IMG/VR virus record: IMGVR_UViG_3300022602_000039
Location: 66,034 to 130,033 of that record
DNA from: a virus
Length of the DNA stretch: 64,000 nucleotides
Direction: 5' to 3' (one strand)
In this document: piece after piece, positions 1 to 64,000 of the stretch
How positions within the stretch are numbered: position 1 is the stretch's first letter
Layout of the letters: each line of letters starts with the position of its first letter
The notes under the pieces: generated by a model
Databases searched by the model: none
What the model saw: the letters and a program-made list of their open reading frames with translations, nothing else
What the model was told of the DNA's origin: nothing
Made by a program: the position numbers and the translations under genes

Positions 1-117
1 ATTATTCTTTAAATGTTCTTTACGAACTTTTGCCCATTCGTTAGAACGCTTTGGTCCGCCATTAGGAATTTTACCCTTAGCGACATCTAATGCATGATTT
101 AAACGTGTGGAAGCCAT
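1..117 (-). CDS. Probable HNH-endonuclease-like protein, N-terminal part (runs off window)
   Basis: ATG at 117; MASTRLNHALDVAKGKIPNGGPKRSNEWAKVRKEHLKNN. The RSxxWxxVRKxHL pattern resembles the N-terminus of small phage HNH proteins; catalytic part is outside the window. Confidence 0.5.
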   Translation of the reverse strand, partial: MASTRLNHALDVAKGKIPNGGPKRSNEWAKVRKEHLKNN

Positions 118-135
118 GCATATACTTAATAAAAA

Positions 136-211
136 TGGTGGAGGATATCGGGCTCGAACCGATCACCTATAGCTTGCAAAGCTACCGCTCTACCAGATGA
201 GCTAATCCCCC
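136..211 (-). tRNA. tRNA-Ala(TGC)
   Basis: GGGGGATTAGCTCATCTGGTAGAGC...GTAGC-TTTGCAA-GCTAT...GGTTCGAGCCC...TCCTCCACCA; cloverleaf, G3:U70, encoded CCA. Confidence 0.95.
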
Positions 212-222
212 GTAATATAAAA

Positions 223-669
223 TGGTGGAGACGACGGGAATCGAACCCGTGTGTTTATACTGTTCTATTTATACTTCTACACGCTTAGATAAACTTCGTA
301 CTTTCGTTGACTCCAGGTAACAAGGCGTTATCAACCTATCTATGTTTATAGTCCTACCTATGCAGATGAAGAGTCCTGCACGACCCCTTGCACTCAGTTT
401 TCTAAGAATCACAAGACCTTCTAAACCTATTTTTATTTCCAAAAGCTTTAATAGGATTATCTTTTGGTTCCTTAGGCAGCTAGAAGTGCTGGCTCTTCAA
501 AGCTGGCGAGGATTTCGTCAGCGTTCTCGAGACAATACAATGCTTCCGCAAGGATGGCGTCAGAGTTATCTTCTGCGTTTAGTTTTTTAATCAGCTTTTA
601 TAGTGGCCAACTGATTAACCACTGCGTGCCGCATAAACTTCGAGTATAAGTCGAAGCCATTACGTCCCC
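223..669 (-). ncRNA. ssrA: tmRNA (transfer-messenger RNA)
   Basis: 5' GGGGACG pairs with 3' CGTCTCC-ACCA (G3:U70); TTCGAC after the 5' arm; T-loop GGTTCGATTCC; internal tag frame 576-472 ending ALLAA-TAA. Confidence 0.93.
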
Positions 670-674
670 AAAAT

Positions 675-680
675 TATTTA
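675..680 (-). promoter_or_regulatory. T4-type late promoter core (TAAATA) upstream of tmRNA
   Basis: TAAATA lies 5 nt upstream of the tmRNA 5' G. Confidence 0.6.
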
Positions 681-691
681 TCAAAGAACAA

Positions 692-1312
692 TCAGAGTCT
701 ATAAAGAACCCAAGTAATTTTACTGTGTAAGTAGGTACTGAGTTTTAATAGACTACTAATCAATTTGCGATAAGTCTTAGACTTACGTAAAAATCTTACA
801 ATTCGACGATGAAGAGTCGCTTCCTTCTTTTTAAGTTCTTTAGCCCATTCAAGATTTTGAATAATACGAATTTTTGCAGGTGTCTTTTCAGTTTTAACGA
901 GTTTAATCTCCGTAAGCTTGCCTCTTACAAATTCAGCATCAAACTCTACCCACCAATCATACCCATCAAGGTCGGTTTCGTCATCAAGAGTATCCGAAAA
1001 AATATTAACGTTTGATTTATTGGTAGAAAAATTATGGTAAAAAGTAACTTTACCGGTGTGTTTTGTATCAACCCATTTAGAGGATACTTCTTTCAGATAT
1101 CCTTTGAGGAAGGCCTCTTCGTCATCAACCCATTCACGTTCAACGTGCTTATAGCGAAGTTTACCAGCTTTAGTAATTTCATAAGTAGCAAGAGTATTTT
1201 CCAAATCTTTAGTTTGGAAATCACATTCTTCCCACTTAATATCTTTTAAAGCTTTAAGCTCTTTATTAAGCGGTAAAGCCTTCTTTACATAAATTGTATC
1301 AAACATACCCAT
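692..1312 (-). CDS. Hypothetical phage protein (MGMFDTI... type)
   Basis: 206-aa ORF preceded by TTGCAT-16-TATTAT-6 nt-ATG. Confidence 0.75.
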   Translation of the reverse strand: MGMFDTIYVKKALPLNKELKALKDIKWEECDFQTKDLENTLATYEITKAGKLRYKHVEREWVDDEEAFLKGYLKEVSSKWVDTKHTGKVTFYHNFSTNKSNVNIFSDTLDDETDLDGYDWWVEFDAEFVRGKLTEIKLVKTEKTPAKIRIIQNLEWAKELKKKEATLHRRIVRFLRKSKTYRKLISSLLKLSTYLHSKITWVLYRL

Positions 1313-1346
1313 GGATTTATAATATATACTAATTGACCTAATGCAA

Positions 1347-1940
1347 CTATTTCTTTGGATGATAGGTGTAATTAATGTTAAGAAGTACTCTTCTTGCCAC
1401 TGTTGTCGGTGTTGTACCTGAATGATAATTCAAACCATTGAAGATAAACAACCTATTTCTCTTTGGTTCAACCTCAGATTGAATCGTAAAATTAGGAAGC
1501 TTTTTTTCCATATATAGTTTTGAATCGCTATAATCATCTGTTGGATCAAATTTTTCATTATATAGAATAGTACTACCATCGGAGTCATTCAAATAGAGGA
1601 GTGCTGTACGATGACGATGGTCTAAATCAACGTGTGCGCCGTTCAAATAATTTTTATCAGAAGCGGTATTCAGTACAATTCTTAAGCGTACAATTTCATT
1701 TAAATCTTCACCAGCATTAATTAATGCTTTCTTTGCCATAGGGACAATAATATTATTAGGGTCATATGTAACCCTTGTACCGTTGACAACAGTATTCTTC
1801 CATCCAATAAGAAAAAAGTTTTCACACTCGTCATCACTGTACACCTTTCTTCCATAATACCATGGAAACTCCTCACTCATTACCTCATCGTAGAGCGCTT
1901 TAAAATCTTCCTCTGACAAAATATTATCTGTGATACCCAT
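1347..1940 (-). CDS. 2OG-Fe(II) oxygenase superfamily protein
   Basis: HVD motif, LLYLNDSDG, PKRNRLFIFNG..YH, R..LNINY. Confidence 0.85.
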   Translation of the reverse strand: MGITDNILSEEDFKALYDEVMSEEFPWYYGRKVYSDDECENFFLIGWKNTVVNGTRVTYDPNNIIVPMAKKALINAGEDLNEIVRLRIVLNTASDKNYLNGAHVDLDHRHRTALLYLNDSDGSTILYNEKFDPTDDYSDSKLYMEKKLPNFTIQSEVEPKRNRLFIFNGLNYHSGTTPTTVARRVLLNINYTYHPKK

Positions 1941-1961
1941 ACAGATAATATAAACTATAGA

Positions 1962-2582
1962 CTACAATAATCTACTTAAAACATCGTTTACGTACTGTTC
2001 GAACGTTTGCTGCTTACCGTCGATTTGTTCTTTAGCTGCTTGAAGTTCTTTTGTAAGAAATTCCCTAACTTGACTTGTAGAATTTAAACTATCTGTACGC
2101 ATCTCTATGGCAATACCGCCTGCAGCTCTCCATGCCTTAATATATTTTGGAAAGTCATCAATAAGAACATTAGGTTTACCGTTTTCATCTTTAGCTACCT
2201 GTGTTTTATTGGTAATAAATTGCATCTCGTCTGGAGCAGGATGAAGATGTTTTTGAATCCATTCTCTTTTACCTGCTTCAGAAGCTGCTTTATCAATACC
2301 TGCAGGACAGGAACAAATACTATAACCACCAGCTATCTTTACAACTGTATCCACTATAGCATTTGTTAGAGGACCGAATGTTGGAAGATCAGCGAAGAAT
2401 TTTTTAACACCACCATGTTTTTGAAAGAACTCTTTTGCTCTTCCCTCTCTATCTATCCAAATTTGACGTGTATGTTCTTTTTCCTCCTCTGTAAGATTCT
2501 TATAATGCTTACCCAACATTCCCATAGCAACAGTATCAAAGAGGTTTGCAAGCAAACCATCCATATCGAGATACACTTTCAT
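1962..2582 (-). CDS. 5'(3')-deoxyribonucleotidase-like HAD hydrolase
   Basis: YLDMDGLLANL motif I, GKREWI, LIDD, WRAAGG. Confidence 0.85.
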   Translation of the reverse strand: MKVYLDMDGLLANLFDTVAMGMLGKHYKNLTEEEKEHTRQIWIDREGRAKEFFQKHGGVKKFFADLPTFGPLTNAIVDTVVKIAGGYSICSCPAGIDKAASEAGKREWIQKHLHPAPDEMQFITNKTQVAKDENGKPNVLIDDFPKYIKAWRAAGGIAIEMRTDSLNSTSQVREFLTKELQAAKEQIDGKQQTFEQYVNDVLSRLL

Positions 2583-2794
2583 TATTTTCTATCCTTTCTA
2601 TGAGTTCTCTTCCACCACTTACACCACCCATCAGGCTTAATAACACCAAATACCGCAGAACACTTATTCGGTGGTCTCCACATTGTACAAACATCACAGC
2701 GATGACCGTCAACAGGATGAGCTACATAGCCTGCTTTCTGCTTAGAATGCATGTGCTCGGTAAGCAACGACTCAAATATTTTTTTAAAATTCAT
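2582..2794 (-). CDS. High-potential iron-sulfur protein (HiPIP)-like, no Tat signal
   Basis: AGYVAHPVDGHR-CDVC-TMWRPPNK-C-SAVFGVIKPDGW-C-KWW matches the HiPIP four-Cys pattern with GWC. Confidence 0.8.
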   Translation of the reverse strand: MNFKKIFESLLTEHMHSKQKAGYVAHPVDGHRCDVCTMWRPPNKCSAVFGVIKPDGWCKWWKRTHRKDRK

Positions 2795-3039
2795 TACGGT
2801 TTAGATGCTACAACAACAGTAAATCGATAAAGAAAATAACCTTTAAAGTGTCTGTTTACAAAATCTTTTTTAGAGCTTATTACAAGTTTATTTTCTGTGA
2901 TTGCAACTTTTTTTGTTTGTTCTTTAAGGTGTTCCTCTGCCTGATCTGACGTTGCAAAATATCCACTCCATTTAATAATATTACCGTCATATTTTGGTAC
3001 TGTACCTTCAGGGTCTGGATGAGTATTTAAGAGTGTCAT
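2794..3039 (-). CDS. Hypothetical protein
   Basis: 81-aa ORF, TAAATA upstream, stop overlaps the HiPIP start. Confidence 0.6.
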   Translation of the reverse strand: MTLLNTHPDPEGTVPKYDGNIIKWSGYFATSDQAEEHLKEQTKKVAITENKLVISSKKDFVNRHFKGYFLYRFTVVVASKP

Positions 3040-3079
3040 GGCGTTAATTATTTAATCTTCTTTTACGCTTTTCTAAAAA

Positions 3080-3166
3080 TGGTGGGCCGTCTAGGGATCG
3101 AACCTAGCGAGTCTTTACGACGTTGGATTTACAGTCCAAACCGCCTCCTTAGCGGTATACCGACCC
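3080..3166 (-). tRNA. tRNA-Tyr(GTA)
   Basis: GGGTCGG...TTGGA-CTGTAAA-TCCAA, long variable arm, GGTTCGATCCC, ends CCCACCA. Confidence 0.92.
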
Positions 3167-3174
3167 ATTTAAAA

Positions 3175-3813
3175 TTAACTCCAAAAGAAGTGACGATATT
3201 TAACAAGCTGTGTTAAAATTTCTAGATCTTTATCTTGAATAAGCTGTTCTAAGCGGTTTACTTCACCGTAAAGTTCTTCATATGATTCTTTACGTTTGAC
3301 CATTTTAAACATCTTTACCTTTCCGTTTTCATCTGTTTCACACGGTACAAACATTTCATCGAGTGGTCGAAGAGGCGGATAAGCTGCATCCATATCTTTT
3401 TCAAGCTTTGGACGCTCAATAGTAATATAATCGTAAGCAGATTCTAGCCATTTGGCAAATTTAACAGCATGTTCTCCCGTACCCTCCCAGTCTGTGTGGC
3501 CGTGGAGGTATTCTGTTTCATAGAAGCTCTTAATAAACTCAAAGTTTACAATCTCAATTAGGTGAGAAATATCTACCCAGGTACGAGGGATTGCTTTACG
3601 AATACGATTGTTTTCCGGTGCAAAGATTGGACGAATCTTATCATAGTAATGCATCTTCCAGCGATATGGAAAGATATCCCATGTACTACGGACACCAAAA
3701 TTATCATCCATAAAGTTCCAAAACTTGTATCTAAAAGACTTATAGTAAGCTTCCATATCTGTATCATCACAGCGAAGTGCATGATTACGTGCTTCAAATT
3801 TCTCCGGTGTCAT
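3175..3813 (-). CDS. Hypothetical phage protein
   Basis: 212-aa ORF ending YRHFFWS; sigma70-like promoter directly upstream. Confidence 0.75.
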   Translation of the reverse strand: MTPEKFEARNHALRCDDTDMEAYYKSFRYKFWNFMDDNFGVRSTWDIFPYRWKMHYYDKIRPIFAPENNRIRKAIPRTWVDISHLIEIVNFEFIKSFYETEYLHGHTDWEGTGEHAVKFAKWLESAYDYITIERPKLEKDMDAAYPPLRPLDEMFVPCETDENGKVKMFKMVKRKESYEELYGEVNRLEQLIQDKDLEILTQLVKYRHFFWS

Positions 3814-3819
3814 GCTATG

Positions 3820-3847
3820 ATTATATAGCTATCACACCTAAAGTCAA
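3820..3847 (-). promoter_or_regulatory. sigma70-type promoter (leaderless geometry)
   Basis: TTGACT-16-TATAAT-6 nt-ATG(3813). Confidence 0.75.
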
Positions 3848-3855
3848 GATAAAAC

Positions 3856-5616
3856 TTAGGACATTGCTTCCTGACCGATAAGGTTGGCACCAATTGATAA
3901 ACTGCTACCACCGTTTGTAGTCACAGCAAGTGTAAGAACATCAGGGGTATTGCCGCGAATTGTGTTATAGAGCGGGAAGAAGTTTGAAAGATCTTTATCA
4001 TCAAGATTACTGCCTGGTGATACAAAGAAAGCATATACCACTTCACCACCAGTAAAGCTTGTAGCGTTATATTCAATTTCAGCAAATGAGTTAAATGAGC
4101 TCAAAGAGACCATCGAACGCCAGGTTGGGTTGTTTAATACAATGGGATTAGCAGGTGTTGAAGCAAAGAGCTCAATGTATGCGGCGTTATTTGTAGAGAT
4201 TAAAAGATCTTGTGGGAGAATTTGACCACGATTAATTAATCCGATTTGATACGGTGCGCCTGCATACGGTATTGGAAATTGTAATGTGCCACCACCGAAC
4301 GTATTACCTGCAGCCATACCTGAAAGTGAAGCAGGTATAAAGCCGTTCTGAGCTGTAAGAGCATATGATGAGAGTCCAGCAACTACATCAACACACGTTA
4401 ATGAGTATGTTGAGCTCTGATAAATACGCCCGATAGTACCATTTGGATAACCGTTTGTTGTACTTGAAAGTGTCGGGAAATAAATCTGTAGCCCTGATAA
4501 GCCAGCGTTAGCATTAAACGTATTATTAGCAAATGTTAAGACGACAGGACTGCCTACACCGTTTAATGTTGATACACCGGTAATTGCACTCAATCCGGTA
4601 TTCATTGTATATGTATCAACAACTTTAGTACCCATTGTACGGTTTCTAATAGAAAGAACCGGTTGACGTACTCTGTTATTTGGTACAGTTACAAAACCTG
4701 ATGTACCGTAACTGTATGTAAAACCACGTTGAGCATCGCGTTGACCCTCTACAAGGATAGAAACACCGTAATGCAACATTGTATTTGGTGTACCTACACC
4801 TAGGTCTCTTTGTTCATATCGTGCAGGGAGATTACCTGTGCGTGCCCAGGCTTGAGTGAGGGTATTACCTGTTCCAATTTCATGAAGAATATATTCTTCA
4901 CCATTTATTAAAATGCCCCATCTTATTGCACCGGCTCCATACCATGCATACTCCAACCAAATCATTTGGATCTTCGTCCAATCAAGCTGATACTTTATAC
5001 CTGAAGGGTCAGACCATTGCGCTAAATCTACTTTATAATCATTCGGTACACTGTTGATGTCGTTTCTCAAAACAACATACATGCCACTCGGATTATTATA
5101 AGATGGTGCTCCCTGTTCAAAGAAAATACCGTTTGCATCATCAAAAAGACCGACTCTTTGATACTGACCTGCTACAGCGGTACCAAAATTCATAGCAGTA
5201 GCCATAAACATAGCCTTACCAGGTTGGTAACGGTGATATGGGCGACTCTGACGAACAGCTACATCACCTAACCCATTAATAGTTAATGCAACTGCACCCT
5301 GACCTGGTAGTTGTGTTACAGTGGCGGTACCGTTTGTAAGGTTTTCCCAACGGAGGGGTTGAAGACCGTATTCAAAATCGGCTTCATATACGTTTTGTGC
5401 CTGGGATACCTTAAGCTTATTGACAGCGTCCTTCTGTCTTTTGCTAAAATTTACAGGTAGTGCACCATCTGATTGAATATTTGTTAGATAAGAGGCCTGA
5501 GCATATAGAGGTACGCTTTTATCGTTTTGTATATTAACAAACGAATTAGTCCAACCCTGGATAGGGGTTTGTGGTGGTGCTGAAAAGGCAGGTACTGCTG
5601 ATAAAACGGTAGGCAT
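3856..5616 (-). CDS. Virion structural protein, paralog of 29067-31424
   Basis: RQSRPYHRYQPGK...QRVGLFDDANGIFFE segment is shared with 29067-31424; Ser/Thr/Asn-rich; TATAAATA upstream. Confidence 0.65.
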   Translation of the reverse strand: MPTVLSAVPAFSAPPQTPIQGWTNSFVNIQNDKSVPLYAQASYLTNIQSDGALPVNFSKRQKDAVNKLKVSQAQNVYEADFEYGLQPLRWENLTNGTATVTQLPGQGAVALTINGLGDVAVRQSRPYHRYQPGKAMFMATAMNFGTAVAGQYQRVGLFDDANGIFFEQGAPSYNNPSGMYVVLRNDINSVPNDYKVDLAQWSDPSGIKYQLDWTKIQMIWLEYAWYGAGAIRWGILINGEEYILHEIGTGNTLTQAWARTGNLPARYEQRDLGVGTPNTMLHYGVSILVEGQRDAQRGFTYSYGTSGFVTVPNNRVRQPVLSIRNRTMGTKVVDTYTMNTGLSAITGVSTLNGVGSPVVLTFANNTFNANAGLSGLQIYFPTLSSTTNGYPNGTIGRIYQSSTYSLTCVDVVAGLSSYALTAQNGFIPASLSGMAAGNTFGGGTLQFPIPYAGAPYQIGLINRGQILPQDLLISTNNAAYIELFASTPANPIVLNNPTWRSMVSLSSFNSFAEIEYNATSFTGGEVVYAFFVSPGSNLDDKDLSNFFPLYNTIRGNTPDVLTLAVTTNGGSSLSIGANLIGQEAMS

Positions 5617-5669
5617 AATAAATTAAATTACCAAATTATTTATAATACCATAACAAAATTGCTATACTA

Positions 5670-5795
5670 TTAGTATTTTTTTACTAATTTACCTTTTACT
5701 TTTATAAAGCCATCGACTTTACCTGTAACTTTTGGAAAGTTTTCTTTGTATTTCTTTTGATCGCTTACGCGTGACTTTGATCCTTTGCCTGCCAT
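5670..5795 (-). CDS. Small basic protein (41 aa, not in ORF track)
   Basis: MAGKGSKSRVSDQKKYKENFPKVTGKVDGFIKVKGKLVKKY; starts right after the RadA-like stop codon. Confidence 0.6.
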   Translation of the reverse strand: MAGKGSKSRVSDQKKYKENFPKVTGKVDGFIKVKGKLVKKY

Positions 5796-5796
5796 A

Positions 5797-6705
5797 TTAG
5801 TGATTAGTTATGATTGCTTCTACTTTATTTACCCTCCAACGGCACTTATTGCCACGGAGATTATTCCGTACAAGTCGACCCTCGGTAGTAAGCTCTCGAA
5901 GAAGCCATCCTGCCCTCGAAGCATCTACTTTAAGCTTATCACAGATATCTGTGATAGAAAACTTACCTTCCATACTAAGAATTTGCTTACGAGCTTCTTC
6001 CTTCTTATCAGCCTTCGTAGTTTTACCAGAACCCTGGGTAATCTTTACCGGGGTAAAGTCATAACCCTTACTAGTAAAAGCACAAGTATAATCGATACCA
6101 GGACCGAAACGATTCTTTGCAAAATAGATTCGACGATGACCAGGCTCATCCTCAGAGATTTCAACAAAGATATTAACATCGACCGCGTACGTCAGAAGAT
6201 TAGTACCCTTAATGACACCACCTTTCGTCAAATGACAGATAATCAAAACGACACACTCCGTCTCTTTAGCACGATTAATAAGAGTCTCAATAAACTCCTT
6301 CTCCTCCATATTACTCTTATCAACAGCGTGAAACGAATCGATGACAATGACATCAACATCGTTCATAAGACTGATAATCTTCTTAGCATTCGACTCATTG
6401 CAGATACCGACATCTTCGATACCAAGACGCTTACAAGCAAAAGCAACTTGATGAATAGACTCTTCAGCGGAAACAAAGCCAACCTTATGACCGTTCTTCG
6501 TCATTCCATTAAGAATCTGAAGAACCATCGTCGACTTACCAACACCAGCTTTCGACGAAATCGTAGTTATTGACCCTGGAAGCATTCCACCACCGAACAT
6601 ATCGTCAACCTCGGGGATACCCGACTTGACGCGACGATTATAGATATCAGGAATCTGAACATCTTTGACTGCTGTAAACGACGTACTCTGTAGGTTAATT
6701 TTCAT
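5797..6705 (-). CDS. RadA/Sms-like RecA-family ATPase with C-terminal wHTH-like region
   Basis: SGIPEVDDMFGGG, Walker A AGVGKST, SAEES, VIDS, KNRFG signature. Confidence 0.8.
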   Translation of the reverse strand: MKINLQSTSFTAVKDVQIPDIYNRRVKSGIPEVDDMFGGGMLPGSITTISSKAGVGKSTMVLQILNGMTKNGHKVGFVSAEESIHQVAFACKRLGIEDVGICNESNAKKIISLMNDVDVIVIDSFHAVDKSNMEEKEFIETLINRAKETECVVLIICHLTKGGVIKGTNLLTYAVDVNIFVEISEDEPGHRRIYFAKNRFGPGIDYTCAFTSKGYDFTPVKITQGSGKTTKADKKEEARKQILSMEGKFSITDICDKLKVDASRAGWLLRELTTEGRLVRNNLRGNKCRWRVNKVEAIITNH

Positions 6706-6711
6706 ACTATC

Positions 6712-6740
6712 AGTATATTGGAATTCAAAAAGGACTACAA
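6712..6740 (-). promoter_or_regulatory. sigma70-type promoter (leaderless geometry)
   Basis: TTGTAG-17-TATACT-6 nt-ATG(6705). Confidence 0.6.
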
Positions 6741-6742
6741 GC

Positions 6743-7042
6743 TTATTTTCCGTTTATTTCAAGGGCACGCTTAATTGTAGCATCGAGTGGATAGGTGGTA
6801 TTTTGACCAACATCGAGTAATTGACGCACTTCCATCACCGAATGACCACCCTTTAACAAAGTAAGTGCATCTCTACAAATATAATGTTTAATGAATTCTT
6901 CTTTTGAACCGAATTTCTTTGACTTCTCTTCCAAATACGCACTGTTAGTAGGGCGTGTTTTTCCTGTAACAATACAGGTCAGGACCGAAGGATCACCGGC
7001 AATACTTTTCTTAAATCTAGCGTTAATTTCTGCAGCATTCAT
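6743..7042 (-). CDS. Hypothetical protein, paralog of 7744-8307
   Basis: TCIVTG...KKFG...F..HYI...A..LL....S..EV motif shared with 7744-8307. Confidence 0.75.
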   Translation of the reverse strand: MNAAEINARFKKSIAGDPSVLTCIVTGKTRPTNSAYLEEKSKKFGSKEEFIKHYICRDALTLLKGGHSVMEVRQLLDVGQNTTYPLDATIKRALEINGK

Positions 7043-7092
7043 TAAAGATAATAGTAGGAAATTTAAAAAGGAAAGGCAATAAAATAGTTGAC

Positions 7093-7130
7093 AAAAAAAG
7101 ACCGGCTGCTAAGTAAAAACAGCCGGTCTT
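7093..7130 (-). terminator. Rho-independent terminator
   Basis: AAGACCGGCTG-loop-CAGCCGGTCTT followed by a T-run on the minus strand, just after the 7148 stop. Confidence 0.85.
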
Positions 7131-7147
7131 CTCATTGTTATACCGAA

Positions 7148-7342
7148 TTAGGCAACGGTAATATCGTTATTGCGGATGGCGCGCGTAAAATCGCGGCAAT
7201 CGATCTGCTTGATGCTGCGCTCGAACTGATTGGTCTTCTCGAGGACCTTGGCGCGCTTGACGGTAAAGCTACCATCGCGGTTACGCTCCATCTTGACGAA
7301 GAACGTCTTAGGACGGAGATTCTTGTTTGTGTAGTCGATCAT
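7148..7342 (-). CDS. Small basic protein, probably highly expressed
   Basis: 64 aa; strong SD AAGGAGGTG; C-ending codon bias; own promoter (TTGCAA-16-TAATAT) and terminator. Confidence 0.8.
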   Translation of the reverse strand: MIDYTNKNLRPKTFFVKMERNRDGSFTVKRAKVLEKTNQFERSIKQIDCRDFTRAIRNNDITVA

Positions 7343-7423
7343 TGTTATTTCACCTCCTTTCGTTTCATAAAATTCATATTAGATGCGGTAATTAATGTTG
7401 CAAGAATTACTTTTAAATTACTT

Positions 7424-7669
7424 TCAAAACACATCTCCGTTATCGGAAATCTTTGTATCTTCATAAGGAGCTACTGAACGTCGATACATCTCAAGCTTGC
7501 AGCATTCCAAGGCTCCGATAATATCATTATAGGTTTGATAGCTCTTACCCTTATTATTAAAATACTCTAAACACAATAGAGTAAGTGCAAAATTTAATTC
7601 ACCAGGGTTCTCTGCAAAACAGTACCCCTGTAGAAGTTCGGTTCTTTTTTCTTGTTTAATGTAAGGCAT
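7424..7669 (-). CDS. Conserved phage protein (MPYIK...GELNF...IIGALECCKLEMYRR type)
   Basis: Recognisable widespread phage motif; TTGATT-17-TATTAT-6 nt-ATG upstream. Confidence 0.8.
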   Translation of the reverse strand: MPYIKQEKRTELLQGYCFAENPGELNFALTLLCLEYFNNKGKSYQTYNDIIGALECCKLEMYRRSVAPYEDTKISDNGDVF

Positions 7670-7743
7670 GAGAGCATAATAGATTATATAATTTTACAAA
7701 TCAACTCTTGAAATATTTTTTTTATTCTATAATATAACCGCAC

Positions 7744-8307
7744 ATGAAGGGAAAGAAATCCAAAAAAATTACTAAAAAGCCAACAAAGAAGCCGAAGCAA
7801 TCGGTTGTCAATGATGGTGTTATAAAGAGTAAGATCATGACCTGCATTGTTACAGGGCTCGAACGCCGTGTATCGAAAGCTGGTATGGCCAAGGGGATTA
7901 AGAAGTTTGGTGGTCCTGTTCCCTTTATGGAGCATTATATTTCCAATGAAGCAAAACGCTTACTTCGTCAGAGAGTTTCTCCTGAAGAAGTTCAAAAACA
8001 ATTAAGACCATCGAACAAAAAGCCGTTTTCCATTGATCATCAAGTACTTGCCAGGCTTAAGTTATTAAAGAAGCCTAGGAACAAGAAAATAACAATGGAA
8101 GAGGTAAAACAAATTTCTATTAAATGGATTCCAAAAGAACCTCGTACATACAATAATATTGCAGAGTATATTATTGATAATACAAAGAACGGTTCCTGTA
8201 TTGCTCCTCAACTCTACCTAGACTCCGATCGAGTTTGTGATCATTGTAAGTATACAAAACACTGTCTCTCAACTGCTAAGATGTTTTCTAAAAAGTATAA
8301 AGGTTAA
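7744..8307 (+). CDS. Basic Cys-containing hypothetical protein, paralog of 6743-7042
   Basis: Lys-rich N-terminus, TCIVTG domain, C-terminal C...CDHC....C possible Zn site. Confidence 0.75.
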   Translation: MKGKKSKKITKKPTKKPKQSVVNDGVIKSKIMTCIVTGLERRVSKAGMAKGIKKFGGPVPFMEHYISNEAKRLLRQRVSPEEVQKQLRPSNKKPFSIDHQVLARLKLLKKPRNKKITMEEVKQISIKWIPKEPRTYNNIAEYIIDNTKNGSCIAPQLYLDSDRVCDHCKYTKHCLSTAKMFSKKYKG

Positions 8308-9431
8308 TATCCTTCGTAACTTTTTGTATACTTTACATGTCGGTAAGTATCATCTGATGTAGTTTTAATAACTTTATCGGGTACTTTCTTCTCATACCTC
8401 ATAACAAAAGTGATAATGATATCACCGATTTCCATGAGAAAAGCTAATAAGAAGCAAACAAGGGCAGTAATGTCGCCTGATGTTAAAGAGCCAAAAGATA
8501 CTTTGATAATATTGTCAGATCCTATAATCTTTACGGGGATATAAGACACACTAAGATTAGAGGCAATCGAAGATAATAGACTGTTGGCATTTATTACAGC
8601 GAGTTCAAGGTCCTTAAAATTTTTAGCATTATTGACTTCCTTTTTGCATATAATTAGTTTATCTCCAAGTAAAATATTGGATTGTTTGAGTGCCAATAAC
8701 TTTTCGTTTACTTCCTGATCAATTACATCATTTTGACGTTTGAGTTCAGCCTTTGACTTTTGAATATCAATGTCGGATTGTGCTTTTAATTTACGAACTT
8801 CAGCTTGAAGTTCTTTAGCTTTAGGTCCATCACCCGCTTTACCGCGAACACCCTCTCGTTCATCTAAAACAGCCTGATTAGCTTCTTCAACTTGTTTTTG
8901 TAAGTCAGAAGATGCATGTAAGAGCGTTTGTTCGGCAGCTGTTTTCTTATCTCTGCCTTCGTTTTGTATTAAAAGTTCCTGATCTTGTGCAGATTTTTTA
9001 CTTTGGATTTCAAATGTTGAGATAGTTTCGGAGATTTGTACTTTACTGCGTTGTAAACTGTCTTGAAGACCGGTTTCAGAGTAAAACCCCGTAAAATCAA
9101 ATATTGTAGGGAGTAGACTTAAGAATAAACACAAAGATGCTGCTTTTAACGGAAATTCTTTACGTCCAAATAGTATAATTTTTACACAATATGGTAAACC
9201 AACAACAGCAAAACTTGCTAGCCCTACCAAAAACCAATTCCAAGTAATAAGAATATTGTTTAATGCATGAAAAGCAAAGCAATACGCCACAAATATGATA
9301 AACCAATATACAATATCAATAGAAATAGCAGCAATTTTACTAAAAGTAGGAAAACCAAAAATAGTTAAATATTCTGGTAATTTTGTATTATCTGTAATTG
9401 GTTCCTTTATAAAGAAATCCTTTATATTCAC
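8304..9431 (-). CDS. Membrane protein with long coiled coil (DUF4407-like architecture)
   Basis: Three N-terminal hydrophobic helices, coiled coil containing E..G..G..G.GP, C-terminal TM. Confidence 0.65.
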   Translation of the reverse strand: MNIKDFFIKEPITDNTKLPEYLTIFGFPTFSKIAAISIDIVYWFIIFVAYCFAFHALNNILITWNWFLVGLASFAVVGLPYCVKIILFGRKEFPLKAASLCLFLSLLPTIFDFTGFYSETGLQDSLQRSKVQISETISTFEIQSKKSAQDQELLIQNEGRDKKTAAEQTLLHASSDLQKQVEEANQAVLDEREGVRGKAGDGPKAKELQAEVRKLKAQSDIDIQKSKAELKRQNDVIDQEVNEKLLALKQSNILLGDKLIICKKEVNNAKNFKDLELAVINANSLLSSIASNLSVSYIPVKIIGSDNIIKVSFGSLTSGDITALVCFLLAFLMEIGDIIITFVMRYEKKVPDKVIKTTSDDTYRHVKYTKSYEGY

Positions 9432-9487
9432 TCTAATATTTAATCTATTGTAACAAAGGTCTTAAGTGATAAATAATTATTGTATCG

Positions 9488-11347
9488 ATGTCTACTACAA
9501 TTACATTATCAGCATTATTAGTTGGTGGAGGCGGTGGCGGCGCCGGTGGTGGTAGTGCTGACAGCATTAACTCCGGTGGTGGTGGTGCAGGTGGTGTATT
9601 GTTTTCTACATTTAATACTGGTCAAGGACAAATTTACACCATTAATGTTGGTAATGGTGGGAGTGGTGGTTCGACTGGTATTGGTGGCAGCGGAGGTGAT
9701 TCTACAATATCATATAACGGTAATATCGTAATATCTAATGATGGTATTACATCATTACATGCTTTTGGTGGTGGAACTGGTGGTGGTGATTTTATCATAA
9801 ACGGTTCATCCGGTGGATCAGGCGGTGGTGGTGGTGCGAGTACAACTACTATAGGTATAGGTGGTCAGGGTACCATAAGTCAAGGGTTCTCTGGTGGTAG
9901 CGGGTACTTAGGATCTGTTAATTACGGTGGTGGTGGTGGTGGTGCAGGTCATGTAGGTTATAACGCATTGTCGAATAATGGTGGTCAAGGTGGTTTTGGT
10001 ATTATAAATCCAATACCTGGCTCAACTGTCGGTCAATTATCAGCTGGAAACTATTGGGTAGCTGGCGGTGGTGGAGGTGGATCAAGTTTTGCGGGGTTAC
10101 AGATATCATATGGTGGCGCTGGTGGTGGTGGTAACGGTTCACCGAACAGTCCAACGAATGGATTGTCTGCTACCGGTGGCGGTGGCGGTGGTGCATACAG
10201 TGCAACAGGTGGTAGCGGCGGTTCAGGTGTTGTTGTTCTTGTAGTACCAACAGCACAATACTCAGGTATCACAACAGGCTCACCAAAAGTAACAGTAGTC
10301 GGAACAAATACATTATTGACGTATACAAATAACGGTTCATATACCAGTATATCATTACCGTTGTATACACTTACACAAAACGCTAATGCTGGTACATTAT
10401 TTTTTAATCAAGGCTTTGATATAAACAAAGATATTGTAGTAACTTTTGATTATGCATGTTACGGTAATGGTTTTAATGGTAGCGAAGGGTTTAGTGTGTT
10501 CTTTACAAGTACCTTGAGTGCATTATCCGGTGGTGGACCAGGACCTGGTTTATGTTATGCTCCTGTACAGAACGTTAATTCCGTAACAAGTCAAGTATTA
10601 ACCTCATTTGGTGGTGTACAAAATGCAGCATTAGGTATTGGGTTTGATATGATGGGGAATTTCGGTACTAATTTTTATGGTCTAGATGGATCATCAACAC
10701 CAATTCCTAATTCAATTTCAATACGCGGTAGTTTTGATACAAAATACAGTCTTTTATACAATAGTGGTAATTTAAATAGCAATGCATTTCCGTTTCCGTA
10801 TCTAATATACCAGCAAATTACTATCGCAGATACACCAATTATCTATGATCGTGTAAGAGTACGTATTACTGACTTTGGTCAACGAGTTGCTATTGATATA
10901 AAGAGACCTACAGATTATACATTTTCAAATTTTGTAAATTACGTGCTTCCAGCTTCCACTTGGTGGCCGGATACAGTGTATTGCGGTCTTGGCTTTGCAG
11001 GTGGTCAAAATATTACAAATTTTAAAATAAAAGACTTAAATGTTAATGGTGTCTTCTTAAGTTCATATAGAACTTGGAATTATACGCTTACAGGTATTCT
11101 CGGTTCATCATTATTCATTTCACCAAAAACTGGTACATCAACATCAGTATTTTTAAATGTCGGAGATACTATTGATATTTTTAAAGTAGCTTCAACACCG
11201 ATAACAACCATAGCTAGTAATACTCAGTTATATACTCTGAGTACTAACCAACCATTATCAGGTTTAACGGTACCTGCTCTTATTAATATAACTACAGGCG
11301 GAACAGCAGGGTTACAGTCTGGAGATCAATACATTATTATTCAGTAA
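9488..11347 (+). CDS. Tail-fibre/receptor-binding protein: Gly-rich domain plus legume-lectin-like domain
   Basis: LLVGGGGGG...GGSGVVVL Gly-rich domain; SEGFSVFF...LGIGFD...GLGF lectin-like motifs. Confidence 0.7.
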   Translation: MSTTITLSALLVGGGGGGAGGGSADSINSGGGGAGGVLFSTFNTGQGQIYTINVGNGGSGGSTGIGGSGGDSTISYNGNIVISNDGITSLHAFGGGTGGGDFIINGSSGGSGGGGGASTTTIGIGGQGTISQGFSGGSGYLGSVNYGGGGGGAGHVGYNALSNNGGQGGFGIINPIPGSTVGQLSAGNYWVAGGGGGGSSFAGLQISYGGAGGGGNGSPNSPTNGLSATGGGGGGAYSATGGSGGSGVVVLVVPTAQYSGITTGSPKVTVVGTNTLLTYTNNGSYTSISLPLYTLTQNANAGTLFFNQGFDINKDIVVTFDYACYGNGFNGSEGFSVFFTSTLSALSGGGPGPGLCYAPVQNVNSVTSQVLTSFGGVQNAALGIGFDMMGNFGTNFYGLDGSSTPIPNSISIRGSFDTKYSLLYNSGNLNSNAFPFPYLIYQQITIADTPIIYDRVRVRITDFGQRVAIDIKRPTDYTFSNFVNYVLPASTWWPDTVYCGLGFAGGQNITNFKIKDLNVNGVFLSSYRTWNYTLTGILGSSLFISPKTGTSTSVFLNVGDTIDIFKVASTPITTIASNTQLYTLSTNQPLSGLTVPALINITTGGTAGLQSGDQYIIIQ

Positions 11348-11392
11348 CATTTTAATGGAAAATGTATAGTTTAAAGTAAATATTAGTACAGT

Positions 11393-13897
11393 ATGCCAAC
11401 CACAGCCGCGACTCTAACCCTAAACGTACCAGCGATTACTGGTTTGCTTGCCGGTGTTACAATTAGTACCATAGTTAACCAAATTTCAGCTCTTGGTATT
11501 TCACAGGGTACAAGTGCTGTTACGTGTCTTACAGCAAATTCTGCAAATTGGCAAAGTACCTATACTACAGTATATGCAAATAGTGCTAATTGGTACAATG
11601 GTATCAATAGTATCAATTCTTTTCTTGGTACCACTAGTGGAAATTGGCAGAATACTTTTACAACAGTTAGTGCAACTAGTGCTACTTGGCAGAGAACAAC
11701 TAGTAATTTTACTCTTTCAAGTCCTTTATGGAATTCAACATATACAACGGTAAGTGCAGGGTCTGGTGTATGGGCGCAGGGTGCTAATTCAACAGCAACA
11801 GTTATTGCCAATAGTGGTTATTGGCAGAATGCCTACGTAACTGTTAGTGCAAATCAAGGTGCCTGGGGATTAAATGCCGGTGGTATTAGAGGTCCGTATT
11901 CTGTTATTAGTACAGGTACAATTCTTCCTGTTAGCGGTACCCCGACTGTATGCCTTAATGTAGGTAATTATAATAATATACTTGGTGGATTGAGTGGTAC
12001 AAACAGTGGTAACTACAATTCGTTAGTTGGTGGTTACCGTAATTTTCTTTCAGGTGGTAATTTTAATTATATTGGTACCGGTGGTTTAAATTCTATCGGT
12101 GGATTTAGTACAACAACAGTTTTAACCGGTCGTATTTACGATAATCAGCTTGGTGGTACATCAGTGCTATCCGGTAATGGTAGTTGTATGAGAATATATG
12201 ATACCCAGGGTGGTAATTTCTCATCACAGTATTCTGTTAACGATGTTGTCACTGTAACATATACAACAAATACACTTCCATATCTAACAGCTGCTAATAC
12301 ACCTTCAACCTGTGGTATAATACAGGCTGTTTCACCAACAAATAATAACTTTTTAGGTTATGTGGTTGTAAAGGGTGTAGGTGGTTGTTCATTAGATCTT
12401 AGTACTAGTACTAATACAAGTATAAGTGCGACAGGATTTGTAATGTCTAATCGTTCGTATAATGCAGGGTCTGTAGGTAGTATAGTTAATGGTGGTTATC
12501 TCAATACAGCTTCTGGTAATTATAGTACAGTTGGTGGTGGTCTCTTTAACTACGCTTTAAGTGGTGCTACTATTGGTGGTGGTGCACGAAATTCCGCAAT
12601 AACGAATTCATTTATTGGTGGTGGTTGTGGTAATTGGAGTAATACACCGGGTTCAGTAATTGCTGCAGGCAGCTTTAACAAGACAGGTGGTAATCCAACA
12701 TATACATCTACTGGTACCCTATCAACAAATGGTGCTTGTACTGTAGTTCAATTTACAAATATTAATGGAGTAAGTGCATTTAATGCCTTTGATCCAGTAA
12801 CTGTAGTATCAGTCGGTACGAATGGCTTGTCTGCCGGATCAGTTTCAACAGCAACAGTTGTCGGTCGTTTACCTAATACACCTGGTATTATTGTAACCGG
12901 TAATTATAGCACAGCTTCATGTGTTGCTGTATGGGATCGAATTGTTAATAGTAATAGCTCGTTTAATACTGTAGGTGGTGGTGTATTAAATACAGCGACA
13001 GGTGGTGGTAGTGTGGTTGCCGGTGGTAGTTGTAATACAGCTTCAGGTAATTATTCATCTATTCTTGGCGGTGTTAATAATAGCGCCAATAGTCTAGCAA
13101 ATACTGTTATCTTAGGTTCCAATATTACAGCCTTATCATCAAATTACGCGTATGTAAATAATTTGAGTTCACAGGGTACAGTAAATTCACTTTTTATTAA
13201 TTCGCTTAGTACAGTTAATATTGGCAATAGTCTTTCTGTACAGGTTGCAGCAAGTGCAAGTCCAATTCTAAATTTTGATTCACGTTATTCTACAGTATCA
13301 GGTGCAATTAATAAAATTAATCTCTGGGGTGGATTTTACGGTTTCGGTATTGCACCTAGCGAAGTATCATATGTCGGTAGCAATCATATATTTTATCCGT
13401 ATCCTTCAAATACATCTATAAGCGCTGTGTCCGCTGCAATGATTATTTCTAGTACTGGTCAAGTCGGTATTGGTAATAATGTCTGGAGCACCACAAATCA
13501 ACCTAGCCCGTCAGCTCAATTAACTGTAGTTGGTAACGTAAGTGCGGCTGGTAATATTACTGCAACCGGTAATGTTTATGGTGGTACAGGTATTACTTCA
13601 ATAGCTGGTACAACATATACAATTCAGTTATCAGATAACGGTGGTATGATCGCTTCGACAAATACAGGAGCAGGCTTGACAGCAACAGTTGTTGGTACAA
13701 ATTACCCGGTTGGATTTAACGTTGCGATTATGCAATTAGGTGGCTCTACAACAACTGGCCGTATTGCAGTATCTGGATCAAGTTTAACAATTAACCAAGC
13801 GAGCGGCTACTTTAAGACAAGAACTCAATATTCAACAGCAACTCTAATGTATTTTGGTGCACCAGGTTGGGTATTATTCGGTGATCTTGCACTTTAA
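11393..13897 (+). CDS. Tail-fibre-like virion protein
   Basis: Trp-spaced N-terminal repeats, GG..NTASGNYS repeats, C-terminal ...WVLFGDL domain. Confidence 0.7.
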   Translation: MPTTAATLTLNVPAITGLLAGVTISTIVNQISALGISQGTSAVTCLTANSANWQSTYTTVYANSANWYNGINSINSFLGTTSGNWQNTFTTVSATSATWQRTTSNFTLSSPLWNSTYTTVSAGSGVWAQGANSTATVIANSGYWQNAYVTVSANQGAWGLNAGGIRGPYSVISTGTILPVSGTPTVCLNVGNYNNILGGLSGTNSGNYNSLVGGYRNFLSGGNFNYIGTGGLNSIGGFSTTTVLTGRIYDNQLGGTSVLSGNGSCMRIYDTQGGNFSSQYSVNDVVTVTYTTNTLPYLTAANTPSTCGIIQAVSPTNNNFLGYVVVKGVGGCSLDLSTSTNTSISATGFVMSNRSYNAGSVGSIVNGGYLNTASGNYSTVGGGLFNYALSGATIGGGARNSAITNSFIGGGCGNWSNTPGSVIAAGSFNKTGGNPTYTSTGTLSTNGACTVVQFTNINGVSAFNAFDPVTVVSVGTNGLSAGSVSTATVVGRLPNTPGIIVTGNYSTASCVAVWDRIVNSNSSFNTVGGGVLNTATGGGSVVAGGSCNTASGNYSSILGGVNNSANSLANTVILGSNITALSSNYAYVNNLSSQGTVNSLFINSLSTVNIGNSLSVQVAASASPILNFDSRYSTVSGAINKINLWGGFYGFGIAPSEVSYVGSNHIFYPYPSNTSISAVSAAMIISSTGQVGIGNNVWSTTNQPSPSAQLTVVGNVSAAGNITATGNVYGGTGITSIAGTTYTIQLSDNGGMIASTNTGAGLTATVVGTNYPVGFNVAIMQLGGSTTTGRIAVSGSSLTINQASGYFKTRTQYSTATLMYFGAPGWVLFGDLAL

Positions 13898-13902
13898 TTT
13901 TT

Positions 13903-14772
13903 ATGTTCATTACACGAACAGGTACAGATGGTTATCTGAATAGCCCGCAATCACCGGTTAGTGCATATAATGTACAATACCTCATTGTAGGAGGCGGTGG
14001 TGGCGGTGGTGCAGGTGTAGGAGGTCAAGCTTTAGGCGGTGGCGGTGGTGGCGGTGGTGTGCTTAATGGTACTATGTCCATCAATCATTTATCTCAATAT
14101 TATGTAAACGTTGGTACAGGTGGTGGAGATACCGCGGGTGGCTTAAACTCATCATTTAATCAAATTATAGCATCTGGTGGCGGCTCTGGTGGTACTATTA
14201 ACTCTTCTGGTATACCTATACTTGCTACGAACGGTGGTTCAGGTGGTGGTGGTAGCGGTCAGGGAGGTACGCCACCACCTGGTGCATCAGGTGTAACCGG
14301 ACAAGGCAACGCCGGTGGTTCCGGTGGTGGTGCATCAGCGTATGGTGGAGGCGGTGGCGGTGGTGCAGGAAGTGTGGGTATCGGTGGTACCGGTTCTGCT
14401 GGTGGCAACGGTGGTAATGGTATTGCTTCCTCTATAACCGGTTCTTCAGTAGTATATAGCGGTGGCGGTGGTGGTGGTGCTTATTCAACATATCCTGCTG
14501 GTGCTGGTGGTTCCGGTGGTGGTGGTAATGGTGCGAATAATAACGGTGCTGGGTCTGCTGGTACTAATGGTCTTGGTGGCGGTGGTGGTGGATCTTCTGA
14601 ATACGGTTCAACCAGCTTTAACGCCGGTGGTAGCGGTGGTTCTGGTATTGTTGTTATATCATATCCAAACGCAAGTCAAATTGCTTCCGGTGGTAACATT
14701 ACCTCTTATACAAACTCCGGTAGTACATTTTGGGTTCATTCGTTTACCGCTAACGGTTATTTTATAGCATAA
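13903..14772 (+). CDS. Gly-rich virion protein
   Basis: YLIVGGGGGG...GGSGIVVISY...WVHSFT. Confidence 0.7.
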   Translation: MFITRTGTDGYLNSPQSPVSAYNVQYLIVGGGGGGGAGVGGQALGGGGGGGGVLNGTMSINHLSQYYVNVGTGGGDTAGGLNSSFNQIIASGGGSGGTINSSGIPILATNGGSGGGGSGQGGTPPPGASGVTGQGNAGGSGGGASAYGGGGGGGAGSVGIGGTGSAGGNGGNGIASSITGSSVVYSGGGGGGAYSTYPAGAGGSGGGGNGANNNGAGSAGTNGLGGGGGGSSEYGSTSFNAGGSGGSGIVVISYPNASQIASGGNITSYTNSGSTFWVHSFTANGYFIA

Positions 14773-14813
14773 ACAAACCGTTGAACAGCCATATATTTTG
14801 TTAAATATATGCA

Positions 14814-15464
14814 GTGAGAACATATTTAGTACAGTTATCTAGTAATCAGAATATTGGTGTTCCAGGTCTTATTGATTCCTTAACATTTAATACCAATCTT
14901 ACTGCTTTTACAGGTGGTCCTATTGATGGTCAATATTTTAGTACATCTACTGCTAGCTATGCAAATACAGCAAACGATGGATCGTTCTTTCCATGGAAGT
15001 TTATAATACAAACATTTACAACTAATTTACCGCCACTTGTTTTAAAGGGACCATATACTTTTGTATTCTCAACATCTGCACTCGATTCCACACAATTTGG
15101 TATTCTTAAGGTATTATACGATTTCGGGGATGGAACCCATCGTACTGTAAGTTACCCAGCAGGTAATAGTTTTAGCGGTATAGCGTTAATTGAACAGCCT
15201 GGTGATGTTATTGTTCAAAATGATTATTACCCGTTAAGTCTAAGTGGTACAACATATACACCATCTGTTACAGTTATTAACGGTAATCTTGTAAATTTTG
15301 TTTATAATTTAACAGCAACATTCTTCCCGTCTTCAATATATGAGCTAAATGACATACATCTTATTAATAGTTTGTCTGTAGGTGCTAGCTCAACAGAGCT
15401 TCTCAATATATTTGAAACTCGATCACCGAATTATATTACCCATGCACTAACATTAAGTGCATAA
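14814..15464 (+). CDS. Putative virion protein (PKD-like YDFGDG motif)
   Basis: YDFGDG motif; TAAATA before the GTG start; lies within the structural block. Confidence 0.55.
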   Translation: MRTYLVQLSSNQNIGVPGLIDSLTFNTNLTAFTGGPIDGQYFSTSTASYANTANDGSFFPWKFIIQTFTTNLPPLVLKGPYTFVFSTSALDSTQFGILKVLYDFGDGTHRTVSYPAGNSFSGIALIEQPGDVIVQNDYYPLSLSGTTYTPSVTVINGNLVNFVYNLTATFFPSSIYELNDIHLINSLSVGASSTELLNIFETRSPNYITHALTLSA

Positions 15465-15476
15465 ATATTAATAATC

Positions 15477-18400
15477 ATGGATGTAGTTTCTGTTAATCCG
15501 ACTAATTTTATTGGGCTGTCTTCATCGTATGTGTCTGATAAAACTGTGTCCCTAAATCAGAGTATGTATTTTACAGAGCAAGGGTATAATTTGCCATTTA
15601 CTGAAATTTATGCTGATTTAAAAGATACAAAAACTAATAATTATTCAAATCTTTATCTTACCCGTTATGATACTTTAACATCAAACGCATTCATTGAACC
15701 GTTGGAAGATTTACCAGTAAGAGGATTTAGTACATACCTTGCTACATACAATACACCAAATATTGACGATAACACACTCTTCTTAGTTACTCAAGAGCCT
15801 CCCATTACTGTAAGTACAGCGGGTATAGCGCTCTCAGGTGTATATAATAATTTAGATAATAGAAGTTTCTTTGAAGTATTATTTTTAGATAATACTTTAT
15901 GTAAAGTGATTCATAGTAAGAGTGGTGTTAATCGATATCTTACAGCTGATTCCGGGCGTCTGTTATTTGAATTTGATAACGGTCAGGATAGTTTAGGTGC
16001 TATTAGTTCGCAAATCTTTAACTACATATACGATCCTGCTAGTAATATTTTAGTACTTGCAAAAAGTATACTTGATAATTCCAACAATTATATTTGTGAA
16101 TATGTTGGGTATACAGAAAGTACATATTCACCTAATAATATACCGTCTGTTGTTGTACAAGGAGCTGCATTAACGTTCTTTAAACCTGTGCAAGGCGGTA
16201 ATACACCGTACCCCCCAAATGCAATTCTTAGATGCACACCACAACCTGGACCTATAGCAGATACTCTCTTGTATGATGCTTGGGTTAGCTATCAACGCGA
16301 TTTTAAGACTAACACACAAGATATTAATCCAAATAAAAGTGTACCGTACGTTAATACAAACTTACTTGTTAATAATGAGTATAGTAATATTAACAAGGAT
16401 AATACACTTAATATTAATATTCTATCTCTTAAGAATACAACAACACCTGAAAATTTACAAAGTCGTAATAATCCGTTTCAAGCATATCGTTCTCTTTACT
16501 TCAATGAAGATGATGTAAGTTCAAGACAGTATAATAATCTCTTTACTGGTTCAAATCAGGAATATGGTAACGACAATATTAGTATAGGGTATGAATCCTA
16601 TACATCACAATTAACTCTACCTGCTGACAAAACAACATACTTTCATACACCACAAACTCTCTACCCGTACGTAAAGATAAATGTAGCTGATGCCGGTTTT
16701 ATTGAAGCGGGTGCTATAGCTGGTGATCACCCAATGAAAGCAGATAAGATTTTCAAAAAACTTGCATCTGCTAAATATACATCACCGTTTGGTCAAGTTT
16801 CAGATGAAACATCCGGTACATTTTTATGTAGTTGGTTATCAGGTGGTCTTGATGCTAATTCGTTACCTATTTGGGTTGATAGATATTATAACCCTTCTTC
16901 AATAACATATATAACAGCACTAACCGGAGCTCCGGTTAATTATACAACCACATTTAATAAACTAATCAATGCAGTATCTGGAACAAATAATGTAACAGTA
17001 TTTGATAAGCCATCTGATTTAGTTCTTGAGCCAGGTGCTTATTATGCTTATCAGCATATTGGTAATAATTATATAAATCAATACATAAATTCCTTTACAC
17101 CATTTTTAGTAGATGACACCTTTTCGGCTTACCTTAATTATAAAAAACAAAATGTTCTTACACCTGGTATAACCGCAAATGAATTTAATTTTAATGGTTC
17201 AAATTTTACAATTAGTAATTCATTATCTGCAATAGATGAATCGAGTCAATTTACTTTGTCTTTCTACGGTGATAGTCAAAACTGGCAACAACCACTTGGG
17301 TATCAACTAGTAGGTAATTTTGTTCATGATGGTTTTGGTATCTTTAATACAAATATCGTAACACCTACATTATATGTAATGAGTACAACTGGTATGAGTA
17401 TTCTTAATACAAGTTTAGTACCTCTTAAGACCATACCATATACTTCTCAACCTCTAGGGTTTATGCGTTTAGAGGGAATGAGAGATTATTATGGTATGTT
17501 CAGTGATGGTACATTTAGAAGATTTAATATATCTGATATATCTCTTAGCATTACATCTAATCCGACATTAACCGGTATGTTGAGTTATGATTATACTGAT
17601 CGTTTTGGATATATCTTATGTGAAAACAACGGTATAGCTAATGTATTAGAAGCTGATTTAAATCAAACAACACTTACAGATATTACCACAGCTTATAATC
17701 TATTTGTTTATACACCAGGTGGTAATCTTAATGACTCGAATACAATTACTCTACACAATAATCTATTATATTTTACATACGGTTATCAAGCACGTTTAAG
17801 AGACAATATTATATACTTTTTATCACCGGATTATACTGCACTTCTTCGTTGGGATACAACTTTATCCACAGTGACCACAGCTTTTCAATCTCGTTCTAAG
17901 ATAGCAGATTATAATATTGATTTTAACGGTAATATATGGTTAATTGATAGTACAAACGGTTATTATAGTTTTACTTCAACAAGAAACCCATTGGTTTCTG
18001 GTACTATTCCAAATAACTCCACTAAACCTATTATCTATAATTTTGTAGGTGATGGCGTTACCACGACATTTACACTAACAGGTACTGGTTATTCACAAAA
18101 TCCAAGCGATTATACAATTAACTATGCTTACACAACCACATTAAGCTCGGTTTCATCAGTTACTGATTCTGTCGGTAATGTTATACGTACATTATCCTAT
18201 ACCTCAACACAATATAATAGCAGTACATACATTTCAGGTACTGAATTTTATATTGACGGTAATCAAATTATTTTTTATACAGCACCAAGTAACGGGTATG
18301 CATTATCAGGTGCTACTACCTTACCAATTGACACATTTAATAATGCACGTATTAATTTTATTAGTGAATATACACCAGTTGGACTCTATCAGGCAGTTCT

Positions 18401-19199
18401 TTTAACGCGTTCAGGTTATGATCCTTTAACATTATCTGCAAGTAATCAATTTACAATTCTATCCTTAACAGGTGTTCCGATATTAACCTCAGTATATGAT
18501 AATAACTTCGTTTCTGATAATAGTCTTACGAATGATGATTATCTTGCCACTCAAGTTAATGCAATTTACGGTAATTCAAATTTAAACGTTAAGGCAGTAC
18601 TAACTAATGTGTATAACAATCTCGATAATTTGACAGTAGAGATTATTACATCATTATCTGGCGTAGACCCAGGTCCCCATCACTTTGCCGTGCGCTTTGA
18701 TAGCTACCACGGTGAAATGACTCTTTTTATTGACGGTCAAGATGTCGGTAATGCATATTTTGAACCAAGAAAGTATAAATTTAGTAATTTAATTAACCGA
18801 CCATTTATGTTCGGTACAACAACATACAAAAATAATATTCCGTTGTATCAATACCTTCAAAAACAGTCATATCTTGTTAATGGTCTTAATATAAGCAAGT
18901 ATAACATTTACAGTAAGCCATTGAATGATTATGATATTAAATTTCTTGCGCGCCAGGGCATGAATATACAGGATATTAACGTTAATATACCTTGTGGTCG
19001 TAGAAATTATGTAGAAGAAATTGAACGCTACTTTAAAGCAACAGTTCCAGGTTCAAAGTCTACTCTTTATAATTTAAACATTACAAATACAGGTATTACT
19101 GATAAATCACTGCAGCAGGCTCTAGCTACAAGAATTTTAGCTGAACTCAAAGATACAGCTCCAGCTTACTCTCAGATAAATAGTATTAACTGGATTTAA
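15477..19199 (+). CDS. Large virion/baseplate protein with LamG-like C-terminal region
   Basis: 1240 aa; HHFAVRFD...TLFIDG LamG-like motif; TAAATA 9 nt before ATG. Confidence 0.6.
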   Translation: MDVVSVNPTNFIGLSSSYVSDKTVSLNQSMYFTEQGYNLPFTEIYADLKDTKTNNYSNLYLTRYDTLTSNAFIEPLEDLPVRGFSTYLATYNTPNIDDNTLFLVTQEPPITVSTAGIALSGVYNNLDNRSFFEVLFLDNTLCKVIHSKSGVNRYLTADSGRLLFEFDNGQDSLGAISSQIFNYIYDPASNILVLAKSILDNSNNYICEYVGYTESTYSPNNIPSVVVQGAALTFFKPVQGGNTPYPPNAILRCTPQPGPIADTLLYDAWVSYQRDFKTNTQDINPNKSVPYVNTNLLVNNEYSNINKDNTLNINILSLKNTTTPENLQSRNNPFQAYRSLYFNEDDVSSRQYNNLFTGSNQEYGNDNISIGYESYTSQLTLPADKTTYFHTPQTLYPYVKINVADAGFIEAGAIAGDHPMKADKIFKKLASAKYTSPFGQVSDETSGTFLCSWLSGGLDANSLPIWVDRYYNPSSITYITALTGAPVNYTTTFNKLINAVSGTNNVTVFDKPSDLVLEPGAYYAYQHIGNNYINQYINSFTPFLVDDTFSAYLNYKKQNVLTPGITANEFNFNGSNFTISNSLSAIDESSQFTLSFYGDSQNWQQPLGYQLVGNFVHDGFGIFNTNIVTPTLYVMSTTGMSILNTSLVPLKTIPYTSQPLGFMRLEGMRDYYGMFSDGTFRRFNISDISLSITSNPTLTGMLSYDYTDRFGYILCENNGIANVLEADLNQTTLTDITTAYNLFVYTPGGNLNDSNTITLHNNLLYFTYGYQARLRDNIIYFLSPDYTALLRWDTTLSTVTTAFQSRSKIADYNIDFNGNIWLIDSTNGYYSFTSTRNPLVSGTIPNNSTKPIIYNFVGDGVTTTFTLTGTGYSQNPSDYTINYAYTTTLSSVSSVTDSVGNVIRTLSYTSTQYNSSTYISGTEFYIDGNQIIFYTAPSNGYALSGATTLPIDTFNNARINFISEYTPVGLYQAVLLTRSGYDPLTLSASNQFTILSLTGVPILTSVYDNNFVSDNSLTNDDYLATQVNAIYGNSNLNVKAVLTNVYNNLDNLTVEIITSLSGVDPGPHHFAVRFDSYHGEMTLFIDGQDVGNAYFEPRKYKFSNLINRPFMFGTTTYKNNIPLYQYLQKQSYLVNGLNISKYNIYSKPLNDYDIKFLARQGMNIQDINVNIPCGRRNYVEEIERYFKATVPGSKSTLYNLNITNTGITDKSLQQALATRILAELKDTAPAYSQINSINWI

Positions 19200-19204
19200 T
19201 TAAC

Positions 19205-21088
19205 ATGAATATAGCCGATATTGCAAGTGGAGTTGGTACAGTGTATGATCGTACACTTCATACCTCTCTACTATTGCCGCATTCAGGCTTTGATGCAATA
19301 GCTATCGCACAAAACGATGTTGTTACTTCAGCAGTTATTAATAACGCTATTAGTAAATTGTATGATAATTTTATTCAGCTGTATCGTTATAGTAACGTAG
19401 CATCAAACGTTATTCCAATTTCATCAATTGGCTTTATAGGTGCACTACCTAACGTACCACCTACATATAATACTATTACTAGTACACAGGTAATAACATC
19501 TTATACAGTTACTGTTAGTTCCACGTTCAATCCATCTACAAGAACACAAGTTTATGCAACAACTGCTTACGGTAATGTAGTTGAAAATTCAGTATTAATA
19601 CCAGTTTTACAGCAAAATGGAACCACATATATAACATATCTCTCTACCGTATATTATACCACTACAACAAGTACAACTGTATCTGCCATAACAGCAATTG
19701 TACCTAGTACATCACTTAAATGGTATACAACATCTAACTTTTTAAGTAGTAGTCAATTTTTATCACTTTCTACAACACAATATAGTAATCTCGATAATAT
19801 TGTTACAATCACAGGTGGTATTAATTATCAAGTTACACCTAACAAATACGTTTTATTTGCTTCTACAGGAACTGATTTAATAGCATTAACAGGTGATACC
19901 GGATTGAGTAATATTTCAGTAGCGTTAAGCACAAACACTACAGCAATTTTTTCAAATGTAGGTTTTTCTGGTATTAATAAATTAATAATTGATCCAGATA
20001 CAAACCACCTTTATGTTCTCGATTTAAGTGCTAATCTCATTCATAAATTTGATGCATCGGGGTTTCTTACAAGCGATAATGTTCTTAACAATAAGCTTGT
20101 ATACATAAAGAGTATTGGTGGCTTTGGTAATTATGATGCCGCTAGTTTGTTTAATAATCCACAAAGTATTACCATTAACGGTTCTAATTTTTATGTTTTA
20201 GATTCGGGTAATAGTTGTATTAAGCAGTATGATACAAATTTTAACTGGATAACGACACATAGACTTTTTAGAGATTTTTTTAATAATTATCCAATTGATC
20301 TAACAACCGACGGTTACGGTAACATTTATGTATTAACAAATAATAATTTAATTATACAATATAATAGTGATTTTAGTAAGAAAGTTATAACAACACTACC
20401 AACATTATTCAATGCGAATGAATATTATACAGGTCTAACAACCTCTACGGTCAATACAGACATATTTTATTTGACTTCAAATTTAAATGTATATAAAAAA
20501 TTCTTTAGTTCAATTAATGATACTATTGGTAAATATCTGCTCTATCGTTTTAATGTCACAAATGGAGAAAATATAGCATCCTTTACTTCACTTTTAAATG
20601 CTGTTGGTAGTGATACAAATGCTATTTTCAGTACATATAACGGTGCAGGTAAATTTGGATTTTATGCAGATAATATTAATCTTAACACCGTCCTTGTAAC
20701 CGATAATTTCGATGTATATCCGTTAAGTTCAATTCAGATTGATACTAATGAGTATGTGCAGAATTGGGTCTTTAATAAGGCAATTGCTAAGCTTATTGTT
20801 AATCATACAAGATTACGCAATTTAATCTATACGAGATTTTTATATGAACCAGATGATAACGGTGTGCTAGTATATAATGGTACTCGCTATCTGACACCTA
20901 ATGAAGTTAATAATGTTACGTTTGATCAATATCTTACAAACTTCATTGGTTGCAATGAAATTTTTCAAAATGTAATTGTTAATCGTGGATTGAAAGCTGT
21001 ATTTGATGCACAGTCTTCAATATTTGATATACTTCAATTGGATGTTCAAACTGCTCCTAATTTAAATATACCAGTATATATCAATTGA
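19205..21088 (+). CDS. Virion protein with NHL/beta-propeller-like repeats
   Basis: LYVLDLSANLIHKFD; FNNPQSI...YVLDSGNSCIKQYD; DGYGNIYVL. Confidence 0.6.
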   Translation: MNIADIASGVGTVYDRTLHTSLLLPHSGFDAIAIAQNDVVTSAVINNAISKLYDNFIQLYRYSNVASNVIPISSIGFIGALPNVPPTYNTITSTQVITSYTVTVSSTFNPSTRTQVYATTAYGNVVENSVLIPVLQQNGTTYITYLSTVYYTTTTSTTVSAITAIVPSTSLKWYTTSNFLSSSQFLSLSTTQYSNLDNIVTITGGINYQVTPNKYVLFASTGTDLIALTGDTGLSNISVALSTNTTAIFSNVGFSGINKLIIDPDTNHLYVLDLSANLIHKFDASGFLTSDNVLNNKLVYIKSIGGFGNYDAASLFNNPQSITINGSNFYVLDSGNSCIKQYDTNFNWITTHRLFRDFFNNYPIDLTTDGYGNIYVLTNNNLIIQYNSDFSKKVITTLPTLFNANEYYTGLTTSTVNTDIFYLTSNLNVYKKFFSSINDTIGKYLLYRFNVTNGENIASFTSLLNAVGSDTNAIFSTYNGAGKFGFYADNINLNTVLVTDNFDVYPLSSIQIDTNEYVQNWVFNKAIAKLIVNHTRLRNLIYTRFLYEPDDNGVLVYNGTRYLTPNEVNNVTFDQYLTNFIGCNEIFQNVIVNRGLKAVFDAQSSIFDILQLDVQTAPNLNIPVYIN

Positions 21089-21117
21089 TAATCCAATTTT
21101 TACAATAAATAATTGCA

Positions 21118-21552
21118 ATGGCTAACGTATCAATAGTTAAAGTTAAAGTAAGACGCGGAACTGATGCTCAGCGCAGACAGATCACACTTGATCAAGGTGA
21201 GTTAGGTTTTACAACTGATTTTCAGCGCTTTTTTGTAGGTGACGGTGCAACTGTTGGTGGTGTTAGTCCAGCTATCAAATTTTATACAGTAAATCAACAA
21301 GCACTATCTGCTCTTGCACCAAGTCAAACACCTGTGCAGTTAGGTGATGTTGTATATGATACATACTCGTCCTGTTTCTTTACATTAACCGGTACACAAA
21401 ATAATACGTGGACAAGTTATCAAATATTACCAATTTTAACTCTAAAAAACGCTCGTACAATTTTACCACAATCTTCAAACGGTGGTGGTGGTTTACCGAC
21501 AGGTACACTCTTTATTAATTTAACCGGTGGTAACACCTTATCAGTAATCTAA
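21118..21552 (+). CDS. Fibre protein with Mtd/hyaluronidase-type N-terminal domain
   Basis: KVRRGTDAQR...LDQGELGFTTD..RFFVGDG. Confidence 0.7.
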   Translation: MANVSIVKVKVRRGTDAQRRQITLDQGELGFTTDFQRFFVGDGATVGGVSPAIKFYTVNQQALSALAPSQTPVQLGDVVYDTYSSCFFTLTGTQNNTWTSYQILPILTLKNARTILPQSSNGGGGLPTGTLFINLTGGNTLSVI

Positions 21553-21553
21553 T

Positions 21554-23137
21554 ATGGCTATTACAGTAACAACAGATACTATTGTTAAGCTAATTGTTCG
21601 TAGTGGAACAAATAGTGATCGTATAGGTATTATTTTATCACAAGGTGAGCTCGGCTATGCCACTGATACCAAAAGATTATTTGCAGGTGATGGATTAACA
21701 GCTGGTGGTAACCCGGCTGGTGTTTACAATTATGGTATTGTACCAGGTAATACACTTAATAATTATCTACCACCACAAACCCAGGTTGGTGATATAATTT
21801 CAGACGGTACAACAATTTATACATACACAAGTGCAAGTGGATGGACAGCTGCATCATTTAATCCTAGTACACAATTTGATAATCAAACAATTGTTTTCTT
21901 AAACAATAAATGGCAGTTAAATTCATCGTTTCTTTCTGGTGGTTCGGCGTATGTAAGCGCCATATCTGCAGTACAAGCTTGTAGTGGTGCATGGGGGTAT
22001 TCGAGCTTACTTTGTCAACCAACAAATACAGTATTAGGTAATACAACTAATACATGCGCTTACGCACAGAATATAACAGTAAGTCCTGGTCAATTTGTTG
22101 GTAATTCAAATAGTACACTTGGTGCTATTAATATCTGTGGTTGTGGTGGTCTACAGACAAATGGTGCTCTCGCAAATACTTTCTATATAGATGGTTCACC
22201 GCTACAGAATCAATTAACTAATCTCACTACAACTGTAGCAACAGCTACAGGGGATATTGCCGATATTGGTACACAGTTCTATGCTGATACAAGTTTTGTG
22301 TATTCAATAAATACATATTACGGTACAACAGGTATTACTAATTTATGGCAAAACATATTTGCCGATCAAAGCTGCAGACCTTTACGACTTGCAGTAAAGA
22401 CAGGCTCGAGAAGCCGTATTGTAAAAGTAGAAGCACGTGTAAATTATCATAGTTACGCACATTACGCACAAATCTACACACGCCTTGGTATCTTCCCTAC
22501 ATTAGTCCCAACATATCAGGATATGACTACATGGAGAGGTGTTAATGGCACATTCCCAAATCTTGCAACACCATTTACAGCATATACTCCTAGTACTGTT
22601 CCATCCGATGTATTAGATGTGGTCGCTGTCGGTGGGCCATATGCTGAATGGCATTCAATTCCAGCGCATCTTAGTACATACTATACTATTCCTGCTAATA
22701 CCACAGTAATTTTTGGTGTGCAGTCTTTCATTCAAGATGCAGCTTTTGAAGCCAGTGGTTATAGCTTTGTAGAAATAAACGGATGGGGTGCTGGTAATTA
22801 TAATGATGGTTATAACCCTGGTGGTGGATATACAAGAAATCAAGTAGGCTTTACAAGCAACCTCGGTGCTGGTGCAAACCCGACAAATCTACCTGCATAC
22901 GCTGGTTGGTATGCCTGGGGTCAACCGCCAACCGTCATTAATGGTGTACCTGTATATAATGGTGCTCCTGGATCATCACCTGCATATCCACAAACACAGC
23001 AAGGTATTAGCAATACAACTGCTAATAATCCTTTCTTAGATACTACCGGTATAAGTCCTACAAATGGTAGTTTGTTCCCATCAAATCAATGGGGTGTTAA
23101 AAATACATCTTATATAAGAGCTGTTTTTATTAACTAA
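21554..23137 (+). CDS. Fibre protein with Mtd/hyaluronidase-type N-terminal domain
   Basis: VRSGTNSDR...LSQGELGYATDTKRLFAGDG; paralogous to the preceding gene. Confidence 0.7.
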   Translation: MAITVTTDTIVKLIVRSGTNSDRIGIILSQGELGYATDTKRLFAGDGLTAGGNPAGVYNYGIVPGNTLNNYLPPQTQVGDIISDGTTIYTYTSASGWTAASFNPSTQFDNQTIVFLNNKWQLNSSFLSGGSAYVSAISAVQACSGAWGYSSLLCQPTNTVLGNTTNTCAYAQNITVSPGQFVGNSNSTLGAINICGCGGLQTNGALANTFYIDGSPLQNQLTNLTTTVATATGDIADIGTQFYADTSFVYSINTYYGTTGITNLWQNIFADQSCRPLRLAVKTGSRSRIVKVEARVNYHSYAHYAQIYTRLGIFPTLVPTYQDMTTWRGVNGTFPNLATPFTAYTPSTVPSDVLDVVAVGGPYAEWHSIPAHLSTYYTIPANTTVIFGVQSFIQDAAFEASGYSFVEINGWGAGNYNDGYNPGGGYTRNQVGFTSNLGAGANPTNLPAYAGWYAWGQPPTVINGVPVYNGAPGSSPAYPQTQQGISNTTANNPFLDTTGISPTNGSLFPSNQWGVKNTSYIRAVFIN

Positions 23138-23421
23138 TGTTTGATAAAGTTTTATTTTTTCTTTGTATAAGTTTAGGTTTGTCGTATATGTGGAGCTTTT
23201 CCACAATATTCGCACCGGTTCGTAAATTTGTATCTACTATCCCCTACATACATGTACCCTTACTGTGTCCTGAATGCAGTTCATTTTGGTTTGGTCTCTT
23301 TTCTTCTTTTTTATACAACCCGGTAGCATTGTGCATAAACATTGGGATTATTTCAAATATACTGTGTGGAGTTATAACGTATTTTTTTGCTTCAGTTTTA
23401 TATAAAAAGCTGTTTTTGTAA
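23137..23421 (+). CDS. Small membrane protein (DUF1360-like)
   Basis: IFAPVR...LLCPECSSFW flanked by hydrophobic helices. Confidence 0.6.
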   Translation: MFDKVLFFLCISLGLSYMWSFSTIFAPVRKFVSTIPYIHVPLLCPECSSFWFGLFSSFLYNPVALCINIGIISNILCGVITYFFASVLYKKLFL

Positions 23422-23434
23422 TAAATATTAGTAT

Positions 23435-23881
23435 ATGCCATCACCTGAATATCAAGACAACCCAACAGTTGCTTACAATTTTGAACAATTAGAGAGCGGT
23501 AAGTTTATTACACTTTTTGGTGATAGTCGTTTCCCACCTGTATCAGTTATAAATTTGGTTGATTACGTTGATACAACTCAAGCATTTCCAAATAATTCCA
23601 TAACAAATGCAACTACAGCGGTTACAATCTATCCAAAGGCTGCTGTATTAACGTACAGTGTCAATCAAGGTGATTCCTCAGGTCTTGGTATCCCACAGTA
23701 TGATTATGTGCAGTTTACACTCGGCTCTGGTACCATCCTATCTGGTTCACCTATTAATACACAGTATTACGTTAATGGTCCAACAGGTACAATGATTGCT
23801 GCTGTTTCCACGGGTTATACAAGTTTAGGTTCTGTATCATCAATATGGAAGTACTTCCAGCTTTCAGCTTATAGCTATTAA
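23435..23881 (+). CDS. Virion protein sharing an N-terminal module with 29067-31424
   Basis: E.GKFI...FP.VSV....DTTQAFP....IYPK.A.L.Y.VN shared; TAAATA 7 nt before ATG. Confidence 0.65.
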   Translation: MPSPEYQDNPTVAYNFEQLESGKFITLFGDSRFPPVSVINLVDYVDTTQAFPNNSITNATTAVTIYPKAAVLTYSVNQGDSSGLGIPQYDYVQFTLGSGTILSGSPINTQYYVNGPTGTMIAAVSTGYTSLGSVSSIWKYFQLSAYSY

Positions 23882-23883
23882 TT

Positions 23884-24054
23884 ATGGCAAATACTAAAGA
23901 GACGGTTACCCACGGTGGTGCTGCAGATACAGAGACGGTTACACAAAAAGCACAAGCACATCAAACATCGACCGTAAGAAAAGCAGTTACTCAAACACGC
24001 CCTGCTGTTAATCAAGCAGAAACTCTTGTACGAACACTCTTCCCTAAGCAATAA
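23884..24054 (+). CDS. Small hypothetical protein (56 aa, not in ORF track)
   Basis: MANTKETVTHGGAADTETVTQKAQAHQTSTVRKAVTQTRPAVNQAETLVRTLFPKQ fills the gap between genes. Confidence 0.5.
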   Translation: MANTKETVTHGGAADTETVTQKAQAHQTSTVRKAVTQTRPAVNQAETLVRTLFPKQ

Positions 24055-24091
24055 GAGTTGATTTTTAAAACTGCGCTATGTAATTATATAC

Positions 24092-24679
24092 ATGAAGCGC
24101 ATTCTCATACTCGCAGGAGTCGTGGCTCTATTAGCCTCCTGCACATATTATACTGAAAAGCAATCTGAAGCTCTCAGTCAGAACGTATATGCAACATCTG
24201 ATTCCCTAATTAAGAAGCGTGTTGATCTTGCTTATTATTATTCAAACGAAACAACAAAGCTTGTAAAGCTACCAAAGCATAGAATACCTATTCAATCAGT
24301 ATTTGAAGCTGATAAGGTTGTAAAAAATTCACCAAACAAAGGTAAAACAGCTGTTGTACTTGTACCGGATCAATATAAAGATGAAAAGGTAGTAGTGGTC
24401 GGTTCTGCTGATTACCAAGAATTGCTTAAGAATCGCGCAATCAATGCCCAGCTTAAGAAGGATAATGAGAATTTATTAAAAGACAATAAGAATACGGTAG
24501 ATGAGCTTAATCATCAAAAGCAAATGAAAGATACAATTATTAAGAACGCTGAAACCCTACAATTGCGTGTTTATAAGTTGGAAGCATCTAATCTACGTAA
24601 AAGTATTGCTATCATAGCGTTAGTTGGTCTCATTTTGGGCTATATCTGGTTGAGAGCCAGTAGGTTCCTCTTATTTTAA
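24092..24679 (+). CDS. Lipoprotein with coiled coil and C-terminal TM; candidate unimolecular spanin
   Basis: MKRILILAGVVALLAS-C lipobox; C-terminal IAIIALVGLILGYIWL; adjacent to holin-like gene and endolysin. Confidence 0.6.
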   Translation: MKRILILAGVVALLASCTYYTEKQSEALSQNVYATSDSLIKKRVDLAYYYSNETTKLVKLPKHRIPIQSVFEADKVVKNSPNKGKTAVVLVPDQYKDEKVVVVGSADYQELLKNRAINAQLKKDNENLLKDNKNTVDELNHQKQMKDTIIKNAETLQLRVYKLEASNLRKSIAIIALVGLILGYIWLRASRFLLF

Positions 24680-24711
24680 AGTAAAAATAACATTGTACCA
24701 TAAATATTATT

Positions 24712-24939
24712 ATGGACAATCTTATACAAAATATTGAATCCACATTAAGTAATACAGTTTCAGCTATTGAGCCTAAGGTTCAAAAAGCAGTGACTGTTGT
24801 TACACCTAAATTAAATACAGCTGCCTCTATTGTCTCCAATATTGTTGGGGTATTCTTTGATTGGGTTGCAACTCATCCAAAGACATCCTTGGTTATTGCC
24901 ATCTTTATCATGGGATTCCTTTGCGGAATTCTTTTTTAA
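24712..24939 (+). CDS. Small C-terminally anchored membrane protein
   Basis: WVATHPKTSLVIAIFIMGFLCGILF tail (ElaB/DUF883-like). Confidence 0.6.
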   Translation: MDNLIQNIESTLSNTVSAIEPKVQKAVTVVTPKLNTAASIVSNIVGVFFDWVATHPKTSLVIAIFIMGFLCGILF

Positions 24940-24942
24940 GCG

Positions 24943-25056
24943 ATGCATTACGAATATCGTCCACACTCAAACTATCCCTTCTACGCTATCTGTTTATATA
25001 GCTTACTCTTAGGTATATTAATAGGTCACTGTGTACTTTTCTATATACACGGATAA
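24943..25056 (+). CDS. Small single-TM protein (37 aa, not in ORF track)
   Basis: MHYEYRPHSNYPFYAICLYSLLLGILIGHCVLFYIHG. Confidence 0.4.
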   Translation: MHYEYRPHSNYPFYAICLYSLLLGILIGHCVLFYIHG

Positions 25057-25067
25057 GTATTTGTATA

Positions 25068-25451
25068 ATGTCACAGGAAAGAAAACTATTTACAAAAGAA
25101 AAATTTTGTGAAGGTAATCGTCAAAAATGGTTGATTGTCTTTCTTGTGTATTTGTCCTTGTTAATGGGGTTAGATGCCTTTCATCTCTTAAAAGATGTAA
25201 CTCCATATCTTACTTTCTTAACGTTTTTGGCTGGAGCATTTATACTTGGATATTCAGGCACAGAAACTATGAAGTTGTTTAGAGCAAACTCAACTACAGA
25301 TAATCAAAATATAACTCAAGACGTAAATCAGAATCTAAATCAAAATACCACTAAAGAGATTAAAGAAACAAAAGATATTAATATTAATGAACAAACTTTA
25401 ACAAATAACGCTAAAGAAGGCGACTACAATATACAGGAGGTAAGTATATGA
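25068..25451 (+). CDS. Putative holin (two TM helices)
   Basis: Two hydrophobic helices and a polar tail; overlaps the endolysin start. Confidence 0.55.
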   Translation: MSQERKLFTKEKFCEGNRQKWLIVFLVYLSLLMGLDAFHLLKDVTPYLTFLTFLAGAFILGYSGTETMKLFRANSTTDNQNITQDVNQNLNQNTTKEIKETKDININEQTLTNNAKEGDYNIQEVSI

Positions 25452-26059
25452 AACAACCATCTTCAAGCGCATTAAATTTAATTCTTGAATATGAAGTCGG
25501 TGGTGGTCGTTCGTATTATGACAAGTATCTCAGTCATCCAACTTGGCCTGGTGGTGCTTCTGGTACAACTTTAGGTATTGGTGTAGATTGCGGTTATTAT
25601 ACGCCAGATGAACTCGCTAAGATATTTCATTTCTTATCTTCAGTTCAACTTGAAGTTATAAAGGGTGCTTCTGGTAAAACTGGTCAGGCAGGTAAAGCGT
25701 ATGTAAAGGAAATACAGCCGCTCAACATTACAGTTACCTGGGATCAGGCATTGAGTATATTTGATAGTTTAACATGGCCTAAATTTGCAAAACTCGCTGA
25801 ACATGCATTCCCTGGACTCGATCAGCTATGTGATAATGCCTACGGAGCCCTTGTTTCTCTTGTGTTTAACCGTGGTACTAGTATGAATGGTGATAGTCGA
25901 CTTGAAATGAGGAATATTAGGGATCTCGTACCTAAGAAGGATTATAAAGGTATTGCTGAACAACTCAGAAGTATGAAGAGAATTTGGGCTGGTAAGGGTC
26001 TCGATGGTTTAATGACAAGACGTGAAGCTGAGGCTAAACTAGTTGAAAGCTGTATATGA
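25448..26059 (+). CDS. Endolysin (lysozyme-like, GH24/pesticin-type)
   Basis: ILEYEVG...WPGGASGTTLGIGVD; GALVSLVFNRG; GLMTRREAE. Confidence 0.85.
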   Translation: MKQPSSSALNLILEYEVGGGRSYYDKYLSHPTWPGGASGTTLGIGVDCGYYTPDELAKIFHFLSSVQLEVIKGASGKTGQAGKAYVKEIQPLNITVTWDQALSIFDSLTWPKFAKLAEHAFPGLDQLCDNAYGALVSLVFNRGTSMNGDSRLEMRNIRDLVPKKDYKGIAEQLRSMKRIWAGKGLDGLMTRREAEAKLVESCI

Positions 26060-26265
26060 GCATATACGATGAATTCTTCAATTTAGAGGGTCCGTGTCCC
26101 GAGTCAATTGAAAATTGCATGGAACTACGCGCTCAATATCAGATAGAAGTCAATAAACTAACGGCTGATAATAACTGTAATGGTTGTCAGGCAATGAATC
26201 TTAAAGCAGAGTATCAAGGTAAAGTATGGAAGGCGTATATGAACTCTTTAATCATACGTGCTTAA
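26056..26265 (+). CDS. Small Cys-containing hypothetical protein
   Basis: CP....C...CNGC; overlaps the endolysin stop. Confidence 0.55.
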   Translation: MSIYDEFFNLEGPCPESIENCMELRAQYQIEVNKLTADNNCNGCQAMNLKAEYQGKVWKAYMNSLIIRA

Positions 26266-26722
26266 AGGCCTTGTAATATTTACAAAATTTAGATAGGTGT
26301 AATTTTGAAAAACGTCTAGCATCTACTTCATGTTCGTTTCTAAAGTACGCATGTCTGTTTAAATCTACGTCCTCTTGATTATATGATAATTCAGTATGAC
26401 TTACTTTGTAGATTCTACTTTGCATCCAATGTCTAAACTCGTGAAGATAGTGTTCAAATAATGCACGTTCCTTCTTTTTATATGATTTAGCTTTTCCATC
26501 GGGTTCATCACATAGATAAATCTTGTTTGAGTAAAACATATAACCACTCTCCTCAGAACCAAAGTCAATCTGTACGGTTAAGGTAATATTCCTTGTAATA
26601 GCACCAGGTTCTACTTCGGCAAATAACATCGAAGTAGCGGCTCCTAGGGCTTTCATATCGTAATTATGTTCTCTAAACCATATTTCAGATTTTGGAGTAG
26701 GTTTTAGAGTAAAGATATACAT
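26252..26722 (-). CDS. Zincin-like (HEXXH) protein
   Basis: LHEFRHWMQ...NEHEVDAR. Confidence 0.65.
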   Translation of the reverse strand: MYIFTLKPTPKSEIWFREHNYDMKALGAATSMLFAEVEPGAITRNITLTVQIDFGSEESGYMFYSNKIYLCDEPDGKAKSYKKKERALFEHYLHEFRHWMQSRIYKVSHTELSYNQEDVDLNRHAYFRNEHEVDARRFSKLHLSKFCKYYKAFKHV

Positions 26723-26728
26723 AAGAAG

Positions 26729-26959
26729 TTGAATTTAGTGTATCTAGATCATAATATAATAATACATATGCAAGAAAACGCAAGTGAAGAATTTGTAACA
26801 GAACTTACAATAGGAGATCTTAAGAACATTGTCATTTTAATCAATGCTGTAAAGGATAAAAACCTTGTAAGTGAGAATGATACCGAAGTTCTTAGTAAAA
26901 TAAGCGATAAAATTACTGTATTTTTGACGTCTGTTAACGAGTCCCTCCTTATTTCATGA
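26729..26959 (+). CDS. Hypothetical protein (true start probably ATG 26768)
   Basis: ELTIGDLKNIVILI...; sigma70-like promoter upstream of the ATG. Confidence 0.55.
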   Translation: MNLVYLDHNIIIHMQENASEEFVTELTIGDLKNIVILINAVKDKNLVSENDTEVLSKISDKITVFLTSVNESLLIS

Positions 26960-27009
26960 GGGTTCCCACGGGATAATATGTCCATAATATTGAATAAATA
27001 TTATGGTAC

Positions 27010-27231
27010 ATGTCAGTTTCTAAAATTGTTACTTCTTTATGTGAGGAATTCACAGATACTATTCTTGTAGATCATACCAAGAATAGTATCATTATTAATG
27101 TCAAAAAACAATGGTTTAAATCATTGAATATGCGTTTAAGATCTTTGAACTTTAAACTTGTACATAAAACAACCATTAAAACGGGCTATACTTGTACATA
27201 TGTTTTAGATGATACAGAAGAAAATGATTGA
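27010..27231 (+). CDS. Hypothetical protein
   Basis: 73-aa ORF with TAAATA upstream. Confidence 0.55.
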   Translation: MSVSKIVTSLCEEFTDTILVDHTKNSIIINVKKQWFKSLNMRLRSLNFKLVHKTTIKTGYTCTYVLDDTEEND

Positions 27232-27261
27232 TTTCTGTATAAAAGCATTTAATATCAGTAA

Positions 27262-27975
27262 ATGCTCGTATTTGATCCAGTAGCTCACTCTTATAAAAAC
27301 GAATTTACAGGAGAATTTTATAATTCTGTAACAAGAGTTATTCACAAATACAAGAAACCCTTTGATGCTGATACTGCAGCTAGTAGAGTTGCTAAGAGAG
27401 AAGGTATTACAAAGGAAGAAGTCAAGGAAAGATGGAAGAAAGACAATGATAAGAGCAAGGATTACGGTACTGAGTTTCATGCTGTTATTGAAAGGTACCT
27501 TAAAACTGGTACTTTTGATCCTGAGTATACAATTTTTATTCAAGCCTTCTTGGATCTTGATATAGTTAGCAAGAAAGATGATCTTCTTGTTGAGCATCAG
27601 GTGTATTCACACGAGTTTAAACTTGCTGGTACTTCAGATCTTATTCGTGAAGAGAAAAACGGTGGGTTTAGTGTATTTGATCTTAAGACAAATAAGAAGT
27701 TTAACATGTTTAACCCTTATAACGAGTATCTTTTACATCCTTTGGATCATTTAACAGCTAGTGAGTACTCAATTTATAGTCTTCAGCTTTCAACATATGC
27801 TTATATGTATCAAAACATTACCGGTAAACGTGTAAACAGTATCGGTGTCTTTTATTATGATAGGAATACTGAAAAATTTTCATATTATCCAATGTCATAT
27901 AAGAAGTATGATGTTTTAGCAATGCTTAATCACTATAAAAATCATGAACTTCATCGATCAAATCATTCAGAATAG
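27262..27975 (+). CDS. PD-(D/E)xK exonuclease (Cas4/lambda-exonuclease-like)
   Basis: SVT, GTEFH, E..V, LAGTSD, DLKT, YSLQLSTY; TTGATT-16-TAATAT-6 nt-ATG upstream. Confidence 0.85.
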   Translation: MLVFDPVAHSYKNEFTGEFYNSVTRVIHKYKKPFDADTAASRVAKREGITKEEVKERWKKDNDKSKDYGTEFHAVIERYLKTGTFDPEYTIFIQAFLDLDIVSKKDDLLVEHQVYSHEFKLAGTSDLIREEKNGGFSVFDLKTNKKFNMFNPYNEYLLHPLDHLTASEYSIYSLQLSTYAYMYQNITGKRVNSIGVFYYDRNTEKFSYYPMSYKKYDVLAMLNHYKNHELHRSNHSE

Positions 27976-28411
27976 TCAGGTTAAAGAAGCTAAGCTTTTT
28001 GGTCCGTCAAAAAAGGCTGCCGAACGCCCTGAAACAGGAATTACCATTCAAACTCCTGCAGCTTTTCATGTTATTAAGGATTGTGCCACTCTAGCTAACA
28101 AGTATTTACCACATTATGTTTTTGGAACATATGCTAACCCATTTGAAGTATTAAAAGGCAAATTTAAACGTGAAGATATTCAAGAATTTGTAACAGCTGC
28201 TATGGCTGATATTGTACTCAATCAATTAATGATTTTAATCCTTGAGAAAATTCGTAAGTCACCCTATATGCCTGAAGTTTCAACTACTGTGTCGGTAGAA
28301 GCTAATAATTCAGCTGATCCTTATGGTGATTATGAATCTGCTAGTACTACAGTACAGACAAATAAGCAGCTTGATCCAGTTTCTTTGCTTTGTATTGCTT
28401 TTGGAGTATAA
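27944..28411 (+). CDS. Hypothetical protein
   Basis: 155-aa ORF; N-terminus MNFIDQIIQNSQVKE. Confidence 0.65.
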   Translation: MNFIDQIIQNSQVKEAKLFGPSKKAAERPETGITIQTPAAFHVIKDCATLANKYLPHYVFGTYANPFEVLKGKFKREDIQEFVTAAMADIVLNQLMILILEKIRKSPYMPEVSTTVSVEANNSADPYGDYESASTTVQTNKQLDPVSLLCIAFGV

Positions 28412-28414
28412 ATA
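28407..28414 (+). promoter_or_regulatory. T4-type late promoter
   Basis: Exact TATAAATA 12 nt before ATG 28427. Confidence 0.7.
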
Positions 28415-28426
28415 TCTTTAATATTA

Positions 28427-28786
28427 ATGAAATTATTCGGTCCATTTTTAAGCATACAGAATCAGATCCGTATATATCACTGGCAGACTGAGAGTTACGC
28501 CCAGCACAAGGCTTTTGATAAGACATACAACCAGTTAGGTGATCTTATTGATACATTTGTAGAGATTTATATGGGTAAATATGGTCGTTCAAAAGCTAAG
28601 TTTACTTACAATATTGAATTACAGAATATTGATAACAATTATATGTCCGTAATTGATTCGTATGTAGATTTTCTCATTGGACTCAATGAGGAGCTTGATC
28701 AGGTTAATGACTCCGATCTTCTTAACGTTAGAGACGAAATGCTTGGTGTCTTTAACCGCTTAAAGTATCTTTTAACTTTAAGTTAG
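28427..28786 (+). CDS. Ferritin/Dps-like protein (DUF5856 type)
   Basis: YHWQTESYAQHKAFD..Y..L...ID.FVE...G; NVRDEM...YLLTL. Confidence 0.8.
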   Translation: MKLFGPFLSIQNQIRIYHWQTESYAQHKAFDKTYNQLGDLIDTFVEIYMGKYGRSKAKFTYNIELQNIDNNYMSVIDSYVDFLIGLNEELDQVNDSDLLNVRDEMLGVFNRLKYLLTLS

Positions 28787-28853
28787 GTTTTTTTAAAAAT
28801 TGTTTGTACTTTTATACAAAAAAATAATTTTTAAAGACTAATTAATTAGAGGT

Positions 28854-29063
28854 ATGACCCAACTCCTTCGTGTCTTTAAAAAGTTCACCAATAGAATTTT
28901 TGGTGTTAAGGAGTCAGAGCTTTCTTCTGTTATTGAATTAAATTCAATCCCTAGAGAAACTGTGGTTCTTAAGACACGCACACAATTAATTGCTGAGGGT
29001 AAGGGAGCTCATCTCCCTAAGCGTCACCGTCACCCTGCCCCAACTCTTAATAAGCACAATTAA
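28854..29063 (+). CDS. Hypothetical protein
   Basis: 69-aa ORF with GAGG before the ATG. Confidence 0.5.
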   Translation: MTQLLRVFKKFTNRIFGVKESELSSVIELNSIPRETVVLKTRTQLIAEGKGAHLPKRHRHPAPTLNKHN

Positions 29064-29066
29064 GCT

Positions 29067-31424
29067 TTAGAGTGCTTCTAAGAAGTTTATTGCACCGTAT
29101 AGTGTGGAGTTACTCTGACCTGCATTAAGCAATGTAGCACATAATACAATAGTATCTGGTTTAGTCAGATCAACGTTTGTACCTAAGTTTAAGAAGTTTA
29201 AGGCCTGCTGTACATTGGTAGTTGATGCGCCACCGGCAAAGAATCCACTAAAAAGTGTTATACCACCGGTTACTTGATTGGCAGTTGTTGAATAAACAAT
29301 ACCTTGTGATGCTTTACCGACATTTGTCACTGCTGTTGTACCGGTTATTATTGGATTAAGTACTAATCTGTAATAATACGCAGGTTGATTACCAGCAGTA
29401 TTGTTTCCAGTCTCCAGTATTTGAATATCCTGAACTTGGAGATCACCTCTATTATAAGGTTCGCCTGGTCTCAGGCTTACACCAATTAATGGATATTCAT
29501 TACCCGTTGTTTTTAAGAAAGCCTGACCTGATGCATTATATGCTGTACCAAATCCCGGATTTAAAGAAACCTCTGCTTCAACGTCAACAGCTTCTGAAGC
29601 AAGAGTTAAGAAAGGTAAAGAGGTTTGAGTTTGGGTATTAAAAATTTCATATCTTAACGGTGAACAAGGTTCACTAACAAATTGAGTACCAAGGGTTCCA
29701 CCTGTACTATAGGTATGAAGAAGAATGGCACCTTGACTAGGGGAGGCAATAACAAATCGTACCCTACTTGTCCTACCACCAATATAGTCCATCCAATACG
29801 TCCATTCCATGTTCCAGGGAGTTTGAGAAGTAGTAATAGTTCTACCTACCGGTAGACCACCAGACGGGTAATATGTATATGTAGCAGTTAAAGCTGTTGG
29901 TGAAACACCTGCAAGAAATACTATACCGTTATAATTGGCATCACCACCAATATTTACCTTTGTTCCAACTTTATAGAGACTTGTTAAGTCAACACCGTTT
30001 GTATCATAAACAACATTCCAGACCGGAGCATAATTAGCATTTGCCTGAACCTGGGTTATAGAAACGGCTGAAAGATTGGCTGCTGTAACAGCCGGTGAGA
30101 ACATATTAATCTGTGAAGGCCCGGTACCATCTAATTTATCATTACTAAAGTTTGTACTATTTGTTCTATCTTCAATAATAGTTCCATCTGGTAATGATCT
30201 ACGAACGACAACATTAAAGTTAGATCCCGATAATTCAAAATATATACCATCGGATGCATCATATTGACCCACTCTCTTTACAACACCAGTTTGATATCCT
30301 GACCAATTCATTGTAAAGAAAATTTGATGACCGACACCTGGGCGATATTTGAAGTAACGTCTTGTCTGTCTTATGGCTGACCCTGTTGAGCTTAAACCAG
30401 GTGTCATGGTAACGTTACCGATAGCTGGAACAAATTGACTCTGAGCACTAAGCCCGACAAATTGTTCAGCGTATCTTAAATCACCATCCTTATCGACGGC
30501 TGCCTGATACCACCATTGATTGGTATTCGCTGCTGTACGAACTCTACCGAGTGGGTCAACTTGGAGGGTATCTGCGTATTTTGTTAAAACAGGTAAAGCA
30601 CTAGTATTGACAATCTGTGATGATACTGTATTTACGACAGTTGAGGTAACTGTATTTGTTACAGTTACAGTACCGGAGACCGGTAGGGTTTGTGTCGTAT
30701 TAATTGGTACAGGGTTACCAATGTCGTTAGATACTTCAATCTGAGAGTTTATAACAGATACCGGTAAAGTTTGTGTTGTACTAATTGCAATCGTATTTGT
30801 AATAAAGCCGGATATTGGTAAAATACCGCTAGTACTAGCTATATTAAAAGATGAAACAGGGTTTAAGACGGTAGCACTTAACGTAGTAACAGGATTAAGT
30901 ATATTGACATTACCAGATACCGGTATGACTGATGATGAACTAATAGCTACAGTATTGGAAATAGCGATCGGATTCTTAATCGTGGCACTTAATGCAAAAA
31001 CTGTAGCAAGATAGTTATTATTAAACGCAATAACAGCAGTTAATGTATCAAAAGTATTCCATTCCGTCGCGACAACAGCAGGATTAATAACATTAATAAT
31101 CTGATTATCAATATCCTGGGCTATAGCGTTAAGTGCAGACGTACTAATGTTTACTGTACCTGCACTTAATGTTGGTACTGGAAAATCAGCTGCATTTACA
31201 ACGTAATTGAGTGTTGCATATTTCGGGTAAATATCAACTGTTGTTAATGACTGTGATTGTAAGCTCTGTGGAAAAGCTTGAGTTGTATCTGGGTGTTCAA
31301 CTCTAGTTACTGAAACAGCAGGAAATGATGTATTATCGGTAAGCTGAATAAACTTACCGTATTCTGCTGTTTGATAGTTAGAAACTACATTTACATTATA
31401 AGAACTTACCGCTGGTAGAGACAT
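29067..31424 (-). CDS. Virion structural protein (paralog of 3856-5616)
   Basis: RQTRRYFKYRPG...RVGQYDASDGIYFE; V/T/S-rich linker; exact TATAAATA at 31433-31440. Confidence 0.65.
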   Translation of the reverse strand: MSLPAVSSYNVNVVSNYQTAEYGKFIQLTDNTSFPAVSVTRVEHPDTTQAFPQSLQSQSLTTVDIYPKYATLNYVVNAADFPVPTLSAGTVNISTSALNAIAQDIDNQIINVINPAVVATEWNTFDTLTAVIAFNNNYLATVFALSATIKNPIAISNTVAISSSSVIPVSGNVNILNPVTTLSATVLNPVSSFNIASTSGILPISGFITNTIAISTTQTLPVSVINSQIEVSNDIGNPVPINTTQTLPVSGTVTVTNTVTSTVVNTVSSQIVNTSALPVLTKYADTLQVDPLGRVRTAANTNQWWYQAAVDKDGDLRYAEQFVGLSAQSQFVPAIGNVTMTPGLSSTGSAIRQTRRYFKYRPGVGHQIFFTMNWSGYQTGVVKRVGQYDASDGIYFELSGSNFNVVVRRSLPDGTIIEDRTNSTNFSNDKLDGTGPSQINMFSPAVTAANLSAVSITQVQANANYAPVWNVVYDTNGVDLTSLYKVGTKVNIGGDANYNGIVFLAGVSPTALTATYTYYPSGGLPVGRTITTSQTPWNMEWTYWMDYIGGRTSRVRFVIASPSQGAILLHTYSTGGTLGTQFVSEPCSPLRYEIFNTQTQTSLPFLTLASEAVDVEAEVSLNPGFGTAYNASGQAFLKTTGNEYPLIGVSLRPGEPYNRGDLQVQDIQILETGNNTAGNQPAYYYRLVLNPIITGTTAVTNVGKASQGIVYSTTANQVTGGITLFSGFFAGGASTTNVQQALNFLNLGTNVDLTKPDTIVLCATLLNAGQSNSTLYGAINFLEAL

Positions 31425-31460
31425 ATCTTAGTTATTTATAGCAAAAAACGCGATTTTATA

Positions 31461-34400
31461 CTATAATGCAATGTAAGAAATATCGTCCTGCTGTGTAAGA
31501 TATGCTGTGAAGTTAATACCGGATTGCGCTAACAAGAAGCTTGTTAATACTTCAGATGTAAAGGTAAATGTTGAGTCATCTGTATCAATATAACCAAATG
31601 TATTGCCAAGAATACTATATTGACCAAGATTTGGTAATACAATAGTAGAACTTAGCCCATATGTACCGAAGTTTTGGTGTAATGTATCACTTGTAGGCTT
31701 ATAGAATGTTGTTGAGAGAACAGTTAAAACACCGTTAATATACCTAAACTTTGTATTAATCGTGTAGAATGCATTAGCAGCGTCCTTACAGAGGTAAGTC
31801 AAGTCGTATATATTTGTAAGATTATTAAATGTTAATATTGGTTTTTCAACTTCAATAATATTAAGATTTTCACCAATATTTGTACTTGAGAGTGAGTATT
31901 GTGTAACAGCACTCAACGGTAGATTTGCATCGGCTGTATATGGATAGAGTTGTAAGAAGTTTGGTGAATTTAAATTGACAACATATATTTTTGGATATAT
32001 TGTCTTAAGGTTTGTGGCACTTAATGGATCTACACCATTAACTATAGACGTATAGAGTTTTGTCTGACAGACAATTATCTGTTTATTAGTTTCATCAAAC
32101 CATGCATTAGAGAATTTTTCAAGATTTGGTGAATATCCACGATATAGATAGCTGTATGTAACTGAACCGGGAACTGAGTTATTAATATAATTAAATCTTA
32201 TCTTATCAAAGATAAGATGATTTGAAGTCTCAATTTGTATTACATCGTAATATACATCAAAATTAATGCACTCATTATTAATTTCATTACCAATAGTGTT
32301 AATAGTACCTGTTGTAGTATCGTAAGCGCTTATTGTTGTATATTTTGTATATACAGAACTTAAAGCAGCAGAGAATGGAGCAATTAACGAGCTGTCAGGT
32401 GTACGGCAATATAGATTACCGTTAACAAGATTACGGGACTGGTATAAGGAAAGATCTATATTCTCGCCTGTTAATGAAAAATCAATAGTAGAACTTAAAC
32501 CAGGTAATCTAACTGGTATGAAATTATTTTGTTCAGTATAATCGTAGATATACTGTGGTGGTGTTAGCGGGTCATAGTTAGTTATTAATGTATTATTACT
32601 GTCATAGTAATCTACAAGGAACCAATAACCATCATATACTGTAACTCCGGATGTAGAGTAAGCAAAAGTAGCGCTCAAGCTTGTTCCACTCACAGTTGGT
32701 ACACCTGCAGATATATAACTAACTAACGAACCACTATACGCCGGTTGACCAGTATTAGTAAGACCGCCTTCCAATAAAGTCCCATAATATAGACCGTATA
32801 GATTTGGATTATAACTAGTAAAGTCGCTTTCTGAGTCAATCCATGTTGTATTATTTGCGCTAACAAATGTTTCACCGTCAGCTACGGTAATAATAAACGC
32901 AGAACTTACATAATCAGGAGTAAATGCTTCAAAATTAAAGCCGTATGATTGAATTCTAATTGTAGCTGGTGATCCACTTAGCGGATTAAGATAACCGCAA
33001 TTAATAGGGTTTGTTGTAAGAGTACTATTAAAGGTGCTATTATCTAATACAAGATCAGTAATAGATGGTGTTGGTATCTCTGGACTTGAAAGCGGAGCTT
33101 TAATTGTATTTGTAGGCTTATAAAGACCGTATTGATTACCGTATATATCAGTCTTAAAATCAAATAGAGTTGAATCTACAGTAAGTAGCTCTTGTGTACG
33201 TTGTGCTAGAGGATATTCACTTATAGGTGTTAATGGATATACATCAATATTATTCCATATACTGTCTAACCCGCCTGTAAAGAAATCTTGATAATCAGTA
33301 TATCTTGAGATACCAGCATTTGAGTAATCTAATGTCTGTTCACGTGATTGATAACTTCTAAATAACTGATAATAAGGTTTTGTATCTACATCACCAAAGC
33401 GATACTGGTTTGAAAAATCAACCTTGTTAAAATAATTCTTTTCAAAAAACGTAAGTGGTGTTACAAAATTTTGTTTTGTATTACTTGTAACATTACCATA
33501 TTTTGTAGGATCAGGAAAGTAATATACAGTGTTTGGCGTTAAGTTAGCCAAATTAATAGAAGCGGCAAAATTAAAATTGGTAAAGTGTAGTAAACCAATT
33601 TTATCGGGCTTAAAGAACAATCCCATCTCTTTACCTGTTTCTAAGAATTCTTGACTCGGTATAGCGGCAATAGTTGGGAAGCGCTTATTAAGAACATTTG
33701 CAAACTCACTATCAGCTGCAAACAACTGACCGGATGTATATGTAGTAAGTGTTGAATCAGTTATTACATAATAAAAATCAGCACCAATATACTTTTGTTG
33801 TTCAATAATTTGTGTATTAAGATTTAAATCTTTTACGTTGTTAGTATTGACTGCATTAATGAACTCACTGTCCTTTAAGAGATTGAGCTGTGAGGGTTGT
33901 ACAGCAGGATTAATTGCTAATTGATTGCCAAGTTGTGAAGTAAATATTGGGTACTGACGGATTGCATTAACAATACTTTGATTAAAGTCTAACGTTAAGA
34001 ACGGGTCAACAGGTACTTGATTTGCTTTAAAATATTTGCTACGCAAATCACCATACGCATCATATGCAGATGCAGGCAGTGTGGGGTTAACATCAAAATA
34101 ATCAGGTGTTAGATCGTAAATGTCTTCAATATCTAACACCATATTGTTTCTAATAGAAGAAACAGATAGATTGAGTGTTGTAATGGTTGTAGTTAAATCC
34201 TGTGATTGAAGGGCATTTGATATTGTATTATACAATAGCGTTTTAATACCGATATTTGAGCCTTTTAAATTATATTGTGTTGTAGCTGTCTGTGCTGTTT
34301 CACGTAATGTTGTATAGTATAAACAAACATCTTTAATCTTCTTTGAAAAGAATGGTACAGCGATTGCGAGATCTCTTGAATTTGTAAAATCTAGATTGCT

Positions 34401-34700
34401 TAGATAACGCTGTTCATCAACAGTAGCGTAGTTAATTATAATTTCGTTAATTAAATTAACATACAAATATTGTACGGCATTTGAGAGCTCTTCCTGTGAG
34501 GAGCCCTTTACTGTATACCAATTAGTAAGGTATTGCTGGTAGAGCGAAAGCGATCCCTCTGGTGTTGTATATGTGGCTTTGTTGTATGGTAGCCACTGAA
34601 GAAAACTTAACGGCTGTGTACGATCTACAGCATTAGTAGCATTAACACCCAATACTGTAATTGAGTTAAAGGTTATAAGCTGTGCCGTAGATGCTGCCAT
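31461..34700 (-). CDS. Large virion (baseplate-associated) protein
   Basis: 1079 aa, downstream of the gp15-like gene; TAAATA upstream. Confidence 0.55.
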   Translation of the reverse strand: MAASTAQLITFNSITVLGVNATNAVDRTQPLSFLQWLPYNKATYTTPEGSLSLYQQYLTNWYTVKGSSQEELSNAVQYLYVNLINEIIINYATVDEQRYLSNLDFTNSRDLAIAVPFFSKKIKDVCLYYTTLRETAQTATTQYNLKGSNIGIKTLLYNTISNALQSQDLTTTITTLNLSVSSIRNNMVLDIEDIYDLTPDYFDVNPTLPASAYDAYGDLRSKYFKANQVPVDPFLTLDFNQSIVNAIRQYPIFTSQLGNQLAINPAVQPSQLNLLKDSEFINAVNTNNVKDLNLNTQIIEQQKYIGADFYYVITDSTLTTYTSGQLFAADSEFANVLNKRFPTIAAIPSQEFLETGKEMGLFFKPDKIGLLHFTNFNFAASINLANLTPNTVYYFPDPTKYGNVTSNTKQNFVTPLTFFEKNYFNKVDFSNQYRFGDVDTKPYYQLFRSYQSREQTLDYSNAGISRYTDYQDFFTGGLDSIWNNIDVYPLTPISEYPLAQRTQELLTVDSTLFDFKTDIYGNQYGLYKPTNTIKAPLSSPEIPTPSITDLVLDNSTFNSTLTTNPINCGYLNPLSGSPATIRIQSYGFNFEAFTPDYVSSAFIITVADGETFVSANNTTWIDSESDFTSYNPNLYGLYYGTLLEGGLTNTGQPAYSGSLVSYISAGVPTVSGTSLSATFAYSTSGVTVYDGYWFLVDYYDSNNTLITNYDPLTPPQYIYDYTEQNNFIPVRLPGLSSTIDFSLTGENIDLSLYQSRNLVNGNLYCRTPDSSLIAPFSAALSSVYTKYTTISAYDTTTGTINTIGNEINNECINFDVYYDVIQIETSNHLIFDKIRFNYINNSVPGSVTYSYLYRGYSPNLEKFSNAWFDETNKQIIVCQTKLYTSIVNGVDPLSATNLKTIYPKIYVVNLNSPNFLQLYPYTADANLPLSAVTQYSLSSTNIGENLNIIEVEKPILTFNNLTNIYDLTYLCKDAANAFYTINTKFRYINGVLTVLSTTFYKPTSDTLHQNFGTYGLSSTIVLPNLGQYSILGNTFGYIDTDDSTFTFTSEVLTSFLLAQSGINFTAYLTQQDDISYIAL

Positions 34701-34713
34701 ATTTTATATTTAA

Positions 34714-35556
34714 TTAGAATAACTGAATATAGGCAGGCACGTTAGCTCCCTGTTGTGTATAGAACGCATTAGATATCTGTGGGTTAGCAGAGATGGATAC
34801 AGTTTCATTTTGATTTATTAATCCAGATGATAATGCAGGTACGTAATTGTTTTGTGCTGTAAGTTCAGCAACGGAAGTAACAAGAGCAACATTATGGAAG
34901 TTATTATTAATATAGAAGATATTTCCAACATCATCTTGTGCTGCAGGGAATAACCAGCCTTTGATAGTAAAAGTTGTATCTCCTGTTACCTTATATTTTT
35001 CAGATGCATTAATATCGGTAGGATACGTAAGGTTAATCGTGCCATCCCAAAGGACCTCGCTTCGAATTTCCTGAGGTATAGCAAATCCACCATTAACTAG
35101 ATCTTCAGGGACCTTCCAGGATAAAATAATATATGGATTATTGTAGGGTACAAAGTTCGATATAATTTGATCCATATCGCTCTGAAACTTTGTTAATATT
35201 GACATAGCAACTGTAATATTAACAGGAACAGGTGAATTATAATGTGTTGTTGTTGAAAGTCCTGTAGAATCGCTTATACCTTTTGAATAGTAATAGCCGT
35301 CGAGCTTATTAAAGACACGATTTAAATCACGTGTTACTGATGTAATGTGTACAGATACAACTGGAACAGTGATATTCTGAGCTAAATTTACAATATCATA
35401 TATAACTCTCTGTTTTGGAGAATATACATAACGAACCTGTACCTTATTTACAGCGTTACGGTTTTTATCGTATCTTTTAATAATGATATCATCAAAAGCA
35501 GCTACGAATTGAGTTATTAAATCCTTAATCTCAAAGTGATAAGCTTGATTTTTAAT
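34714..35556 (-). CDS. T4 gp15-like tail terminator/sheath stabiliser, probable ATT start (280 aa)
   Basis: Frame is open 117 codons upstream of the track's ATG (35205): (I)KNQAYHFEIKDLITQFVAAFDDIIIKR...YSPKQR...PVPVNI...MDQII...FTIKGWLF; SD AAGGAGG 8 nt before ATT. Confidence 0.8.
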   Translation of the reverse strand: MKNQAYHFEIKDLITQFVAAFDDIIIKRYDKNRNAVNKVQVRYVYSPKQRVIYDIVNLAQNITVPVVSVHITSVTRDLNRVFNKLDGYYYSKGISDSTGLSTTTHYNSPVPVNITVAMSILTKFQSDMDQIISNFVPYNNPYIILSWKVPEDLVNGGFAIPQEIRSEVLWDGTINLTYPTDINASEKYKVTGDTTFTIKGWLFPAAQDDVGNIFYINNNFHNVALVTSVAELTAQNNYVPALSSGLINQNETVSISANPQISNAFYTQQGANVPAYIQLF

Positions 35557-36364
35557 AGGATGGTCCTCCTTTATGAATAAAATTAAATCCTAAATCTGCA
35601 GGTATAGTTAATGATGTTGCGCCCAGTTGTTGTAATACTGGATTTAGTTTTATCATATGATTATTTAATGTTACGTGTGAGTTCTTGCATAACCTACTTA
35701 AGGTGGGTTTTGATATGTTGTTATTAGCAGCGGCTTCACTTAGTGTTTCATACATACCACATGGTGTACACCAAAACCCTTTCCACGAATTGTTACATAT
35801 TCCTTTCGATGCTTTTTTACGTATAACGCTCATTTTTTTGCAGAATTCTGTAGATCGAGATACACCCGTTCTTGCTATCCGCATTTTGCTTCTGCTAATG
35901 GGTGTAGCTTGGTGTTTTCTTATTAATATATTGTGTATAACAAGAGTGTGTCTTACCCTCTCCATACAAATATTGTATTTGATTGCAATATCCTTAATAC
36001 TATTAAATTTTAAATAATCGCTAATTATTTTATTTTGTATTTCTGGAGCAATATATTTTTTACCTCTTTTAACACCTGTATTACCACCTGAACCGCCTTC
36101 AGCAATATTATAATTACCGTATTGCTTAATATACTCTCGCTCTTTTTGATCGACTATTTTATTATTTACCTTTTCTAATATCCTATATGTAAAGCTATGC
36201 CAACCGTATTTTAGAATAGCGTCATAAAGAAGGGATTTTGTTTTTCTTGTAGATCTTTTACAATCATAGAGATGTCGTTCTATTCTTTTTGCTAAGCTTG
36301 TTTTAGTTTTACCAATATAATGTTTATTTGTAACAGTACATGTTATTTGATAAATATACGCCAT
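35552..36364 (-). CDS. GIY-YIG homing endonuclease (free-standing, Seg-like)
   Basis: YIYQITC...HYIGKT...R...H...YNIAEGG; NUMOD-like C-terminal region. Confidence 0.85.
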   Translation of the reverse strand: MAYIYQITCTVTNKHYIGKTKTSLAKRIERHLYDCKRSTRKTKSLLYDAILKYGWHSFTYRILEKVNNKIVDQKEREYIKQYGNYNIAEGGSGGNTGVKRGKKYIAPEIQNKIISDYLKFNSIKDIAIKYNICMERVRHTLVIHNILIRKHQATPISRSKMRIARTGVSRSTEFCKKMSVIRKKASKGICNNSWKGFWCTPCGMYETLSEAAANNNISKPTLSRLCKNSHVTLNNHMIKLNPVLQQLGATSLTIPADLGFNFIHKGGPSY

Positions 36365-36403
36365 ACATATATTTATCTTTTATTTCAAGATAATATAACA
36401 GAA

Positions 36404-38038
36404 TTAATGAATGCGCTCTATAAAGTGTTTTGGTAGCTTGTTCTTTGATCTGGTTACTACATTAAAGAAGTTTCCATCAAGGATATATGTGCTGGAATGA
36501 TCGTCCTTACTCCTGGTAGATCTACCTGCAGCTTGAACAACAGCGTTTAACATTTTATTCTCATACCACTCTTTATCTATATCGAATAGATGCTTAATAC
36601 GCTTAGATCCAAGAGGCAAAAACGGTAGTTTTACTATTATCTGAAAGCGCGCTAAATCATCTTTAAGATCTATACCATATACCATAGAAGGTGATACAAG
36701 AACGGTAGGATCCTTAGTTTCCATATGTTGCTTAAGAATATCTTCATTGGTAGTGTTTGTATCTCTAAAGAGAAGTCTACTGCTATTTACTCTATTACGT
36801 ACAAATTCGGTAATTTCAAAAGAATGTGTATGAATAATTCCTTTGTCGTTCTTATGATGTTCGAGTATTTGTTTTATTTGTTCACAAATTCCAGGTAACA
36901 CATTCTTTAAATTTTTATAATTCGGTTTATGTGTAGTCGATACATAAATTGGTGATTTTTTAGCATCAAAACTACTGCCAATCTCAATATATTCATAATC
37001 CTTAATACCTAAAGATTTTGCAAAGTTTTTATGATCAATAATAGTCGCCGAAAGTAATACTATCTTATCTGCAAACTTAAAAATACTATCTGTTAAGAAG
37101 TCAGCTCTTAGTGGTGTAATTAATACATGTTTTGAATCAATCTCTACAACATATTCACCTTTATCCCATAACGATACTAATGATGTTAATGAGCGATGAA
37201 GATTTTTCAAATAACCATATTTGATTTGCTCACTGTTTGATAGCGCTACGGGTTTGCTTTTATTCGTAGCCTTAGCAGATAGAATCTCTATCTCTTCATT
37301 TAGCGTAATAATTAAATCCGTTACCCAATTAAGGGCACGTTGCTGGTTATCAGTAACTAGCGTTGTGTGTTTAATATTGTAATTATCGAGTTTCTCATAA
37401 ACAACTTCAGCTGAAAATTGTCTAATAAGCTCATCTTCGAGTTCTGAAGCCTCATCACATACTATAAAGTTTTTACGCTTTACATGATCAGGTAAGGATA
37501 GGAACATTTTATAGTTTAAGGCAGCAAATGGTGCAAGTAAAGCTTGGTTTCTTGCATTATAGTAATGGCAGCGATTAACTGACCAGCATTGATCTTTAAG
37601 CTTAGGAGCAAAGGTACAGGGTGCTAATTCTGTATCAAAATTATCATCAATATCACATCTATAATTGGTTTTACCCTTAAGAATAGATGTATCATTAAAG
37701 AGATTATAATATTGATCTTGTAATGTCTTCGTTATTGTAAGAGCAAACGTACCAAATGCTGGTTCTTGTGTACATTCATACCCATACGAATAACCACCAT
37801 CAAATTCTTTCTTGTATGCGTCATAACTCTCAATGAGTCTTACAAATTCATCTGAAGGCTTATTACTTAAATTAGCAAGAGTTTTTGCTATAAATGATTT
37901 TCCGGATCCTGTAGGAGCACAGCATACGACAATCTTCTTATTCGACTTAAAAGCCTTTTCAATATCGTTTAAAAGCTTAACTTGACCTGAAGATGGTGTA
38001 AATCCTATAGGAAAATTATCAGTATATGTATTCAGCAC
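36404..38038 (-). CDS. DinG/XPD-like SF2 helicase
   Basis: APTGSGKS, KGKTNYRC with Cys cluster, DEAS, LSAT, GIDL, QAAGRSTR; TTGTAA-16-TATAAT-6 nt-GTG upstream. Confidence 0.88.
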   Translation of the reverse strand: MLNTYTDNFPIGFTPSSGQVKLLNDIEKAFKSNKKIVVCCAPTGSGKSFIAKTLANLSNKPSDEFVRLIESYDAYKKEFDGGYSYGYECTQEPAFGTFALTITKTLQDQYYNLFNDTSILKGKTNYRCDIDDNFDTELAPCTFAPKLKDQCWSVNRCHYYNARNQALLAPFAALNYKMFLSLPDHVKRKNFIVCDEASELEDELIRQFSAEVVYEKLDNYNIKHTTLVTDNQQRALNWVTDLIITLNEEIEILSAKATNKSKPVALSNSEQIKYGYLKNLHRSLTSLVSLWDKGEYVVEIDSKHVLITPLRADFLTDSIFKFADKIVLLSATIIDHKNFAKSLGIKDYEYIEIGSSFDAKKSPIYVSTTHKPNYKNLKNVLPGICEQIKQILEHHKNDKGIIHTHSFEITEFVRNRVNSSRLLFRDTNTTNEDILKQHMETKDPTVLVSPSMVYGIDLKDDLARFQIIVKLPFLPLGSKRIKHLFDIDKEWYENKMLNAVVQAAGRSTRSKDDHSSTYILDGNFFNVVTRSKNKLPKHFIERIH

Positions 38039-38055
38039 ACCTTGATTATAGCTGC

Positions 38056-38403
38056 TTAATTAGCTATTACAACCATCTTTTTATTAAACAACTTTGAAGG
38101 TCGATTCAGTGTTATCTTTTTAGAAGCTTGAGCGATATTTTCATTACCGAGACAAAAGCTTTCAAGCGTATAATCAAACTCTAAGCTACTGACTGTAATA
38201 TTTGTTGTAAAGGGATACGGTATTTCGTAGATATAGCGTTTATTACCACGGTCTGGTGTAGTAAGAGTGAAGACGCAAAAGAAGTCTTTAACAGAGAACA
38301 GGATAAGTTTACCGGTTTTAACTGTCTTATTATCAATATTAAAAGAAATATCTCTAAGAAGAAATGGTTTAATAAGTTGTTCTATGTTTTCTACAGATGT
38401 CAT
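38056..38403 (-). CDS. Hypothetical protein
   Basis: 115-aa ORF coupled to the upstream gene. Confidence 0.65.
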   Translation of the reverse strand: MTSVENIEQLIKPFLLRDISFNIDNKTVKTGKLILFSVKDFFCVFTLTTPDRGNKRYIYEIPYPFTTNITVSSLEFDYTLESFCLGNENIAQASKKITLNRPSKLFNKKMVVIAN

Positions 38404-38783
38404 GAGTTCATGAAGTTAATTTTTTGTGCTGCGTTCATTCCAACAAGCTTTTCATTAAAAAATTTCCAAAATTCTTTATTAGCAGGTATTACCTGAATTA
38501 AGTCACATGCTGCCATATTAATACAACGATAATCTTGCATAAAAATATCCCATGTAATTACAAGATTCTTAGCAGTCGGATCAAATTTAGGCATTCTAAT
38601 AGCGCGTTTATAGTTGAGCGCAAGTATTCCCTCAGTGCTACCTAGTAAAGATAGTGAGTTCGTGCACAACATACGCCTGGTAGCCGGTGCACCGGGCTTC
38701 GGTCGTTTGCGTAAAAACTTAATTTCTGCTACGTTGTTTAGCAGAAGACTTTTTATTGTGGACAGCGACGCTTTCATTTTCAT
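38400..38783 (-). CDS. Hypothetical protein (DUF2693/SH3-like phage family)
   Basis: IKF.RK.....RRMLCT...WD....YR pattern. Confidence 0.5.
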   Translation of the reverse strand: MKMKASLSTIKSLLLNNVAEIKFLRKRPKPGAPATRRMLCTNSLSLLGSTEGILALNYKRAIRMPKFDPTAKNLVITWDIFMQDYRCINMAACDLIQVIPANKEFWKFFNEKLVGMNAAQKINFMNS

Positions 38784-39186
38784 CAGTTCTCATGGAACAA
38801 ATACCGAAAATACGTTGCTCGTTAAGAAATATACCTCTCTTGAGAGTTCCGTATCCATCTACATCAAGATTAGCAACCGGTACACCCAAGTTATTAGGGA
38901 AACATACATAGTCATTAACCTTTGCGTGCTTGACATTAGGTCCTGCGAGGATTACTTGACCAATTCTCCATGCCTTCGTATCTGTATTAACAGGAACATG
39001 GAGTCCATTACGGATGATACTTGTACCATCTGTTGATTCATCCACAAACGTACAGAGAAGAATGTCATCAAGTACTTGTTTTAAATTATATCCATAGAAA
39101 ACAGAATTAAAAGAATTCTTTGGAAGTGAAGAAAAGTCAATTAAGCTTTTCGGAACGGGACCTAGCATGTCAATATCGGCTACCAT
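38719..39186 (-). CDS. GroES/cpn10-like co-chaperonin (functional analog of T4 gp31)
   Basis: DDILL...GLHVP...GQVILAGPNVKHAKVNDYV...LNEQRIFG. Confidence 0.7.
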   Translation of the reverse strand: MVADIDMLGPVPKSLIDFSSLPKNSFNSVFYGYNLKQVLDDILLCTFVDESTDGTSIIRNGLHVPVNTDTKAWRIGQVILAGPNVKHAKVNDYVCFPNNLGVPVANLDVDGYGTLKRGIFLNEQRIFGICSMRTDENESVAVHNKKSSAKQRSRN

Positions 39187-39192
39187 ATACGT

Positions 39193-39564
39193 TTAATTAA
39201 GTTCTTTATTTAAAAAGGCAATATATTCTGTAATTTCTCGTTCAGAGAGTTCAAGATTACGTGCTAATGGCTTTATACTCTCATCTTGTTCCTTCTTATT
39301 TTCCTTTACTTTCTTTATATACGATATCTTCTTAAAAGGTACCTTTGGAAAAATTGCCATAAACAAACTATAAAGATCTTTCTTATTATCAAATACACCG
39401 AGATACTTGTTGAGTATATTAGAGTGCTTTGCTACAAGCGGAGAGTGCATACTCAACCAACGGTTAACAATGTATGGTTGAAACTCGGATTCCTGATCTA
39501 CTGTAGTGAGTTTATCATTCTTCTTAAAGAAGAGGATATCACCTATAAAATCAAAAACTGTCAT
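39193..39564 (-). CDS. Clamp-loader small subunit (T4 gp62-like)
   Basis: FQPYIVNRWLS...PK....YIKK...ELSEREI. Confidence 0.65.
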   Translation of the reverse strand: MTVFDFIGDILFFKKNDKLTTVDQESEFQPYIVNRWLSMHSPLVAKHSNILNKYLGVFDNKKDLYSLFMAIFPKVPFKKISYIKKVKENKKEQDESIKPLARNLELSEREITEYIAFLNKELN

Positions 39565-40148
39565 TAACTAATGACTTTTGTAGTAGCAAGAAAGATATCC
39601 TCTACCATTGCATAAAATAGCTCAATAACATCTTTCATGAATTGCTCGGCTTCTGTATTGCCAAGCTTAGTGGAGTAAGCAAATGCTGGTGCTCTTTTAC
39701 CAGCCTCAATATTAATACCAGTATGACCCAGGGCGACGTTATTCTTTGAATACGTAATGCTCACACTACATTTACCTTTCATCTGAGTAACACCACCCTG
39801 GGTGTGTTCCTTATGGACAATAAGATCATCACCATCGACCTCGATAGGTGCTCTAAGGTATTTTGCACTTAGAATATTAGCAATCTGTGTATTCAATAAA
39901 CGCTGGAACGATACAGCGCCAAAAGGATCGAGATTTGGGATCTCCCAACAGAAATTAATTGCATCGTCGCTATAGATGTAATCGGCATTAAGAATGTCCT
40001 CGTTATCAATCATGCCTTCAGCTTCTACCTTCATAGGAGCTCTAAATGCTACAATGTTACCGATCGGTAATGTATTCTTGCGAAAATGTTTATAAGCAAA
40101 GCGGGAGTGAATGAGATCACCGTCATAGATAGGCACATTAATAATCAT
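39564..40148 (-). CDS. DUF366 family protein
   Basis: YDG..IHSRFAY...IVAFR.P...MID.ED...IYSDD...FQRL...GDDL...KCSVSI...HTGINI. Confidence 0.75.
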   Translation of the reverse strand: MIINVPIYDGDLIHSRFAYKHFRKNTLPIGNIVAFRAPMKVEAEGMIDNEDILNADYIYSDDAINFCWEIPNLDPFGAVSFQRLLNTQIANILSAKYLRAPIEVDGDDLIVHKEHTQGGVTQMKGKCSVSITYSKNNVALGHTGINIEAGKRAPAFAYSTKLGNTEAEQFMKDVIELFYAMVEDIFLATTKVIS

Positions 40149-40181
40149 ATTACATATAATATAACATCAATAATTTAAGAT

Positions 40182-41276
40182 TCAAGCATTATTAAGTATG
40201 TTTCTGCTTAGAGTTAATAATTTTTGTATCTCTTCCTTAATATGATATTTTGTACATGCATAGTCATAACATGCTTTTGTATTAAAGTTGTACTGTGTTA
40301 TTGCAGATGCGAGTTCATCGATATTATTTGAGCAAAACCCTACTGCCGGATATTCTACAAGCTCCTGTACAGCACCATATGTTGAGCCTATTACGGGTGT
40401 TCCTTTTGATAGTGCTTCTATATTTGTTCTACCAAATGCTTCAGATGTTTTTGTAAGCATTGCAAAAAGTTTAGCGTTTTTGAATGCATCAATGTGTTCT
40501 TTACCTCGATGAAGGGCTCCTTTAAATTCAAAATTAGATATTGTTTTAGATAAATTAGTAAGCTCATATGCTAGGCTATCATCACCGGATCCATAAGCTA
40601 TAAATTGCTCGGTAGGTAACCTCTTTGCTAATTCAATAAAGACATCAAGGCCTTTACCTTCATATCCCCATCCTAAACCTGCTACCCACAAGATATAATC
40701 TTGTTTATTTTCCTGAAAATCAAATTCTGAATCATCTAGGCCTACATGAAACCACGTACTACGCTCTTTTACACTAGCTATTGTATAATTGCTTGCAGCA
40801 TCTTTAAACGTTAAATCATATATAAATTTTGAAATAAATCTATACGTTATATTATGGTGTGCTATAAATTTATGGTTTTCCCAGGGGCCAGAATCTTGCA
40901 TTGTTGTTATAACAGGAATATTAAGATCTTTTAAAATGAGTGCAGACCAATGTCCAACAGACCAAATTATATCAGGCTTTATATCAGAAGCCTTAATAAT
41001 GTCCATAGCAGCTGCAGCAAAATTTGTAGGGTATATATTTGATATATTCATAGGAATATATTCGGTTTCAATTATATTAAACCCGTATGTGTTGGTTAAT
41101 TCTCTTTGCTCTGAGATCTTAGGAACAATAACAGTAAACGATACAGTATCTCTAAAATGTCTGTGTAGGCCTTTGCATAAATTTTCTATGGAAGCTTCGA
41201 TACCGCCATACCCGGTGTTTGGAAACTGCTGATAATTACAGCTACCAATAATACATACTTTGAGTTTATCGTTCAT
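40182..41276 (-). CDS. Glycosyltransferase, GT-B (GT4-like)
   Basis: GYGGIE; KGLD; EAFGRTNIEALSKGTPVI. Confidence 0.85.
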   Translation of the reverse strand: MNDKLKVCIIGSCNYQQFPNTGYGGIEASIENLCKGLHRHFRDTVSFTVIVPKISEQRELTNTYGFNIIETEYIPMNISNIYPTNFAAAAMDIIKASDIKPDIIWSVGHWSALILKDLNIPVITTMQDSGPWENHKFIAHHNITYRFISKFIYDLTFKDAASNYTIASVKERSTWFHVGLDDSEFDFQENKQDYILWVAGLGWGYEGKGLDVFIELAKRLPTEQFIAYGSGDDSLAYELTNLSKTISNFEFKGALHRGKEHIDAFKNAKLFAMLTKTSEAFGRTNIEALSKGTPVIGSTYGAVQELVEYPAVGFCSNNIDELASAITQYNFNTKACYDYACTKYHIKEEIQKLLTLSRNILNNA

Positions 41277-42060
41277 ATCTATTGATGATGTTATTCCAGT
41301 AATTTATAGATAGCATATCAGAGCCATCAGAAGGCAGATGATAATTATCTAAAAGCTCTTGAGTCAGGTCATTAAAATCATCAACTTGAATAATTGGGAG
41401 TTTCCAATCATTATATATGTAATTTTTTATTACAATCGGTATGCAACCTACATATAATGCTTCCCACGTACGGTGACAATCAATACCGTTACCCGGTGGT
41501 GATATTACAAATTTATGTTGTGACATTTTAGTAATATATTCATTAAACGGTACATTAGTATCGTGTGTAAATTTTATTTCTTTGTCTTTAAGAGTTGATA
41601 TAATATTATTTCTAGATATATTTGTATTATTCCAATTGCAATATATATTACCTATCTTAGGTATTGACCTCAATGTGTTAATATTTTCCGCAAACCAGTT
41701 AGTCATATATTGCGGTTCATAATAAGGATCAGCATGCGTTTTAACTCCGAGAGGTAGTGCAATTAAATCGGTATGTACAACTGTTGGATTAATAGCATAC
41801 CATTTTTTAATACAACTTGGTTTCTTATTCCATCGCTCAGCGTCAATTGGATAATCACTATGATGTGTTACTAAAATATATTCATTATTTGAATGTTTAA
41901 TTTGATCAAACAAGTAATCAATAAAATCTGTTTTGCAAAAGATAGTAGCATTACGTGCTAGCAAATCCGGTGTTACGTACTTACCGTACGGTGGTATTAC
42001 AGAAAAATGACAAATGCTTTCATAATTATATGCATTTAAAACATTTTTTATGTTGTACAC
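41266..42060 (-). CDS. Exostosin/GT47-like glycosyltransferase
   Basis: KFVISPPGNGIDCHRTWEALYVGCIPIV. Confidence 0.75.
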   Translation of the reverse strand: MYNIKNVLNAYNYESICHFSVIPPYGKYVTPDLLARNATIFCKTDFIDYLFDQIKHSNNEYILVTHHSDYPIDAERWNKKPSCIKKWYAINPTVVHTDLIALPLGVKTHADPYYEPQYMTNWFAENINTLRSIPKIGNIYCNWNNTNISRNNIISTLKDKEIKFTHDTNVPFNEYITKMSQHKFVISPPGNGIDCHRTWEALYVGCIPIVIKNYIYNDWKLPIIQVDDFNDLTQELLDNYHLPSDGSDMLSINYWNNIINRYER

Positions 42061-42064
42061 GACA

Positions 42065-42628
42065 TTATTCGAGTACTACTAATCCAGTACCGCTCCAGTG
42101 ACCAAGATGTGTTAGATCATATTTTGGTTCATTAATTTTATTCCAAAAATCTTTCATTGGATCATTTAAGTGTATATCATCTAATAGAAGTAATCCCTTA
42201 TAGTTTATACTTAAAAGATGATTATAGAAAATATTTTCATATGACCCATCGTGATCTACATCGAGAAAGATTATTGGTGATGTAATAAGATCAGAGTCTT
42301 GTGTTGAATCACCAAGATAGTACTCAACATTTTCAAGTACAGGATTTTGTGGTAATATTTTTATAATATCGTATGATTTAACTCTATTGGTTTTATTATA
42401 CGCTAGCGATATTGCTGAGCGACACTCGTTTGTACCAATATCAAATATAATTTGGTTGTCTATAAATGTCGATATCATCATAAGCAGTTTGTAATGCTCA
42501 CGACCGCTATGTGTTCTTAAATGATAGTACGACGAATCAAAATTAATAAGCTCATCAATATAAGATGTATCTAAATTATCTATATCGCTATTTTTTAGAT
42601 TAGTTATTTTTTCAATTAATGTATTCAT
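42065..42628 (-). CDS. Class I SAM methyltransferase-like protein
   Basis: IFDIGT, IFLDVDH, LLLDDI; start placed at MNTLIEK, overlapping the upstream stop. Confidence 0.65.
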   Translation of the reverse strand: MNTLIEKITNLKNSDIDNLDTSYIDELINFDSSYYHLRTHSGREHYKLLMMISTFIDNQIIFDIGTNECRSAISLAYNKTNRVKSYDIIKILPQNPVLENVEYYLGDSTQDSDLITSPIIFLDVDHDGSYENIFYNHLLSINYKGLLLLDDIHLNDPMKDFWNKINEPKYDLTHLGHWSGTGLVVLE

Positions 42629-43386
42629 ATTGTTGTAATTCCTGTACCGTTCATGTTCATGTGTTGATGTGAGTATGCATCCCATTCGTGAATGACGTTC
42701 ATTTGCTTCAATGGTAGATTACACGACGTCAAATAAAATCCCCACATTCTTTCAACTAAACCACATAACCGATGTGGACAATGATTCATAATACCCCATC
42801 TATTAGATTTTAATATATCTTCAATATCCTCATGATAGGTATAAAGAAAATTTGCAAATTTATTAAACACAGCAATCGGTGTCACACTTAACGCTTCGCT
42901 TATCCACGTACCACCCCAAATACGGTTGCTATCAATAACCATATCTAAGCGCTCACTCATAAACTTGCATATTTCATCAACTTCATTTCTTAAAAATGAT
43001 AATTGTTCATATGTTCTCATTTTTTGATAAAAAATTATATTAGGATCTTCTTCAAGCTCAAGTCGCATATCATTAATAGCATTTGAGTTAAATTTAACAT
43101 CATAATGCATAATGCCAACATGTGTAGTGTTTTGTAGTAGTTCTGGGTTTTTTAATAAATGAACCATACTACCATATTCATAATATTGCTTTGATTGATA
43201 GCTATAATCATTCCACGGAAGTTCCCATTCATTAATTGTTTGTTTTATCTGCTGCGTAATATCCTTTGCTATCTTCTTTTGTACACAGTAGCATGTAATA
43301 GCATTTAATTCATCATAATCCAATTCGTTAACGACTCTATCAAGAAGACGGTCGTATGTTACAAGGAATATATTAATATTAACCAT
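42625..43386 (-). CDS. Hypothetical protein, probably glycosyltransferase-related
   Basis: YYEYG...HYD...LVERMWG; inside the GT operon. Confidence 0.5.
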   Translation of the reverse strand: MVNINIFLVTYDRLLDRVVNELDYDELNAITCYCVQKKIAKDITQQIKQTINEWELPWNDYSYQSKQYYEYGSMVHLLKNPELLQNTTHVGIMHYDVKFNSNAINDMRLELEEDPNIIFYQKMRTYEQLSFLRNEVDEICKFMSERLDMVIDSNRIWGGTWISEALSVTPIAVFNKFANFLYTYHEDIEDILKSNRWGIMNHCPHRLCGLVERMWGFYLTSCNLPLKQMNVIHEWDAYSHQHMNMNGTGITTI

Positions 43387-43387
43387 A

Positions 43388-43927
43388 TTAACGTAAGACT
43401 TGTATGACGAACGTAGGGCATCCATCGCGTGTTAATGCAACAATACGCTGGCCGTAGCTACGACAGAAATAATCAACTGCTGCAGCAATTTGCGTATTTA
43501 AAATATAATCATGCCCAGCTAAAATACCGCCAACTTTTATTTTCTGAAAAGATAACTTAAGATCTGATAAAACAGCTTCATAAGAATGGTCTGCGTCAAC
43601 ATATATCATGTCGAGACTATTATCCTCCTGAGCTTCTAAGAACGCTGTACTAGTACTACGTATAATTTTAACATTTGTTGTATTGTTATATTTTTCTACA
43701 AGGCCGTTGTATACAGCCTCCATATCATTAACAGTAATATGATTATTACCGTCTTTATCCCCTGATCCGTAACTACCTTCCCAAATATCTACAAGAGTGA
43801 GCTGATTCGGTGACATTCGATTATATAATTCTTCTGCAAATTCGCCTTTAAAGACACCAAGCTCAACAATATTGAGATTCTTAGGAAGCGCTTCAATTAA
43901 ATCATTTCGTGTTTCAAATATTTTCAT
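43388..43927 (-). CDS. Class I SAM methyltransferase (Methyltransf_24-like)
   Basis: VELGVFKG, VDIW, YVDADHSY, GGILAGHDY. Confidence 0.85.
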   Translation of the reverse strand: MKIFETRNDLIEALPKNLNIVELGVFKGEFAEELYNRMSPNQLTLVDIWEGSYGSGDKDGNNHITVNDMEAVYNGLVEKYNNTTNVKIIRSTSTAFLEAQEDNSLDMIYVDADHSYEAVLSDLKLSFQKIKVGGILAGHDYILNTQIAAAVDYFCRSYGQRIVALTRDGCPTFVIQVLR

Positions 43928-43929
43928 AA

Positions 43930-44877
43930 TTAATTTTTAATAAAGACCTTGTTAAATTTTTGTATTACTTTTTCAGGTAAGAATTCATTTAATGTAGGGT
44001 ATGATATATTATATGAGCTAAAATTCATAATTATACTATAAAGTTCATCTTCATCTTTATAATATAAACCATCTGCACCTAATAAACTGTAGTGGTTTTT
44101 CTCTTCAGATTGACTGTATGTAATTACAGGTTTATTTTTGCTCATGAATTCGAGTACTGTAAGACCAAACGTTTCACCGCGCATACGTGCATGCAATAAT
44201 GCGTCACATGTATTAATAAACATTACTTTATTCATTAATGACGCTGTTCCGTTTGTAAAAATAACTCTCGGATGATCAATAAACTTGTATGTATTACAGA
44301 AAATAAAATATATGTTTGGATTTGTATTTATAACGTTATTAATAACATTTGCAGCAAACGGTATATCAAACGTCTCTAAACCACCGTACCTACCAAATAC
44401 AATTGCATCCTTTGGTATATTTAACGCTGTACGATAATTGTCATCTGTAATAGGTAGGTTAACCATATGCGGTACATACGGTAATGACCCGTTGCTACAA
44501 TGATTGCTTAGCCATTCAGAAACATATGCATATACATCACCATGTTTTTCAGCTATACTACATGGAAACACAGCATGCACCGCTGTCTTAACTCCCTTAG
44601 GTAATCTACCGTCATTATCGCCTGCCTTTATTGTATAAAATAAATCTACTTGTTCTTGTTTAACAATGGTATCTAAATCGCTAAAATTATTATATGGCAG
44701 TAATTCAAACTCAGCTTTAAATTTTTTAATTACAGATAATTCGTTTTTATGGTCTGTGTTGTTATAAGATATACAACAATTATAATTAAAATTTTTCTTT
44801 AGAAAAAAAGCATAATCATAAAGTGCAACAGTTGTACCTCGTAAGCCAAGAAAATTATCGTGAAGAATTATCTTCAT
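43930..44877 (-). CDS. Glycosyltransferase, GT-B
   Basis: RGTTVALYDYA; GRYGG; HAR..GETFGL...EF...KPVI. Confidence 0.8.
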   Translation of the reverse strand: MKIILHDNFLGLRGTTVALYDYAFFLKKNFNYNCCISYNNTDHKNELSVIKKFKAEFELLPYNNFSDLDTIVKQEQVDLFYTIKAGDNDGRLPKGVKTAVHAVFPCSIAEKHGDVYAYVSEWLSNHCSNGSLPYVPHMVNLPITDDNYRTALNIPKDAIVFGRYGGLETFDIPFAANVINNVINTNPNIYFIFCNTYKFIDHPRVIFTNGTASLMNKVMFINTCDALLHARMRGETFGLTVLEFMSKNKPVITYSQSEEKNHYSLLGADGLYYKDEDELYSIIMNFSSYNISYPTLNEFLPEKVIQKFNKVFIKN

Positions 44878-45716
44878 AATGAATTTATAAACTTAAGCAA
44901 ACTGCTTGCGCGTTTCTTAAACGTATGCTTTGTTACTGCAAAATTATACCCTGCAGTTGCAACTGTCTCAACCAACGCGTTGTCTTGTTCAAGTGTACGA
45001 ACAATATCAACGGCATCCTCTACTGAATCATAAATAAAACAATTTTCACCATCTTTAAATCCTAATTCTTCATATTGATCATTTTCATCAGTTAACAAGA
45101 CTGTCTTGCATCCCATTGTTTCGAAGTTACGATAATTTACATCATTGGATATATTTTTATTAAGTTGAATTTTATATGAATTAATAGCATCAATCATATG
45201 CTGACCTCGTACATCAATATCTAAATGTAACGGAATAAACGTACTAATAAACGAAAAGAACGGCATACGATTAACATAATTGCCACAGAATCCAACTAGG
45301 TATTTCTTTTCAGTATTATTTGGTTTAATAAAGTCATCATCGTAACAATTTGGAAACCATAAACTTTCGTTATCACAGAAATGCTTTGTAGCTTGTAATG
45401 TGTAGTTGTATTTACCTTCAGTAAAAACATTGCGATAGTAATCATATCCACGAACATGACTATCAATTGCCCATAAAAACTTTACTGGCTTATTAAAATT
45501 TGCTAAATTAGGCATCCATCCTGTGTCATAATTTTCAAGATTAATAATAACATCATACGTATTGTAATCAGGTACTGTTTCAAAGTTATCATGGCCTAAT
45601 CCCCAAACATCACACTCTACACCGTTGTAAATAAGTGCCCGTTGCATGCTATTGCACTCACGTAAATGCTTACTTACTTCGTGTCTTCCGTTTTCTTGTA
45701 TAATTAAAATCTTCAT
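44874..45716 (-). CDS. Glycosyltransferase (CgeB/Glyco_trans_1_2-like)
   Basis: VGFCG..R; LN......NYRNFE..GC...LLTD; HTF..R. Confidence 0.75.
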   Translation of the reverse strand: MKILIIQENGRHEVSKHLRECNSMQRALIYNGVECDVWGLGHDNFETVPDYNTYDVIINLENYDTGWMPNLANFNKPVKFLWAIDSHVRGYDYYRNVFTEGKYNYTLQATKHFCDNESLWFPNCYDDDFIKPNNTEKKYLVGFCGNYVNRMPFFSFISTFIPLHLDIDVRGQHMIDAINSYKIQLNKNISNDVNYRNFETMGCKTVLLTDENDQYEELGFKDGENCFIYDSVEDAVDIVRTLEQDNALVETVATAGYNFAVTKHTFKKRASSLLKFINSL

Positions 45717-46441
45717 TAAAATACTCCTCTATGATGCCAGAATAGCTGCGGATATGGGCGTTGCAAGTGATTACCCCACTCAGATGGTTCTGGATACAAC
45801 TTTATTTTATGTTTAATAGCCATCAATGATAAAATTGATTGATCATGTCTGTGATCTTTAAATTCAGGTAAATTATCTTTAGTTATATTTGGTAGATCAG
45901 TGATTATGTTTTCGTTTTCACAATACTGCATATATTCTTCAATAAATTGATTGGTGTATTCATTCTTTTTATAGAATTGATATGATCCATCTACTTGCGG
46001 TGTATCATAATACTGATCCCCATCAAGATCCATTAATACAAATGTATCTCTTTTCGTCCAAAGTCTATTTGTATGTACCTGCCCATAAGGATTACCATCT
46101 CTGTTATCAAACAATATAATGTCGCGTGTTTGACATTCATTAAAGATATAATTCAAATTATTAACAATCGTGTTACCGCTATCAATATATGCAATAATAT
46201 CACCATCATTAGCAATATCAAACGTTTGTTTTAATATTGCAGCTTTCCACATCCAGTAGCCATACCCGCGGGTATTATTATTAAGAATTTCTTGATGACG
46301 AGCAACAAAGCTTGGGTCAAGATTATTTGAGTTATAAGAGATGTAATGTGTAAATCCGTTTCTGATAGCACTTTCATTTAGAGCGCATTGTGACCTTAAC
46401 CATTTATCGCTAGTAGCAAAAGATATAAGAATTTTATTCAT
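45716..46441 (-). CDS. Putative glycosyltransferase (GT-A type)
   Basis: RGYGYWMWK, YIDSG, HRHDQSILS. Confidence 0.6.
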   Translation of the reverse strand: MNKILISFATSDKWLRSQCALNESAIRNGFTHYISYNSNNLDPSFVARHQEILNNNTRGYGYWMWKAAILKQTFDIANDGDIIAYIDSGNTIVNNLNYIFNECQTRDIILFDNRDGNPYGQVHTNRLWTKRDTFVLMDLDGDQYYDTPQVDGSYQFYKKNEYTNQFIEEYMQYCENENIITDLPNITKDNLPEFKDHRHDQSILSLMAIKHKIKLYPEPSEWGNHLQRPYPQLFWHHRGVF

Positions 46442-47106
46442 TGAAAATTATTTTTACTTCTTTCTTGAAAAGTAATTCTATCGACACTCTCAAGCTTATC
46501 ATTGCGTATATACAATTCATCAGGTTGTTCATTAACAATACTGTATTGTACATGTTTTATTAATATTTCATCAAAATATTGTACCTTGTTAAGCGCTTTT
46601 GATACGAGTGTAAATTCGGTATCACAATATAATGATTGATACGCAGGGTGGTAGATGTAATTAAAGCGCTCGTAATATTTTTTACCAATAATTACTAGAG
46701 TATTAAGCTTGTCTCCCTGAAAGCCATCATTGTACCATAAAACACCATCGGTATCTGGAAAATATTCATTCATTTTGCTCTTTATATTGACATCGTAACC
46801 TGGTAATACAGGCTCCATATCATCTGATGCTAGTAATAGAATATCAAAGTCAGTATTACTGTCAATATCAGCATTAACTGCTTCAATTTTTGATTTACTG
46901 TGACCAAAGTAGTATTTTAAATTTGGATAGCTGTCAAGTTTTGTACGCACATCATCATTGTTCATTGTTAGATCGTCATAATCACATGAAACAATAAACA
47001 TAAAATTCATATCACGCAAGTACAAATAGTACTTGTCAAGCATTTGAAAAAATTTATCCGGTCTATTTCTAGTTGGAAATTTTATTAGCAGTTTTAAATT
47101 TTTCAT
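46438..47106 (-). CDS. Glycosyltransferase family 2-like
   Basis: KFPTRNRP, SKIEAVN, LASDDM, YCDTE. Confidence 0.7.
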   Translation of the reverse strand: MKNLKLLIKFPTRNRPDKFFQMLDKYYLYLRDMNFMFIVSCDYDDLTMNNDDVRTKLDSYPNLKYYFGHSKSKIEAVNADIDSNTDFDILLLASDDMEPVLPGYDVNIKSKMNEYFPDTDGVLWYNDGFQGDKLNTLVIIGKKYYERFNYIYHPAYQSLYCDTEFTLVSKALNKVQYFDEILIKHVQYSIVNEQPDELYIRNDKLESVDRITFQERSKNNFQ

Positions 47107-47818
47107 ACTCTTGGTTTCTACCTTGTGTATCATGACTATCTAATGCTTGATGTTTCAAGCAATGCGGATTAATAAATCCAAAGTTTTTCCTTCTATAAAA
47201 ACAATATACAGATAAGAATCTTTCCAAGTTATGACCCGACATACGATCGTTGTTTAAGAACAAAAGAAAATTCTTAGTAAACTCATCATTAAAAAATTCG
47301 GCTACAAATTCTCGCTTGAATGCCATGTTATTTGTTGCCATCCAGTGTTTATCCTTTGCAGGTAATCCTGTTATATTATTTTGTACAAGATATTGTACTA
47401 CTAAGGAGTTAAAAATACTACCATCTAAGAAGCATGATGTTGTTTCAAACGCATCAGTACCGTATACATTTTTATCTTCTAAAAAGATATTTTGTATCAT
47501 TGTATCAATTGCATCCTTATCGGTAAAATTTGTATCATACTCTAAGAAAAATACATAATCATATTTTGCTGGTATAATATCATTATGAGCTGCAGCATAC
47601 CATGCTGTATAAGCAAGATAATTCTTATGGTCTTCTATATTGTTAGCGAGTCTATCACATTGAATAATCTTATCTGATGTATAATCATTACTATGTTTAC
47701 CAACAAGAAGATAGTTATAGTGTTTTAGATGACTATACTTACCATCTTGTTCAAATCTGTTAATTATCTCCGGATCGTGTACTACGATTGAAAATAATAT
47801 TCTATCATTATATTGCAT
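47069..47818 (-). CDS. Hypothetical protein, probably glycosyltransferase-related
   Basis: YTAWY...FLEYD...HNLERF; inside the GT operon. Confidence 0.5.
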   Translation of the reverse strand: MQYNDRILFSIVVHDPEIINRFEQDGKYSHLKHYNYLLVGKHSNDYTSDKIIQCDRLANNIEDHKNYLAYTAWYAAAHNDIIPAKYDYVFFLEYDTNFTDKDAIDTMIQNIFLEDKNVYGTDAFETTSCFLDGSIFNSLVVQYLVQNNITGLPAKDKHWMATNNMAFKREFVAEFFNDEFTKNFLLFLNNDRMSGHNLERFLSVYCFYRRKNFGFINPHCLKHQALDSHDTQGRNQEYEKFKTANKISN

Positions 47819-48539
47819 TTATTTTTATATCCTTATAGGTTGAAATTTCTAGCTGATACATTCTTTCAATAAATTTACCGTACTTGTATAATTCGGCATT
47901 ATTGTGAGTGGCAGTTGTATCTACGTCAATATTACCGTCAGCACTACCATATTTCAACGTACGCCATGACATACCTTCATAATGTTTATAATATAAGTCC
48001 TGCAATACAACATTACCGATTCTTAATTTTGCTTTGCGTACATCTTCAAAAAAACTTGCGCCAACATCGTAAATCTTACTACCATCGCGCTTTATCTGCC
48101 TGTCATAGTCATAAAATTTAATGTTATTATCTTTAATATGCTTAACGTTAATGAAGCAATGCCATGGATGTACTCTATTATAGAGTGCTTTACCTCCCCT
48201 ATCACCGCATACCTCACCCATTAGTGTAAGATCCATTTGCTGAACTTCATCAAGCTTATCTTGATGGTTTTTTAAGAAGATAATATCAGTATCAACAAGT
48301 AGCATATAGTCAGTTTTACAATTCTCTATAAGAAGATCGACTGATGGAGAGTGTAATCCTCCTTGATTGCGAATAAATGGTACATTGTTATCTGTTAATA
48401 GCTTAACGGTATCTTCATTTGTTGAATTTTCACAAATTAATACATTTGTTGTATCGTGATGCTTAAAAAACGATCTAAGCATTGTAATCGTTACATCAGG
48501 TGTATTATATGAACACGAGGCGAGGGTTATGTTTTTCAT
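47808..48539 (-). CDS. Glycosyltransferase family 2-like
   Basis: SYNTP, ICENS, LLVDTD (DxD). Confidence 0.7.
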   Translation of the reverse strand: MKNITLASCSYNTPDVTITMLRSFFKHHDTTNVLICENSTNEDTVKLLTDNNVPFIRNQGGLHSPSVDLLIENCKTDYMLLVDTDIIFLKNHQDKLDEVQQMDLTLMGEVCGDRGGKALYNRVHPWHCFINVKHIKDNNIKFYDYDRQIKRDGSKIYDVGASFFEDVRKAKLRIGNVVLQDLYYKHYEGMSWRTLKYGSADGNIDVDTTATHNNAELYKYGKFIERMYQLEISTYKDIKINAI

Positions 48540-49381
48540 TTCTGTTTTAATTTCTTTAAAATTGTAATGACATCTTCTTGTCTTGTATCAGATGCTTGAG
48601 CAGGATAGTGACCGTGTTTTACTCTATACTTTTCTGCATTTAATTGCACATTCTTCATCCATGCATCTGTATTTTTAGATGTAGTACTATTATTAATAGC
48701 GTCTGCTTGAGGTGTAATCAATTTGTGGCTATTTGCTAGATCTGCAAACCACCAAAACGGTGGGTGGTAGCCTGCTTTAATAATATTGTATGTGTGATCA
48801 ACATGCTCCCAGGCATTTGTATAATTTTCATCAATATAACCAACTTTATCTAAAACTTCCCTTGTAAAGAAGGAGAACGTTCCAGTACAATGTTGATATA
48901 ACGCTATTTGACAATCTTTGTAATCGATTATAACTCTAGGGTTAGGTTCTGATTCCTCGTCTAGTAAATGCCTGTTATGAAGATCAAAGTTTCTTATTGT
49001 TTGCTTGCGATTAAATGGTGATCCAGGTCCAAAGTTAAAATGATGTATACCGGATTTAATACTCGCGTTAATATACTGTTTAAACACTGTTTGATCAAGG
49101 ATTAACATATCGTCCTCAATGAGGAATATGTAATCACAGTCTTTCTCTACCAAATAACGCAAAGCTTTGTTTTTTGATTTACCAACACCGAGATTTGTAC
49201 TGTTGTTAATATGTGCAACATGGCTTATATCAATTTCTGTTATCTCTTTCCCATCATTTATTATGATTAATTCATCAAGATCATTACTTTGAGATAATGT
49301 ATCTAAAAGAGCCTTTAGATACTGAGGACGATTACAAGTAATAATTCCAAGTCCAATTTTAGTATCCATAGTTGTATTCAT
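48536..49381 (-). CDS. Glycosyltransferase family 2
   Basis: IITCNR, IINDG, NLGVGKSKN, LIEDD, VGYIDE...EHVD. Confidence 0.85.
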   Translation of the reverse strand: MNTTMDTKIGLGIITCNRPQYLKALLDTLSQSNDLDELIIINDGKEITEIDISHVAHINNSTNLGVGKSKNKALRYLVEKDCDYIFLIEDDMLILDQTVFKQYINASIKSGIHHFNFGPGSPFNRKQTIRNFDLHNRHLLDEESEPNPRVIIDYKDCQIALYQHCTGTFSFFTREVLDKVGYIDENYTNAWEHVDHTYNIIKAGYHPPFWWFADLANSHKLITPQADAINNSTTSKNTDAWMKNVQLNAEKYRVKHGHYPAQASDTRQEDVITILKKLKQK

Positions 49382-49404
49382 GTATTTTAACATAAATATT
49401 CTAA

Positions 49405-50346
49405 ATGGCAATTACACCAACCAATAGTAATACAGTCAGTATATTAACTCTTCCATCAGCACAACTCGCTGTAGGATCAGATCTTTTAGTACTTCAGACA
49501 ACGAATGGTACCCAAACTATTACGTTTGATAAGTTTAACGTTGTAAAGACTGATGTAACGGGTAGTGCTACTGTTACCAATAATCTCTCTGTAACAAATA
49601 CGGGTATTTTTAATAGTATAGTTGTCAATAATCTTTCTGCGGCGAGTGTATATACAGCAGCAGGTCCAGGTACAACATTACCTAGTGGTTTTTATAATCA
49701 ATTTACAATTCATAATGGCATTATTCTTAGTGCTGCGTCAAATATACAAAATGACCCTACTTATAATCAACTTTATAATGTTGATATACCAAACCTAATA
49801 AAAGGTTTAATAAACAACTCAGGTCTTACACCTGTTATTGAAAGAAGTGGTAATGTTTTAATTCCAACTGGTTTAACATCTTATCAAGTAACGCTTGATA
49901 AGTTTTTTGCAAGCACACCAAACAATTTAATTGCTGCAGGTAATATTACACCTGCTCACATAACACTAGCTACTGACTTTATCCCTACAACAGGTACATC
50001 AAGTATCTTCAACTTAACATCATTGCAAAGCTTAACAGCTCTTGTAGCACTATCAGGTGTTAATAGTGGTTATCTTGCGTCAATTGGTGGTACTACAGGT
50101 TTATCAACGTTAATGAGTTCATTAACAAGTCCAGCTGCAATTAGTTTACTTACTGGTAATAATACTGCTACAATTCCAAGCTTTGTACAAGCAGCTGTAG
50201 TACCAACATCAATTACATCTACAAGAAGTTCAGATGGGACAGGTACAGCACTAACATTTACGGTTAGTATAGGTGTACCTCAGACAGTACCTGTTACTGT
50301 ATACTGGAGACTTGCAGTTATTGTACCGCTACAACAAAACGCTTAA
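49405..50346 (+). CDS. Putative virion protein
   Basis: Ser/Thr-rich 313 aa; TAAATA 6 nt before ATG. Confidence 0.55.
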   Translation: MAITPTNSNTVSILTLPSAQLAVGSDLLVLQTTNGTQTITFDKFNVVKTDVTGSATVTNNLSVTNTGIFNSIVVNNLSAASVYTAAGPGTTLPSGFYNQFTIHNGIILSAASNIQNDPTYNQLYNVDIPNLIKGLINNSGLTPVIERSGNVLIPTGLTSYQVTLDKFFASTPNNLIAAGNITPAHITLATDFIPTTGTSSIFNLTSLQSLTALVALSGVNSGYLASIGGTTGLSTLMSSLTSPAAISLLTGNNTATIPSFVQAAVVPTSITSTRSSDGTGTALTFTVSIGVPQTVPVTVYWRLAVIVPLQQNA

Positions 50347-50579
50347 AAGCGTGAATGAAAAAATAATAGCGCTTTAGCTATTCCTTGATTAACTTGCTTA
50401 GCACTCATTCCATTTTGCTCAATTAAGCGCTGACGTTCTGCCTTAAAACATTCAATAAACTCCTTAGAAAGCATTCCCTTTAACTTTTTAGGGTAAAAAA
50501 TTCTCTTACGTACATCAATACGATTTGGCATTTCCAAATCTTCCAAAATTAACTTAAAATGTTTATTAAAACTATCCAC
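50343..50579 (-). CDS. Hypothetical protein with capsid-targeting-like N-terminus
   Basis: MDSFNKHFKLILED; TAAATA upstream. Confidence 0.55.
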   Translation of the reverse strand: MDSFNKHFKLILEDLEMPNRIDVRKRIFYPKKLKGMLSKEFIECFKAERQRLIEQNGMSAKQVNQGIAKALLFFHSRF

Positions 50580-50583
50580 ACCA

Positions 50584-51327
50584 TTATTTAGGCGGCGGAA
50601 CTATAATATTACCTTTAAACTTCTCCCATTCTTCGTCTTCTAGCTTAATTTCTTGATGGTCTCTTAAGAGTTTTTCAATAAGATCTAGATTTTCAGTATT
50701 CAGTACACTGTTTTCATCATTAACCAATTCACCTTGATCATCAAGGTATAAGCGTATCATCTCTATACGTTCTTCTGGTGTGCCAAATATCTCAATAATA
50801 GGCGGTCTATCTTCCTTTGGAAAGAATGGTGATGTACCGGTTCTAAAGTATTGATGTGATAATGCTTTGAAGATATTATCAATTTCGTTAATAAAATTGT
50901 AATCAACTTCACGATTTTCTCTTGGAATAGGAATAACAGGAGCAGCTTTTGTGATAGGAAGATAAAAAATAATATCAAGCTTATGCATACTCTCCTGTAC
51001 TAAGGGTAAGCACTCTTTTATAAAATCTGCGTCAATATCAGATGTACCTTTTTCTTCAGCCCATAATGAATAAACAATATTATCTAATGGACAGCGATCA
51101 AAAATAACCTTATCACCTTCTCTGTAACTATTAAGATCCTTAACTAGTTCTTTTAAAATGGTTTTTTGTGTCTTCTTATTAGTTTCCTTATTAATAGGGA
51201 GCTTTTTCTTTCTTACAGCCTTACGATAACCCGATTCATGAGCTTTATAAGCAGGCCACGTTTTAACAATATCATTAACAAGGGTTGTTTTGCCCTGACA
51301 AGCTGATCCTACAATTGCAATTCTCAT
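50584..51327 (-). CDS. P-loop nucleotide-kinase-like ATPase (AAA_28/NadR-type)
   Basis: IAIVGSACQGKTT; IFDRCPLD. Confidence 0.75.
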   Translation of the reverse strand: MRIAIVGSACQGKTTLVNDIVKTWPAYKAHESGYRKAVRKKKLPINKETNKKTQKTILKELVKDLNSYREGDKVIFDRCPLDNIVYSLWAEEKGTSDIDADFIKECLPLVQESMHKLDIIFYLPITKAAPVIPIPRENREVDYNFINEIDNIFKALSHQYFRTGTSPFFPKEDRPPIIEIFGTPEERIEMIRLYLDDQGELVNDENSVLNTENLDLIEKLLRDHQEIKLEDEEWEKFKGNIIVPPPK

Positions 51328-51358
51328 TTAGCTTTATTTAGACCTTGATGTTTATAAA

Positions 51359-52192
51359 TCAAACACCTGTTGCACGATCCCAGGCGCTAATATGTAGACG
51401 TGTTAGCCCACGATAGCCGTATTTTTTTGCCATCTCGAGTACAAAGCGTGTTCTTTCATGATAATCCTCCTGACTGTCGAGACCTGGCATCATACAAATT
51501 CTTTCAAACGGTATTTCAAAAGGTTTAACAAAATCGTTAATAATTTCCTTAAAATCATCCTCTGTACTCACAACAAATTTAAATGAATAATTCTCATGTT
51601 CCATAATACGCTTGAGTGCGTCAGGTACGATGCGGCGATCACGCTCCATGCCAGAATTTGCAAGCTTCACAGAGCAGTTAATTTGATTTAACTGATTGAA
51701 TAAATAATCTTCAATATAAATTGAACCGTTTGTTTCAATTTCACTATAAGATGAAATTGCACCATATTGTAGTTTAAAGTTATATAAAAAGTTTGAAATT
51801 GCTTTTTGATGTTTAGGGATAGTTGGCTCACCGCCTGTCCATATCATATGAATTCTACCTGTACGTATCCATTCAAAAATACCTTGCTCGTTCCATGAAT
51901 CAATAAGCTCCTTAAAGCTCGTATGCGCACCTTTAAGCCAAACAGGTGCAGAATCGCATGTCCATGTTGCAATACCTTGTTGATGTAAGTCACCGACAAT
52001 GTTACCACCAGGTATATATCCCTCTGTTTCATTTACTTGTCTCTTAAGTTCAACTATAGCCTTACCACTAAATCCGCAGGCAAGATTACAATTTTTTAAT
52101 CTTATAAAGTATGCCGGTATACCAGTACTAATACCTTCGCATTGTACAGAATAAAAGTGCTCAGATAGCTCAAACGTATTATTATCACTCAT
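51359..52192 (-). CDS. queE: 7-carboxy-7-deazaguanine synthase (radical SAM)
   Basis: FYSVQCEG..TGIPAYFIRL..CNLAC...CDS; TGGEP; IETNG; SVKL; KFVV; MP; RLH. Confidence 0.88.
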   Translation of the reverse strand: MSDNNTFELSEHFYSVQCEGISTGIPAYFIRLKNCNLACGFSGKAIVELKRQVNETEGYIPGGNIVGDLHQQGIATWTCDSAPVWLKGAHTSFKELIDSWNEQGIFEWIRTGRIHMIWTGGEPTIPKHQKAISNFLYNFKLQYGAISSYSEIETNGSIYIEDYLFNQLNQINCSVKLANSGMERDRRIVPDALKRIMEHENYSFKFVVSTEDDFKEIINDFVKPFEIPFERICMMPGLDSQEDYHERTRFVLEMAKKYGYRGLTRLHISAWDRATGV

Positions 52193-52200
52193 TAAGACAA

Positions 52201-52228
52201 ATTATATGATATAATTTCTATTTTTCAA
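52201..52228 (-). promoter_or_regulatory. sigma70-type promoter of queE
   Basis: TTGAAA-16-TATAAT-8 nt-ATG. Confidence 0.7.
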
Positions 52229-52268
52229 CACTAAAGAAAAAAACCATACATATTACATAAATATTAAT

Positions 52269-52931
52269 ATGACATATAGTGGGTTTGTATATATTTGGTA
52301 TGATAGGCATAATTGTATGTTTTATGTTGGTTCACATAAAGGTAGTGTAGAGGATTCTTATATTTGTTCAAGTAAACGCATGTTAAGGGCTTTCAATAGA
52401 CGGCCGGGTGATTTTAAACGACGTATATTGAAATATGTGTTGAGAGCAGATGATATATTATTTTGGGAGCAATATTATTTGGATATGATACAAGATAAAG
52501 AATTACTTTATAATGGTAGTAAGTATTATAATGTGAAGCGAACTGCAGCAGGAGGTAATACAACTGCTCATTTACCAAATCGAGATGAGATTATTGAACG
52601 CAGATACGGTAAAAAACATAGTGATGCTATAAAGTGTGCTATTAAAAATAGAAGTAAGGAACGAAAAGCTTTACATCAACAAAGACGTAAGGCATCATTA
52701 CATAAGCTATATAAGGATCCGAGCTATAGCAATTATCAGGATAAACCGTTTAAAGTTTATATTAACGATAATTTTTATAAACAATATAGAAATAAAAAAC
52801 AGTTTATTTCAGAACATCATTGTGATAGATCTAATTTCATACAAAATTTTAATAAAGGTATATGGATAATTAAACAAAAACGAAATCACAATTTCAATGT
52901 TGGTGACGTTATTGGGTTTGAATTTATATAG
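52269..52931 (+). CDS. GIY-YIG homing endonuclease (Seg-like)
   Basis: GFVYIW...YVGSHKG...Y..SS...F.RRIL...E...YYN. Confidence 0.85.
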   Translation: MTYSGFVYIWYDRHNCMFYVGSHKGSVEDSYICSSKRMLRAFNRRPGDFKRRILKYVLRADDILFWEQYYLDMIQDKELLYNGSKYYNVKRTAAGGNTTAHLPNRDEIIERRYGKKHSDAIKCAIKNRSKERKALHQQRRKASLHKLYKDPSYSNYQDKPFKVYINDNFYKQYRNKKQFISEHHCDRSNFIQNFNKGIWIIKQKRNHNFNVGDVIGFEFI

Positions 52932-52987
52932 TAATAATGTTTTTTACCTTACGTAAATCAAGGCTCAAATTGATTAAATAATTGTAG

Positions 52988-53782
52988 ATGAAAAAGAAGA
53001 AGGCTGCGAAAGTAGCCCCACCATCGGGTGCCATCTCGGTTGAAAAACCAGCTGACACATCACTATATGTAGCCCAAAGAGAGAAAATTGATTTTACTCT
53101 CAACGTCAAAGAGCTTCCTTGGACGGACAAACAGAAGGAGATTATTAATCTCTTTTTAGATAAGGATACAAAATTAATGATCCTTAAAGGTCCAGCTGGT
53201 ACATCTAAGACGATTCTTTCCATGTATCTAGGATTACAGCTTCTTAATATGAAGAAAGTATCAGATATTGTTCTCGTACGTTCAGCTGTTGAGAGTTCTG
53301 ATTCAAAGCTTGGTTATCTCCCTGGTGATATCAATGAGAAGGTTAATGTATATATGACACCTTTTAATGAAAAGTTTTCAGAGCTTATCATTCAACCTCA
53401 CATTCATCGTTTACACAAGGATAATAGAATAACAATTTGTCCAATTAACTTTGCACGTGGTTTACACTTTGCTGTAAAGTTTATCTGCTGTGATGAAAGT
53501 CAAAACTTAACAGTAAGAGAATTACAAACTTTATTCACACGTATGGGTGAATTTAGTAAAATGATTATCTGTGGTGATCCAGACCAATCGGATCTTCCAC
53601 ATGGTAAATCAGGTTTTAATTCTGTTTATAAAGCATTTGATAATGATAATGCAAAATCCCACGGTGTACATTGTGTAGAGTTAACTGAAGATCACATTGT
53701 ACGTTCAGCACTCTGTAGATATGTAACACATGTCTTTAAAGACATTATGCATTCTACAATGTCTGTTAAGCAGCACCCATAG
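52988..53782 (+). CDS. phoH: PhoH-like protein
   Basis: GPAGTSKT, RSAVE, LGYLPG, ARG, DESQN, TRMG, GDPDQSD, IVRS. Confidence 0.92.
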   Translation: MKKKKAAKVAPPSGAISVEKPADTSLYVAQREKIDFTLNVKELPWTDKQKEIINLFLDKDTKLMILKGPAGTSKTILSMYLGLQLLNMKKVSDIVLVRSAVESSDSKLGYLPGDINEKVNVYMTPFNEKFSELIIQPHIHRLHKDNRITICPINFARGLHFAVKFICCDESQNLTVRELQTLFTRMGEFSKMIICGDPDQSDLPHGKSGFNSVYKAFDNDNAKSHGVHCVELTEDHIVRSALCRYVTHVFKDIMHSTMSVKQHP

Positions 53783-54182
53783 CCTTTAGTTCAGCTAAGG
53801 CAGCTAGGATATTATCCTGAGCTTGTTGAATATCATTAGATGTCTGATCTTTTGGTAAAACAAGCTCAGGTGTTTTAACCTTATCCACACCCGGTTCACC
53901 TTCAAAGTTGTGTTCTTGGGCAATCTTTGATAATGTTTGATTGAGCATTTGTTGCATAGGATCAGGTGGTCTCTGATCTATAAGAGCAGAAAGATTAATA
54001 TTTGATCCTAATAAACCTTTTGTATCGATAGCACCTTTATTCTGTACCTGAGATTTATATATGTTTGTTATATCTCCTGTTGGATCAAAGCTTGATACAT
54101 TTTCACTCTGTACAACAAACTTTGGTTTGAGATAATCGCTTATCTCACCACCGTATATCTGTTGTAGATGCTCAGCATTCAT
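53766..54182 (-). CDS. Hypothetical protein
   Basis: MNAEHLQQIYG...; start overlaps the queD stop. Confidence 0.6.
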   Translation of the reverse strand: MNAEHLQQIYGGEISDYLKPKFVVQSENVSSFDPTGDITNIYKSQVQNKGAIDTKGLLGSNINLSALIDQRPPDPMQQMLNQTLSKIAQEHNFEGEPGVDKVKTPELVLPKDQTSNDIQQAQDNILAALAELKAMGAA

Positions 54183-54871
54183 TAGGCACCCCAACTAGTA
54201 CCGCCAAATGGATTAGACCAACCTTTGGTTACCGATCCAGGTCCTACAGTTACTCCTTTTGGTGGTTCAGGTAAGGGTTGAATTTCAATAGGAGCTGGTG
54301 TTTCCGTTGGCTGTACGTTAACTTCAACAGTAGAAGGTATGTTAACTGTTTCTGTTGTAGCAGCTGCAGTAACAGGATCAGTTGTTGTATATGTGCTAGG
54401 CTGAGTAAAACTTGTTGAATATACAATTGGTTTTGGCTTACTGTAGATAGCAGAATTCGCTTCGTGTTCAAATACCTCAACTTTCTCCACCCAGCAACGA
54501 TCACCGTAATTCTCTTTGAGCCAATTTGCTGCAGCATTAAAACAATACTCAGCTGTCTTCTCTATACCGACAGCGTCAACAATACGAAGATCACAACCTC
54601 CCATATTGTGTAAGTGTTGAAATATTTCAAGAAGAGGGTCATCTTTAGCTACACACAATGTATGATCAAATTGATTTTGAAGTTGTGCTTTTAAAGTTTT
54701 AAGGCTTGCAAAGTCAACAACCCAGTTTTTCTCGTCTAAGGATGACGCTGCGAAATAAAACTTTGCAAGTAATTGATAACCGTGAATTTTTGAACAATGT
54801 GATGTAGCTCTCCATTGTCTAAATGCGCAGGATCCGAGCTCAATAAGCTTAGTAGATTGGTAATTACTCAT
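54182..54871 (-). CDS. queD: 6-carboxytetrahydropterin synthase with Pro/Thr-rich C-terminal extension
   Basis: CAFRQW...HCSKIHGY; WVVDF; FDH; E; VEVFEH..NSA. Confidence 0.88.
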   Translation of the reverse strand: MSNYQSTKLIELGSCAFRQWRATSHCSKIHGYQLLAKFYFAASSLDEKNWVVDFASLKTLKAQLQNQFDHTLCVAKDDPLLEIFQHLHNMGGCDLRIVDAVGIEKTAEYCFNAAANWLKENYGDRCWVEKVEVFEHEANSAIYSKPKPIVYSTSFTQPSTYTTTDPVTAAATTETVNIPSTVEVNVQPTETPAPIEIQPLPEPPKGVTVGPGSVTKGWSNPFGGTSWGA

Positions 54872-54879
54872 ATATGTAA

Positions 54880-54908
54880 ATTATAACTGACAGTTGAGAG
54901 AAAATCAA
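54880..54908 (-). promoter_or_regulatory. sigma70-type promoter of queD
   Basis: TTGATT-17-TATAAT-8 nt-ATG. Confidence 0.7.
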
Positions 54909-55016
54909 CTATAGACGGAAAAAGTATAGTGGTTGCCTTTGGCTCCCCAAACCCCGATGCGTTCGCTCACATCCAAATCTAAGAATACTTAATCACCGTC
55001 AAAAAATTGCAACTGT

Positions 55017-55196
55017 CTAGATGAAAGTTTTTAAAATACGATCGACTGCCTCATTAAAACTTTCATTTATACTAGCTGCTATTATACGAGCCTGAGCCTT
55101 CTTTCTTGTTACAGACTTTCCAGGCATACACTTTTTATTACCATGTTTCTTACAAACTTTATAACCACTCTTGACTTTTCTTATATTGTATGGCAT
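55017..55196 (-). CDS. Small basic protein
   Basis: MPYNIRKVKSGYKVCKK...AQARIIAASINESFNEAVDRILKTFI; start placed at MPY. Confidence 0.65.
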   Translation of the reverse strand: MPYNIRKVKSGYKVCKKHGNKKCMPGKSVTRKKAQARIIAASINESFNEAVDRILKTFI

Positions 55197-55200
55197 AATA

Positions 55201-56421
55201 TTACTTGATTGCACCTGGGCCATTGTATTTAGCCCAATATCCTAATAATTCTTGAAATGCTTCTTGATCTCTTAACCCGAGAGTTGATTTAATGTCATTA
55301 TTTGTTTTAGCACGTGATAGGAGGTTTATTTGCTGATCAGTAACATCAAATTTATCTTTTACTTCATCGTGCTTTAATGTAGCAATAATTTCATTTACAA
55401 ATTCTGTAAATTTATCATCACTTATATCTGTATTAATAATCCATGAACCCGTAGTAACTTTATGTAAGCCAACATCAACCGGCCATTTATTTTTCTTAAC
55501 TTCAGGCTCAGGAATCTGGTTACCGTTTAGATAGTATAGAATCTCTGAACGTACATTACCAGTATCCACTACTACAATTTTATCAACAGGTAAACCTTTC
55601 TGTAATGGTGCAATAGTTACAATGGCTTTACCATCCTTTACATTACCCTGTACATTTGAAACAGCGGCCGCCGTTTCGATATTACCTTTTAACGGTAACT
55701 GAATTTTAACCTTGTCACGTACACTTAAATCCTTACCGTCAGGTGGGCGTTCAAGCTTCTTAAGAGCATCCTTTATATTCTGATCTTTAATTGTCTTGTA
55801 TAAAGAGGCCATTGAATTACCTAAACCTTCAATAGCAGCACCGCCTTTCTTGCCTACAAATGCACCATATAATTTACCAACACCCTTAACAATATTTGAA
55901 GGTTTAATGGCAGCCTTTACTCCCATTTTTGTAGCTGTTGCAGCCTGACTTAGAAGATTGCTAAATACACCCTCATTAACTGTATCTCCTTTATCTGCAA
56001 TAAATGATCGATACAAAACTTTCAACTCGTCATCAGTTAAACCAACTTGCTTTAAAATAGCTTCAACTTCCTCTATTGTAGGAGCGTTTAATAGAATTTC
56101 AGCTTCCGGGGTTGATGTATCAAGTTCACATACAGTACAAATATATTCCTTAAAGGCTCTCAATGCTTCTGACTCCTCATCAGACATTAACATTTGTAAA
56201 AATTGCTGAGGTATATCCATCACTGATGATACACCATCCGGTGACATAACAAGAACTCTTGGTACATCGCCAGTTTCTGCTAGGATATAACCTTCATAAC
56301 CATCGCATTGTGAGAGATCTTCTGTTTGATATACAAGACTTGGATCTACTTTGATACGGACTCTCTTAAGAGCAGTTTGTTTTAGGCTATTCTCAATTAT
56401 TAATTCGTACTTCACTACCAA
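55201..56421 (-). CDS. Hypothetical protein (possible internal virion protein)
   Basis: 406 aa; TAAATA upstream; internal VNE-G site resembling head-protease cleavage sites. Confidence 0.6.
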   Translation of the reverse strand: MVVKYELIIENSLKQTALKRVRIKVDPSLVYQTEDLSQCDGYEGYILAETGDVPRVLVMSPDGVSSVMDIPQQFLQMLMSDEESEALRAFKEYICTVCELDTSTPEAEILLNAPTIEEVEAILKQVGLTDDELKVLYRSFIADKGDTVNEGVFSNLLSQAATATKMGVKAAIKPSNIVKGVGKLYGAFVGKKGGAAIEGLGNSMASLYKTIKDQNIKDALKKLERPPDGKDLSVRDKVKIQLPLKGNIETAAAVSNVQGNVKDGKAIVTIAPLQKGLPVDKIVVVDTGNVRSEILYYLNGNQIPEPEVKKNKWPVDVGLHKVTTGSWIINTDISDDKFTEFVNEIIATLKHDEVKDKFDVTDQQINLLSRAKTNNDIKSTLGLRDQEAFQELLGYWAKYNGPGAIK

Positions 56422-56430
56422 TATTTATTG

Positions 56431-56458
56431 TTGAAAGCAGAAAATTAGGTGGTATAAT
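56431..56458 (+). promoter_or_regulatory. sigma70-type promoter of folE
   Basis: TTGAAA-16-TATAAT-6 nt-ATG(56465). Confidence 0.7.
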
Positions 56459-56464
56459 ATGGGT

Positions 56465-57115
56465 ATGTCTGAATATACAAAAGAAGTAAAGCTCAAAGAA
56501 GCTAACGGAAATCATCCACGTACTGCTGAAGAGAAGCAGGCTATCATTGAAAAAGCAGCTGCTGCATACGAAGTATATCTCGATGCACTTGGCTTTGATT
56601 GGCGTAATGATCCAAATAGTACTGGTACTCCTAAGAGAGTAGCAAAGGCATTTGTAAATGATCTAGCTGCAGGTTGTTATGAGAATCCACCAAACATTAC
56701 ATCGTTCCCTTCTAACGGATATGACGGTATGGTATTCCAAGGTGGTATTCCTGTTAAGTCAATGTGCAGCCACCACCACCTTGCCTTTACCGGTGTAGCA
56801 CACGTTGCTTATATTCCATCTCAGGAAGGTCGTGTTATTGGGCTTTCAAAGCTTAATCGTATTGTTGAGCATTACGCACGCCGGCCGCAGATTCAGGAAG
56901 GTCTCACGGTTCAAATTCATAACGCGATTAATGAGGTATGTGAATTGAATCAAGGTGTAGCTGTAATGGTGAGTGCTACCCATACCTGTGCTTGTCTTCG
57001 TGGTATTAAGCACGATGGTTGTGAGATGAAAACATCTAAGCTTAGCGGTGACTTCCTAGAGGATGCAGCAGCACGCGCTGAGTTTTATGATTTCGTAAAG
57101 AATATGCGGAGTTAA
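56465..57115 (+). CDS. folE: GTP cyclohydrolase I
   Basis: TPKRVAK, SMCSHH, VIGLSKLNR, RRPQIQE, HTCACLRG. Confidence 0.95.
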   Translation: MSEYTKEVKLKEANGNHPRTAEEKQAIIEKAAAAYEVYLDALGFDWRNDPNSTGTPKRVAKAFVNDLAAGCYENPPNITSFPSNGYDGMVFQGGIPVKSMCSHHHLAFTGVAHVAYIPSQEGRVIGLSKLNRIVEHYARRPQIQEGLTVQIHNAINEVCELNQGVAVMVSATHTCACLRGIKHDGCEMKTSKLSGDFLEDAAARAEFYDFVKNMRS

Positions 57116-57540
57116 TCTCCCTGCTTTACATCAATAAGAGCGTTTATCTTTTTGACAAACGGCTCACCGATTAACACCGGCTGATCATTTTGAGCTCGAT
57201 CTGCGAGACTGAATGTGACGCCGGTGTAATGTTTTCCTTGTATAGTAAAATTAAGCTCAACTGTTGGTCGTGATTCTATATTACCGCTTCCAATATTAAT
57301 ATCTACACTGCCTGTCATCGGTAAAGTTAAGCGTTTATCCCTAACTGTTGTAAATGTTACTTCATGACCATGATGTTCAATATCTAATCCAAGAAGTACA
57401 TTATAGGCTTCATTACCACTATCAATCTTTGCTTCTACTTCACCGATACCTTCGATATCAATAATTTCGGTAACACCCAACACTGGTCTGCTTGGATGGC
57501 CTGCTGATCTACTTTCAACAAATTCTTTAAATGATTTCAT
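57112..57540 (-). CDS. Retropepsin-like (RimK-associated type) protease with capsid-targeting-like N-terminus
   Basis: AKIDSGN catalytic motif, ESRPTV, FSLADR, VLIG; start MKSFKEFVES. Confidence 0.75.
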   Translation of the reverse strand: MKSFKEFVESRSAGHPSRPVLGVTEIIDIEGIGEVEAKIDSGNEAYNVLLGLDIEHHGHEVTFTTVRDKRLTLPMTGSVDINIGSGNIESRPTVELNFTIQGKHYTGVTFSLADRAQNDQPVLIGEPFVKKINALIDVKQGD

Positions 57541-57544
57541 AATG

Positions 57545-57793
57545 TTATTTTTTCTTCCAGGATATTCGTTTTGAACCTTTTTTAAGTCTCTTTCTACTAT
57601 TACACATTGCTTTTGTCGGACGACAAGCTGGATAGCTTTTACGCTTTTCACCTTTCTGTCTACCACATGGTTTACCTGTCTTACAATCTACCCAGCCATG
57701 GCCGTGATTGCGAGAAAACCAACCGTGAAGACCTTGCTTTTTTTCTTTTGAAAAATCTTCAATAAGTATTTGTACGAGGTTATTAAATTTCAT
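57545..57793 (-). CDS. Small basic Cys-containing phage protein
   Basis: LHGWF...WVDCKTGKPCGR...YPACRP. Confidence 0.7.
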   Translation of the reverse strand: MKFNNLVQILIEDFSKEKKQGLHGWFSRNHGHGWVDCKTGKPCGRQKGEKRKSYPACRPTKAMCNSRKRLKKGSKRISWKKK

Positions 57794-57942
57794 TTCTTTT
57801 TCCAGATTTTACCCTGACGGCACTTAACAACAGCTCCTGACTTATACGCAGAAGTTTTTTTACCGTAGACAGAGTCAGCTCTTCTTAAGCAACGATCTCT
57901 CTTAACTTTCTTTTCTACAAAAAATTGTTTAAATGTTAGCAT
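57790..57942 (-). CDS. Small basic protein (50 aa, not in ORF track)
   Basis: MLTFKQFFVEKKVKRDRCLRRADSVYGKKTSAYKSGAVVKCRQGKIWKKK; overlaps both neighbours. Confidence 0.7.
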   Translation of the reverse strand: MLTFKQFFVEKKVKRDRCLRRADSVYGKKTSAYKSGAVVKCRQGKIWKKK

Positions 57943-58247
57943 TTCCATCTCCTTCTTGCTGCACATCCACGTGTATTTTTACCAGCACAACCTCCAGCTG
58001 GAATCCAAGCCTTACTACGGGAGCAAAAACTCTTTCTACGCTTTGATGCTTTAGATCCTCTCTTAACTTTACCAGTAACTGGAGCCTTAAGATGTGAGCC
58101 GGTAGCTCTATTATATTTTGCTCTACCTTTGGCAGTTAACCCACCGCCGCGTTTTACTGAAAGTTTTTCACCACGTCTAACAGATAAGCTAGGCGCTTTC
58201 TTTTCATTTAGGACTTCTATAAAGCGTGATTCAAATAGACATGACAT
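57936..58247 (-). CDS. Small basic phage protein (GGLTAKGR...RRKSFC type)
   Basis: GGLTAKGRAKYNRATGSHLKAPVT...RRKSFCSR...RRWKC. Confidence 0.75.
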   Translation of the reverse strand: MSCLFESRFIEVLNEKKAPSLSVRRGEKLSVKRGGGLTAKGRAKYNRATGSHLKAPVTGKVKRGSKASKRRKSFCSRSKAWIPAGGCAGKNTRGCAARRRWKC

Positions 58248-58284
58248 ACAATTATTTATGCACCTAAAGACTAAATAATTATGT

Positions 58285-58923
58285 ATGTTTGCAAAGGACT
58301 TTAATCTTTTAAACGAGATCTATAATCAACGTATCTATAAAGAAGGTACAGAAATGGGCAGTATTCTCGATGGGGTTGATGCATATGGTAATAACGGTGC
58401 AGTTAACCAAGCTCCTATGAGAGTATGCTTAAAGTGTAAGCAATCAAAGCCAAAATGTTCATGCGAGGCAAGTGAAGAAGATGATATGGTGTTTGCTGAT
58501 AAGCCAGCACACAGTGGTTATGATCATGAAGATATTGAAGATCACCGTGATTCTCATGAAACAAATGGTTATATGGCTAAGCAGCAATGCTTTAGAATCG
58601 CTAAGATGGCAGCTATGTTACATGAGCTCGTTAAGGATGAAGAAGAATTAGAGCCATGGATTGCTGCTAAAATTACACAATCTTTTGACGATTTAAATGC
58701 TGTATTTGCTTATAAAGATTATGAGCAATACAGAGATGAAGTAGAGGGGCATACTCAAGAAGTTGAAGAGGGTACAGAACAAGATTTTATCGATAGTATC
58801 AATCGTGGTGGTAGCAATATTGTTAATCAGATCAGACGTACTGTACGTCATGAATCAACAGAGACAATTGAAAAGGTTCTCTTAGAGTGTGTTAAAGCAC
58901 TTGAAGCTAAGAAGAAAAAATAA
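58285..58923 (+). CDS. Hypothetical acidic protein (possible internal head protein)
   Basis: MAKQQ...A..L..L....ELEPWIAAKIT; TAAATA 7 nt before ATG. Confidence 0.65.
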   Translation: MFAKDFNLLNEIYNQRIYKEGTEMGSILDGVDAYGNNGAVNQAPMRVCLKCKQSKPKCSCEASEEDDMVFADKPAHSGYDHEDIEDHRDSHETNGYMAKQQCFRIAKMAAMLHELVKDEEELEPWIAAKITQSFDDLNAVFAYKDYEQYRDEVEGHTQEVEEGTEQDFIDSINRGGSNIVNQIRRTVRHESTETIEKVLLECVKALEAKKKK

Positions 58924-58924
58924 G

Positions 58925-59524
58925 TTATTTAAAAATAGCTAAAAACTTATTAACATCTACCCCGACAGGGATATTATCCTTTACTGTAGCTATATCACCT
59001 TTGATAATAGCTTTTCTTAAATCGGTTGCTGAAATTTCCTTACTGTTATTCTGCTTTGCCTTAATAATTGGAGGTATACCAACTCTAAAACCTTTAGGAA
59101 GTTTATCAGGGTTCTTTTGAAAATAATTCTCAAAAGCAAAAGAACGAGCCTCGTCACCACCTTTATCAGAAGCACCCATACCAAAAATTAAATTTTTGTA
59201 TTCTTCTCTTCTTGGATCACTCATTAAAAATTCAAATGCTGCTTGCATCGGATTATTATATTCTGTTGATTCAACCTGAACTTTATTAAGCCTACTAACA
59301 CCGTATAAATCAAAAACTTTAAGAGACTGTTCACGTGTAATACCGTCACGTTCCTTTGGACCAATTAATACAATAACCTTTTCTACTTGCGGATTATTGT
59401 TATAACTTGCAATTAAATGCATATGACCAGCTGTCGGTGGCTTGAATCCACCAGGAATTAAAACAATAAATTTATTATTATTAATAGACTCAAGAACAAG
59501 CTGCACGTAACGATCAAATTTCAT
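58925..59524 (-). CDS. HIGH-superfamily nucleotidyltransferase (cytidylyltransferase-like)
   Basis: PGGFKPPTAGH; ISATDLR. Confidence 0.8.
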   Translation of the reverse strand: MKFDRYVQLVLESINNNKFIVLIPGGFKPPTAGHMHLIASYNNNPQVEKVIVLIGPKERDGITREQSLKVFDLYGVSRLNKVQVESTEYNNPMQAAFEFLMSDPRREEYKNLIFGMGASDKGGDEARSFAFENYFQKNPDKLPKGFRVGIPPIIKAKQNNSKEISATDLRKAIIKGDIATVKDNIPVGVDVNKFLAIFK

Positions 59525-59526
59525 AA

Positions 59527-60885
59527 TTAACTACCCCATGTTGCACCTAAATTTGGTGAAGGTACATCTGCAATTGATCGATTAGAACCCTGCATAGTTT
59601 GATTACCAATTAAGTTATTAACACCATTTCTTGAATTAGCTAAGTAATCGTTTGAAGCTGGTATAATAGGCCCTACATCTTCATTATCTTGCTCTTTTGC
59701 AAACTTACCCTGCTCCTTACCAATAATAAAGTCACCTGTAAATTTGATAGGAATACCAACCGGCTTACCCTTATACATTAAATTACGTACAACAATACCT
59801 TCGTGAGCACCAACATGACCGATTTCAGATTGTAAAGCATTCTTTAAGATTTGACCCATTAAGATTGTAGCCTGTACGAATACAGCACCGTCAACAGCTT
59901 GCTTAATAACAACATCATTGCTATCCTTGATTGCTGTATTTAACGGAATACGACCTGCTACAATATCATAATTTTTCTTACTAAATGGACTTACCTTCTT
60001 GTTATCAGCAAGAGTAATCATCTTGCCAGCTGGACTGTGAGCTTCATTCAACCATGCAGCAAGTCTCTTTGTAACTGCGTGATCAGGTGTATATAATACA
60101 GTTAATTCAGAATTAAGAGCTGGACTAAAATCTACATCTTCTGTACCCTCCTCGAGCTCAGCTGGAATTGAACTATAAACATCAAAACCTGCCTGCTTAG
60201 CAATAGGACGAATTTTCTTAATAACATCTTCTAAAACATTTTTGTTATAGTTAACTTCACGAGCTTTTCTCGTAGCAAGATCAATTTCATTAACACCGTG
60301 AATAGCTAAGAAATTTTTGTTATACCCAACAACATTTGTTTGACCGTAAACATACTCCATATTAAAGAAGTGCTGTTTTTCTTTACCAAAGAATTTTAAT
60401 TTCTTAAGATCATTTTCAATTGAAGGCAGTGCGGTATTAAAAATATTGAGAATAATACTACCAGCTTCAATTAAGCCATGTGGTTTTGTAGGATCTGTTT
60501 TATTAACAAATCTTGAACCAAGTCTATCTAATGTAACACCTCTTATGTCATCTTCCTTCTTAGTACCACGTTCTACACCAAACTCCATATGTCCTTCAGC
60601 ATTATAATAAATGCTACCATCAAGGTTTCTTGCAATTTTAATTGATACATTTGATCCATCAATCTTTACCGCCGGGCGCTCAGATTGAATTGCTTTAACA
60701 GCTTCTTCAAAAACGTTAATCAAATCTTTGCCAGTATTAACGCCAGCCATTTCGTAAGGATGAGTCATATGACCACCTGCACCGCCCTCGTTAAGTACAC
60801 CAACTGGTACATAGCGCATGTAGGGCGGTGGCACTGGTCGTGCAAACGATTCGTTTACGTATACATCTTTTAAGCTTTTGTACAT
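59527..60885 (-). CDS. Conserved phage protein with KxDG nucleotidyltransferase/ligase-like motif
   Basis: LNEGGAGGHMTHPYE; VKIDGSN; HEGIVVR; PIKFTGDF; start placed at MYKSLKDVY. Confidence 0.6.
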   Translation of the reverse strand: MYKSLKDVYVNESFARPVPPPYMRYVPVGVLNEGGAGGHMTHPYEMAGVNTGKDLINVFEEAVKAIQSERPAVKIDGSNVSIKIARNLDGSIYYNAEGHMEFGVERGTKKEDDIRGVTLDRLGSRFVNKTDPTKPHGLIEAGSIILNIFNTALPSIENDLKKLKFFGKEKQHFFNMEYVYGQTNVVGYNKNFLAIHGVNEIDLATRKAREVNYNKNVLEDVIKKIRPIAKQAGFDVYSSIPAELEEGTEDVDFSPALNSELTVLYTPDHAVTKRLAAWLNEAHSPAGKMITLADNKKVSPFSKKNYDIVAGRIPLNTAIKDSNDVVIKQAVDGAVFVQATILMGQILKNALQSEIGHVGAHEGIVVRNLMYKGKPVGIPIKFTGDFIIGKEQGKFAKEQDNEDVGPIIPASNDYLANSRNGVNNLIGNQTMQGSNRSIADVPSPNLGATWGS

Positions 60886-60889
60886 ATTA

Positions 60890-61318
60890 TTAGGCTCTAC
60901 TGTTAATGATCGACTTAATTTTATCAAGCTTTAGATAGAGATTATTTGTATTGATTGAATCGAGAAATTTTTTATAATTAGGGTTATCTAAACGCACCAT
61001 GTTATCACCCTCATACATCGTTAATGCATCTTTTACAGCATTTTTTACAATAAATGCATTTTCTTTTGTAACTTCAGTTTGATATAATTGATCAAGGTCA
61101 CCTTCAGGAAAATTCATTGCTGTTGCTTTGACTAATAACTTAACAAGATCTACGTATCCAGCGGGTGCAATCTGTGTTGGCTGCTGTTCTCCACCTGCAG
61201 CAGGTTGAGCTGCGTTTGGATCAGGTGTAGTGGCGTCAGCAGCTGGAGCTGCTTCAGCTCCAGGGTCTTGCTCATTTAAAAGGGAAAGATAATTATCAAT
61301 ACGATCAGTGAATTTCAC
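60890..61318 (-). CDS. Hypothetical protein with capsid-targeting-like N-terminus
   Basis: MKFTDRIDNYLSLLNE followed by a Pro/Ala-rich linker; TAAATA upstream. Confidence 0.65.
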   Translation of the reverse strand: MKFTDRIDNYLSLLNEQDPGAEAAPAADATTPDPNAAQPAAGGEQQPTQIAPAGYVDLVKLLVKATAMNFPEGDLDQLYQTEVTKENAFIVKNAVKDALTMYEGDNMVRLDNPNYKKFLDSINTNNLYLKLDKIKSIINSRA

Positions 61319-61326
61319 ACAATTAT

Positions 61327-61887
61327 TTATGCAAATAAGAGGTTTTTTGTTTTTAATTGATTAAAGTAATCTTTACTTAGAAACGTCAGACCATGACGTG
61401 CTACATACAGTTTGATACTACTAAACGTGTATTTGTCAGTATTATGCCAATCTGCGTAAGTTCTTACCATTTGCAGGAATTCCATGCCATCTCCACTGTT
61501 TTCGTCAATTTGTAACTTAATAGTTGTAAACGGTAAATGACCAATAAGAATTCGAATTGGAAGTATTTTTTTAATTTTAAGTATGGTTTGATATAACCAC
61601 TCATTTATTACAGATTCACCGTAAATTTCGTGTAATTCCGTATTATACGTAGCTCTTGCAAAGTATATAAAAGTAGCTGTACGTTTGTGTTTGTTTAGAA
61701 AATATTCACAAATTTGATGGATTGTATGATGTAAAAGCAATTTTTTAACATCACGTGAAAATTTGGGGTTTTCAAGTAATCCGTAGGAATATAGGTCATT
61801 TACTGTAACTCTAGAAATTTCCTTACAAATTGAAGCAAAATCTAAAATTTTAAAATTATACTGTACAGGCGATATTTCCTGGATCAT
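61327..61887 (-). CDS. Hypothetical protein
   Basis: TTGCAG-16-TATAAT-6 nt places the start at ATG 61887. Confidence 0.6.
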   Translation of the reverse strand: MIQEISPVQYNFKILDFASICKEISRVTVNDLYSYGLLENPKFSRDVKKLLLHHTIHQICEYFLNKHKRTATFIYFARATYNTELHEIYGESVINEWLYQTILKIKKILPIRILIGHLPFTTIKLQIDENSGDGMEFLQMVRTYADWHNTDKYTFSSIKLYVARHGLTFLSKDYFNQLKTKNLLFA

Positions 61888-61894
61888 ATCCAGA

Positions 61895-62326
61895 TTATAA
61901 CCTGTTTTGAAAAGACTGCAACTCTCCCTTTGGAACCCTACCAATTCGTACATTTATGATACCATTGTAATAATCCTCGCGCATCAGTACGTCCTTGTCA
62001 ATTTGCTCTTTTATTTCATAATACGCAAGAGCCCATTTTGAATTGCATGTTTTTATAATTTTAAAAATAAACTTATCTTTACCGTATTTTACAATATCTT
62101 CGTTAAGTTCATTGGAGGAACTTGTATATTCGCGCCAATCAGAGTCAACATAATCAATTCTGTTTCTCTTCTTACCCTTCAGTGGTTTACGTTTAAGTCT
62201 ACTATGACATTGCTTTTTACCAATATACTTCTTATTATTGACAGTATTGGTTATTTCGTAGATAAAACCAAAAAAATCACCTGTAACGGTAACCCCATCG
62301 TCTAACTGCCAATGACCTAAGTCCAT
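61895..62326 (-). CDS. Short GIY-YIG nuclease
   Basis: GFIYEITN...KYIGKK...SDWREYTSS...E...YYNG. Confidence 0.85.
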   Translation of the reverse strand: MDLGHWQLDDGVTVTGDFFGFIYEITNTVNNKKYIGKKQCHSRLKRKPLKGKKRNRIDYVDSDWREYTSSSNELNEDIVKYGKDKFIFKIIKTCNSKWALAYYEIKEQIDKDVLMREDYYNGIINVRIGRVPKGELQSFQNRL

Positions 62327-62334
62327 TTAGTAAC

Positions 62335-62607
62335 TTACATTGACGGACCTAAATTTCTACGCTGTACAGAAACTTTTGGTGTTTTTGACTTCCTTGACTT
62401 TTTACCTTTTTTCTTCTTTTTTGACTGAGCTACGTTAAAAAACTCCTTACCGAACGGCCAACGAGCATCCCCAGGAGCGTAGGCCATATCATTCTGAGAT
62501 GGAAATTGATTCCCGTGATCACCAGTTGCTGCTGGACCAAACGCTGTAGCTGCAGAATTCTCCATTTCTTGCAGTAAACTTAGATAAAGCTTATTAAAAT
62601 TACTCAT
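62335..62607 (-). CDS. Hypothetical protein with capsid-targeting-like N-terminus
   Basis: MSNFNKLYLSLLQE...YAPGDAR; Lys-rich tail. Confidence 0.65.
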   Translation of the reverse strand: MSNFNKLYLSLLQEMENSAATAFGPAATGDHGNQFPSQNDMAYAPGDARWPFGKEFFNVAQSKKKKKGKKSRKSKTPKVSVQRRNLGPSM

Positions 62608-62642
62608 TGATTTACAATTGCTCTAATATATACTTAAGCTTA

Positions 62643-63032
62643 ATGTTAGAAGAAATCATTAAAGAGCTCGAAGAGGATCTTAAGATTAACGAACTTAATC
62701 TTAAAGATTATCAATTGCGCTTACCTGCTATTAAACACAAGTGGGCAGGTAGACTTATTCGAACTCGCATGACTATTAATACTCTTAAAAAGCAAAGAGA
62801 CGCAGCAAAGAATGAAGTGATGTCTGAAATAAAAGCAACAAGCCCGGTTCAATTAACTTCACCTGTAATTTCTTCTACTGCTGATAAACACAGTAAAATT
62901 CAAGAGTATACCAATAAAATTCAAGAAGCTGAACTGTTAGTAGAGTTACTTGAAAAGTCTGAAAAAATTCTTGGTAGCACTACTTTTGACATTAAAAATT
63001 TAATCGAGATTATGAAACTCGAAATGACATAG
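62643..63032 (+). CDS. uvsY: Recombination mediator UvsY-like
   Basis: DLKINE..L...P....KW...FDIKNLIE; immediately upstream of UvsW as in T4-like phages; TTGATT-16-TATACT-8 nt-ATG. Confidence 0.7.
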   Translation: MLEEIIKELEEDLKINELNLKDYQLRLPAIKHKWAGRLIRTRMTINTLKKQRDAAKNEVMSEIKATSPVQLTSPVISSTADKHSKIQEYTNKIQEAELLVELLEKSEKILGSTTFDIKNLIEIMKLEMT

Positions 63033-63033
63033 G

Positions 63034-64000
63034 ATGATTGAGTTTAGCTACGATAGTAAGAAAAAAGTAGGAATTTTATCAGGTGATATGCTTTCTGATA
63101 TAAGAGAGCACTTTTCTGTCAAAAACGAAGCAGCAGTGTTTATGCGTAGGTATGGACGGTTTATGCCACCGAGAACTTACGCAATTACACCAACCGGTCG
63201 TTTTGAGCCGTGTTTGTATTTTGCTATAAAAGATTATATTCGTAGCTGTAATTACGTTGGGGAAGTAACAAGTACAAGAGAACTTCAAGATGTTGTATAC
63301 CCTGCACGACATACTTGGCAACAGCAATTAGATTTCAATTATGAGTTACCTAAGCTCAAACTTCCTCTTAGAAATTATCAAGAAGATATTGTTAAAAAAT
63401 GTCTAGGATTAGGTAGAGGTACAGTAATTCTAGCCACAGCTGGCGGTAAAACACTTACATCTGCATCATTAATAACTAAAGTGTATACACTGTATAGATC
63501 AACGTATAACAAGGGGAGCTTTAAGGCTCTCTTTATTGTTCCTGATAGAGGGTTAGTAGAGCAGACGGCACAGGATTTTACTGATTACGGCGTTCCATTC
63601 AGTGTTTCTAAGTGGACTGGTGACGATGATTTAGATTTAAATTCAGATATTATTGTTGCCAATCTTGGCATCCTACAAAGTAAGAATAGCGATCTTTCAT
63701 GGCTTGAAACAATCGATCTTCTTATTGTTGATGAATGCTTACGTTCAAATACGCTCATAACAACTGATAAGGGATACAAAAAAATACAAGATATTAAAGT
63801 AGGGGATATAGTTAAGTCATATAACTGTAGTACACACAAGGAAGAGTTAAAACCCGTAATCAACACATGGAAAAATTTGATTAAAAGTAATTCTTATACA
63901 TATTTTTTAGAGATAGAGCTTGAAAATGGGTCTCTTATACAAGTTACTCCAAATCATAAAATATATACAAGCCGCGGCATGGTTAGAGCTGATGAGCTCA
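63034..64000 (+). CDS. uvsW: UvsW-like SF2 helicase (partial) containing an intein
   Basis: Open frame from ATG 63034: LRNYQ, ATAGGKT, IVP...LVEQ...DF..YG, LIVDE; absent from the track because there is no stop in the window. Confidence 0.88.
   Translation, partial: MIEFSYDSKKKVGILSGDMLSDIREHFSVKNEAAVFMRRYGRFMPPRTYAITPTGRFEPCLYFAIKDYIRSCNYVGEVTSTRELQDVVYPARHTWQQQLDFNYELPKLKLPLRNYQEDIVKKCLGLGRGTVILATAGGKTLTSASLITKVYTLYRSTYNKGSFKALFIVPDRGLVEQTAQDFTDYGVPFSVSKWTGDDDLDLNSDIIVANLGILQSKNSDLSWLETIDLLIVDECLRSNTLITTDKGYKKIQDIKVGDIVKSYNCSTHKEELKPVINTWKNLIKSNSYTYFLEIELENGSLIQVTPNHKIYTSRGMVRADEL
63736..64000 (+). mobile_element. Intein (N-terminal part) inserted in helicase motif II
   Basis: After DE: CLRSNTLITTDKGYKKIQDIKVGDIV (block A) and IQVTPNHKIYT (block B TxxH). 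Confidence 0.88.

Follow-up and report, generated by a model that had tools for sequence, protein, structure and literature searches.

How a tail gene whose reading frame offers no canonical start codon for 117 codons is translated, and from which codon, is the question raised by the gp15-like gene of an uncultured lake phage of the T4-like group. The DNA analysed, here called the window, is a stretch of 64,000 nt of virus DNA from record IMGVR_UViG_3300022602_000039 (record positions 66,034-130,033); position 1 is its first letter, and the locus, at 34714-36375, has its genes on the minus strand. Genome-wide searches used the whole record of 130,033 bases, which is about 60% complete. SD stands for Shine-Dalgarno, HEG for homing endonuclease gene and ATH for an ATT, ATA or ATC start. 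Related gp15 loci or contigs bear L numbers (L001, L039, L116 and so on), L116 being a metagenome contig, and X1, X3 and X4 are public runs whose contigs were compared with the window, parts of which have no cover in X1-X3. A sequence-only reading of the locus had proposed that gp15 starts at an ATT behind an SD encoded in the upstream homing endonuclease. The features involved are the following.

36404..38038, minus strand: DNA helicase gene (phrog_2488, E 3.3e-96; Pfam Helicase_C_2)
36370..36375, minus strand: TAAATA box resembling a late promoter (putative), part of the HEG cassette and 5 nt upstream of its ATG at 36364
35552..36364, minus strand: free-standing GIY-YIG HEG of 270 aa (Pfam GIY-YIG, E 4.9e-8; phrog_314, E 5.1e-28)
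35654..35667, minus strand: TAAATA-N5-ATG in frame within the HEG and about 105 nt upstream of the ATT, a candidate for a gp15 late promoter embedded there
35590..35592, minus strand: in-frame TAG closing the gp15 frame, 12 codons before the ATT
35565..35571, minus strand: SD AAGGAGG within the HEG codons Lys-Gly-Gly, 8 nt before the ATT
35554..35556, minus strand: ATT start codon of gp15, aligned with the first codon of homologues
35554..35552, minus strand: stop TAA at the end of the HEG frame
34714..35556, minus strand: gp15-like tail sheath stabiliser/tail terminator gene of 280 codons (PF16724, phrog_227, T4 gp15 structures)
34700..34712, minus strand: TAAATA-N6-ATG of the next gene (1079 aa), the promoter-abutting layout ordinary for this genome

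gp15 is an essential tail gene, conserved as a tail protein across the phage group. The window copy matches PF16724 (E 1.7e-19, 70.4 bits with a curated cut-off of 25), phrog_227 (E 5.9e-17) and the T4 gp15 structures 3j2m and 4hud (E 2.4e-8; 3j2m_A over residues 89-221). Positions 3-210 of the 245-position PF16724 profile align to residues 6-224, and since profile position 3 already falls on residue 6, nothing is missing upstream. Re-reading of the letters agrees with the earlier description of the frame as start-less for 117 codons and closed by the TAG; the first in-frame ATG, GTG or TTG is the ATG at 35205, 117 codons past the ATT. Only two frames of at least 150 codons from stop to stop carry at least 40 start-less codons at their head in the whole genome, and gp15, with 128 such codons, is one of them. 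Of the codons within 2-117 that differ between the window and L001, 43 are synonymous and 14 non-synonymous, and the differences divide 11/5/48 over the three codon positions; by this comparison the start-less codons 2-117 are coding and under purifying selection.

The start position itself can be read from homologues. The 120 matches listed are all gp15 relatives, 106 of which begin with M, V or L exactly at the start position of the window, the other 14 being short upstream extensions, truncated calls or motif variants. At the DNA level, an ATG, GTG or TTG occupies the codon homologous to the ATT in 73 of 79 related IMG/VR loci (GTG 59, ATG 14, ATA 4, ATT 2; among the 14 ATG loci, the start of L008 is counted one codon up). 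The ATT proposed as the start of gp15 thus sits at the homologous start position, and, as in genes of the infC/pcnB type, an AUU is found where orthologues start and there is no in-frame canonical start.

The end of the HEG reads CAT AAA GGA GGA CCA TCC TAT TAA on the minus strand, where the letters, the AAGGAGG 8 nt before the ATT and the overlap with the stop were all found as claimed; the overlap is of one base, the last T of ATT being the first letter of the TAA. The SD of gp15 does lie in the last codons of the HEG, and its distance from the ATT is the initiation spacing of AUU-initiated genes. Its predicted duplex with the anti-SD has an energy of -11.6 kcal/mol. The 130,033-base genome has 10 copies of AAGGAGG, both strands counted, and by simple arithmetic a copy would end 5-10 nt ahead of any given codon with a chance of about 2 in 10,000. 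RNA structure around the gp15 start was nothing above chance (z 0.79), and within 34500-36600 no terminators were found and sigma-70-like sites were fewer than in shuffled sequences.

Regarding the nuclease, the GIY-YIG domain PF01541 is matched at 33.6 bits (cut-off 22.6), and the I-TevI catalytic domain 1mk0 matches at E 0.0082. The residues invariant among three HEG homologues include Y5, Y16, G18, R27, H31, E75 and N86. The helicase is the gene directly upstream of gp15 in HEG-free relatives, and the same C-terminal end of it precedes gp15 in most loci. At this junction the window, L039 and L051 have the HEG, L116 has a remnant of it, and the other loci inspected lack it; presence and absence at one intergenic site among relatives is the behaviour of a free-standing HEG. 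It resembles the I-TevI and Seg types in its N-terminal GIY-YIG domain and its free-standing, intergenic, variable occurrence, and differs in that the C-terminal two-thirds of the predicted nuclease belong to no named family. Further relatives in IMG/VR were limited at this site to the L039 and L051 contigs, with six distant N-terminal matches elsewhere; none were found in metagenome contigs. L122, which matched the pattern of the cassette head, is unrelated and a chance match.

The TAAATA noted earlier 5 nt before the HEG ATG is indeed there (36375..36370 and 36364), and a TAAATA exactly 5 nt before the start heads 21 ORFs of the genome, which also has SD-led ATG genes. The block AAAGATAAATA, followed by 5 nt and ATGGC, heads the window HEG, the L039 HEG and the L116 remnant alike. 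Because L039 and L116 share this promoter and ATG block, the TAAATA before the HEG would be the cassette's own, and the native promoter and ATG must then have been replaced. The suggestion that the HEG stands between gp15 and its late promoter therefore holds in that the HEG supplies the SD, but not in that the HEG was merely inserted there. At the other end, the HEG homologues of all three lineages at the junction have purine-rich, SD-like final codons, with the L051 HEG embedding a TAAATA-N5-GTG at its end instead. The gp15 signal lies inside the HEG ORF, the SD being in the Lys-Gly-Gly codons, as in the segG/gene 32 type of arrangement. The embedded TAAATA-N5-ATG occurs as the same 21 nt in the HEG of L039, not in that of L051; its TAAATA (35667..35662) is only a candidate promoter, since a conserved peptide LNNHMIK with AT-rich codons may suffice to explain it.

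HEG-free relatives were predicted to carry TAAATA, a spacer and ATG before gp15, and they were found to have TAAATA, 5-7 nt and GTG or ATG, with no SD. On the tree the window gp15 pairs with L001 as its sister (100/93*), and the two belong with L002 and L003 to a starred clade; apart from the window, all of its members (L001, L002, L003) have an ATG start, TAAATA-N7 and no SD. L116, in the next larger starred clade, has TAAATA at 1355-1360, an ORF at 1366-1404, AGGAGG at 1386-1391 and ATT at 1400-1402. The 12 codons of this ORF (MVYMYQIGGTSY) are the first 7 and last 5 codons of the window HEG, and the first four gp15 codons are common to the window and L116, unlike those of their ATG sisters. 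By its layout, L116 is a relative that lost the nuclease and kept promoter, SD and ATT as a scar, and it shows in the same way that the nuclease ORF is dispensable provided both ends (promoter, SD, ATT) stay. Loss of the HEG, regarded before as costly, would be so only by supposition.

A pattern unforeseen by the sequence-only reading is that ATT, ATA or ATC behind a strong SD recurs at gp15 in many HEG-free contigs, with at least 6-9 switches on the tree. Such HEG-free SD+ATH starts were counted in 22 IMG/VR stretches and in 11 from metagenome contigs, with some contigs common to both sets, and SD+ATH at gp15 amounts to about 17 distinct contexts, the window included. Among 71 distinct proteins, 16 combine ATH with an SD, 4 have ATH without SD, 1 has a canonical start with SD and 50 a canonical start without it, a strong but raw association; over independent pairs, ATH start was not significantly associated with SD (6 pairs, median p 0.375) or with the promoter-abutting layout (median p 0.25). 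The SD is weak or absent in three of the ATT/ATA contexts (L089/L103/L113, L049 and L117). The start in L039 is ambiguous, since its frame also has a TTG 6 codons and another 8 codons ahead of the ATT. Searches of cultured phages yielded no more than distant relatives of gp15, at about 25% identity, and a single short match to the helicase DNA.

The letters at 35554-35556, which the earlier reading wished to see verified, are the same in the contigs of X1, X3 and X4. Those of X1 (35400-35709) and X3 (35408-36479) have the same letters as the window, and that of X4 (21.7 kb, depth 148) has no listed difference over 35372-36500. Run X1 is possibly the source sample itself. Identity of the X4 contig with the window extends across the HEG and into gp15 for ~185 nt, after which 29 listed differences fall in 436 nt; by hand count, 27 of the 29 are at third codon positions, and so are 11 of the 12 that precede the first ATG. 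This mosaic, visible on one side only, is what co-conversion of a flank would be expected to give. Comparing the gp15 5' end with relatives by sliding-window identity revealed no clear sign of recombination, because this end is conserved in all of them.

Several other explanations should be weighed. SD and ATT might be native and older in the lineage, with the HEG inserted upstream, its ORF running into the leader as far as the TAA of ATT-AAA, so that it is the HEG that borrows the signals. The many HEG-free contigs with SD and ATT, ATA or ATC at gp15 speak for this, as does the fact that every ATT-AAR start makes a TAA in the HEG frame; many of the HEG-free SD+ATT loci have no recognisable HEG remnant, and hence the signals could be native in some lineages. 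For the window, however, the nearest relatives L001, L002 and L003 have ATG and no SD, L116 has SD and ATT physically joined to a HEG remnant, and the HEG homologues end in SD-like codons in three lineages, which makes this order of events rather unlikely.

A programmed +1 frameshift at TAT-TAA-A, fusing nuclease to gp15 in the manner of prfB, had been named as an alternative. The likeness to prfB is real, with gp15 in the +1 frame relative to the HEG, a stop at the junction and an SD upstream. However, 7 nt separate the end of the SD from the TAT codon, and prfB frameshifting needs an SD about 3 nt away, a distance of 7-8 nt being that of initiation. Moreover, SD+ATT is also used by HEG-free relatives, in which stops lie upstream and there is no ORF that could be fused, and it would seem implausible for a ring-forming tail protein to carry a 270-aa nuclease on its conserved N-terminus; we therefore set this alternative aside as very unlikely. 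It is even less credible that gp15 is decaying, or that its only product is the 163-aa protein from the ATG at 35205. That frame is the sole canonical ORF and the one a gene finder would call, yet 117 conserved residues of the Pfam domain would be missing, the start-less codons are under purifying selection and gp15 is conserved throughout the phage group. Least probable of all is that the HEG sits within a self-splicing intron or that the ATT is an assembly error. Phage GIY-YIG genes are often in group I introns, according to PMC2988022; against this, no Rfam match was found over 33500-38500 up to E 10, bar one chance sRNA hit, the HEG ORF takes up the whole insert except for 39 nt, and homologues show no exon missing. 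Neither an RNA core nor flanking exons of a group I intron were seen at the locus. An error of assembly would have to recur in contigs of three runs with the same letters, and ATT stands in independent contigs as well.

AUU starts, and HEGs embedding the signals of a downstream gene, are both kinds already known. infC (encoding IF3) and pcnB of E. coli are AUU-initiated bacterial genes. gp15 is like them in its near-cognate AUU, its dependence on a ribosome-binding site and a protein at low or regulated level; unlike them it is a phage structural gene, its AUU shares a base with the stop codon of a mobile nuclease gene, and it does not imply IF3 feedback (a search of the 130-kb record, about 60% complete, gave no IF3 domain). 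As a member of the T4 gp15 family (PF16724; 3j2m, 4hud), it has about 25% identity to gp15 of cultured T4-like phages and differs in its neighbours, a helicase upstream and an unknown ORF of 1079 aa downstream. Free-standing endonucleases of T4 are described in PMC2988022 as embedding promoters of downstream genes (segG/gene 32, segA, segE, mobB, mobC). Compared with that account, the window HEG likewise displaced the signals of an essential neighbour and holds them in its own coding region, which favours retention, and L051, with TAAATA in the last codons of its HEG, is the exact parallel. The differences from the same account are that the window HEG embeds an SD, thus a translation signal and not a promoter alone, that the start codon was changed to an ATT which is also part of the HEG stop, and that the natural remnant L116 reveals what outlasts nuclease loss. 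Among the papers listed by a literature search, none dealt with an AUU start for gp15 or with a homing endonuclease gene that embeds an SD.

On the strength of the locus anatomy, the homologous start position, the pattern of HEG presence and absence among relatives, the L116 remnant and the confirmed letters, we consider that gp15 probably initiates at the ATT on a leadered late mRNA, by signals brought by the HEG cassette, with a probability of about 0.72. As to promoter use, mRNA 5' ends, AUU initiation, coupling and output, we infer the following. The native signals would have been those of the nearest relatives, namely TAAATA, 7 nt and ATG without SD, in which layout the mRNA probably begins at or beside the start codon. 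The mobile GIY-YIG cassette would have brought its TAAATA-N5-ATG head, the SD in its last codons and the TAT-TAA end overlapping the ATT. Because it replaced the native signals, gp15 would now be an internal cistron of a late mRNA starting at the HEG promoter, or possibly at the HEG-embedded TAAATA, and its translation would have to begin at the AUU (35556..35554), with AAGGAGG and an 8-nt spacer directing initiation in the ordinary SD manner. An upstream frame terminating right on the AUU may aid re-initiation, and a weak start codon with a strong SD probably holds the output low for a protein needed in few copies. A wider proposal is offered tentatively and seems to us, taken jointly, rather doubtful: the cassette would be a mobile expression module that ties an essential tail gene to its 3' end (SD and AUU with the nuclease stop), its decay would leave a scar of promoter, mini-ORF, SD and AUU, gp15 translation would proceed by termination on a leaderless upstream mini-ORF and re-initiation, and HEG traffic would be a general source of SD-led AUU, AUA and AUC starts on low-copy phage tail genes.

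What this means in practice is that gene finders drop 117 conserved residues of gp15, and the same must hold for the ATT and ATA relatives; as such starts are missed, gp15 annotation would be systematically wrong in uncultured T4-like phages. The loci also give a natural series in one gene, from promoter-abutting GTG or ATG, through intact nuclease with SD and ATT and the 12-codon remnant with SD and ATT, to bare SD and ATT, which illustrates a selfish element rewriting the translation signals of a host gene and leaving a lasting mark. The retention trick of T4 endonucleases would thereby be extended from embedded promoters to translation signals, and a testable origin is offered for some of the non-AUG starts in phages.

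The virus record comprises 130,033 bases at 35% G+C, with the window as its second half, and the public contigs containing the stretch under study come from lake and freshwater metagenomes. Four consecutive genes lie on the minus strand, and their layout around the start of the gp15-like gene is as follows.

38038..36404, minus: DNA helicase gene
36375..36370, minus: TAAATA, a late-promoter-like box, 5 nt ahead of the ATG of the homing endonuclease gene (HEG)
36364..35552, minus: free-standing GIY-YIG HEG, 270 aa
35571..35565, minus: AAGGAGG, 8 nt upstream of ATT, within the HEG codons Lys-Gly-Gly
35556..35554, minus: ATT start codon of the gp15-like tail sheath stabiliser gene (PF16724, E 1.7e-19; T4 gp15 structures, E 2.4e-8), followed by AAA AAT CAA
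35554..35552, minus: HEG stop TAA, whose first letter is the last T of ATT
downstream of gp15, minus: ORF of 1079 aa

The gp15 frame is open from TAG (35592..35590), and the first ATG, GTG or TTG in it is the ATG at 35205; the genome contains just one further long frame with a long start-less head, and AAGGAGG has only 10 occurrences on both strands. The sequence-only reading had described this junction correctly in all letters, frames and coordinates, and its interpretation, namely that the endonuclease now provides the translation signals of gp15, is largely right, with the refinements reported here. Elsewhere in the window, 62036-62272 (minus) holds a second, weak match to the N-terminal GIY-YIG part of the HEG (tblastn E 4e-4, 34% over 80 aa). 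Before the window start, at about 2,890-23,650 of the genome, a motif of about 22 nt with AGGAGGAGG followed by GTCAAG has at least 11 copies on the plus strand; read on the minus strand it is a TTGACA-containing box, perhaps marking early promoters or part of nuclease-associated RNA modules.

Contigs of public sequencing runs exclude the assembly error, ATT in place of a true ATG, that would have undone this reading. The contigs of runs X1 (35400-35709; possibly the source sample) and X3 (35408-36479) have zero differences from the window, and a 21.7-kb contig of run X4 (depth 148, a separate study) covers 34900-36500 with 31 differences, the 29 listed all falling within 34936-35371; the ATT is unchanged in all three, and it is also found at the gp15 start in independent contigs of other samples. 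At 35164-35437, X2 and X3 contigs of depth 20-28 match only 29-45 nt per side, about 200 nt being swapped for 188 different letters, a sign that a relative whose gp15 diverges in its middle part occurs alongside.

The ATT stands at the homologous start position of the family. Searching 5.8 billion proteins brought up 2239 relatives, and the start register was checked in the 120 listed, among which 106 begin M/V/L then K/Q/R-N/L/A-Q-T/S-Y/F-H-F/W-E, in register with I-K-N-Q-A-Y-H-F-E of the window, while the other 14 are upstream extensions of 6-7 residues, truncated calls or variants of the counting motif. From 101 confirmed IMG/VR loci 80 were kept, and the 79 holding the start region (L052 is without its 5' end) carry GTG (59), ATG (14), ATA (4) or ATT (2) at this position. 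Position 3 of the Pfam profile aligns with gp15 residue 6, and neither this alignment nor the homologues leave an upstream exon missing. Initiation at Met118 would remove 117 conserved residues. Against the related locus L001, the differing codons are 43 synonymous and 14 non-synonymous, with nucleotide differences of 11/5/48 by codon position, and 11 of the 12 listed X4 differences upstream of the first ATG, counted by hand, are third-position; judged from these patterns, the start-less codons of gp15 are under purifying selection. Locus L049 (= L093) has ATA at the start position without SD, with ATG and GTG just upstream out of frame (3988-4003), and its sister L051 has a HEG and a GTG start; an error in the contig, an indel of one base or an unusual start could explain the ATA of L049.

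Two start layouts exist among the relatives. Most of the 39 distinct canonical-start contexts read helicase stop, TAAATA (or TAAGTA), a spacer (5 nt before GTG, 6-7 nt before ATG) and the start codon, with no SD and a duplex energy of about 0, just as had been predicted for endonuclease-free relatives (TAAATA, 5-9 nt, ATG). In the genome, 21 ORFs of at least 60 codons start exactly 5 nt after TAAATA, a sharp peak relative to other spacings; the HEG (36375..36362, minus) is one of them, and the gene after gp15 (34712..34700, minus) abuts such a box at 6 nt. By the geometry of T4 late promoters, mRNAs of this layout would begin on or beside the start codon, and late genes arranged in this promoter-abutting way are probably leaderless. 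In the second layout TAAATA leads into a short leader that carries a strong SD, and ATT, ATA or ATC (ATH) follows 6-8 nt after the SD. When the gp15 start position was scanned by pattern for ATH, IMG/VR yielded 22 stretches and metagenome contigs 11 (some contigs in both), giving with the window about 17 distinct contexts, in which the SD energy is -9 kcal/mol or stronger in 11 and near -6 in three, the SD being weak or absent in the other three (L089 type, L049 and L117). Of the 71 distinct proteins, 16 combine ATH with an SD and 4 have ATH without one, whereas a canonical start goes with an SD in 1 (L051) and lacks it in 50. The maximum-likelihood tree requires 9 changes of start type (bootstrap range 8-9), at least 6 of them forced by starred branches; since the pattern scan enriched the tree for ATH rows, the proportions on it carry no meaning. 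A phylogenetically independent test of ATH start against SD, with only 6 pairs, was not significant.

The relatives tie SD+ATT to the nuclease cassette, that is, the HEG with its TAAATA head, SD-bearing 3' end and overlapping TAA. A starred clade unites the window gp15 and its sister L001 (100/93*) with L002 and L003, and since L001, L002 and L003 all start with ATG after TAAATA-N7 without SD, SD+ATT is derived in this lineage, coinciding with the HEG. HEG homologues occupy the same junction in L039 (47% identity) and L051 (36%). The L039 HEG head equals the window's block, AAAGATAAATA, 5 nt, ATGGC, and its end reads Ser-Tyr-stop overlapping ATT behind a weaker purine-rich stretch, although this start is ambiguous because it is preceded in frame by two TTG codons, at distances of 6 and 8 codons. 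The L051 HEG ends AAG GAG GTT AAA TAA, embedding the TAAATA-N5-GTG of gp15. The 2426-base metagenome contig L116, whose gp15 belongs with the window's to a starred clade of six members (100/91*), has the following features.

1355-1360: TAAATA, after the helicase stop, then 5 nt
1366-1404: 12-codon ORF, reading MVYMYQIGGTSY
1386-1391: AGGAGG
1400-1402: ATT

The window HEG has MAYIYQI as its first and GGPSY as its last residues, and the L116 DNA aligns with both cassette ends; by this alignment L116 has lost the nuclease through an in-frame deletion but retains promoter, SD, overlapping stop and ATT. The gp15 genes of the window and L116 both open ATT AAA AAT CAA, codons at which the ATG sisters differ. 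At about 1130-1185 the L116 helicase frame is broken, some 200 nt before its end, through either a sequencing error or perhaps a genuine interruption. Among the differences listed, the X4 strain is identical to the window throughout the HEG and over the opening ~185 nt of gp15 and then ~7% different, a mosaic such as a co-converted flank would give, seen on one side only. In the HEG-free SD+ATT loci L091, L096 and L022, AATGT or AATAT comes after TAAATA and leads straight into the SD, and because these leaders resemble the TAAATA-TATGT head of the cassette fused to its SD end, they may be older scars that were trimmed further; an in-frame ATG-TAG pair is present too in the leaders of L091 and L096.

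That SD+ATT was native and the HEG a later lodger is possible in other lineages, but fits the window poorly in view of the ATG sisters and the L116 remnant. A +1 frameshift fusing HEG to gp15, the alternative raised by the sequence-only reading, is unsupported, since the SD spacing suits initiation and HEG-free loci have the same SD+ATT behind stops. A truncated or decaying gp15 is contradicted by the selection on codons 2-117, and an intron carrying the HEG was rejected, there being no RNA family match, no space for an intron core and no missing exon.

Free-standing endonucleases of T4 hold a neighbour's promoter within their own coding region, which favours their retention, and the L051 HEG end with its embedded TAAATA has the arrangement of T4 segG and gene 32, as PMC2988022 describes them. 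Literature listings gave no report of translation signals embedded in a homing endonuclease gene, of a start codon doubling as the nuclease stop, or of a natural remnant documenting what must be kept.

We propose that SD-directed initiation at AUU, a start known from infC and pcnB, would produce gp15 from a leadered late mRNA beginning at the cassette promoter or possibly at the TAAATA-N5-ATG inside the HEG (35667..35654, minus). This box is in frame and shares 21 identical nt with the L039 HEG (HMIK motif) despite 47% protein identity, a match that may be a by-product because the box encodes the conserved peptide LNNHMIK; it is a candidate for an embedded promoter or for the start of a 34-aa C-terminal peptide. 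Because translation of the upstream frame would stop right at the AUU, termination/re-initiation may contribute to gp15 translation, and L116 keeps a mini-ORF of the kind suited to it. Two possible reasons for the use of AUU agree with the data. One is that AUG behind a strong SD would yield too much of a low-copy protein (GTG, likewise a weaker start, predominates in the promoter-abutting layout); the other is that the T of ATT supplies the stop codon of the nuclease and moves with the cassette.
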